Part shown: positions 1 through 5,501 of the stretch, piece by piece
How the letters are laid out: each line of letters opens with the position of its first letter
How positions within the stretch are numbered: the first letter of the stretch is position 1
Origin: a virus
Taxonomy: Duplodnaviria; Heunggongvirae; Uroviricota; Caudoviricetes
Direction: 5' to 3' (one strand)
Length of the DNA: 5,501 bases
IMG/VR virus record: IMGVR_UViG_2778261064_000016
Made by a program: the position numbers and the translations under genes
The notes under the pieces: model-generated
The model's input: the letters and a program-made list of their open reading frames with translations, nothing else
What the model was told of the DNA's origin: nothing
Database searches by the model: none

Positions 1-429
1 CATGTCTTCCTGCAACAATTCCTGTGCGCTAATAACCATATCAACGGTGATGTTTTCACATGTGTCGAACTTAACCAGGACCGCGTTCTGTACTTCAGGG
101 GACAGCTTGTCAAAATTGACGTTCATCGGATCGGATTCTGGTTCGACCGGGACAAAGGAAGCGCCTTCCTCATCCCAGCGGTTTTCCAGCATATATTCGG
201 TATCCCAGGAGTCGATGGCTGGGCGGGGCATGCCGGGTTTATCCTCGCAGACAAGAAATTTATAAGCGCAGTCCTGAGCAGCCGGATATTGCTCCAGGAA
301 TTGCCAGGTAAATTTGGCTCGGGCGCGACGTTCGTCGCCGGCTTCAATGGCAGTGGCTACAGCGACTGCACCTTCTTCCTTTATTGCCTGTTCGTCCGGA
401 ATGGCGGCGCAAATAAAGACTTTACTCAT
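1..429 (-). CDS. hypothetical early-left-operon protein, 5' part only (gene continues beyond the left edge)
   Basis: Minus-strand ATG at 429..427 preceded by SD GAGGT (443..439, 9-nt spacer). Hand translation stays open for 143 codons to position 1, so the 3' end is outside the window. N-terminus MSKVFICAAIPDEQAIKEEG... No family recognised by eye. Confidence 0.55.
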   Translation of the reverse strand, partial: MSKVFICAAIPDEQAIKEEGAVAVATAIEAGDERRARAKFTWQFLEQYPAAQDCAYKFLVCEDKPGMPRPAIDSWDTEYMLENRWDEEGASFVPVEPESDPMNVNFDKLSPEVQNAVLVKFDTCENITVDMVISAQELLQEDM

Positions 430-509
430 TTTGTTTTAACCTCATTACAGATTTAAGGGTGAACAAATCCCTGCCATTGCTGGCATATAAAAATGAAACC
501 GGATATTAA

Positions 510-713
510 TTACGGTGCTGTTTTAAGTCCTGCCGGGATTTCGTTATTGTCCATGCGAATAACTTTATCAACCGGATAACAGTTGCCGGGAATTTTCTGT
601 TCCGCTGCGGCAGCCATGCATTCTTTCATTGAGTCATGTATACCAATAACAAGATCGACTGGCTCGCCTGTATTAAGAAAAACTGTCAGAACGAGTGCAA
701 ATACTGTATTCAT
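510..713 (-). CDS. small hypothetical protein, 67 aa, hydrophobic N-terminal segment (possible membrane or secreted peptide)
   Basis: ATG at 713..711 with SD AAAGGA 8 nt upstream; stop TAA at 512..510. N-terminus MNTVFALVLTVFLNTG is hydrophobic. This is the internal start of the 85-aa ORF 510..767 in the track; the start at 767 has no well-spaced SD. Confidence 0.45.
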   Translation of the reverse strand: MNTVFALVLTVFLNTGEPVDLVIGIHDSMKECMAAAAEQKIPGNCYPVDKVIRMDNNEIPAGLKTAP

Positions 714-715
714 TG

Positions 716-898
716 TCAGCGTCCTTTTTGCATCAGGCGTAAACGGGCCAGCATTGAAACAATGCATATTTGATTTAATAGCTCCCGTTCGTGTTTTCTC
801 TTATTAATGGCATCTTCAGTAAATACAGGGTTACTGATTCTGACACCAATTTCAAAACAACCTTCAGACGTATTAACGTTTGGTAATAACGTTTCCAT
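716..898 (-). CDS. small hypothetical protein, 60 aa, basic C-terminus
   Basis: ATG at 898..896 with SD GAGGA 7 nt upstream; stop at 718..716, only 2 bp before the next gene start at 713 (operon-like packing). Internal start of track ORF 716..994; the upstream extension has no RBS. Confidence 0.45.
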   Translation of the reverse strand: METLLPNVNTSEGCFEIGVRISNPVFTEDAINKRKHERELLNQICIVSMLARLRLMQKGR

Positions 899-953
899 TA
901 TCGCGTCCTCAACAATGAATTTTGTGATACGGTGCCTGGTGCCTCCAGGTGAC

Positions 954-974
954 GTTAACCAGTTAACAATTAAC
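954..974. repeat. three tandem (G)TTAAC motifs at 8-bp spacing in the leader of the leftward small-gene operon
   Basis: GTTAACCA GTTAACAA TTAACG read directly at 954-974, 56-78 bp upstream of the ATG at 898. GTTAAC is self-complementary. Function unknown. Confidence 0.4.
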
Positions 975-1087
975 GCCGGATACAGAGAACCCACCCATAA
1001 GAACCAATACGGAAGTCAACTGGCCTTTTTAACTGTTCCGCGTGCGCTGAGCCGCATTCACCGCATCACAAAATTCACTTTAAAAAG

Positions 1088-1127
1088 GGCGGGTATCACA
1101 AGGGAAAACAAAAAACGGATACCCGCC
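1088..1127 (-). terminator. strong hairpin (10-bp perfect stem, 20-nt loop) followed on the minus strand by CTTTTTAAAG; candidate tL-type terminator or structured RNA element
   Basis: GGCGGGTATC (1088-1097) pairs perfectly with GATACCCGCC (1118-1127). The minus-strand transcript would read stem-loop-stem then CUUUUUAAAGUG. The plus-strand side is followed by AAAAGG, so it is not a plus-strand terminator. Confidence 0.3.
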
Positions 1128-1401
1128 AAAAGGTAATCAACATGGGTTGTTGCAGCGGGTTTGTCACTTAAGCGTATGGTCAACCTGACAACCCGGTGCC
1201 ACTAATGGGGTAAGGATAACCCCGCCATACTTACCGCCGCGCCATTTCGCGGATTGCCACAACCGGAAGCGCACGGTCGACGAAAATTTAACGACAGGCT
1301 ATCTATAAACCAGCTACCTCGCCGTACGCTTTCGCGTTGTGTGCCTGCTTTTAACCACGTCAGGCGAGGTGGTTCCTGTTATTCCCCAACAACAAGAAAT
1401 T

Positions 1402-1409
1402 TGTATAAT
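1402..1409 (+). promoter_or_regulatory. putative extended -10 promoter (TGTATAAT) for the plus-strand cassette
   Basis: Perfect TATAAT at 1404-1409 immediately preceded by TG; no convincing -35. Lies 35-60 bp upstream of the candidate starts of the cassette gene. Confidence 0.35.
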
Positions 1410-1467
1410 CCGGATATCCCCAACAACGAGAAGAGTACTCAACGTGATAGCAGAACTGTCAGCGGCT

Positions 1468-1956
1468 ATGGCTGCGATAAAGGAGACAGCTGGTCTCGCT
1501 AAGGTTATTAATGACGCAAAAACGGATGCAGAAGTTAAAGCCGCAACTATTGAACTTCAGAACAAACTAATCACGCTTCAGGCGGAGTGCTTCTCTCTTG
1601 GCGATGCGATCCGTCTTCGTAACGAAGAGATAATGCTTCTCAAAGCAAAAATTGCAGAATTCGAAAACTTTCAGATTCAGACTGAAGGTTATGTTCTTAA
1701 CCAACTCGAATCGGGTGCTTTTGTATACTCGCAGGAGGAAACGGTGAATGGAGGCACTGTTACTATGCATCTTTGTCCAAAATGTTTTGGACAAAAGACA
1801 GTATCTATACTCCAGCCATTCCCGGTTAGCGAAGATGCGCCTTTTCATGAAAGTAAGTGTCTCCACTGTGAAAACAAGTTTCTGATGAACAAAAATCCGG
1901 ATTACATACCGCTGTCTTTTGATGAGATAGCGAGAACACTGGGCAGTAATCCGTAG
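1468..1956 (+). CDS. hypothetical protein, 162 aa: N-terminal coiled-coil-like helix plus C-terminal Cys4 (CxxC-24 aa-CxxC) zinc-ribbon-like domain; first gene of inverted cassette
   Basis: ATG at 1468, in frame within track ORF 1339..1956, stop at 1954-1956. No good SD before this ATG. An alternative GTG start at 1444 has a weak SD (GAGAAGAG, 8-nt spacer). Heptad-like stretch IELQNKLITLQAECFSLGDAIRLRNEEIMLLKAKIAEFENFQ, then CPKC...CLHC. No transmembrane segment. Family not recognised. Confidence 0.55.
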   Translation: MAAIKETAGLAKVINDAKTDAEVKAATIELQNKLITLQAECFSLGDAIRLRNEEIMLLKAKIAEFENFQIQTEGYVLNQLESGAFVYSQEETVNGGTVTMHLCPKCFGQKTVSILQPFPVSEDAPFHESKCLHCENKFLMNKNPDYIPLSFDEIARTLGSNP

Positions 1957-2023
1957 GTTATTGCTGTTGTGGATATCCAGATTGTTAAAGAACATGCCGG
2001 ATTCTTATCCGTGTCCGGTGCAC

Positions 2024-2047
2024 GACCACACGCTGTCACGTGTGGTC
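2024..2047 (+). other. perfect 9-bp-stem hairpin / palindrome between the two cassette genes
   Basis: GACCACACG (2024-2032) pairs with CGTGTGGTC (2039-2047), loop CTGTCA. Not followed by a T-run, so an attenuator, RNA processing site or protein-binding palindrome is more likely than a terminator. Contains a TGTCACG motif resembling the iteron core. Confidence 0.3.
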
Positions 2048-2082
2048 TCCATTCTCAACCAGTAACCTCAATGGAGGATAAA

Positions 2083-2268
2083 ATGTCAGACAAGTTAATT
2101 AACCCATTTACCTATCCATCTGTTGCAGCTTTGAACTTAACAGTTGAGTTAATTCGGGCTGGCAAAATGTCATCCCCTTCAGAGGCGGCCAATTCAGTTA
2201 TTACAATTCGCAATATATTGAAAGAAGAAAAACAAGCCGCTATGGAGAAGACTGATAAAGAGCAATAA
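2083..2268 (+). CDS. small hypothetical protein, 61 aa; second gene of inverted cassette
   Basis: ATG at 2083 preceded by strong SD GGAGGA (2073-2078); stop TAA at 2266-2268. Sequence MSDKLINPFTYPSVAALNLTVELIRAGKM... with a K/E-rich tail. The upstream extension to 1969 in the track has no RBS and spans the hairpin. Confidence 0.5.
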   Translation: MSDKLINPFTYPSVAALNLTVELIRAGKMSSPSEAANSVITIRNILKEEKQAAMEKTDKEQ

Positions 2269-2398
2269 AGGCTTCTCTGATTTCTTGAGCCAGTTTTTTA
2301 GCTGGCTCTACCTTTTCTGTCCCCCCGTCCAAAATGAGAGATTTCAGTGTTTCTGCGGCGATTTTCTGAGTGTCTGGAGGTAAATCTTTAAATTCCAT
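2240..2398 (-). CDS. small hypothetical protein, 52 aa
   Basis: ATG at 2398..2396 with SD GAGG 6 nt upstream; stop TAG at 2242..2240. MEFKDLPPDTQKIAAETLKSLILDGGTEKVEPAKKLAQEIREAFIALYQSSP. Below the ORF-track size cutoff; found by hand translation. Overlaps the 3' end of the convergent plus-strand gene by 29 bp. Position and size are reminiscent of the small Rac ydaF/ydaG genes, but the sequence is not recognised. Confidence 0.4.
   Translation of the reverse strand: MEFKDLPPDTQKIAAETLKSLILDGGTEKVEPAKKLAQEIREAFIALYQSSP
2287..2320 (+). terminator. candidate intrinsic terminator of the plus-strand cassette
   Basis: GAGCCAG (2287-2293) pairs with CTGGCTC (2302-2308), loop TTTTTTAG, followed by TACCTTTTCTGT. 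Starts 19 bp after the cassette stop codon. The T-run is not immediately adjacent to the stem, hence low confidence. Confidence 0.3.
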
Positions 2399-2409
2399 CG
2401 TCAACCTCA

Positions 2410-2562
2410 TCAGTCAGTGTTTCTGGCTAACCAGCGACGGGCACCATTTTCGGTTTTAAACGTTTTGCTTTTGGTATACGTCATCGCGGTAAACGTGCCG
2501 TCCTGGTTGGGGAATACTCCGCACACCAGAGATTCATTATTGCCAAGATTGAGCATATCCAT
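2410..2562 (-). CDS. small hypothetical protein, 50 aa
   Basis: ATG at 2562..2560 with SD GAGG 5 nt upstream; stop TGA at 2412..2410, 11 bp before the next gene start. MDMLNLGNNESLVCGVFPNQDGTFTAMTYTKSKTFKTENGARRWLARNTD. Found by hand translation. Confidence 0.4.
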   Translation of the reverse strand: MDMLNLGNNESLVCGVFPNQDGTFTAMTYTKSKTFKTENGARRWLARNTD

Positions 2563-2740
2563 GTTGACCTCATTTACCCTTAACGCCGGGTAGCGGAACT
2601 AAAAACCTGCTGCGCTGTTATACAAAGTGTTCCCGCCGTCATGTTCATACGCCTCGGGCTGGCTACTTAACCCCTGACCACTGCCTGGTAACTCGAAGTA
2701 TTGCCCGGCATTCTGTGGGGCGGGGTGGGTTGGTGAGTGC

Positions 2741-2770
2741 ATCATAAAACACACAAAACGTGTTAGTCAA
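2741..2770 (-). promoter_or_regulatory. PL-like sigma70 promoter for the leftward early operon
   Basis: On the minus strand: -35 TTGACT (2770..2765), 18-bp spacer, -10 TATGAT (2746..2741). Sits just downstream of the toxin-operon terminator and is overlapped by two operator-like palindromes. Confidence 0.4.
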
Positions 2771-2785
2771 CACAAGAAAAGTGTA
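2748..2785. promoter_or_regulatory. two adjacent 17-bp operator-like palindromes (OL-like): AACAC-N7-GTGTT and AACAC-N7-GTGTA
   Basis: 2748-2764 AACACacaaaacGTGTT is a perfect 5-7-5 palindrome. 2769-2785 AACACaagaaaaGTGTA has one outer mismatch. Centres are 21 bp apart; the A-rich spacers and half-sites match the palindromes at 3754-3770 and 3802-3818. Confidence 0.4.
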
Positions 2786-2799
2786 TGCAGGGATAAAAA

Positions 2800-2827
2800 A
2801 ACTCCCATTCAAGAGGTGATGGGAGTT
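2800..2827 (-). terminator. intrinsic terminator of the repressor-antitoxin-toxin operon
   Basis: Stem AACTCCCAT (2827..2819) / ATGGGAGTT (2808..2800) with a 10-nt loop, followed on the minus strand by TTTTTTAT (2799..2792). Begins 10 bp after the toxin stop codon. Confidence 0.45.
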
Positions 2828-2836
2828 GGTTGATTA

Positions 2837-3124
2837 TTAATCGTTACCAGGATATTGCTGACGAGCATGTATCACGCTAACAATTTCAATGCTTGAAGTA
2901 GCTACCCTGTATAGGATTATGTAGTTAGGGTGAGTCACGATTTCTCTCAATCCAGAAACCCGTTCGCTTGGCGGATATAGATACGGATGCTCAGATAGGG
3001 GTAGCACCGATGTTTCAATGCGTATTTTTAGTCTGCGCGCTGCCGGAGGGTTTTTCTTAGCAATGTAAGTTATAATCTGACTTAAATCATCGCGAGCAGA
3101 CGGTAACCATAAAACGGGCAGCAT
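2837..3124 (-). CDS. parE: ParE/RelE-superfamily toxin (type II TA toxin), 95 aa
   Basis: ATG at 3124..3122 overlaps the antitoxin stop (TAATG), with SD GGGAG 6 nt upstream inside the antitoxin gene. Sequence MLPVLWLPSARDDLSQIITYIAKKNPPAARRL...GLREIVTHPNYIILYRV...IEIVSVIHARQQYP shows the ParE/RelE hallmark pattern. The track ORF 2837..3247 is a 5' over-extension. Symbol is family-level; this may be parE2 of the O157 paaR2-paaA2-parE2 system. Confidence 0.85.
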   Translation of the reverse strand: MLPVLWLPSARDDLSQIITYIAKKNPPAARRLKIRIETSVLPLSEHPYLYPPSERVSGLREIVTHPNYIILYRVATSSIEIVSVIHARQQYPGND

Positions 3125-3315
3125 TACACGCTCCCGTTTTCCATGGCAATTTGATTGATGATTTTTTCCATTTTTGCCATTACTTCGTCGTGCGGTATTG
3201 CTGGTCGTGGATCTGCAAGGCTTGCTGCAACCTTGGCGCGCAACCATTCGTTGTAACTGTTTTCTTGCTCGATAGTTTCAAATTCTGAAACTATCGGCGA
3301 AAGAACTGTGCTCAT
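3124..3315 (-). CDS. cognate antitoxin, 63 aa (PaaA2/ParD-like by position)
   Basis: ATG at 3315..3313 with SD AGAGG 6 nt upstream; stop TAA at 3126..3124 overlapping the toxin ATG (translational coupling). Small acidic protein MSTVLSPIVSEFETIEQENSYNEWLRAKVAASLADPRPAIPHDEVMAKMEKIINQIAMENGSV. The 63-aa length matches what I recall for PaaA2, but the sequence is not verified. Confidence 0.75.
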   Translation of the reverse strand: MSTVLSPIVSEFETIEQENSYNEWLRAKVAASLADPRPAIPHDEVMAKMEKIINQIAMENGSV

Positions 3316-3343
3316 AGTATGCCTCTCTGTCGTATGGTTGTAA

Positions 3344-3742
3344 TTATGCTCGACGTCCTTTTTGGGCGGCAAGCCATCTTGCAACTGTGCGATCCATTGA
3401 TTCTTTTTTGTCTTTCATGTCTTTAAGCATTTGTTCTTGCTCCTCTTCTGGGAACGCCCCAAATGTTTGAAGCAAATCTCTCTGGCGCGGTCCTATTTTC
3501 ATTGTGTCAGGTACTACAACCTGTTCATCCTCGCTCGGAGGAAGCATGAACCAAAAAATAGGCCGAGCAGTTATTTGTGAAAGTCGATCTAAATTGTCAG
3601 GATTTGGACTAACTAAGCCAGCAGCCCATCGCTGCACTGTTTGTTGCGACACACCAACTAATTTCCCAAGCTCCGCCTGACTCCAGCCTGTTTCAGACAA
3701 GAGTTTCTTTATTCTGTATGCAGTAATCTCGAGTGTTTTCAT
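3344..3742 (-). CDS. cI-like prophage repressor, HTH (XRE-type), 132 aa, RacR/PaaR2-like; no peptidase S24 domain
   Basis: ATG at 3742..3740, stop at 3346..3344. HTH motif in GWSQAELGKLVGVSQQTVQRWAAG. No SD, but a -10-like TAGAAT lies 7 nt upstream of the ATG, suggesting a leaderless mRNA. Divergent from the cro-like gene; 28 bp upstream of the antitoxin gene on the same strand. Too short for a LexA-type autocleavage domain. Confidence 0.85.
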   Translation of the reverse strand: MKTLEITAYRIKKLLSETGWSQAELGKLVGVSQQTVQRWAAGLVSPNPDNLDRLSQITARPIFWFMLPPSEDEQVVVPDTMKIGPRQRDLLQTFGAFPEEEQEQMLKDMKDKKESMDRTVARWLAAQKGRRA

Positions 3743-3753
3743 AGTAACAATTC

Positions 3754-3770
3754 TACTCAAAAAACGAGTA
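3754..3770. promoter_or_regulatory. 17-bp operator-like palindrome TACTC-N7-GAGTA in the divergent repressor/cro intergenic region
   Basis: TACTCaaaaaacGAGTA is a perfect 5-7-5 inverted repeat with an A-rich spacer. It abuts the -10-like element of the repressor promoter (attcta at 3750-3755 on plus = TAGAAT on minus). Confidence 0.4.
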
Positions 3771-3801
3771 ATGCGCGACACACTAAAAATGGGTTTACAT
3801 A

Positions 3802-3818
3802 TACACATTTTTTGTGTA
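3802..3818. promoter_or_regulatory. 17-bp operator-like palindrome TACAC-N7-GTGTA overlapping the putative rightward (PR-like) promoter
   Basis: TACACattttttGTGTA is a perfect 5-7-5 inverted repeat. It sits between a -35-like TTTACA (3794-3799) and a -10-like TAACCT (3817-3822), upstream of the ydaS-like gene SD GGAGG (3836-3840). Confidence 0.4.
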
Positions 3819-3848
3819 ACCTCCAGCCGCATGATGGAGGTACAAATA

Positions 3849-4121
3849 ATGAATGATCATGTTAAGAAAAGGGTCGCGGGAAAATTTTCACAACGAGAAC
3901 TGGCTATGTTAATGAGCACGAAACAACAAAGCGTATCTCGTTGGTTCAACTCTAAGTTCCCTGCATCAAGGGTGCTTCACTTGTGTCAATTGATGCAGTG
4001 GGAGGTTACTCCACACGAACTCCGACCAGACATTTACCCTAACCCAACCGACGGTTTACCCGTTGGGTGTAAGGCTAACACATCAAAGGCACCGGAGTTG
4101 ATTCATGAAAATCAAGCATGA
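3849..4121 (+). CDS. ydaS: Cro-like HTH DNA-binding protein (YdaS-like), 90 aa
   Basis: ATG at 3849 with strong SD GGAGG (3836-3840, 8-nt spacer); stop TGA at 4119-4121. HTH in FSQRELAMLMSTKQQSVSRWF. Divergent from the repressor. The track ORF start at 3771 is an unsupported extension. Symbol assigned by synteny with Rac racR-ydaS-ydaT. Confidence 0.8.
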   Translation: MNDHVKKRVAGKFSQRELAMLMSTKQQSVSRWFNSKFPASRVLHLCQLMQWEVTPHELRPDIYPNPTDGLPVGCKANTSKAPELIHENQA

Positions 4122-4530
4122 GCACATCCGCATGGCGATGAATGCCTGGGCGCGTCCGGACGGTGAAAAAGTTCCGGCAGCTGAAATAACCCGGGCTTAT
4201 TTTGAGCTGGGTATGACGTTCCCGGAGCTATATGACGACAGGCATCCGGAAGCGCTGGCTCGTAATACCCAGAAAATTTTCCGCTGGCTGGATAAAGACA
4301 CCCCTGATGCGGTTAAAAAAATTCAGGCGTTGTTACCAGCTATCGAAAAAGCAATGCCGCCTCTGCTGGTGGCCAGAATGCGCAGCCACAGTTCAGCTTA
4401 TTTTCGGGAGCTGGTGGAGATGCGGGAGCGACTGGTGAGAGACGCTGATGATTTTGTCGCAGTGGCAATCGCCGGTTTCAATCAGATGAACCGTGGTGGC
4501 CCGGCAGGAAATGCTGTGGCAGTACATTGA
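4105..4530 (+). CDS. ydaT: YdaT-like protein (CII-like regulator/toxic protein of Rac-type prophages), 141 aa
   Basis: ATG at 4105 with SD GGAG (4094-4097, 7-nt spacer); overlaps the upstream stop by 17 bp (coupled). N-terminus MKIKHEHI matches my recollection of E. coli YdaT. Stop TGA at 4528-4530. Confidence 0.8.
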   Translation: MKIKHEHIRMAMNAWARPDGEKVPAAEITRAYFELGMTFPELYDDRHPEALARNTQKIFRWLDKDTPDAVKKIQALLPAIEKAMPPLLVARMRSHSSAYFRELVEMRERLVRDADDFVAVAIAGFNQMNRGGPAGNAVAVH

Positions 4531-4601
4531 CTGACAATAGCCATATCGAATCGCTTCCGGCAATTCGTGAGTAAAAAGATTCGGTATCAGAAGAGGTGAG
4601 A

Positions 4602-5501
4602 ATGGCTAACGCCTGGCTCAGATTATGGCATGACATGCCAAATGATCCTAAGTGGCGAACAATTTCCAGGGTGTCAGGACAGCCAATCGCAACAGTGATG
4701 GCAGTGTATATCCACCTTCTGGTGAGCGCGTCACGAAATGTCACGACATGTCACGGCGTGTCACTACGTGGCCACATTGATGTCACGACGGAAGATTTAG
4801 CAAGTGCGCTTGATGTGACGGAAGAAGTAATTGATTCAATTTTACAGGCAATGCAGGGGCGGGTACTTGATGGAGATTTAATCACTGGATGGGAAAAACG
4901 CCAGGTACTGAAAGAGGACAACGGTAACGTTTCTCAAACCGCGAAATCCCCGGCAGAGCGCAAGAGAGCGCAGCGCGAGAGGGAAAAATTACGAAAACAG
5001 AATGAGGGGGGCCACGACGAGTCACGCATATGTCACGACATGTCACGACGAGTCACGACAGATAAAGATACAGATAAAGAATTAAACCCCACACATAACG
5101 CGCGCGAGAGTGCTCCGACCAGTGAGGCGAATGGTGTGCCGTTGCAGACAGCGGAACCTGATTACCAGGAAGGCCTGAGCGAACCCATCGGGAAATTTCC
5201 GATGACCGATGGCTGGCATCCGTCGCCGGATTTTCGACGACGGGCTGCGTTGTGGGGGATGGCTCTGCCAGAGCCGGAATTTACACCTGCTGAACTTGCC
5301 GCCTTTCGGGACTACTGGGCAGCGGAGGGGAAAGTTTTCTCGCAGGTTCAGTGGGAGCAGAAATTCGCCCGTCACGTAAATCACGTCAGGGCACAGGTTA
5401 AACCAGTCAGCAAGGGGGTAAACCATGCAGCAGCACCAGGTGGCACCGCATCACGGGCAGTTCAGGAAATTCGGGCAGCACGTGAGCAGTGGGAACGTGA
5501 A
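4602..5501 (+). CDS. phage replication initiation protein (O-like, YdaU/DUF1376-type N-terminus, DnaT-like C-terminal region), partial: continues beyond the right edge
   Basis: ATG at 4602 with SD AAGAGGTGA (5-nt spacer). Hand translation gives 300 codons with no stop to 5501. N-terminus MANAWLRLWHDMPNDPKWRTISRVSGQPIATVMAVYIHLLV. Iteron clusters inside the gene, as in lambda O. Follows ydaS/ydaT as in Rac. Confidence 0.8.
   Translation, partial: MANAWLRLWHDMPNDPKWRTISRVSGQPIATVMAVYIHLLVSASRNVTTCHGVSLRGHIDVTTEDLASALDVTEEVIDSILQAMQGRVLDGDLITGWEKRQVLKEDNGNVSQTAKSPAERKRAQREREKLRKQNEGGHDESRICHDMSRRVTTDKDTDKELNPTHNARESAPTSEANGVPLQTAEPDYQEGLSEPIGKFPMTDGWHPSPDFRRRAALWGMALPEPEFTPAELAAFRDYWAAEGKVFSQVQWEQKFARHVNHVRAQVKPVSKGVNHAAAPGGTASRAVQEIRAAREQWERE
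4729..4790 (+). repeat. iteron cluster 1: five copies of TGTCACGAC-like 10-bp repeats (four contiguous at exact 10-bp spacing)
   Basis: cgTCACGAAa / TGTCACGACa / TGTCACGGCg / TGTCACTACg at 4729-4768, then TGTCACGACg at 4781-4790. A DnaA-box-like TATCCAC sits at 4708-4714. Confidence 0.7.
5011..5060 (+). repeat. iteron cluster 2: five copies of (T/A)GTCACGAC at exact 10-bp spacing
   Basis: gCCACGACGa / GTCACGCATa / TGTCACGACa / TGTCACGACg / aGTCACGACa read directly. Two further degenerate copies (GTCACGtaaaTCACGtc) at 5371-5387. Confidence 0.7.
5061..5090 (+). other. AT-rich tract with short direct repeat (GATAAAGA x2) immediately after iteron cluster 2; candidate DNA-unwinding element of the origin
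   Basis: gataaagatacagataaagaattaaacccc is about 70 percent A+T, directly flanking the iterons, mirroring the lambda ori layout (iterons then AT-rich region inside the initiator gene). Confidence 0.5.

Follow-up and report, generated by a model that had tools for sequence, protein, structure and literature searches.

What is encoded between positions 995 and 1400 of the window (the whole 5,501-nt stretch of DNA analysed here), a region in which the original prediction had found no open reading frame (ORF) supported by a Shine-Dalgarno sequence and for which it had suggested either a tL-like terminator or a small RNA? The absence of a supported frame held up, as the only ORFs overlapping 995-1400 are unsupported ones of 36-109 aa (with TTG or GTG starts, or antisense). 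The proposed 10-bp stem at 1088-1127, with a 20-nt loop and followed on the minus strand by CUUUUUA, is exact in the sequence, as is a GGGGT/ACCCC hairpin near 1207-1223; a CCGCG hairpin placed at 1236-1252 exists too, but with coordinates about 1 nt off (CCGCG at 1237-1241, a 6-nt loop and CGCGG at 1248-1252). Two features at the 3' side of the region bear most directly on the question:

1088-1127, minus strand: putative terminator hairpin of an sRNA, a perfect 10-bp stem GGCGGGUAUC / GAUACCCGCC (exact inverted-repeat scan)
1082-1086, minus strand: U5 tract in the context CCC-UUUUU-AAAG, identical to the K-12 DicF terminator tail

In the inverted-repeat scan, GGCGGGTATC (1088-1097) pairs perfectly with GATACCCGCC (1118-1127) around a pyrimidine-rich loop of 20 nt, CGUUUUUUGUUUUCCCUUGU, and the MFE fold adds two pairs beyond the 10-bp stem. 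In minus-strand order, the element reads GGCGGGUAUC-(CGUUUUUUGUUUUCCCUUGU)-GAUACCCGCC-C-UUUUU-A, the residues 3' of the stem being C (1087), UUUUU (1086-1082) and A (1081), and the tail CCCUUUUUAAAG is common to the window hairpin and K-12 DicF. A 10-bp perfect hairpin alone is not rare: such hairpins turn up in 21 of 200 dinucleotide shuffles of the window (mean of 0.17 per shuffle), and the window itself contains three distinct ones. The 71-nt minus-strand RNA folds at -18.5 kcal/mol (z = -4.4, with none of 200 shuffles as good), and the folding of a 271-nt region yields z = -3.4. By homology to K-12, the U5 tract is best read as the 3' end of an sRNA and as a site of partial termination. 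Both of the options first proposed are thereby partly upheld, as a single object: the hairpin would be an intrinsic terminator that forms the 3' end of a small RNA.

Which small RNA this might be is indicated by the surrounding locus. Minus-strand positions 900-1344 correspond by homology to the ydfC-dicF-dicB interval of E. coli K-12 Qin, because the DicF annotations of both phage Tritos and K-12 align with the window hairpin. A 601-nt query across the hairpin region is 100% identical to E. coli RM9088, where it lies in a prophage beside ompW that RefSeq annotates with dicB, a DUF1482 gene, ydfB, a DUF1391 gene, relE/relB, a repressor, ydaT and replication genes. The corresponding features of the window are as follows:

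510-713, minus strand: DUF1482 gene (Pfam)
716-898, minus strand: dicB, cell-division inhibitor gene (Pfam DicB PF05358, 127.5 bits; RefSeq dicB in RM9088)
899-1081, minus strand: dicF-dicB spacer and dicB 5' UTR, 92% identical to K-12 except for a 14-nt insertion
2410-2562, minus strand: DUF1391/YdfA gene (Pfam)

Homology to K-12 stops upstream of 1336, and a plus-strand cassette stands in the place of ydfC; its two proteins have no Pfam or PADLOC match. Judged by sequence, minus-strand 900-1344 holds the dicF locus of an early-left operon of the dicBF type, which encodes a prophage cell-division inhibitor, and the placement of the DicF-position RNA in such an operon is consistent across the K-12 and Tritos alignment, the DicB and YdfA Pfam matches and the RefSeq annotation. 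The host element is a lambdoid prophage of the PPompW type, and the window corresponds to its immunity and early region. The kind of element, a dicF small-RNA locus, is therefore known, and only this version of the sRNA is new. The homology to dicF and dicB had gone unrecognised in the original prediction. Across the spacer (866-1089, minus strand), the Rfam family STnc100 (RF02076) aligns over its full model at 34.1 bits, below its gathering score of 47 (E about 1e-4); K-12 returns the same sub-threshold score, and phage P1 is also below the gathering score. This alignment bears on the dicB 5' UTR and leaves the hairpin and the junction aside.

Does the RNA at this position still qualify as DicF? 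Identity to K-12 varies sharply along the locus:

1264-1335, minus strand: RNase III hairpin, 96% identity to K-12
1149-1263, minus strand: four-way junction, 91% identity
1082-1148, minus strand: DicF position, 58% identity
1093-1122, minus strand: upper stem and loop, 50% identity
900-1081, minus strand: dicF-dicB spacer, 92% identity
1082-1148, minus strand: DicF-position sRNA of the window (allele 'C'), 67 nt, with a 5' tail AACCCAUGUUGAUUACCUUUU followed by the hairpin and U-tail

The window RNA and K-12 DicF occupy the same slot, with a 91-96% identical leader before them and dicB about 180 nt downstream. They have a common scaffold, namely a single-stranded 5' tail of about 15-20 nt, UUUGGCGG at the base of the stem and a long-loop terminator hairpin, and a common 3' end (CCGCCC-UUUUU-AAAG); both loops open with GUUUU. 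As in DicF, the 3' end takes the form of a Rho-independent terminator, with the 10-bp stem and U5 and a tail equal to that of K-12. By contrast, the window RNA has a replaced 5' tail without the DicF 5' seed UUUCUGGUGACG and an altered upper stem and loop, and its loop measures 20 nt versus 11 nt in K-12 DicF, with partial homology only (window GUUUUCCCUUGUGA versus K-12 GUUUUACUCCGUGA, 10 of 14 positions identical). These are the parts with which K-12 DicF contacts its targets, its 5' end pairing with xylR and its 3'/loop region with ftsZ and pykA (PMC5069750). The RNase III stem is present in the window leader (91-96% identity to K-12), and the surroundings of the K-12 RNase E site carry a different sequence; projected from that site, the mature 5' end of the allele C sRNA would fall near 1142.

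An Rfam scan had been suggested as a check on the region. The whole window gave no match to DicF (RF00039) at E<=10, and neither did a 301-nt segment with filters at their most permissive; the gathering score of this family is 48 bits, and K-12 as positive control reached 76.7 bits. The remaining Rfam output consisted of a chance PhrS/RF_site3 match and the sub-threshold STnc100 alignment on the spacer. The DicF-position RNA thus falls outside Rfam DicF by score, but its position, scaffold and flanks lead us to classify it from sequence as a DicF-family allele with a swapped seed.

The same differences would also fit another reading, in which the hairpin is merely an operon-internal terminator or attenuator before dicB, similar to tL, and the DicF-position sequence is a decayed DicF devoid of any role in trans. 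The lack of an Rfam DicF match and the missing UUUCUGGUGACG seed favour it, as do an ftsZ complementarity no higher than background, a U-tract of only 5 nt, which counts against an sRNA, and the single stem-breaking substitutions seen in a few copies. A decaying sequence, however, would not be expected to keep a perfect 10-bp stem and at least 99% identity over 82 genome records, and the distribution of alleles argues in the same direction. Searches of IMG/VR and GTDB with patterns tied to the conserved flanks and the leader core yielded about 190 loci and 125 distinct versions. Across these loci the layout is modular (an RNase III-type hairpin, a conserved 115-nt junction and a hypervariable terminator-hairpin sRNA), and the DicF position has 15 or more alleles. 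All 15 have a G+C-rich hairpin with U5-7 after it, and the two arms of the terminator stem are compensated (GGCGGGUAUC/GAUACCCGCC, GGCGGCAUCAG/CUGAUGUCCGCC, GGCGGUACCAG/CUGGUACCGCC and GGUGGCA/UGCCACC, for example), fully so in many of the alleles outside the window. Retention of the scaffold by at least 15 alleles while the arms covary is what selection on an RNA product predicts, in contrast to decay.

The alleles other than that of the window (B in O157:H7, and D, E, F, G, H, I, J, K and L) have the leader and terminator base in common with it, a variable middle and loops of their own. Some are mosaics: E combines the window 5' tail with another hairpin, and C2 the window hairpin with another tail. 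Rfam DicF scores reach 43.5 bits for allele B, 34.1 for E and 30.3 for H, all against the gathering score of 48, and alleles D, F, J, K and L gave no match, like window allele C. The K-12 type matches 3975 of 5426 complete E. coli genomes and the window allele 163 of the same 5426 (about 3%; 82 records at >=99% identity and 69 at 90-95%), with allele B at >=99% identity in 288 records, O157:H7 among them; a single record of the 50,697 phage records examined contains the window allele. Because it is carried by these 163 genomes, is found with several different leader variants and retains its stem and GUUUUCCC loop core in sub-variant C2, the window allele appears, from its sequence record, to be maintained and not decaying. 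A bare terminator accompanied by a decayed DicF is, in our judgement, unlikely. Among the RefSeq matches listed, no feature is annotated under any allele; since exact copies of the K-12 type are equally unannotated, the lack of annotation is uninformative. We found no description of natural DicF variants in the literature searched. The Pas sRNAs, recently described from prophages, were considered and ruled out, as they sit in the late region.

The observed homology, synteny, structure, covariation, allele diversity and distribution instead point to an RNA of the DicF family. Specifically, by analogy with K-12, the window probably encodes a trans-acting, likely Hfq-dependent sRNA with a swapped seed, released by termination and by cleavage with RNase III and RNase E, while some transcription continues into dicB; its expression, processing, Hfq dependence and targets are predicted on this basis. 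Hfq-dependent regulation in trans and filamentation of over-expressing cells are hallmarks of DicF itself.

What, then, is the conserved leader in front of the sRNA? The two smaller hairpins are not independent elements: one is helix P2 of a conserved four-way junction, and the other is the variable arm of that junction:

1149-1263, minus strand: four-way-junction RNA of 115 nt (RNAalifold, pair statistics, covariance model)
1256-1263 with 1149-1156, minus strand: helix P1, GUUGUGGC with GCUGCAAC
1237-1252, minus strand: helix P2, CCGCG/CGCGG
1207-1223, minus strand: variable hairpin with a CU-rich loop, enclosed by helix P3 (GGU/ACC)
Within the junction, minus strand: helix P4, GGGUUGUCA with UGACAACCC, also given as UGACAA(A)CCC

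RNAalifold applied to 23 representatives produced 31 pairs, 9 of them with compensatory changes. The number of pairs changed on both sides, 9, compares with 2.3 ± 1.0 in shuffles (none of 500 reach it) and with 1-4 when the partners are slid. For 64 distinct sequences the figures are 8 versus 1.7, with 97.6% of cells paired, in a covariance-model alignment that is fitted to the structure and hence biased towards it. The stem of the variable arm covaries (CGGGG/CCCCG, CUGGGG/CUCCAG, CAGGGG/CCCCUG, CGAGG/CCUCG and CAGGUG/CACCUG), and its loop carries a CU-rich motif (43 versions examined). Model R1, the covariance model built here, scores 151 bits at 1140-1279 on the minus strand, the window being within the seed alignment. 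The window displays helices P1-P4 and the invariant core GGCGCGGCGGUAAG.AUGGC ... CAGGUUGACCAU, then the terminator hairpin, which follows the junction in every allele folded or aligned. The junction also occurs in genomes of Citrobacter, Trabulsiella, Erwinia and Izhakiella. Downstream of it lies dicB in most E. coli loci and, elsewhere, a gene for a 123-146-aa protein, an RdgC-like gene, an excisionase/integrase pair or tRNAs. No Rfam family matches 1149-1263 in the whole-window and 301-nt scans, and no description of this leader was found in the literature searched. On sequence grounds, we consider the junction a candidate new RNA family that may act as a processing platform, a stabiliser or a control of read-through. 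The junction has no support as a tRNA-like structure: ARAGORN found no tRNA or tmRNA in the window or in five loci with a tRNA-3'-half-like sequence upstream of the leader.

The closest likeness outside the lambdoid loci is the 'dicF-like region' in the ban operon leader of phage P1, where the core GGCGCGGCGGUAAG.AUGGC ... CAGGUUGACCAU is common, the helices are compensated and a hairpin resembling an intrinsic terminator comes next. It differs from the window in its helix P1 sequences and in its lower R1 score (97 bits versus 151). Its position is also different, immediately after the C1-controlled promoter Pban, and the genes that follow it are two tRNA genes and ban instead of dicB. Such a distribution would suit a reading in which the main function resides in the junction itself, acting in cis to determine read-through into dicB or other downstream genes, for example as a ligand or protein sensor, as a processing platform or by modifying RNA polymerase in the manner of put, with the variable hairpin as its expression platform. 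The junction is conserved more than the sRNA, is supported by covariation, precedes different genes (including the ban operon past Pban) and always has a terminator hairpin next to it, and the combination of a conserved core, a variable peripheral arm and a terminator resembles a riboswitch layout. Conversely, no conserved alternative pairing with the 5' arm of the terminator was found: checked by eye, neither an antiterminator pairing nor a loop-flank pseudoknot in the variable arm is conserved across alleles, the former candidates failing in F-type alleles. No ligand or protein partner is indicated, and in K-12 the junction is simply part of the processed 190-nt precursor (PMC10448788). As the main function of the locus, a cis-acting junction strikes us as rather unlikely; it is compatible with an sRNA role.

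Two short frames run through the same segments, a 36-aa GTG ORF (1164-1274, minus strand) and a 41-aa TTG ORF (1058-1183, minus strand), and the locus might in principle encode one or two small proteins. Both ORFs exist mechanically, but they have non-ATG starts, and no Shine-Dalgarno sequence had been seen for them in the original prediction. Within the 36-aa ORF, relatives differ by indels whose lengths are not divisible by three (the variable hairpin segment spans 25-31 nt), substitutions are compensatory in helices and show no codon periodicity, and the 41-aa ORF spans the hypervariable segment. We regard a protein product as extremely improbable.

How would a DicF-family sRNA be produced from this locus? 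Two further features define its putative precursor:

2741-2770, minus strand: candidate early-left promoter equivalent to dicBp, TTGACT-18-TATGAT (consensus scan, 10 of 12 matches)
1264-1344, minus strand: long, imperfectly paired hairpin with 96% identity to its K-12 counterpart

In K-12, DicF is cut from the polycistronic dicBp transcript: RNase III cleavage of the long stem makes the 5' end of a 190-nt species, RNase E generates the 53-nt form, and terminated ydfABC-dicF and read-through ydfABC-dicFB-ydfD transcripts are both detected (PMC10448788). Counting 190 nt back from the K-12 terminator leads to the 5' edge of helix P1 (our own arithmetic), and the 190-nt species would therefore consist of the four-way junction plus DicF, with 1264-1344 as the RNase III substrate. 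In the MFE fold, the 5' strand of helix P1 can pair with an upstream CACAAC; this pairing, in the modelled structure, might extend the RNase III stem, such that cleavage frees helix P1 to form.

Leftward transcription would probably start at the candidate σ70-like promoter (2770-2741, minus strand), which has the repressor and relBE genes on its upstream side and the ydfA-like gene on its downstream side and is presumed to be repressor-controlled; no promoter nearer to the dicF locus was found. The transcript would cross the ydfA-like and ydfB-like genes and then about 800 nt antisense to the plus-strand cassette before meeting the hairpin at 1264-1344, the junction at 1149-1263 and an sRNA of about 60-67 nt with its terminator at 1082-1148. 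Rho or transcriptional interference could stop the precursor on its way across the roughly 800 nt antisense to the convergent cassette (1444-2268). By K-12 homology, the 3' end would arise by termination, RNase III would release an RNA of about 190 nt, and the short mature sRNA would come from RNase E cleavage; some polymerases would continue past the terminator and transcribe dicB and the DUF1482 gene. The sRNA is expected to pair with host mRNAs via its pyrimidine-rich loop, its 5' tail or both.

The arrangement has in common with lambda tL and its N/nut antitermination, and with HK022 put, an intrinsic terminator inside an early-left operon that has to be passed for the downstream genes to be transcribed. 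The lambda system depends on an N-family antiterminator gene and on a nutL site (boxA/boxB) that separates the early-left promoter from the terminator. To our knowledge, the four-way junction bears no evident likeness to the two-hairpin put RNA of HK022. No N-like antiterminator was recognised by Pfam among the early-left ORFs scanned (YdfA/DUF1391 and a ydfB-like peptide). In contrast to lambda tL, read-through in K-12 dicBF is partial and proceeds without a known factor, both terminated and read-through transcripts being present with no known antiterminator (PMC10448788), and the suggestion that a dedicated antitermination mechanism is needed is not supported.

Might the swapped seed still recognise ftsZ? 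The window loop pairs weakly, with many wobbles, with the ftsZ Shine-Dalgarno sequence GGAGAGAAAC, at energies no better than shuffles, by a method that also misses the validated K-12 pair. Full-length RNAduplex comparison with ftsZ was likewise not better than shuffles, K-12 DicF included, and accessibility-corrected energies (-6.0 kcal/mol for K-12 versus -5.8 kcal/mol for the window) do not discriminate between the two. The loop of allele H, unlike that of the window, is complementary without mismatch to 9 nt of the ftsZ Shine-Dalgarno region, GGAGAGAAA, which suggests that some alleles of the dicF locus, at least, may repeatedly target ftsZ. Among the transcripts of the window, stretches of 9-10 nt perfectly complementary to the sRNA lie at the ydfA start, in the cassette mRNA and in the dicB 5' UTR, in a number close to chance.

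DicF is among the oldest known bacterial sRNAs and is usually treated as a single sequence. Comparative work on DicF chose copies that are >99% identical (PMC5069750). Our survey depicts the dicF slot as polymorphic, with the terminator base and the upstream leader in common and with different loops and 5' tails. Most alleles, that of the window included, fall below the Rfam DicF gathering score or escape detection; surveys of DicF based on sequence or Rfam therefore under-count the family, and any divergence in targets among strains and pathotypes may escape them. The diversity of alleles at a fixed slot and a conserved four-way-junction leader absent from Rfam are the chief by-products of this analysis. 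Tentatively, and as a possibility to which we give well under even weight, the junction and its hypervariable terminator hairpin may constitute a portable RNA module of temperate enterobacterial phages, lambdoid as well as P1-like: a new class of structured RNA that serves as a processing and launch platform, or as a read-through sensor, for interchangeable seed loops, with K-12 DicF as one allele of many. If so, the target set of the window allele would differ from ftsZ, xylR and pykA, and prophages would diversify the specificity of their host-directed sRNAs by cassette swaps at a fixed locus.

At the DicF position, the sRNA slot upstream of dicB, allele H (one of at least 15 natural alleles; L098 5588-5638, minus strand) scores only 30 bits against the Rfam DicF model, and its loop, UUUCUCUCC, is perfectly complementary over 9 nt to the Shine-Dalgarno region of Escherichia coli ftsZ, GGAGAGAAA. 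The sRNA of the window matches transcripts of the window itself: its 5' tail, CCAUGUUGA, perfectly complements 9 nt at the start-codon region of ydfA (2559-2567, minus strand), and a further segment, AUCCGUUUUU, complements 10 nt of the mRNA of a plus-strand cassette (1518-1527). The count of such matches between sRNA and window transcripts is close to chance expectation. The spacer between dicF and dicB, together with the dicB 5' UTR (866-1089, minus strand), is matched over the full length of the Rfam STnc100 model, with sub-threshold scores of 31-36 bits (gathering score 47). The same sub-threshold match recurs in K-12, other lambdoid loci and P1 (listed at L004 2933-3142, the K-12 dicF locus, and at the related locus L003, 130-249), and the window differs from K-12 in this stretch by a 14-nt insertion.

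Among isolated phages, the window-type allele was found only in PP818812.1 (5990-6061, 94.7% identity), which carries the name 'Actinobacillus phage vB_Apl-pPE4', a surprising host label for an Escherichia-type lambdoid module. Copies of the conserved element of E. coli or P1 type also occur in metagenome bins named Bacillota, Veillonella parvula and Collinsella (L065, L066 and L069), most likely as binning contamination. Directly upstream of the conserved leader, loci from Erwinia and Izhakiella and one IMG/VR locus (L072, about 4410-4480; L073; L111) carry a sequence resembling the 3' half of a tRNA (GGTTCAATTCCTGCCACCGC), at which ARAGORN found no tRNA; P1 has two real tRNA genes immediately downstream of the element. 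In some prophages the module co-occurs with an immI region of the P1/P7 type (L047 16-204; L124 11478-11679), which matches C4 antisense RNA at 80 bits and isrK at 64-65 bits.

Elsewhere in the window, a toxin-antitoxin pair, RelE/ParE with RelB (2837-3315, minus strand), is flanked by the repressor gene (3344-3742) and a candidate early-left promoter (2770-2741). Within the replication-initiator (O/DnaT-like) gene, repeats of the TCACG type (TCACGnnnTG / GTCACGAC) recur with 10-bp phasing in two clusters (4731-4790 and 5012-5060, plus strand) and look like origin iterons.

The site of K-12 ydfC is occupied in the window by a convergent two-gene cassette on the plus strand (1384-2308), with the following features.

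Features of the plus-strand cassette
1402-1409, plus strand: extended -10, TGTATAAT
1444-1956, plus strand: gene 1, 170 aa; coiled-coil N-terminal half, CxxC...CxxC in the C-terminal half
2083-2268, plus strand: gene 2, 61 aa
2287-2308: terminator, within the 3' end of a ydfB-like ORF

Direct repeats, CCCCAACAAC(A/G)AG, lie on either side of the extended -10 (1384-1396 and 1418-1430). Pfam and PADLOC searches returned no match for either the 170-aa or the 61-aa protein. The cassette may be a moron or an exclusion module.

Follow-up and report, generated by a model that had tools for sequence, protein, structure and literature searches.

A divergent Rip1-family gene behind a sieB-type promoter in a Rac/Qin-type lambdoid prophage

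Introduction

Rip1 ("ring interacting pore 1") is a known defence family with a solved structure (PDB 9oox, released 2026-02-04), which according to the entry title is phage HK446 Rip1 bound to the T6 small terminase. Its mechanism was published by Patel et al. 2026 (Nature 651:1060) and is summarised in a review (PMC13434031). The review reports that Rip1 by itself is non-toxic and is sufficient for defence, that the original Rip1 gene lies between terS and terL in a Pseudomonas prophage, and that the pore of Pseudomonas Rip1 is triggered by portal or small-terminase rings.

The characterised Rip1 genes (HK446, HK620, and JBD30) are single genes. The Pseudomonas aeruginosa prophage Rip1 (homologs JBD30 gp30, DMS3, and D3112 orf25) is a single inverted gene between terS and terL of Mu-like phages and has no sieB-type leader. 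HK446 Rip1 (gp37) and HK620 HkaP are encoded by N-dependent phages of the lambda/HK97 type. In both phages, the gene stands alone next to N, inverted in the lambdoid early-left operon and preceded by a sieB-type leader, and in the protein a helical N-terminal part leads into a beta domain with a Cys4 zinc ribbon. The same slot, with the same orientation and a homologous promoter and leader, is occupied in lambda and P22 by sieB, which is expressed in the lysogen and acts by abortive infection against superinfecting phages. SieB is a membrane protein.

Here we analyse a locus in a stretch of virus DNA of 5,501 nucleotides (IMG/VR record IMGVR_UViG_2778261064_000016), referred to as the window. 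An earlier note, made from the sequence alone, described two adjacent genes in it (here gene 1 and gene 2) as an inverted cassette that could be an undescribed defence or toxin-antitoxin-like module. We conclude that the locus is a known kind of defence gene, Rip1, and not a new two-gene system.

Results

Prophage setting of the two genes

The window belongs to a Rac/Qin-type lambdoid prophage with the early-left operon on the minus strand. In particular, the minus strand encodes DUF1482 (510-767), DicB (716-994), DUF1391/YdfA (2410-2562), PaaA2 and ParE (2837-3384; matches at 3.2e-22 and 6.3e-17, respectively), and an HTH repressor (3344-3832). PaaA2-ParE is a genuine toxin-antitoxin (TA) system, apart from gene 1 and gene 2 and about 600 bp to the right of them. 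DicF is expected between the ydf genes and dicB, and the Rfam scan gives no DicF match; it gives a sub-threshold STnc100-like match at 866-1089 on the minus strand.

Gene 1 and gene 2 are both on the plus strand and all flanking genes are on the minus strand. The inversion of the two genes, as reported earlier, is thus borne out by the ORF and gene calls. Two further minus-strand ORFs overlap them. The antisense ORF at 1567-1995 (142 aa) is rejected as a real gene: it has no PHROG match, the annotations of related genomes never include it, and it is gene 1, on the other strand, that is conserved between genera. The convergent 52-aa ORF at 2240-2398 (or to 2410), which belongs to phrog_9419, overlaps gene 2 by 29 bp. 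It is annotated by PGAP in all seven genomes with full-length gene 2 (7/7), always co-travels with gene 2, and lies outside the Rip1 module.

The window matches the prophage of strain RM9088 at 99.7%, save for a swapped gene 2 block (about 2100-2410), which is the sole part that differs. The Rip1 module extends from about 1340 to 2004, and in strains R1 and BCE049 it is replaced by a 44-bp filler. The module therefore has the features of a moron: it is inverted, has its own promoter, and is present or absent between otherwise collinear prophages. The label "cassette" is misleading, because gene 1 and gene 2 are separate recombination modules.

Gene 1 resembles Rip1 in sequence and predicted fold

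Gene 1 (1444-1956, plus strand) encodes a protein of 170 aa and starts with GTG at 1444. The ATG at 1468, previously taken as the start, is wrong: PGAP places the start at the equivalent of GTG 1444 in the 100%-identical RM9088 gene, and homologs of more than 15 genera retain the eight additional residues, (M)IAELSAA, each behind a GTG. About 736 of 5,426 complete E. coli genomes contain DNA resembling gene 1, O157:H7 and O55:H7 among them, and the homologs span more than 15 enterobacterial genera.

The AF2 model of gene 1 (pLDDT 90.9) comprises an Ala/Gly-rich helix (residues 2-24), a long helix (residues 28-79), a beta-rich Cys4 zinc-ribbon domain (residues 84-150), and a short C-terminal helix (residues 159-167). 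This agrees with the earlier description of long helices and a Cys4 zinc ribbon without a transmembrane (TM) segment. The CxxC-24 aa-CxxC motif of the ribbon is formed by C111, C114, C139, and C142 (170-aa numbering) and is invariant in 27 homologs. No TM segment is detected in gene 1 (maximum KD19 1.06). The N-terminal helix resembles that of HK446 Rip1 in its Ala/Gly-rich character, but its amphipathicity is modest (muH up to 0.34); the corresponding KD19 and muH values of HK446 Rip1 are 1.28 and 0.42.

In a single-sequence search, residues 5-150 of gene 1 match residues 15-159 of PDB chain 9oox_L (HK446 Rip1) with E=1.5e-11, and all four Cys residues align with those of HK446 Rip1. A profile of the 27 homologs matches 9oox with E=1.3e-20, and the next match is at 0.33. 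When the gene 1 model is compared with the PDB by Foldseek, only 9oox_L and 9oox_M are significant (prob 1.00; target-normalised TM 0.53-0.72). In addition, gene 1 matches phrog_1244 at 2.7e-54, and HK446 gp37, HK620 HkaP, and JBD30 gp30 match the same PHROG with comparable scores. The Pseudomonas Mu-like phage genes between terS and terL are found by tblastn at 29% identity, 92% coverage, and E=3e-13. Judged by sequence and modelled fold, gene 1 is a divergent member of the Rip1 family. The statement that neither protein belongs to a characterised family is therefore wrong for gene 1.

As stated in the earlier note, gene 1 is not SieB. P22 SieB (192 aa) belongs to phrog_1301 and phrog_6399, whereas gene 1 matches only phrog_1244. 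Unlike SieB, gene 1 has a zinc ribbon and no TM segment, and no Esc-like internal product is evident. Scans of gene 1 and gene 2 against Pfam, NCBIfam, and PADLOC give nothing above threshold, and the matches to DUF641, FANCAA, and CdsZ are noise. The silence of PADLOC carries no information, since the 2023 release contains models for neither HK446 Rip1 nor SieB.

In the alignment of gene 1 homologs, the N-terminal half is conserved, with an entropy of 0.94 bits, against 1.76 bits in the variable C-terminal half that contacts the ring. This pattern bears on whether gene 1, a Rip1 by descent, might not be a ring-triggered pore here but a regulator with a zinc ribbon, a classical exclusion factor acting at the surface or at entry, or a relic in decay. 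We consider such a role very unlikely. The identity of gene 1 to characterised Rip1 is low (26-29%), and its net charge is different (−8, compared with +3 for HK446 Rip1 and +2 for HK620 Rip1). HK620 hkaP was historically annotated only as "putative superinfection exclusion protein", and in NCBIfam gene 1 weakly matches CdsZ, a zinc-ribbon regulator (E=0.033; score 13.6 bits, cutoff 275). However, the CdsZ match is far under the threshold and confined to the coiled-coil region, and the full-length architecture and fold of gene 1 agree with Rip1. The ORF is intact, with the invariant Cys and helix residues kept across more than 15 genera, and a conserved N-terminal half with a variable C-terminal half suits a protein composed of an effector and a sensor.

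A sieB-type promoter and leader precede gene 1

The region upstream of gene 1 (1340-1443, plus strand) is homologous to the annotated sieB promoter region of P22 and lambda. This leader of about 105 nt is nearly invariant in six E. coli loci, even where the proteins are only 36% identical, and is conserved in more than 15 genera as well as in HK446 and HK620. By blastn, it matches 146 phage records; among them are P22, at the feature "sieB: promoter", and lambda, immediately before sieB.

From 5' to 3' on the plus strand, the leader contains an invariant hairpin (1353-1374), the −35 equivalent TATTCC (1380-1385), the first copy of a direct repeat CCCCAACAAC(A/G)AG (1384-1396), the −10 element TATAAT (1404-1409), the second copy of the repeat (1418-1430), and the gene 1 Shine-Dalgarno (SD) sequence GAGAAGAG (1428-1435). 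In the alignment, TATAAT falls on the P22 −10 element GATAAA, and transfer of the P22 RNA start puts the probable transcription start at about 1416-1417. Folding of the upstream hairpin region (1345-1390) on either strand is no better than that of shuffled sequences (z −1.0 and −0.3), so RNA stability alone does not explain the conservation.

An extended −10 promoter had been proposed at 1402-1409. The TATAAT hexamer is there, but the spacing is not canonical: the TG abuts the hexamer (−14/−13), whereas a canonical extended −10 has it at −15/−14. A consensus promoter scan does not call the gene 1 promoter, because the TG is misplaced for an extended −10 and the −35 is poor. A promoter at this position is nevertheless supported by homology to P22, in which the sieB promoter and its RNA start are annotated.

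The sieB-type promoter drives swappable cargoes across phages. Those seen after the leader are SieB, Rip1, phrog_5286, phrog_10348, phrog_10846, and the gene 2 family. Given the homology of the leader to the sieB promoter region of P22 and lambda, the "sieB-equivalent position" assigned to the locus earlier is literally true, and the proposal of a moron or defence gene at that position holds for gene 1, with its Rip1 homology and its sieB-type leader.

The window lineage has lost the terminator of the Rip1 module

Comparison of the 3' flanks across genera identifies a conserved box, TGGATATCCAGATTGTTAAAGAAC, at the 3' end of the Rip1 module (1972-1996). Within it, the minus strand carries a boxA-like sequence motif, TGTTCTTTAACAA (1982-1994), which occurs once in the window against 0.03 expected and lies at the same relative position, also on the minus strand, in 16 loci. 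In other genera, an intrinsic terminator follows the conserved box; it is lost in the window lineage. Most of the loci from other genera, and phage PhiR49_1, have their own terminator directly 3' of the gene 1 homolog.

Two hairpins lie further downstream on the plus strand. The perfect 9-bp hairpin noted earlier between the genes (2024-2047) is confirmed by folding (dG −16 kcal/mol, z −2.8) and has no U-tract. It is kept in R1 and BCE049, both of which lack gene 1, and in strain 41 and AJ1 its loop is flipped and its stem is preserved. By this comparison, the hairpin belongs to the conserved sequence upstream of the slot occupied by gene 2 (slot 2) and not to the Rip1 module.

The second hairpin (2287-2308, with the U-tract to 2318) has nine pairs, including G-U (dG −15, z −5.9), and is the first plausible plus-strand terminator after gene 1 and gene 2. 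The same sequence is found 3' of gene 2 in R1. Terminator-like sites in the region number seven, against 2.3 expected. A hairpin plus T-tract had been reported here; the hairpin stands, but the sequence that follows it, UACCUUUUCU, is only a partial U-tract, and the site lies inside the convergent minus-strand ORF.

Gene 2 is downstream of gene 1 in the window because the terminator with which the Rip1 module normally ends is gone from this lineage. Termination of the gene 1 transcript would be displaced to 2287-2308, and gene 2 is therefore probably co-transcribed with gene 1.

Gene 2 belongs to a rare family of small proteins

Gene 2 (2083-2268, plus strand) follows gene 1 after a gap of 126 bp and encodes a predicted soluble two-helix hairpin of 61 aa. 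The AF2 model has a pLDDT of 78, with helices at residues 10-25 and 32-59. The strong, near-consensus SD described earlier is confirmed: GGAGGA (2073-2078, plus strand) ends 4 nt before the ATG at 2083. Across strains, the same SD and ATG precede three unrelated ORFs in slot 2, namely phrog_4274, phrog_10133, and the gene 2 family.

It is unlikely that gene 2 is a non-functional ORF that arose by chance where recombination scrambled the DNA separating the Rip1 module from the ydf genes. Its DNA is very rare (10 of 5,426 complete E. coli genomes), and frameshifted and truncated variants exist (P0124-P0127). Apart from its silence in the family scans, tblastn against 50,697 phage records finds nothing, and Foldseek with the gene 2 model gives no match below E=3. 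The E. coli copies are too uniform for a selection test: they contain three variable sites, too little variation to decide, of which two are synonymous (2/3). The sequence behind the ideally spaced SD is nevertheless that of a protein family. Gene 2 matches phrog_17494 at 1e-7, homologs of the same length at 46-59% identity share the core AALxLTxELIRAGK, and the modelled helical hairpin is confident. Furthermore, an unrelated prophage has a sieB-type promoter whose only cargo is a homolog 59% identical to gene 2. We conclude that gene 2 represents a real but rare small-protein family, a separate moron in a second variable cargo slot.

Neither the product of the overlapping minus-strand ORF nor the slot-2 ORF of RM9088 is similar to gene 2. 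Three large proteins match it weakly (P0130, P0133, and P0134), and a Pfam scan places their domains only outside the matched segments (cadherin/Ig in P0133 and one sub-threshold TPR_26 in P0134). In the Rfam scan, a chance-level PhrS match covers gene 2 (E=0.46).

Gene 1 and gene 2 are not co-inherited

A check of the pair across prophages shows that each gene is far commoner without the other than together with it. Full-length gene 2 is found in seven complete E. coli genomes, and six of these lack Rip1 altogether. Conversely, among 28 loci of the Rip1 family, 26 are without a gene 2 homolog in the surrounding 3 kb. The exact gene 1-gene 2 pair is found in no complete E. coli genome. Gene 1 homologs occur alone in O55:H7/O157:H7, AJ1, HK446, HK620, JBD30, and 18 loci of other genera, and the characterised Rip1 genes among them (HK446, HK620, and JBD30) are single genes.

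These counts weigh against a single two-component module, whether TA-like or one in which gene 2 modulates or neutralises gene 1 as an Esc-like self-immunity product. The arrangement in the window does fit such a module: the genes are adjacent on the same strand, no convincing terminator separates them (the hairpin at 2024-2047 lacks a U-tract and the canonical Rip1 terminator is absent from this lineage), and the first terminator-like site follows gene 2. A small second ORF behind the conserved SD and ATG follows the Rip1 allele in five of six E. coli dicB-type loci, and the P22 sieB annotation provides a precedent, Esc, for a self-immunity product at the same slot. However, the bodies of the slot-2 ORFs belong to three unrelated families, one of them a pseudogene, the 59%-identical homolog of gene 2 is the only gene behind its sieB-type promoter, and according to the review (PMC13434031) Rip1 alone is non-toxic and sufficient for defence. 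As in type II TA modules, two small ORFs lie side by side on one strand in an accessory region of the prophage; unlike TA genes, gene 1 and gene 2 have no homology to TA families (Pfam/NCBIfam/PADLOC) and no co-inheritance, and their order and 126-bp spacing with an intervening hairpin are atypical. A two-component module is highly improbable, and the earlier proposal of a two-gene or TA-like system is unsupported. Gene 2 is an independently mobile ORF, unrelated to gene 1 and not its partner, and would not be needed for Rip1 function.

Neither gene shows homology to structural or replication functions, nor do the two form a conserved core pair. The interpretation as a defence gene is thus upheld, but for gene 1 alone.

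Discussion

Gene 1 is probably a single-protein Rip1 abortive-infection defence, expressed in the lysogen by the promoter of the sieB slot and running antisense to the early-left operon, which is repressed there. By homology to HK446 and Pseudomonas Rip1, the gene 1 protein alone would be harmless. Late in infection, a superinfecting phage would make ring-shaped portal or small-terminase oligomers, which would serve as the trigger. The variable C-terminal zinc-ribbon half of gene 1 would bind around the phage ring, about 12 copies would assemble, and the inner membrane would be breached by a pore made of the conserved N-terminal amphipathic helices. Lysis or depolarisation of the cell would follow before phage progeny mature.

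The closest systems for comparison are HK446 Rip1 (9oox) and HK620 HkaP, which share with gene 1 the PHROG, the length class (164 vs 170 aa), the order of domains, and the inverted position in the early-left operon behind the same leader. Gene 1 is only 26-28% identical to them, with the ring-contacting half diverged, and unlike them it has the extra C-terminal helix and an acidic net charge. The settings also differ: the prophage of gene 1 is of the N-less Rac/Qin (dicB) type, the module terminator is missing, and a second ORF follows. Pseudomonas Rip1 is homologous to gene 1 over 92% of the length, with different trigger proteins and a different host. SieB shares with gene 1 the slot and, by analogy, the role of abortive infection in the lysogen.

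Gene 1 is only 26-29% identical to characterised Rip1, so the trigger specificity, and even the type of ring sensed, are not transferable to it. Given its divergent and variable C-terminal domain, gene 1 is predicted to differ from HK446 Rip1 in trigger specificity. Such a difference would matter for forecasts of phage host range in pathogenic E. coli lysogens.

On sequence evidence, a putative mechanism-level annotation is now assigned to a family labelled "hypothetical" in every database searched. The lambda/P22 sieB promoter emerges as a conserved expression socket in which unrelated abortive-infection genes replace one another, which explains the "sieB-equivalent" intuition of the earlier note. 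A broader reading is tentative, and we hold it to be doubtful: the gene 2 family may be a stand-alone sieB-slot cargo, a new miniature lysogen-expressed protein for exclusion, defence, or host modulation, and the sieB leader, together with the boxA/terminator box at the opposite end, may form a portable socket for swapped defence genes. The gene 2 family and phrog_5286 are cheap and well-defined candidates for new small defence proteins. Inspecting what follows the sieB-type leader is a simple route to further prophage defence genes, and if the socket reading is true, the leader could be used as bait for new anti-phage genes.

Gene 1 is assigned to the Rip1 family

Both plus-strand open reading frames and the Cys4 motif described in the earlier note are borne out. 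The start of gene 1, previously placed at ATG 1468, is corrected to GTG 1444 (1444-1956, plus strand, 170 residues). PGAP uses the GTG start in E. coli RM9088, and the eight added residues, (M)IAELSAA, are conserved, again behind a GTG, across homologs of more than 15 genera.

Searches of Pfam, NCBIfam and PADLOC with the gene 1 protein returned nothing. A sequence search of the PDB returned a single match, 9oox_L "ring interacting pore 1 (Rip1)" (E=1.5e-11), which aligns with residues 5-150 and matches both CxxC pairs. A profile from 27 diverse homologs matches Rip1 at E=1.3e-20, with the runner-up at 0.33. The entry 9oox is a cryo-EM structure of Escherichia phage HK446 Rip1 with the small terminase of Enterobacteria phage T6. 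The AlphaFold2 model of the gene 1 protein (pLDDT 90.9) has helices at residues 2-24 and 28-79, followed by a beta-rich zinc-ribbon domain, and 9oox_L/M are its sole significant Foldseek matches in the PDB (prob 1.00, target-normalised TM 0.53-0.72). The family phrog_1244 is common to gene 1, HK446 gp37, HK620 HkaP, Pseudomonas JBD30 gp30, and the E. coli strain 41 allele, which is 36% identical to the gene 1 protein (E-values 1e-32 to 1e-61). In tblastn, the gene 1 protein matches the Pseudomonas Mu-like phages DMS3, JBD30, and D3112 at 29% identity over 92% of its length. The JBD30 gene is inverted between a terS-like gene and terL, the position given as the original Rip1 site by the review PMC13434031. 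Because several independent results agree (PDB sequence, profile, fold, PHROG, and tblastn), gene 1 is assigned to the Rip1 family on sequence and predicted structure. It is a divergent member of that family, not a new kind of system, since the mechanism and structure of the family were published in early 2026.

Across the homologs, the N-terminal 100 residues have an entropy of 0.94 bits and the C-terminal 70 residues 1.76 bits, which fits the pattern expected for a conserved effector and a diversifying sensor. The protein has no transmembrane segment, and its N-terminus is, as in HK446 Rip1, a helix rich in Ala and Gly; the family fits the description of Rip1 in the review. In many E. coli genomes, matches are limited to gene 1 nucleotides 182-513 or 1-375 (80-86% identity), indicating mosaic alleles with independent recombination of the effector half (N-terminal) and the sensor half (C-terminal).

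Gene 1 occupies the sieB slot

The TATAAT at 1404-1409 is perfect, but the site is not the canonical extended -10 element claimed in the earlier note, as the TG abuts the hexamer. The -35 element is poor, and the site escaped a consensus scan. The leader of gene 1 (1340-1443, ~105 nt) hardly varies among six E. coli loci, even at protein identities as low as 36%, and every enterobacterial locus examined, HK446 and HK620 among them, keeps this block. Searched against phage genomes by blastn, the leader matches 146 records. The match overlaps the annotated "sieB: promoter" in P22 and lies just upstream of sieB in lambda. In the alignment, the TATAAT falls on the P22 -10 element (GATAAA), and the mapped P22 RNA start is transferred to about 1416-1417. 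By sequence homology, gene 1 has the sieB promoter. The Rip1 genes of HK446 and HK620 are solitary, inverted, and adjoin N. The leader homology and the HK446 and HK620 placement therefore define a sieB slot with a different cargo, and the "sieB-equivalent position" proposed earlier is literally correct.

The aligned leaders share an upstream hairpin and a direct repeat flanking the -10 element (CCCCAACAAC[A/G]AG in the window; CCCCTACAG in lambda, P22, and HK446). No variation is seen in the hairpin (AACCAC..GTGGTT), and the two repeats co-vary by lineage, CCCCAACAAC in the window group and CCCCTACAG in the lambda/P22/HK446 group. The stability of the hairpin does not exceed that of shuffled sequence, a result suggestive of protein binding or regulation rather than simple RNA structure.

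Among 45 sampled viral contigs in which an ORF follows the leader, the cargo is SieB in 16, a Rip1-family protein in 13, phrog_5286 in 13, and a singleton in 3. The 144-aa phrog_5286 family is thus about as frequent a cargo of this leader as SieB or Rip1 (viral loci L039-L158), for example with an ORF start 69 nt past the leader core in L043, and has no PADLOC match. The singletons are phrog_10348 (78 aa), phrog_10846 (83 aa), and one 176-aa protein. These three and phrog_5286 are candidate exclusion or defence genes.

Gene 2 is not a partner of gene 1

Of 5,426 complete E. coli genomes, only 10 contain DNA of gene 2 (2083-2268, plus strand, 61 aa), seven of them at full length. Six of the seven (R1, KS-NP019, SC407, BCE049, ARS-C101, and EC11) have no Rip1 homolog and carry a 44-bp filler instead of the Rip1 module (about 1340-2004); the sole full-length carrier with a Rip1 homolog is strain 41, with its 36%-identical allele. 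When every ORF in 28 Rip1-family loci was searched with HMMs, gene 2 homologs turned up in the window and strain 41 only. Rip1 occurs without gene 2 in O55:H7, AJ1, HK446, HK620, and JBD30, and O157:H7 matches as O55:H7 does at the DNA level. The two genes mostly occur apart; the two-gene, toxin-antitoxin-like reading is not supported, and gene 2 is not a partner of gene 1.

In E. coli dicB-type loci, one Shine-Dalgarno sequence and ATG (2073-2085) precede three unrelated ORF bodies: phrog_17494 (gene 2), phrog_4274 (69 aa, a pseudogene in RM11911), and phrog_10133 (81 aa, unannotated in AJ1). The AJ1 ORF (L005, 3763-4008, plus strand) encodes the zinc-ribbon-like MPTKLCPACNSS...CPKHG, matches phrog_10133 at 1.9e-28, and starts at the conserved Shine-Dalgarno sequence and ATG of gene 2 in a 325-bp stretch left empty by PGAP.

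Gene 2 is probably a real gene. Its strong Shine-Dalgarno sequence is confirmed, and relatives of the same length, 46-59% identical and sharing the core AALxLTxELIRAGK...AAxSVIxIR, emerged from an exhaustive HMMER search. AlphaFold2 predicts a two-helix hairpin (pLDDT 78); Pfam, PADLOC, PDB, and fold searches gave no match. A homolog at 59% identity lies inverted beside the S24 repressor of an unrelated prophage (L016), where it immediately follows a sieB-type leader of its own; this makes the gene 2 family an alternative cargo of the sieB slot. Frameshifted copies of gene 2 exist. A convergent minus-strand ORF (52-56 aa, 2240-2398/2410) always accompanies gene 2, with a 29-bp overlap. At 2240-2410, this ORF matches only the N-terminal ~50 residues of several longer phage families (phrog_1363, 2151, 33007, and 6937), and also the N-termini of a 212-aa RM9088 gene (L001, 3994-4632) and a 186-aa "RNA-binding protein" gene of AJ1 (L005, 3965-4525). 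It appears to be a truncated N-terminal module, a remnant of the recombination that introduced gene 2.

Both hairpins flanking gene 2 (2024-2047 and 2287-2308) are present as described. The downstream one, reported with a T-tract, is far more stable than expected from its composition (z = -5.9), and its U-tract is only partial. In a comparison with loci L002, L005, and L007, the stem of the 9-bp hairpin at 2024-2047 is preserved, and some strains carry the reverse complement of its loop and inner stem (ACGCTGTCACGT versus ACGTGACAGCGT), which looks like a palindromic-segment inversion or a recombination scar.

The 3' end of the Rip1 module

After the Rip1 stop codon come a conserved box, GGATATCCAGATTGTTAAAGAGC, and then a textbook intrinsic terminator, AAGCGTCC-loop-GGGCGCTTTTTT, in most loci of other genera (Citrobacter, Kosakonia, Buttiauxella, Enterobacter, Scandinavium, Erwinia, and Symbiopectobacterium) and in phage PhiR49_1. 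The ancestral unit is therefore a monocistronic moron. In the window lineage, the box is retained (1972-1996) and the terminator is replaced by sequence without a U-tract. On the minus strand, the box reads TGTTCTTTAACAA in the window (1982-1994) and CGCTCTTTAACAA in other genera; read this way, it matches the rrn/P22-type boxA consensus. A boxA-like motif occupies the same relative place in loci L001-L005, L010, L018, L020, L022, L025, L026, L028, L030, and L032-L034. In other genera, the hairpin preceding this motif on the minus strand is also the plus-strand intrinsic terminator of Rip1. The boxA-like site may be a nutL- or rrn-antiterminator-like element for the leftward early transcript of these N-less prophages.

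Prophage setting

The window comes from a lambdoid E. coli prophage of the Rac/Qin type and represents its immunity and early-left region. Over 94% of the window length, it is 99.7% identical to a prophage of RM9088, and the only difference is the block at slot 2, the variable position occupied by gene 2. The minus strand encodes DUF1482 (510-767), DicB (716-994), DUF1391/YdfA (2410-2562), a ParE toxin and PaaA2 antitoxin (2837-3384; 6.3e-17 and 3.2e-22), and an HTH repressor (3344-3832), and cro-like and YdaT-like genes lie on the plus strand in the right part. The PaaA2-ParE pair (2837-3832 region) is a genuine type II toxin-antitoxin set, directly downstream of and overlapping the repressor gene, an order that resembles paaR2-paaA2-parE2 of O157:H7 prophages. 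Its true starts are probably internal, because the long ORF calls (2837-3247 and 3124-3384) overlap. Upstream of ydfA, the top sigma-70-like site of the region (2741-2770, minus strand, TTGACT-18-TATGAT, 10/12) faces left; it lies downstream of the toxin-antitoxin genes and could serve the dicB-type operon as an internal promoter. A sub-threshold Rfam match to the STnc100 sRNA (866-1089, minus strand; 34.1 bits versus a gathering score of 47, E=9e-5) overlaps the 5' part of the long DicB ORF. Despite the dicB-operon neighbours, Rfam gave no DicF match anywhere in the window.

Proposed role of gene 1

Rip1 is a single prophage protein that is harmless alone (Patel et al. 2026, Nature 651:1060, via PMC13434031). 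According to the review (PMC13434031), it is triggered late in infection, and escape mutations map to the portal in Pseudomonas phages and the small terminase in E. coli phages. Twelve monomers surround an 11-mer TerS ring, contacting it through the C-terminal half, and the N-terminal part is an amphipathic helix; the complex is a pore that permeabilises liposomes and cells, and the infection is aborted. Homologs are described there as widespread in proteobacterial prophages.

In the lysogen, the early-left operon would be repressed and the sieB-type promoter would drive gene 1 antisense to it. The transcript would probably run past the 2024-2047 hairpin into gene 2, because the Rip1 module lacks its own terminator in the window, and end at 2287-2318. 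By homology, the Rip1-like protein would stay idle until a superinfecting phage assembles rings of its portal or small-terminase protein. Ring binding by the variable C-terminal zinc-ribbon domain would follow, about 12 copies would gather, and the N-terminal helices would open a pore, so that the cell would die before progeny mature. More speculatively, prophage induction could send leftward transcription antisense through gene 1.

The remaining interest lies in three features: the shared sieB "socket" with exchangeable cargo, the gene 2 and phrog_5286 families, both uncharacterised, and the bifunctional boxA/terminator box.

Follow-up and report, generated by a model that had tools for sequence, protein, structure and literature searches.

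Candidate operator palindromes at the early promoters of a lambdoid Escherichia coli prophage immunity region

The window, meaning the whole 5,501-nucleotide stretch of viral DNA analyzed here (IMG/VR record IMGVR_UViG_2778261064_000016), comes from a lambdoid E. coli prophage, of which it forms the immunity region (Table 1). Genes for a repressor, a PaaA-like protein, and a ParE-like protein run leftward as a three-gene operon on the minus strand, with parE and paaA overlapping by 1 nt and a gap of 28 nt between paaA and the repressor gene, and genes for a YdaS/Cro-like and a YdaT/CII-like protein run rightward. The C-terminal 55 amino acids of the repressor are 53% identical (E = 4e-18) to PaaR2 of CP-933P, a cryptic prophage of E. 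coli O157:H7 (Jurenas et al. 2021, PMC8630535; Prolic-Kalinsek et al. 2023, PMC9986795), and its N-terminal domain gave no alignment with PaaR2. We also found weak sequence matches between the repressor and the P22 C2 and 434 repressors (for 434, E = 0.016 to 0.07), and no Pfam match to the RecA-cleavable Peptidase_S24 domain in its 132 amino acids. For the YdaS-like protein, sequence searches returned no PDB relative at E < 0.01 and no BLAST match to CP-933P YdaS, and its recognition helix was located by alignment with the repressor and the 434 proteins. The YdaT operator OM at the ydaS/ydaT junction has been footprinted in CP-933P (PMC9986795). This immunity type is found in 12 of 5,426 complete E. 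coli genomes, compared to 593 for the 5' end of paaR2. No sequenced phage in the phage collection carries this repressor at more than 60% identity, and a scan of genome contigs with the repressor C-terminal domain found 2 loci only. In strain RM9088, the element lies at ompW and carries subtilase-toxin (subAB) genes.

Table 1. Genes, predicted transcription signals, and candidate operators in the window
Feature	Coordinates	Strand	Details
PL-like promoter	2741-2770	-	-35 TTGACT (2770-2765), 18-nt spacer, -10 TATGAT (2746-2741); consensus scan, 10/12 matches
OL1 (candidate operator)	2748-2764	none	AACAC-ACAAAAC-GTGTT; fills PL spacer, between PL -35 and -10; exact motif match
OL2 (candidate operator)	2769-2785	none	AACAC-AAGAAAA-GTGTA; overlaps first 2 nt of PL -35; motif match
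Intrinsic terminator of repressor-paaA-parE operon	2793-2827	-	hairpin 2800-2827, T-run 2793-2799
ParE toxin gene	2837-3124	-	Pfam ParE_toxin, E = 2.2e-17
PaaA2-like antitoxin gene	3124-3315	-	Pfam PaaA2, E = 1.7e-22; PDB PaaA2 match
Immunity repressor (CI analogue), 132 aa	3344-3742	-	Pfam HTH_3, E = 5.8e-11; recognition helix SQQTVQRW
PRM-like promoter, repressor	3750-3778	-	-10 TAGAAT (3755-3750), weak -35 TCGCGC (3778-3773); predicted, read from sequence
OR3 (candidate operator)	3754-3770	none	TACTC-AAAAAAC-GAGTA; in PRM spacer, overlaps 2 nt of PRM -10
OR2 (candidate operator)	3779-3795	none	CACAC-TAAAAAT-GGGTT; degenerate; overlaps 2 nt of PR -35, abuts putative PRM -35
PR-like promoter, ydaS-ydaT	3794-3822	+	-35 TTTACA (3794-3799), 17-nt spacer, weak -10 TAACCT (3817-3822); predicted by position
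OR1 (candidate operator)	3802-3818	none	TACAC-ATTTTTT-GTGTA; in PR spacer, overlaps 2 nt of PR -10
YdaS-like Cro analogue, 90 aa	3849-4121	+	Pfam YdaS_toxin, E = 2.2e-10; recognition helix KQQSVSRW
YdaT operator OM	4098-4115	none	TTGATTCATGAAAATCAA; ydaS/ydaT junction; exact TTGATT-N6-AATCAA
YdaT (CII analogue)	4105-4530	+	84% identity to CP-933P YdaT; PDB 8bt1 and 3c4r match

The PL-like promoter is directed towards a DUF1391 gene. Three other immunity types carry a TTGAC-type -35 element at the PL position (TTGACA in 933M/L001 and in L002, TTGACT in CP-933P), and the L004/L026 type has TTTACA there. Neither PR nor PRM was reported by the consensus promoter scan; the PR -10 and the PRM -35 are poor consensus matches, and both were placed by position only, with the position of PR assigned against L002 (TTGATA-17-TATAAA), L001 (TTGATT-18-TAGGCT), and L015 (-10 TATACT). 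The PRM -10 lies 7 nt before the repressor ATG at 3742, with no Shine-Dalgarno sequence, and this distance is 7 nt in L015 (-10 TAAAAT) and 6 nt in L001, suggesting that the repressor mRNA from PRM may be leaderless; in CP-933P, the paaR2 mRNA was shown to be leaderless (PMC8630535). The RNA of the predicted terminator folds at -12.7 kcal/mol (z = -3.85) and is followed by U7, and a hairpin with a T-run occupies the terminator position in other immunity types too. An Rfam search of the window returned no RNA family.

The original prediction, made from the letters of this DNA, had described four related 17-bp inverted repeats as candidate binding sites at the two early promoters. We found all four (OL1, OL2, OR3, and OR1) where they had been placed, one in the PL spacer, another on the PL -35, and the remaining two between the divergent repressor and cro-like genes, and the pattern matched nowhere else in the window. 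They had been given as inverted repeats with 5-bp arms around a 7-bp center, and this needs amendment for OL2, which is perfect over the inner 4 bp only and has A/A as its outermost pair. The count of four also proved too low, since a fifth site, OR2, had been missed between the two right-hand sites; it has one mismatch to the core ACAC-N7-GTGT and two to the pattern proposed originally. The proposed OL/OR-like organization was supported, with a tripartite OR and five sites in all. The five 17-bp sites have the consensus (T/A)ACAC, 7 A/T-rich bp, GTGT(A/T), with A or T at 5 to 7 of the 7 central positions and with the ACTC variant in both half-sites of OR3. OL1 and OL2 are direct repeats of 81% identity. 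We found no second repeat family in OR or OL and no third OL site; the region directly upstream of OL2 is taken up by the operon terminator.

The shared half-site, and not symmetry, distinguishes these sites from chance. WACWC-N7-GWGTW has 4 matches in the whole window compared to 0.07 expected, a number reached in 0 of 200 shuffles, and for the stricter core ACAC-N7-GTGT, we counted 3 exact matches in the window compared to 0.08 expected. Related copies at promoters are, as claimed, very unlikely to be coincidence. The accompanying figure of about 0.2 arbitrary palindromes expected by chance in this much intergenic DNA needs correction: we calculate about 0.37 for both intergenic regions together (380 bp; 380 x 4^-5), and perfect 5-7-5 palindromes of any sequence are not rare, numbering 9 in the window compared to 5.2 expected. 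We therefore rejected palindromy as such as the signal. The motif is also not common in the host: 50 kb of RM9088, including the whole prophage, contained four of the operators plus one match in a coding region, and 50 kb of unrelated chromosome contained one match, a background of approximately 0.5 to 1 match per 50 kb, which extrapolates to roughly 50 copies per chromosome by chance.

Inverted repeats could also be read as RNA hairpins that act as attenuators or processing sites. When the OR3 and OR1 palindromes were folded, however, they gave weak structures (-4.0 and -5.7 kcal/mol, respectively), and all five sites lie upstream of the adjacent predicted transcription starts, so that we regard this account as vanishingly unlikely.

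Comparison of six loci with the same repressor (the W type, to which the window belongs) showed that variation is concentrated outside the half-sites. Only 3 of 50 half-site columns vary, compared to 12 of 35 columns in the central 7-bp spacers (Fisher p = 0.001), and 32 of the 125 remaining intergenic columns vary. In L010 and TUM1881, OL1 reads AACAC-ATTTTAT-GTGTT on the PL strand, which fixes the N7 register. The OL2 spacer is AAGAAAA, AAAAAAA, or ATTTTAT among relatives, with the ACAC/GTGT arms kept, and the ACTC/GAGT half-sites of OR3 are kept in all six loci. OR2, for its part, is kept in all same-repressor relatives as CACAC-N7-G(A/G)GTT with a variable center, and it has positional equivalents in other types. 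We also scanned, blind, the diverged relative L015, whose repressor is 73% identical with an unchanged recognition helix and whose operon is without the toxin-antitoxin genes. The motif was found at three OR sites, with TACTC-AAATTAA-TTGTA at the OR3 position, and at two sites located approximately 1 kb downstream, beside and within a TTGACA promoter, the same arrangement of three plus two sites. The retention of half-sites while centers drift, and the presence of the motif at the OR and OL of L015 itself, support the reading of these sites as operators.

These comparisons also bear on the possibility that the sites resemble one another because the promoter segments at PL and PR share an ancestor, or by chance, with no selection for protein binding. 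The two promoters do have parallel layouts (site, -35, site, -10), OL1 and OL2 are similar direct repeats, and generic 5-7-5 palindromes are frequent here. Against this, the shared motif is enriched at least 50-fold, half-sites are kept as centers and flanks drift, dyad symmetry is retained in diverged loci, and a change of DNA-binding domain is accompanied by a change of motif at OR and OL alike, all of which makes descent or coincidence a very unlikely explanation.

The switching of motifs was seen in a comparison of five immunity types built on a common scaffold, each with a palindrome of its own at OR and OL, and the motif-by-locus cross-scan was nearly diagonal. The L002 type has OR3 sites that resemble those of the W type, so these two types may show some cross-talk. 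In a sixth type, from Klebsiella and Pectobacterium, which was compared at OR only, the palindromes again are distinct. Where the DNA-binding domain differs, the palindromes at equivalent promoter positions thus differ too, which supports the operator reading. Within each of the five types compared, the recognition helices of the repressor and the Cro-like protein have a common motif: SQQTVQRW and KQQSVSRW, respectively, in the W type, TQQTVQQW and AQQTVWQW in 933M, AQQSVQKW and PQQVVSRW in L002, TQGAVSHY and TQGMVSHV in L004, and SYLSQLMSGR and SYLSQMASGR in 933P. Two loci with the helix TQQSVQRW (L105 and L106) were left out, as the DNA upstream of the guessed start was coding-like and did not yield an OR. 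Co-variation limited to OR would be weak evidence, because the adjacent repressor gene, OR, and cro could be inherited as one block; the argument is carried by co-variation at OL, which lies approximately 1 kb away across conserved toxin-antitoxin genes.

Binding by a nucleoid-associated or DNA-bending protein of the host (IHF, Fis, or H-NS), A-tract curvature, or UP elements could also account for A/T-rich centers at promoters such as those found here. Such an explanation predicts the same motif in all types of one host, whereas each type has its own, and it is the ACAC/GTGT arms that are conserved and not the A/T tract, which leaves a host factor highly improbable.

We also considered a one-residue recognition code, in which the residue equivalent to 434 Q33 sets base 4 of the half-site and Arg gives C. 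It is contradicted by two types that bear Lys at this position, one with ACAA half-sites and the other with ACAC/TAAC. The link that does hold is between QQ and the outer ACA only.

The closest characterized system is the PaaR2/YdaS/YdaT switch of CP-933P. Both loci have the order PL, parE, paaA, repressor, PRM/PR, ydaS, ydaT, and a replication gene, both have toxin-antitoxin proteins of the PaaA2 and ParE families, and they are alike in the repressor C-terminal domain, YdaT, the exact OM site at the ydaS/ydaT junction, operators at both OR and OL, a layout at the repressor start that in the window would predict a leaderless mRNA, and a conserved leader downstream of PL. In CP-933P, the OR and OL operators are bound by PaaR2 and YdaS, as determined by EMSA, footprinting, and reporter fusions; PL933P is active and is repressed; low levels of PaaR2 activate PRM; and PaaR2 forms octamers (PMC8630535). 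In contrast to these likenesses, neither the repressor nor YdaS has a DNA-binding domain related in sequence to its CP-933P counterpart, the window has three OR and two OL sites compared to the four inverted repeats, OR1-3 and OL1-3, reported for CP-933P, and the operators differ, with (T/A)ACAC-N7-GTGT(A/T) in the window and TTTAGT-type repeats (consensus GTTTAGTAA) in CP-933P. We found TTTAGT hexamers once in the OR and not in the OL of the window, compared to four in the OR and two in the OL of CP-933P, and the lone copy in the window is an isolated reverse-complement match overlapping OR2, with no TTTAGT-type array. We therefore rejected the possibility that the window has the operators of CP-933P. 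As its repressor N-terminal domain, YdaS, and operators do not match those of CP-933P, the locus is heteroimmune to that prophage, and because the N-terminal domains of the repressor and YdaS are not homologous, the CP-933P precedent transfers by architecture and not by sequence.

That precedent also bears on whether both regulators use the palindromes. One regulator alone might do so, for example the repressor, with YdaS acting elsewhere, or YdaS alone at OR3 and the repressor alone at the ACAC sites. The ACTC half-site of OR3 is distinct and conserved, and CP-933P has two overlapping kinds of repeat, to neither of which its authors assign PaaR2 or YdaS by exact sequence (PMC8630535). However, the helix motif is common to the repressor and the Cro-like protein in all five types, OR and OL are without a second repeat family in the window, and in CP-933P, the footprints of PaaR2 and YdaS on OR overlap and each protein represses PL (PMC8630535). 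On balance, we consider use by a single regulator unlikely, and binding by both proteins is the reading we prefer.

The locus also has parallels in phages 434 and lambda. As in 434 (whose repressor sequence we verified against the PDB before alignment), the repressor has an HTH_3 fold with a recognition helix that begins with Q-Q, aligned to 434 Q28-Q29, the repressor and Cro-like protein have a helix motif in common, and the operators begin with ACA and have conserved outer bases and a variable center. In 434, contacts are made to the outer 5 + 5 bp, and the center is subject to indirect readout (PMC1636474). The 434 operator, in contrast, is 14 bp (ACAA-N6-TTGT), with A at position 4, and the core in the window spans 15 bp (ACAC-N7-GTGT) of a 17-bp site, with C at that position; in addition, the sequence similarity to the window repressor is marginal, that repressor has a PaaR2-type C-terminal domain in place of the S24 peptidase domain, and the window OL has two sites instead of three. 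With lambda CI and Cro, the window has in common pseudo-palindromic operators of 17 bp, an OR of three sites between divergent PRM and PR (site centers 23 and 25 bp apart), an OR2 beside a weak PRM -35, another set of operators at PL, and a repressor mRNA that is leaderless in lambda and predicted to be so here. Its proteins and operator sequence are unrelated to those of lambda, only two OL sites are present instead of OL1-3, the repressor is without a RecA-cleavable domain, and toxin-antitoxin genes stand where lambda has rexAB. OL and OR are approximately 1 kb apart, compared to approximately 2.4 kb in lambda.

Taken together, the 17-bp palindromes very probably serve as operators in a bistable immunity switch of the lambda type; they are of an ordinary operator kind, with a recognition sequence that has no earlier description. 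For the identity of the bound protein, the order of occupancy, the activation of PRM, and looping, we infer the following scheme. Repressor dimers would recognize the outer 5 bp of each half-site by means of the 434-like helix-turn-helix (SQQTVQRW), with no base-by-base reading of the central 7 bp. Repressor on OR1, OR2, OL1, and OL2 would turn off PL and also PR, and with it ydaS-ydaT and the replication genes; at OR2, it may stimulate the weak, putatively leaderless PRM, and at OR3, it would turn PRM off. The Cro-like YdaS protein (KQQSVSRW) would bind the same sites in a different order of preference, with OR3 predicted to be first because that site has two ACTC halves, compared to one ACAC and one non-ACAC half in OR2 and two ACAC halves in OR1, OL1, and OL2. 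The PaaR2-like C-terminal domain probably serves in oligomerization and possibly in looping between OL and OR over approximately 1 kb.

A further-reaching interpretation is that a series of domain swaps among PaaR repressors, combined with a graded operator code in the half-sites that would be simple to read, makes this an orthogonal, previously undescribed bistable switch, which we put forward tentatively, as a possibility that falls somewhat short of an even chance. One conserved C-terminal, oligomerization domain would then be joined to at least six DNA-binding specificities, each mirrored in the Cro-like helix and OR and, in the five types examined there, also in OL. The graded code would lie in the pairing of half-sites, ACAC/ACAC at OR1, OL1, and OL2, ACAC with AC(C/T)C at OR2, and ACTC/ACTC at OR3, which would set the order of occupancy.

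The operators of the window leave the general understanding of such switches unchanged, and a new heteroimmune type is of modest interest. They do provide an operator sequence and promoter layout for an uncharacterized lambdoid immunity type, and they extend the CP-933P switch to a heteroimmune family whose operators can be read from sequence. This may be of use for choosing mutations in reporter and footprinting work and possibly as a source of orthogonal repressor/operator pairs, and also for predicting immunity to superinfection and cross-regulation among prophages that share a host.

All four 17-mers of the original prediction are present in the sequence where it placed them, and we found that WACWC-N7-GWGTW matches the window at these places and nowhere else in its 5,501 bases, with 4 matches compared to 0.07 expected and none of 200 shuffles giving four. 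Since this consensus was devised after the sites had been seen, we also tested the plain core ACAC-N7-GTGT, which has 3 exact matches in the window compared to 0.08 expected. Allowing one mismatch adds only 3780-3794, which falls between the two sites on the right; the predicted family of four is thus real but incomplete, as a fifth site (OR2) had been overlooked. The rarity of 5-7-5 palindromes, used as an argument in the prediction, does not hold, since the window contains 9 perfect ones of arbitrary sequence compared to 5.2 expected. The signal therefore lies in the common half-site and the clustering. OL2 is an inverted repeat in its inner four base pairs but not in the outermost pair, and single matches to the motif occur elsewhere at a background of about 1 per 50 kb, so that it is the cluster that is restricted to the prophage.

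Candidate operators, predicted promoters, genes, and other features of the window
Feature	Position	Strand	Sequence or remark	Basis
PL leader	2563-2740	minus	PL to DUF1391, ~180 nt	
PL	-35 2770-2765; -10 2746-2741	minus	TTGACT, 18-nt spacer, TATGAT	consensus scan
OL1	2748-2764		AACAC-ACAAAAC-GTGTT; fills PL spacer	
OL2	2769-2785		AACAC-AAGAAAA-GTGTA; overlaps first two bases of PL -35	
Terminator	2793-2827	minus	hairpin 2800-2827, then U7; -12.7 kcal/mol	
ParE toxin	2837-3124	minus		Pfam
PaaA2-family antitoxin	3124-3315	minus		Pfam
HTH_3 regulator (repressor)	3344-3742	minus	132 aa	Pfam
PRM (predicted)	-10 3755-3750	minus	TAGAAT; poor -35 TCGCGC	position
OR3	3754-3770		TACTC-AAAAAAC-GAGTA; fills PRM spacer	
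OR2	3779-3795		degenerate; ends in first two bases of PR -35; abuts PRM -35	
PR (predicted)	-35 3794-3799; -10 3817-3822	plus	TTTACA, 17-nt spacer, weak TAACCT	position vs relatives
OR1	3802-3818		TACAC-ATTTTTT-GTGTA; fills 17-nt PR spacer, 2 bases into -10	
Inverted repeat	3819-3842		CCTCCA-N9-TGGAGG; -12.3 kcal/mol, z = -3.6	
YdaS-family HTH protein	3849-4121	plus		Pfam
YdaT site	4098-4115		TTGATTCATGAAAATCAA	
YdaT-family protein	4105-4530	plus		Pfam
Replication protein, DnaT domain		plus		Pfam
10-bp tandem repeats	4728-4790; 5020-5069		(A/G)TGTCACGAC	
Duplicated sequence	5058-5080		ACAGATAAAGA	

The left pair lies on the -35 and spacer of PL, a good sigma-70 match, as predicted, and a strong intrinsic terminator closes the repressor-paaA-parE operon immediately upstream of OL2 and PL. 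The promoter consensus scan of the window reported neither PR nor PRM, and both were assigned by position. By alignment, the right-hand layout matches that of relatives, in which the PR -10 position holds TATAAA, TAGGCT, TAATCT, or TATACT. Seven bases separate the PRM -10 from the repressor ATG and no Shine-Dalgarno sequence is present, the same arrangement as in the proven leaderless paaR2 of the Escherichia coli O157:H7 prophage CP-933P, and the position of OR2 against the PRM -35 is like that of lambda OR2. Center-to-center distances are 23 bp (OR1-OR2), 25 bp (OR2-OR3), and 21 bp (OL1-OL2). By these assignments, all five sites are outside the transcripts of the adjacent promoters, and the two that were folded form weak structures (OR3, -4.0 kcal/mol; OR1, -5.7 kcal/mol), which makes it extremely improbable that the palindromes are RNA hairpins.

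Two further features were also seen. In the inverted repeat before ydaS, an anti-Shine-Dalgarno sequence is paired with the ydaS ribosome-binding site; loci that share the window's repressor retain this repeat, one of them (L010) with a U-G change, and because its left arm extends over the predicted PR -10, it may be outside the PR transcript. The PL leader, which had no Rfam family match, starts with CAACCCACCCCGCCCCACAG (PL strand), a block that hardly varies among the six immunity regions compared despite their differing operators, and might act as a regulatory 5' UTR, as in the dicBF operon.

We compared the window with five further loci that encode its repressor (RM9088, TUM1881, and three IMG/VR contigs), and all five contain the five sites. 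Across these six sequences, 3 of 50 half-site columns are variable, compared to 12 of 35 central 7-bp columns (Fisher P = 0.001) and 32 of 125 other aligned intergenic columns, a count slightly inflated by one indel. OL1 of L010 and TUM1881 reads AACAC-ATTTTAT-GTGTT (PL strand), which fixes the N7 register. A diverged locus (L015) encodes a repressor with 73% identity and the same recognition helix, SQQTVQRW; its intervening gene is different and the toxin-antitoxin pair is absent. A blind motif scan of L015 found three sites in OR and two exact sites ~1 kb downstream at a TTGACA promoter, one within the spacer and the other 7 bp upstream of the -35.

Other immunity types have the same scaffold of the conserved C-terminal domain, toxin-antitoxin genes, YdaT, and PL leader. 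At the equivalent promoter positions, each type carries its own palindrome: ACAR-N7-YTGT in the O157 prophage type (L001/L005), TAAC-N7-GTG in the L002 and L003 type, ATAR-N5-BTAT in the L004 and L026 type, and TTTAGT repeats in the CP-933P type. At OR as well as OL, the motif-by-locus matrix of five types is close to diagonal, and a sixth type (Klebsiella, Pectobacterium), examined at OR, has its own sites there, e.g., TACAA-CCAAAGG-CTGTT. Since OL is ~1 kb from the repressor DNA-binding domain, across conserved genes, its co-variation points to selection for binding and would be hard to explain otherwise. Together, enrichment, conservation pattern, and co-variation contradict chance or promoter duplication as the source of site similarity, which we consider very improbable. 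Sites for a host factor or A-tracts are just as improbable, as the motifs are type specific within the same host and the arms, not the A/T tract, are conserved. The same three lines of evidence indicate that the predicted OL/OR-like organization, with candidate repressor/Cro operators, is right. In some L002-type loci (L017 to L021), OR3 is TACACTTTTTTTGTGTA, a perfect match to the window consensus, so partial cross-recognition between the L002 and window types is possible.

A recognition-helix motif is common to the repressor and the Cro-like protein in each of the types compared, consistent with a single set of operators serving both proteins, as it does in lambda, 434, and CP-933P; that only one of the two binds is unlikely. 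The N-terminal domain of the repressor can be aligned with the P22 C2 and 434 repressors, and Q-Q of SQQTVQRW is opposite Q28-Q29 of the verified 434 sequence. Operators of QQ-type relatives all begin with ACA, and the window sites have the pattern of 434, in which outer base pairs are conserved and a free center is read indirectly (PMC1636474), with the outer 5+5 bp conserved and the center free. From these features, we infer a mechanism in which repressor dimers would touch the five outermost base pairs of every half-site, and occupancy of OR1, OR2, OL1, and OL2 would close PR and PL. OR2 occupancy may help the weak PRM, OR3 occupancy would close it, and YdaS would use the same five sites with reversed preference. 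A conserved half-site gradient (two ACAC in OR1 and the OL sites, one in OR2, and two ACTC in OR3) is a plausible basis of differential affinity. An attempted reading of a one-residue recognition code for base 4 failed.

The gene architecture matches the paaR2-paaA2-parE2/ydaS-ydaT immunity region of CP-933P, in which the roles of CI, Cro, and CII are taken by PaaR2, YdaS, and YdaT. There, footprints of the intergenic region were obtained with PaaR2 as well as YdaS, each of which also represses a PL-like promoter; low PaaR2 activates PRM, and paaR2 mRNA is leaderless (PMC8630535). We retrieved the CP-933P sequence (L036) for direct comparison. The YdaT proteins are 84% identical, and the ydaS/ydaT junction contains, at the same position as in CP-933P, an exact copy of TTGATT-N6-AATCAA, its footprinted high-affinity YdaT operator (PMC9986795), implying by analogy that YdaT controls a PRE-like leftward promoter in the window too. 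In contrast, the repressor is alignable with PaaR2 only over its last 55 residues (53% identity), the YdaS proteins have no detectable similarity, and the CP-933P operators (consensus GTTTAGTAA) are unlike the window motif. These differences indicate that the window is related to the CP-933P switch but heteroimmune to it, a distinct element.

Of 5,426 complete E. coli genomes, 12 contain a prophage 99.6% identical to the window. The RM9088 copy (L035) is a lambdoid prophage integrated beside ompW, with integrase, exonuclease, dicB, lysis, terminase, capsid, and subtilase-toxin genes; beyond the window, its positions 37082-39009 hold the subtilase AB5 toxin subunits, three tRNA genes, and a second ParD/ParE pair. 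The O-like replication gene, which encodes the DnaT domain, contains two clusters of 10-bp repeats resembling the origin iterons within lambda gene O, followed by the duplicated sequence.

The element is of a textbook kind, and its closest system, CP-933P, is experimentally characterized. The window's operator specificity was not found in the literature searched, and the phage collection held no sequenced phage with a repressor >60% identical. The window would add a heteroimmune type to this familiar kind of switch, with one operator site beyond those of the original prediction.

Follow-up and report, generated by a model that had tools for sequence, protein, structure and literature searches.

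The paaR2-paaA2-parE2 system was described in the cryptic prophage CP-933P (Sp12) of Escherichia coli O157:H7 (Hallez et al. 2010, as cited in PMC8630535 and PMC4803016). In this prophage, PaaR2 represses both PR and PL (PMC8630535), and the toxin-antitoxin (TA) pair occupies the slot of rexAB (PMC9986795). PaaR2 is reported to lack an S24 domain, and the paaR2 mRNA is leaderless according to 5' RACE (both PMC8630535). Papers on paaR-paaA-parE (Jurenas 2021 mBio PMC8630535; Prolic-Kalinsek 2023) already place the TA genes where lambda has rexAB, note that S24 is missing and describe a bistable switch, and experiments on the homologue have shown repression, bistability, addiction and a post-segregational killing that depends on Clp.

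Systems of this type, the way they are regulated and their resemblance to lambda are already in the literature; what is new here is the allele. The window (the whole stretch of 5,501 nt that was analysed) very probably comes from a lambdoid prophage of E. coli and carries its leftward immunity operon, which belongs to the published paaR-paaA-parE type. On sequence comparison, it is a separate immunity allele relative to both copies known from O157:H7, combining a different helix-turn-helix (HTH) domain, different operators and a different Cro analogue with a conserved TA cassette and a conserved YdaT.

Gene content of the immunity region

Three co-directional genes lie on the minus strand in the order repressor (3344-3742, 132 aa), antitoxin (3124-3315, 63 aa) and toxin (2837-3124, 95 aa). 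A gap of 28 nt separates repressor from antitoxin, and the antitoxin stop and toxin start share 1 nt (TAATG), the overlap reading GTGTAATGCTG. The three genes would be co-transcribed as one operon, 3' of which lies a single intrinsic terminator (2800-2827, minus strand). The terminator scan gives it a 10-bp stem and, as minus-strand RNA, it folds into a hairpin followed by U7 (-12.7 kcal/mol, z = -3.8; 1 of 200 shuffles as good). Translations, scan and fold thus place the genes, the overlap and the terminator where the sequence-only reading had put them. An Rfam scan of the whole window returned no family at gathering score, and neither DicF nor any other known sRNA.

That reading had also named the two smaller proteins a ParE-family toxin and its antitoxin, and both assignments hold, each above its curated Pfam cut-off. 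The toxin matches ParE_toxin (PF05016, 2.2e-17) and, over residues 1-92, the PDB ParE2 chain 5cw7_B (E 3.5e-37). The antitoxin has PaaA2 (PF21217, 1.7e-22) as its sole Pfam match, aligns with the solved PaaA2 chain 3zbe (E 4e-23) and is without a DNA-binding domain; no RHH or ParD match was found for it in Pfam or PDB. A Shine-Dalgarno sequence, GAGAGG, lies 7 nt 5' of its gene. Both genes are under purifying selection, with dN/dS values of 0.11 (toxin) and 0.14 (antitoxin) in comparison with the second O157:H7 copy. Canonical parDE modules (RK2 ParD/ParE, Vibrio cholerae ParD2/ParE2) likewise have a toxin of the ParE fold and family (PF05016), an upstream antitoxin gene and a stop/start overlap. 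Unlike in those modules, the antitoxin here belongs to the PaaA2 family only, and control is left to a separate phage repressor.

The 132-aa protein, a CI-analogue repressor, consists of an XRE-type HTH domain (residues 3-66), a linker and a helical C-terminal domain (85-131). Pfam recognises no kind of domain in it other than HTH_3 (5.8e-11, also above its cut-off). In its AlphaFold2 model (pLDDT 83) the C-terminus forms two helices, 85-95 and 99-131, and the best fold matches include the N-terminal domain of P22 C2 (rmsd 1.0 A). Sequence matches in the PDB (P22 C2, HipB, 434) cover the HTH domain only, and no PaaR2 structure is among them. The alignment with PaaR2 spans residues 76-132 (57 aa, 51% identity, E 1e-18) and leaves the HTH domain unaligned, so that the protein is placed in the PaaR family by its C-terminal domain and its position. 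Neither Pfam (no Peptidase_S24 match) nor the model contains an S24 autocleavage domain, in line with the earlier suggestion.

From that absence, SOS-type induction had been considered improbable. The window contains no SOS box at up to 3 mismatches from the LexA consensus, and a single bare CTGT-N8-ACAG in the 41-kb locus of the nearest genome, RM9088, is at chance level. Nothing thus points to direct SOS control.

A longer repressor ORF of 162 aa, opening at an ATG at 3832, is rejected as the gene, since it would cross the entire operator and promoter region, the starts of homologues sit at MKTLE/MTALE, and RefSeq annotates the 399-bp form. The putative PRM -10 hexamer, TAGAAT (3750-3755, minus strand), stops 7 nt short of the repressor ATG, which is not preceded by a Shine-Dalgarno sequence. 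By analogy with paaR2, the repressor mRNA is probably leaderless.

A divergent YdaS/YdaT pair is encoded on the plus strand. The first gene (3849-4121) encodes a 90-aa YdaS-like Cro analogue (PF15943, YdaS_toxin, 2.2e-10) without detectable similarity to the CP-933P-type YdaS. The second (4105-4530) encodes a 141-aa YdaT, a CII analogue (PF06254, YdaT_toxin, 1e-10; phrog_163, CII-like activator, 9.8e-47) that is 94% identical to its CP-933P-type counterpart. The published YdaT operator is TTGATT-N6-AATCAA (PMC9986795). An exact copy, OM (TTGATTCATGAAAATCAA), lies at 4098-4115, at the ydaS/ydaT junction in the PRE region, where 0.01 matches would be expected.

Operators, promoters and related loci

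The repressor should recognise 17-bp operators of the form (T/A)ACAC-N7-GTGT(A/T), predicted from the sequence as three sites at OR and two at OL. Three operator-like palindromes of 17 bp occupy the 106-bp intergenic region. The OR1-like site (TACACATTTTTTGTGTA, 3802-3818) is an exact ACAC-N7-GTGT, the OR2-like site (CACACTAAAAATGGGTT, 3779-3795) has one mismatch, and the OR3-like site (TACTCAAAAAACGAGTA, 3754-3770) is a perfect 5+5 palindrome that is a symmetric two-mismatch variant. Two further sites lie 3' of the toxin, OL1-like (AACACACAAAACGTGTT, 2748-2764) and OL2-like (AACACAAGAAAAGTGTA, 2769-2785), both exact. The window holds three exact copies of ACAC-N7-GTGT against 0.02 expected (0 of 200 shuffles reach three), and all of them fall within the two regulatory gaps. 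Where the sequence-only reading mentioned four palindromes, the analysis finds the three intergenic operator-like sites and an inverted repeat at 3820-3840 unrelated to them, and the two OL sites come in addition.

The predicted PL, PR and PRM elements are all overlapped by operators. A PL-like leftward promoter (2741-2770, minus strand; scan score 10/12) combines a -35 of TTGACT (2770-2765), an 18-nt spacer enclosing the OL1-like site and a -10 of TATGAT (2746-2741), its -35 being overlapped by the OL2-like site. It would drive the DUF1391/ydfB-like genes, and its position corresponds to that of PL933P, described just past the TA genes in CP-933P (PMC8630535). The putative PR-like rightward promoter (3794-3822, plus strand) has a -35 of TTTACA (3794-3799), a 17-nt spacer and a -10 of TAACCT (3817-3822), a geometry that recurs in related loci. 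The OR1-like site lies between its -35 and -10, the OR2-like site overlaps its -35 and abuts the -35 of PRM, and the OR3-like site overlaps PRM. Both the TAACCT hexamer and the PRM -35 are weak, below the stringency of the consensus scan, which did not call them.

The module is syntenic with an O157:H7 prophage and with Escherichia phage Evi (LR597642), which encodes PaaR2 (MQKKE..., exact), PaaA2 and ParE2. Of 50,697 phage records, that of phage Evi is the only one with a ParE2-like toxin of this family, which leaves little to say about free phages. The synteny, together with the literature (PMC8630535, PMC9986795), agrees with the earlier placement of the TA pair in the rexAB position next to a CI-like repressor. 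With the CP-933P system, the locus shares gene order, spacing, a place in the immunity region opposite ydaS-ydaT, and PL/OL past the toxin. The antitoxin is 69%, the toxin about 70-72% and YdaT 94% identical, the OM operator is identical, and both repressors, 51% identical over the C-terminal 57 aa, lack S24, the repressor gene here being probably leaderless like paaR2. In contrast, the N-terminal DNA-binding domain of the repressor has no detectable similarity (132 aa here, 123 aa in PaaR2), the YdaS-like protein is unrelated, and the operators are ACAC-N7-GTGT here and GTTTAGTAA-type repeats there (PMC8630535). The proposed match to paaR2-paaA2-parE2 therefore stands for the TA pair, YdaT and the repressor C-terminus, but fails for the repressor DNA-binding domain and YdaS. 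Since these two components are unrelated to their CP-933P counterparts, any operator filling order or PRM activation would be an extrapolation. The antitoxin C-terminus and the N-terminal hairpin of the toxin also diverge, so cross-neutralisation with PaaA2/ParE2 is not expected.

By homology, the module is not a paaR2 allele and is closer to the second O157:H7 copy, found in strain PV15-279 (locus L002). L002 is probably the CP-933M/Sp4 'paaR1-paaA1-parE1' copy, since no copy besides these two occurs in an O157:H7 genome and since it adjoins an ECs1072-family gene. Homology with it is full-length (repressor 62%, antitoxin 77%, toxin 91%, YdaS 62%, YdaT 87%), and the 4-N7-4 operator architecture and spacing are shared. 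However, DNA homology breaks at 3512-3980, which covers the repressor HTH, OR and the YdaS HTH, and again at OL. The half-site is ACAG/ACAA there and ACAC here, and the recognition helix reads TQQTVQQW there and SQQTVQRW here. Across nine loci, the operator half-site covaries with one residue of the recognition helix, Arg or Gln. The repressor described here probably recognises DNA sites different from those of the O157 copies and, given the differences in half-site and recognition helix, this allele and the second O157 copy are probably heteroimmune.

Lambda cI-rexA-rexB offers a more distant parallel. Both loci have a leftward PRM repressor operon with a leaderless repressor mRNA (probable here) and accessory cargo 3' of the repressor, three OR operators spaced at 23-25 bp, more operators at PL past the cargo, and divergent genes for Cro- and CII-like proteins. 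Unlike lambda, this locus has a repressor without an S24/RecA-cleavable domain, a TA pair in place of RexAB and a POU-type YdaT as CII analogue (PMC9986795), and homology between the two is limited to the HTH fold.

The TA slot and the possible roles of its cargo

Full-length repressor homologues (61-77% identical) were found opposite ydaS-ydaT in TA-less prophages of Salmonella, Raoultella, Enterobacter and Rahnella. In these, the slot holds, for example, a DUF6414 protein (Enterobacter) or small proteins without an assigned role (Salmonella, Raoultella); PADLOC gave no match for the proteins encoded there in Salmonella and Raoultella. As homologous repressors in four genera carry other genes in the slot, the TA pair can be regarded as exchangeable cargo. 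The resulting structure is mosaic: the repressors in front of one TA cassette have at least three unrelated HTH domains, and a single HTH/operator type (ACAC-N7-GTGT, Arg38) occurs with or without TA across four genera. In every TA-bearing locus examined, the conserved repressor C-terminal domain adjoins the TA genes, even where the N-terminal HTH differs.

In the preferred reading, the first gene product would be the prophage's CI-analogue repressor, its short helical C-terminal domain probably serving oligomerisation. Its mRNA, made from PRM, is probably leaderless, and the protein would occupy OR and OL, turning PR and PL off and leaving PRM autoregulated; this repression logic, like the bistability that may accompany it, is borrowed from the CP-933P homologue. 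A type II TA pair would ride the repressor transcript in lambda's rexAB slot. By analogy, the PaaA-type antitoxin, which carries no domain for binding DNA, would neutralise the ParE-type toxin, which may, by homology, poison DNA topology and induce SOS. [quoted passage not shown] Cells losing it would be killed or arrested, and the prophage would be stabilised.

It is possible, though rather unlikely, that the TA pair is chiefly anti-phage cargo, acting in abortive infection or superinfection exclusion as a functional analogue of RexAB rather than as a prophage-stabilising addiction module. If a superinfecting phage stopped transcription in the host, the labile antitoxin would decay and ParE would be set free. 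The location of the pair in the exact rexAB slot (PMC9986795) fits this idea, as does the variable cargo behind homologous repressors, a pattern typical of defence or moron hot spots. However, when the five immunity proteins were compared with PADLOC defence models, only generic HTH matches to the repressor were returned, and toxin, antitoxin, YdaS and YdaT had no match. Among the publications found, none reports phage defence by PaaA-ParE, and addiction (plasmid stabilisation) is the sole phenotype demonstrated for the homologue (PMC8630535). Defence is compatible with the repressor part of the preferred reading, and it would make the TA pair a 'rex slot' abortive-infection module armed by the repressor transcript, with reassortment reflecting separate selection on immunity specificity and phage exclusion; this extension is put forward only tentatively. 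A smaller and likelier part of this extension is that the allele has a new immunity specificity, owed mostly to a single Gln/Arg change that pairs with one base of the operator.

A direct coupling of prophage state to toxin release appears very unlikely. Under such coupling, which the sequence-only reading had raised as a consequence of repressor loss, a YdaS-on (lytic-like) state would shut PRM off, the antitoxin would decay and ParE would be released, for instance killing the cell or feeding SOS. The TA genes do lack a strong promoter of their own: the sole internal consensus match (3372-3343, 9/12) is at chance level, with promoter-like matches in the region at shuffle expectation, so no internal TA promoter is claimed. 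Yet in the CP-933P homologue the TA genes are transcribed appreciably in both states, the fraction of SOS-positive cells does not differ between them (0.88% versus 0.95%), and neither state of the switch showed detectable ParE2 activity (PMC8630535). The YdaT-activated PRE, whose operator is kept here, also provides an alternative leftward transcript.

Less probable still is a 'split antitoxin', in which the HTH protein would be no more than a DNA-binding half that has separated from the antitoxin and serves TA autoregulation, and not the master repressor. PaaA indeed has no DNA-binding domain, and the constant company of the repressor C-terminal domain and the TA genes points the same way, but the full-length homologues opposite ydaS-ydaT in TA-less prophages, the operator copies flanking a second promoter (PL) past the TA genes and the demonstrated repression of PR and PL by PaaR2 (PMC8630535) argue for a master repressor. 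That the module is a decaying relic without current function is highly improbable: CP-933P, the prophage of the type system, is cryptic and the prophage that contains the module in RM9088 has one IS1 insertion and several pseudogenes, but all five ORFs (repressor, antitoxin, toxin, YdaS-like and YdaT), the operators and the terminator are intact, dN/dS across the module is 0.05-0.22 (with no value given for the repressor HTH half or for the toxin against ParE2, where dS is saturated), and the allele is kept at 97.8-99.8% in 12 complete genomes.

Meaning for the PaaR/YdaS switch

The discovery value of this locus is small and its uses are modest. With it, the PaaR/YdaS switch gains a third natural immunity allele, whose clean, predicted operator change (ACAC versus ACAG/ACAA, matched by Arg versus Gln) may make it easy to test repressor specificity and heteroimmunity. 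The exchangeability of the TA pair, next to a repressor C-terminal domain that is conserved, supports the published proposal that the TA genes were inserted into an existing immunity region, and it also constrains the idea that they prevent recombination of that region. Finally, the RM9088 prophage, which lies beside ompW, is fuller and toxin-carrying and is not clearly cryptic, would provide a setting in which to ask how an S24-less repressor of the PaaR family is induced.

The three-gene module and its published relatives

Three ORFs on the minus strand were confirmed by translation: a 132-aa repressor (3344-3742), a 63-aa antitoxin (3124-3315) and a 95-aa toxin (2837-3124), with the antitoxin stop and toxin start overlapping as GTGTAATGCTG. 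The terminator at 2800-2827 was recovered by a terminator scan as a hairpin with U7 on the coding strand, 9 bases past the toxin stop (-12.7 kcal/mol, z = -3.8 versus shuffles). All of these had been called in the sequence-only reading. A 162-aa long form of the first gene from the ORF list was rejected, as it would cross the entire regulatory gap, is missing from homologues and is not used by RefSeq.

Profile searches support the family assignments, including the ParE-type toxin and HTH-type repressor named beforehand. The toxin matches ParE_toxin (PF05016, 2.2e-17) and, over residues 1-92, the structure of E. coli O157 ParE2 (5cw7_B, E 3.5e-37), while the antitoxin matches PaaA2 (PF21217, 1.7e-22; structure 3zbe, E 4e-23). 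HTH_3 (5.8e-11) is the sole kind of Pfam domain in the repressor, and among solved structures it matched only HTH domains, such as that of P22 C2. Its AlphaFold model (mean pLDDT 83, built from 32 homologues) has five helices making up the HTH domain (3-66), then a disordered linker and two C-terminal helices (85-95 and 99-131), with top fold matches that include the N-terminal domains of the P22 C2, 434 and lambda repressors. As predicted, no S24 peptidase domain was found by Pfam search or in the model. On the other strand, Pfam assigned the product of 3849-4121 to the YdaS family and that of 4105-4530 to the YdaT family.

A system of this type has been described in CP-933P, a cryptic prophage of O157:H7 (Jurenas et al. 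2021, PMC8630535). There, PaaR2 is the counterpart of CI and its PRM transcript is translated without a leader; YdaS and YdaT correspond to Cro and CII and do not form a toxin-antitoxin (TA) pair. Operators in a 97-bp gap and at PL past the TA genes are contested by PaaR2 and YdaS, and the locus is bistable. PaaR2 has no autocleavage motif, and mitomycin C gives no response. The TA pair stabilises plasmids via post-segregational killing (PMC8630535). Its position in place of rexAB, also noted in the sequence-only reading, was already in print (Prolic-Kalinsek et al. 2023, PMC9986795). O157:H7 is reported to carry two paralogous systems, with no cross-neutralisation by their antitoxins (review PMC4803016, citing Hallez 2010).

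Divergence from the O157:H7 copies and regulatory sites

Comparison with the CP-933P type, as carried by phage Evi (L003), bore out the proposed match for the antitoxin (69% identity) and toxin (about 70%), but PaaR2 aligns with the repressor over the last 57 aa alone (51%); YdaS does not align, whereas YdaT is 94% identical. Identities to the second O157:H7 copy (L002, strain PV15-279; probably the CP-933M/Sp4 copy) are 62% for the repressor, 77% for the antitoxin, 91% for the toxin, 62% for YdaS and 87% for YdaT. DNA homology to L002 covers 2419-3511 and 3981-4528 and is absent over 3512-3980, which comprises the HTH half of the repressor, the operators and the HTH half of YdaS. Left of the toxin, a three-way alignment is almost invariant to about 2735 and then diverges precisely across PL/OL and the terminator. 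Such a pattern is typical of a lambdoid immunity substitution, and the module is a new immunity allele of an already known system.

The motif ACAC-N7-GTGT occurs exactly at 2749, 2770 and 3803 (0.02 sites expected; three reached in 0/200 shuffles). A fourth site, at 3780, departs from the motif at one position, and a fifth, at 3755, is symmetrically altered to ACTC-N7-GAGT. The two regulatory gaps between them contain all five operator-like sites. At OL the sites are 21 bp apart and fall over the -35 and within the spacer of a putative leftward promoter scoring 10/12. The OR sites, spaced by 25 and 23 bp, overlie a putative rightward promoter, TTTACA-17-TAACCT, and a predicted -10, TAGAAT, whose end is 7 nt from the repressor ATG. 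The repressor gene lacks a Shine-Dalgarno sequence, which is present in all other four genes. The published YdaT operator, TTGATT-N6-AATCAA (PMC9986795), has one exact copy at the ydaS/ydaT junction (4098-4115; chance expectation 0.01).

Six further repressor-homologue loci were fetched and their repressor-ydaS gaps read, giving nine loci in all. The recognition helix SQQTVQRW (window, Enterobacter asburiae, Rahnella) goes with ACAC/ACTC-N7-GTGT operators and TQQTVQQW (L002, Salmonella, Raoultella) with ACAG/ACAA-N7-CTGT/TTGT, while PaaR2 and the 166-aa P0094 type have different HTH domains and unrelated repeats. This covariation, over nine loci only, supports the ACAC-N7-GTGT operator assignment and suggests heteroimmunity between the window allele and each of the O157 copies.

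Separately, an inverted repeat in the ydaS 5' leader (CCTCCA-N9-TGGAGG, 3820-3840) would place the ydaS Shine-Dalgarno sequence, GGAGG, in a stem of the PR transcript (-12.4 kcal/mol; z = -2.1, weak support) and may be the 'fourth palindrome' of the sequence-only reading.

Prophage context and distribution

The window is 99.7% identical to a lambdoid prophage adjoining ompW in E. coli RM9088 (L001), a crow STEC/ETEC hybrid, except for a swapped 319-bp segment (2100-2418). The RM9088 order is integrase, excisionase, exonuclease, DUF1482, dicB, small genes, DUF1391, toxin, antitoxin, repressor, ydaS, ydaT, DnaT/O-like gene, P-like gene and late genes. By position against this annotation, the minus strand of the window carries the 5' end of the large 'exonuclease' gene (1-430), a DUF1482-like ORF (510-713) and a DicB-like cell-division inhibitor ORF (716-898); Rfam models matched nothing across the whole window, DicF included. 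Of 5,426 complete E. coli genomes, 12 contain the exact allele (2800-3848, 97.8-99.8% identity). By megablast the region has matches in 493 genomes, mostly over the TA genes and the 3' half of the repressor. Among 50,697 phage records the single relative is phage Evi, coding PaaR2 (MQKKE...), PaaA2 and ParE2 themselves.

Several other features were observed. Between flanks 99.7-99.8% identical, 2100-2418 is replaced in RM9088 by an unrelated 985-bp cassette coding a 212-aa hypothetical protein (L001 18635-19619), a minor exchange of cargo within the PL operon. The RM9088 prophage also carries a second, canonical ParD/ParE pair (L001 27159-27721) and, in the late region past three tRNA genes, an operon whose annotation is that of a subtilase-family AB5 toxin, the S8 peptidase lying between two B subunits (L001 32123-34050). 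The insertion site of the RM9088 Stx1a prophage is given as ompW (PMC10562709). A 162-aa ORF (1468-1956, plus strand) runs opposite to the neighbouring PL-operon genes; its N-terminal half is coiled-coil and it has two CxxC pairs, matching phrog_1244 (unknown function, 1.1e-52) and nothing in Pfam. Direct repeats with a 10-bp period, (A/G)TGTCACGAC, form two clusters (4728-4790 and 5020-5060) within the DnaT/O-like replication gene (from 4602 on) and look like origin iterons within an initiator gene, as in lambda O. At up to one mismatch there are 8 sites in the window versus 1.1 expected (8 reached in 0/200 shuffles), one of which, at 4672, lies outside both clusters.

The slot behind the repressor and how the module may work

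Full-length repressor homologues in other genera are 61-77% identical, and their downstream genes differ: a 133-aa unknown in Raoultella (L006 3530-3931), a 112-aa unknown in Salmonella (L008 3574-3912), a 59-aa protein and a 277-aa DUF6414 protein in Enterobacter (L010 3665-4640), and nothing nearby in Rahnella. In the E. coli loci paaA-parE follows the repressor, including one locus where a very different, longer HTH precedes the same C-terminal 40 residues. P0094 (L004 1680-2180; relatives P0096 and P0097), a 166-aa E. coli/Shigella repressor with paaA-parE next, joins an unrelated N-terminal HTH domain to those 40 aa. The conserved C-terminal domain adjoins the TA genes in all TA-bearing loci examined and is also found in TA-less homologues, suggesting a recombination joint at the repressor linker. 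Judged by these loci, the TA pair sits in a variable slot, filled in lambda by rexAB.

The module most likely works as the published system does. The repressor would bind OR and OL, shutting down PR and PL and autoregulating PRM; YdaS would act against it, and YdaT would turn on an alternative leftward promoter. Co-transcription of the PaaA-ParE pair would make the immunity region addictive. The homologies and sequence elements behind these steps are directly observed, and from the published system we infer the regulatory and toxic activities of the window module.

Among less likely readings, a defence role for the TA pair would have a counterpart in the slot genes of Enterobacter, Salmonella and Raoultella, which are candidate exclusion or defence genes; PADLOC gave no match for the Salmonella 112-aa or Raoultella 133-aa protein. 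Coupling of toxin release to switch state was the closing idea of the sequence-only reading, whose three-component PaaR-PaaA-ParE interpretation is otherwise a correct restatement of published work. Single-cell data on the CP-933P homologue gave this coupling no support, and ParE2 activity was undetectable in both switch states (PMC8630535). The HTH protein could also be a split antitoxin, a reading rejected because its homologues in the loci from other genera have no TA pair behind them, which marks it as an independent prophage repressor. Lastly, the module might be a relic, but both TA genes show purifying selection when compared with L002 (dN/dS 0.11 for the toxin, 0.14 for the antitoxin), with most variation in the toxin N-terminal hairpin and antitoxin C-terminus.

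The general interest of the module is low: it adds an immunity allele to a known type of system, which the sequence-only reading had already recognised accurately.

Follow-up and report, generated by a model that had tools for sequence, protein, structure and literature searches.

The question raised by this locus is whether a prophage carries its replication origin inside the gene for its own initiator. The window, that is, the whole stretch of 5,501 nucleotides analysed, is a segment of a lambdoid, Rac-like prophage, and the part of it used for searching (4500-5501) is 99.8% identical to E. coli RM9088. The gene order includes a cI-like repressor on the minus strand, a Cro/YdaS-like gene, a YdaT-like gene, and a long plus-strand open reading frame (ORF) starting at 4602. 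The protein encoded by this last ORF matches phrog_1408, "replication initiation protein" (2e-113), and is complete in the RM9088 locus (L001 6103-7137), where it has 344 aa and is annotated as a DnaT-like ssDNA-binding domain protein. The gene found 3' of the initiator encodes a lambda P-like protein (PF06992, Phage_lambda_P, 4e-16), which is short (153 aa) and aligns only with the C-terminal two thirds of the P model. Two arrays of short direct repeats, both inside the ORF starting at 4602, and an adjoining AT-rich tract were found. Here it is proposed, from the comparison of sequences, that arrays and tract very probably constitute the vegetative replication origin of this prophage, located within its own initiator gene. 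The features of the locus are the following:

4602-5501, plus strand: initiator gene, first 300 codons, running past the window end
4602-5009, plus strand: N-terminal winged-helix domain of the initiator (aa 1-136), presumed to bind the iterons
4730-4789, plus strand: iteron array 1, with GTCACGAC-like copies at 4730, 4740, 4750 and 4760, a degenerate copy at 4770 and a further copy at 4782
4790-5010, plus strand: inter-array spacer of about 220 bp, encoding the helix-turn-helix, wing and basic helix of the initiator
5011-5059, plus strand: iteron array 2, with copies at 5011 (degenerate), 5021, 5032, 5042 and 5052
5057-5090, plus strand: purine-rich AT tract GATAAAGATACAGATAAAGAATTAAA, the presumed DNA unwinding element and mosaic junction
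5196-5396, plus strand: DnaT-like domain of the initiator (aa 199-265; PF17948 at 4e-18)

The motif GTCACGAC, allowing up to one mismatch, has 11 matches in the window compared with 3.4 ± 2.0 expected, and all 11 are on the plus strand. The exact core GTCACG is found 11 times on the plus strand and never on the minus strand (1.2 expected per strand in the window), with eight of the 11 copies within the arrays. In array 1, the copy at 4770 is degenerate (GGCCACAT, having GGCCAC where the family majority differs), and the last copy, at 4782, starts 12 nt after it and is hence out of phase. In array 2, the degenerate copy is that at 5011 (GCCACGAC, with GCCACG instead of the family majority form), the spacings are 10, 11, 10 and 10, and the array directly adjoins the AT-rich tract. 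The array starts are 281 bp apart. The earlier note had described two repeat clusters inside the initiator ORF, which are indeed found at 4730-4789 and 5011-5059, and some ten repeats at an exact 10-bp period; the repeats stand, whereas the exactness does not, the spacing being mostly 10 bp with instances of 11 and 12. As a 10-nt period puts the copies in each of the three frames (giving SR, VT and CH dipeptides) and cannot yield a peptide repeat, the signal lies in the DNA and not in the protein. The phased-copy score of the window is 10, compared with a maximum of 7 among 226 control windows (77 codon-shuffled, 75 downstream and 74 upstream). In the complete 46-kb genome of phage Tritos, a GTCACG cluster occurs only in the initiator gene, and the scan for this core found no second origin-like cluster elsewhere in that genome.

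The AT-rich tract with a direct repeat, which had been placed right after the second cluster, was confirmed: ACAGATAAAGA occurs twice in it, at 5058 and 5070, and the 30-mer at 5057-5086 (77% AT) is the least stable of the 5472 30-mers of the window (dG of -31.2 vs a mean of -40.2). In nearly all homologues, the sequence right after array 2 is a hexamer repeat rich in purines, of the form (GATAAA)n, (GATACA)n or (GAGRAG)n. The tract in these homologues has an AT fraction of 0.64 vs 0.43 for the gene and a purine fraction of 0.77 vs 0.56, and it ranks (median) in the top 0.05% of least stable 30-mers of a locus of about 3.4 kb. The peptide encoded by the tract is a charged, disordered linker, for which the synonymous codons are skewed: Asp is encoded by GAT in 89% of cases in the tract vs 43% elsewhere in the gene, Lys by AAA in 75% vs 43%, Thr by ACA over ACC in 90% vs 32%, and Arg by AGR codons in 90% vs 17%. 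This skew, which persists in hosts with an ORF GC of at least 0.58, indicates that a property of the DNA is selected and not the amino acids alone; part of the conservation of the tract could nevertheless be owed to a role as recombination junction or as charged linker.

The homologue set was obtained by tblastn of the N-terminal 136 aa against phages together with a degenerate-pattern scan for which one genome per species was taken. The proteins in the set have 30-96% identity and come from Gamma-, Beta- and Alphaproteobacteria as well as from outside these classes. In a de novo repeat scan, accepting any 7-mer with neighbours at 10, 11 or 20-22 nt, 79% of 77 homologous genes had at least six phased copies within their first 620 nt, compared with 1% of codon-shuffled, 3% of downstream and 0% of upstream control windows. 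The phased copies are at the same two gene positions (about nt 115-180 and nt 350-450). Of 66 homologues, 56 had both arrays detected, their starts being 260 bp apart at the median (IQR 250-279), and array 1 was not detected in about 10 of the 66. The conservation of this spacing may simply follow from the constant size of the protein domain whose coding sequence separates the arrays. Absence or lack of conservation of the repeats in homologous initiator genes had been set beforehand as a test of the origin reading; the test was run, and the repeats are present and conserved.

The repeat core shifts with the divergence of the protein. It is GTCACG in the enterobacterial, Pseudomonas, Aeromonas and Bordetella homologues, CGAACG(C) in relatives at about 42-54% identity, GCAACG(C) in Ralstonia, Burkholderia and sphingomonad relatives, and GTAACG, GGTGACG (GTGACG) or CCAAACG in other homologues. 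Both arrays of one gene use one motif, and the array-2 motif is present at least three times in the array-1 region of 55% of loci, vs 6% for non-cognate motifs. Such a change of both arrays in concert with the protein is what is predicted for an initiator-iteron pair. The arrays stay with the N-domain among homologues whose partner gene is P-like, DnaC-like or DnaB-like, or that have no such gene adjacent, and the immunity genes differ too; across these loci, the repeats track the N-domain and not the neighbouring genes. The homologue comparison thus has repeats and tract co-varying and co-segregating with the N-domain, in a layout that is family-wide. As is expected of an iteron-type origin in general, the repeats co-evolve with the initiator and are under constraint at the DNA level.

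Because about 10 of the 66 homologues have no detectable array 1, array 2 and the tract are taken as the probable core origin, with array 1 probably being an auxiliary or regulatory site. In the proposed mechanism, the N-terminal winged-helix domain would bind the short direct repeats head-to-tail (core GTCACG, about one helical turn apart), so that protein filaments would form along a single DNA face; array 2 would be covered in this way, as would array 1, about 260 bp upstream, in most members of the family. The resulting nucleoprotein complex would destabilise the adjoining purine-rich AT tract at 5057-5090, leading to its melting, and the DnaT-like C-half, together with the lambda P-like protein encoded downstream, would bring in the host DnaB helicase. 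These steps of binding by the N-domain, tract melting and helicase loading, as well as any looping between arrays, are drawn from the anatomy of the locus and from characterised systems; inter-array looping is possible. A more elaborate arrangement, considered unlikely, is a bipartite origin in which array 1, situated where the DNA-binding domain of the initiator has a loop, pairs with the linker array over about 260 bp, the closed loop of DNA licensing or throttling firing, and in which the purine hexamer repeat, (GATAAA)n or (GAGRAG)n, is a single-strand platform of periodic sequence, recognised by the initiator or loader, instead of a generic unwinding element. Such a platform would be loosely comparable to the DnaA-trios.

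Plasmid iteron arrays commonly serve both initiation and control. By analogy with these dual roles, the repeats could be initiator-binding sites mainly for control (autorepression of the operon, titration of the initiator, or handcuffing between arrays or sister copies), with strand opening elsewhere; array 1 would be dispensable for the core function, as the homologues in which it was not detected suggest, and arrays about 260 bp apart could pair. This explanation is quite improbable, given that array 2 always adjoins the least stable tract of the locus, an arrangement that is canonical for origins and has been proven in SPP1 (PMC5737612), and that the whole genome of phage Tritos has no other repeat cluster. 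A control role of array 1 is, moreover, compatible with the origin reading and does not replace it.

The origin reading also agrees with the mosaic structure of the locus. The phages Tritos and Evi have in common with the window the N-half of the initiator (to about 5080) and both arrays, but have a different C-half. In Rac-SA53, on the other hand, the C-half from about 5060 is in common with the window and the P-like loader is 99% identical, while the initiator has a DUF1376 N-domain and no GTCACG repeats. The homology breakpoints are at 5060-5080, within the tract. It follows from these mosaics that the N-domain and the iterons make up one module and the C-half and the loader another, the alignments placing the junction between them in the tract. 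The DnaT-like domain module travels with the downstream lambda P-like loader.

A breakpoint exactly in the tract, and the presence of the same GATAAAGATACAGAT tract in DUF1376-type initiators with unrelated N-domains, would be expected if repeats and tract were kept for some other use, for example by a host protein or by the CII- or Cro-like regulators of the prophage itself, or in homologous recombination at a common "linker" that shuffles initiator modules. This is very unlikely, as the repeat sequence tracks the N-domain across hosts with different immunity genes, and a recombination junction accounts for the tract but not for phased, co-varying arrays. Even where its sequence is not conserved, for example as (GAGRAG)n, the tract stays rich in AT and purines, and a physical property is therefore favoured over recombination identity.

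Selection on the DNA was also seen among close relatives, in a comparison of 49 unique variants from IMG/VR and genomes. The GTCACG cores are near-invariant across the 49 variants, even at synonymous sites, while the spacers of 2-3 nt vary. Polymorphic third-codon positions make up 8% in the cores vs 52% elsewhere in the same gene (49 variants; Fisher p=4e-5). The copy number of array 2 goes from 3 to 9 among the 49 variants, and array 1 has a 21-nt copy-number indel between variants. Frozen cores with variable spacers and copy number are the footprint expected of a protein-binding DNA repeat, with slippage under selection on the core, and the variants and homologues together place both repeats and tract under selection at the DNA level. 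A reading of the repeats as low-complexity coding sequence, prone to slippage, tolerated in protein loops and devoid of DNA-level function, is scarcely credible and, on these comparisons, already effectively refuted: both arrays do encode low-confidence loop or linker segments and copy number is polymorphic, but the 10-nt period uses three frames and gives no peptide repeat, the synonymous sites of the cores are frozen, distant homologues carry different, internally consistent motifs at the same two positions, and the signal is lost in codon-shuffled controls.

Regarding the initiator protein, the earlier note had called it O-like, which does not hold by sequence. No Phage_rep_O match was found in the initiator even at E<=10, the only matches being the DnaT domain and a weak HTH; the protein is not a lambda O homologue, and it combines a winged-helix, replisome-organizer-like N-domain with a DnaT-like domain. 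The N-terminal 136 aa align end to end with TIGR01714, a model of the N-terminus of phage replisome organizers (E 4.6e-4), with 20.4 bits vs a cutoff of 49.8, and the Tritos homologue has a sub-cutoff match to PF09681 (Phage_rep_org_N, E 0.12). Two "replisome organizer" families of PHROG were matched at 1.6e-5 and 1.1e-3, and relatives are named "phage replisome organizer" by NCBI. The AlphaFold model of the N-domain has a helical winged-helix core (mean pLDDT of 68.6, near 90 in the core), and its fold is closest to the DnaD N-terminal domain and to the RepA_N initiator, with moderate structural matches. No Pfam match to the RepA_N domain (PF06970) was found at the N-terminus of the initiator, and a PDB sequence search with the family profile gave nothing meaningful. 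The N-domain is DnaD/RepA_N-like in fold, and its placement in the "replisome organizer" family is putative, at scores below the curated cutoffs. In the AlphaFold model, array 1 encodes a low-confidence loop (aa 43-63), and array 2 encodes a linker (aa 137-153), the segment from array 2 and the tract together (aa 137-163) being disordered.

The earlier reading of initiator-binding iterons and an AT-rich unwinding tract inside the initiator gene, similar to the lambda origin, is strongly supported by the comparisons of variants and homologues above. Precedents for the layout that are established by experiment are SPP1 oriL in gene 38, the rep gene of Tuc2009 and the Rep boxes of pSK41. The lambda ori has four 19-bp iterons with internal dyad symmetry in a single cluster. 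As in lambda, the window has iterons and an AT-rich tract in the initiator gene, at the junction of an origin-binding N-half and a loader-binding C-half, followed immediately by a P-type loader gene (PF06992), and in both the specificity module (N-half and ori) and the loader module swap independently. Unlike those of lambda, the iterons of the window are 10-bp non-palindromic direct repeats in two arrays, and the initiator is not an O homologue.

A similar layout is that of the replisome-organizer gene of the Bacillus phage SPP1, in which oriL lies inside gene 38, with repeats bound by G38P and an adjacent AT-rich unwinding element; a 356-bp fragment suffices in vitro (PMC5737612, PMC6316719). 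[quoted passage not shown] Some N-domain homologues of the window initiator also bear the C-terminal domain of G38P (PF09524), whereas the profile comparison by hhalign found no sequence similarity between the window N-domain and G38P. Other differences are that SPP1 has a second origin, oriR, elsewhere in its genome, unlike Tritos (the one complete genome scanned), where there is no second cluster, and that its partners are G39P and G40P instead of a lambda P-like loader. The direct-repeat scan reported no counterpart of array 1 in SPP1 gene 38. The rep gene of the Lactococcus phage Tuc2009, annotated as "contains origin of replication", similarly has mid-gene direct repeats (GCAACCAAATG) and then a purine hexamer tract (GGATAGGATAGGAGAGGTTAGG), resembling the repeats and purine-rich hexamer tract inside the organizer gene of the window. 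No sequence similarity between the window N-domain and Tuc2009 Rep was found by hhalign, and Tuc2009 differs in its C-terminal domain (PF06926) and in having, as read, one main array.

Among Gram-positive plasmids, the pSK41 Rep protein (RepA_N) binds Rep boxes central in its own gene via a DnaD-like winged-helix N-terminal domain; the ori codes for a linker segment that can be dispensed with, the C-terminal domain is specific to the host or partner, and natural hybrids of this type swap the N-terminal domain and ori together (PMC5703833). The winged-helix DnaD-like N-domain, the origin within the gene and the linker are similar to those of the window, while pSK41 differs in its plasmid context and single array, the window being of a phage with two arrays, a DnaT-like C-domain and no Pfam RepA_N match. 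For a Gram-negative host, a putative in-gene origin has been annotated in the Francisella phage KIRK (PMC7924643).

The Rac prophage of E. coli K-12 has an origin, oriJ, reported as active (PMC3945230). Its initiator gene ydaU occupies the same slot after ydaS- and ydaT-like genes and contains, like the window, a GATAAAGATACAGATAAAGA-type tract, and it differs in its downstream partner, the ATP-binding YdaV. The comparison with the Rac oriJ that the earlier note had advised gave an origin of a different type: in K-12, ydaU codes for a DUF1376 N-domain and carries ATGTTCAAACA repeats of its own and no GTCACG repeats, and identity of the window origin with oriJ/ydaU is ruled out by these differences in N-domain and repeats. 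No sequence-level map of oriJ was found in the literature, so the same layout is presumed for oriJ itself. Searches of the literature found no publication linking DUF1376 with an origin and none describing this element or its repeat and tract strings, and a survey of Stx-phage replication regions does not discuss iterons.

Other elements were also looked for in the window. A TATCCAC at 4709, seen earlier as a DnaA-box-like site before the first cluster, is present but differs from TTWTNCACA by more than one mismatch, and sites resembling DnaA boxes occur in the window at the rate expected by chance (13 vs 12.6 expected). There is no IHF consensus site in the window and no sigma-70-like promoter inside the ORF. 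Terminator-like matches are at chance, with only a weak minus-strand hairpin (5109-5087) near the origin, and no Rfam family was found in the window. A search of plasmids for natural replicons relying solely on this initiator gave, apart from large E. coli records, only two circular Pseudomonas phage genomes of 51 kb that had been deposited as plasmids, and its outcome is at most weak evidence. The near-identical prophage of RM9088 has IS1 and pseudogenes downstream, and the origin copy of this particular prophage may therefore be weakened or unused. The module type also occurs in records deposited as phage genomes, including Evi, Tritos and the vB_Eco series.

The concept of an origin inside the initiator gene is not new, being established for SPP1, lactococcal phages, RepA_N plasmids and lambda; what is unusual is solely the conserved layout with two arrays, in an initiator family that is widespread but unstudied. 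The analysis provides a concrete candidate origin and a putative initiator-specificity code for a replication module present in a large share of E. coli genomes, and a rule derived from it could serve in annotating prophage origins and in predicting the incompatibility of prophage replicons. It also offers a case in which a DNA function would dictate the protein, the length of loop and linker following the iteron copy number and the codon choice of the linker being set by how readily the DNA has to melt. The 1-kb query (4500-5501, either mosaic half) was matched in part in 2581 of 5426 complete genomes, and over most of its length in 658 of the 5426. The module is also present in phages of Pseudomonas, Aeromonas, Ralstonia and many other Proteobacteria.

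The iteron arrays of the initiator gene (array 1, 4730-4789; array 2, 5011-5059) vary in both the sequence and the number of their copies. At 4770-4777 the window reads GGCCACAT, where the majority of the 49 unique close variants of the gene have GGTCACAT, and at 5011-5018, the first copy of array 2, it reads GCCACGAC, where the majority have TGTCACGAC. Among the same 49 variants, this first copy is degenerate in several further lineages (GGGGCGCGAC, GGGGCATGAC), and array 2 contains between 3 and 9 copies. In some homologues the arrays repeat every 5 nt rather than every 10 nt, in a pattern like (GTCAC)n or (ACGTC)n, and array 1 was undetected in several of these. The 5-nt-period arrays were found in the following records:

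L148, L149, L154 and L155, gene nt ~387-430: Massilia and other Oxalobacteraceae
L110 and L111: Pantoea and Erwinia

Initiator genes bearing both iteron arrays are also missing from some annotations. The record of Pseudomonas phage phi1 (L005) has no annotation of the 310-aa initiator ORF at 1968-2900, and the gene table of the P. aeruginosa 'plasmid' CP137943 (L175) also omits the ORF, at about 4001-4900. The CP137943 record is circular, 50.9 kb long and listed as a plasmid, and its sampled 8-kb region contains lambdoid phage genes for the S24 repressor, CII, NinB and NinG; it is probably a D3-like phage genome.

The initiator gene is a mosaic, its N-half being common to phages Evi and Tritos and its C-half to Rac-SA53 and PPompW phages. 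The breakpoints of homology for both halves coincide in the AT-rich tract, at 5060-5080 of the window; because they overlap exactly there, the tract may also serve as a recombination joint for swapping initiator modules. Directly 3' of the tract lies CCCCACACATAACGCGCGCGAGAGTG (5087-5112), which includes an alternating GCGCGCG run and is kept in the C-module of Rac-SA53. This element also includes a weak hairpin with a T-run on the minus strand, having a terminator-like score at chance level.

Initiators of the DUF1376 type, which carry an unrelated N-terminal domain, have repeats of their own, ATGTTCAAACA, with three copies in direct and one in inverted orientation:

L173, 4505-4630: ATGTTCAAACA repeats in ydaU of E. 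coli K-12 Rac
L003, 2941-3020: ATGTTCAAACA repeats in ydaU of Rac-SA53

These repeats lie immediately 5' of a GATAAAGATACAGATAAAGA tract of the same kind as in the window, which suggests that the rule of binding sites plus a purine hexamer tract in the linker reaches this second initiator family. At the sequence level, the ATGTTCAAACA repeats with the adjoining tract make a plausible candidate for Rac oriJ.

An ACGAC core is common to the SPP1 oriL repeats (AGAAACGACAG; gene 38, L172, 537-627) and the TCACGAC repeats of the window, although sequence similarity between the SPP1 gene 38 protein and the window initiator was undetectable. The likeness may be a coincidence or may reflect a recognition mode common to distantly related winged helices.

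Upstream of the initiator gene, the window encodes a repressor next to a toxin-antitoxin pair:

3344-3742, minus strand: cI-like repressor, directly upstream of the antitoxin gene
3127-3315, minus strand: PaaA2-type antitoxin (PF21217 at 2e-22)
2840-3124, minus strand: ParE toxin (PF05016 at 2e-17)

A paaR2-paaA2-parE2 arrangement has reportedly been described for an O157:H7 cryptic prophage, and the order of repressor, antitoxin and toxin at 2840-3742 resembles it. The prophage immunity repressor may also regulate the PaaA2-type/ParE pair.

An Rfam scan of the window returned no family at threshold, DicF included. Further upstream, within 1-2562 of the window, lie:

513-713, minus strand: DUF1482
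719-898, minus strand: DicB homologue
1444-1953, plus strand: 170-aa ORF without a Pfam match, having CxxC...CxxC motifs
2413-2562, minus strand: DUF1391
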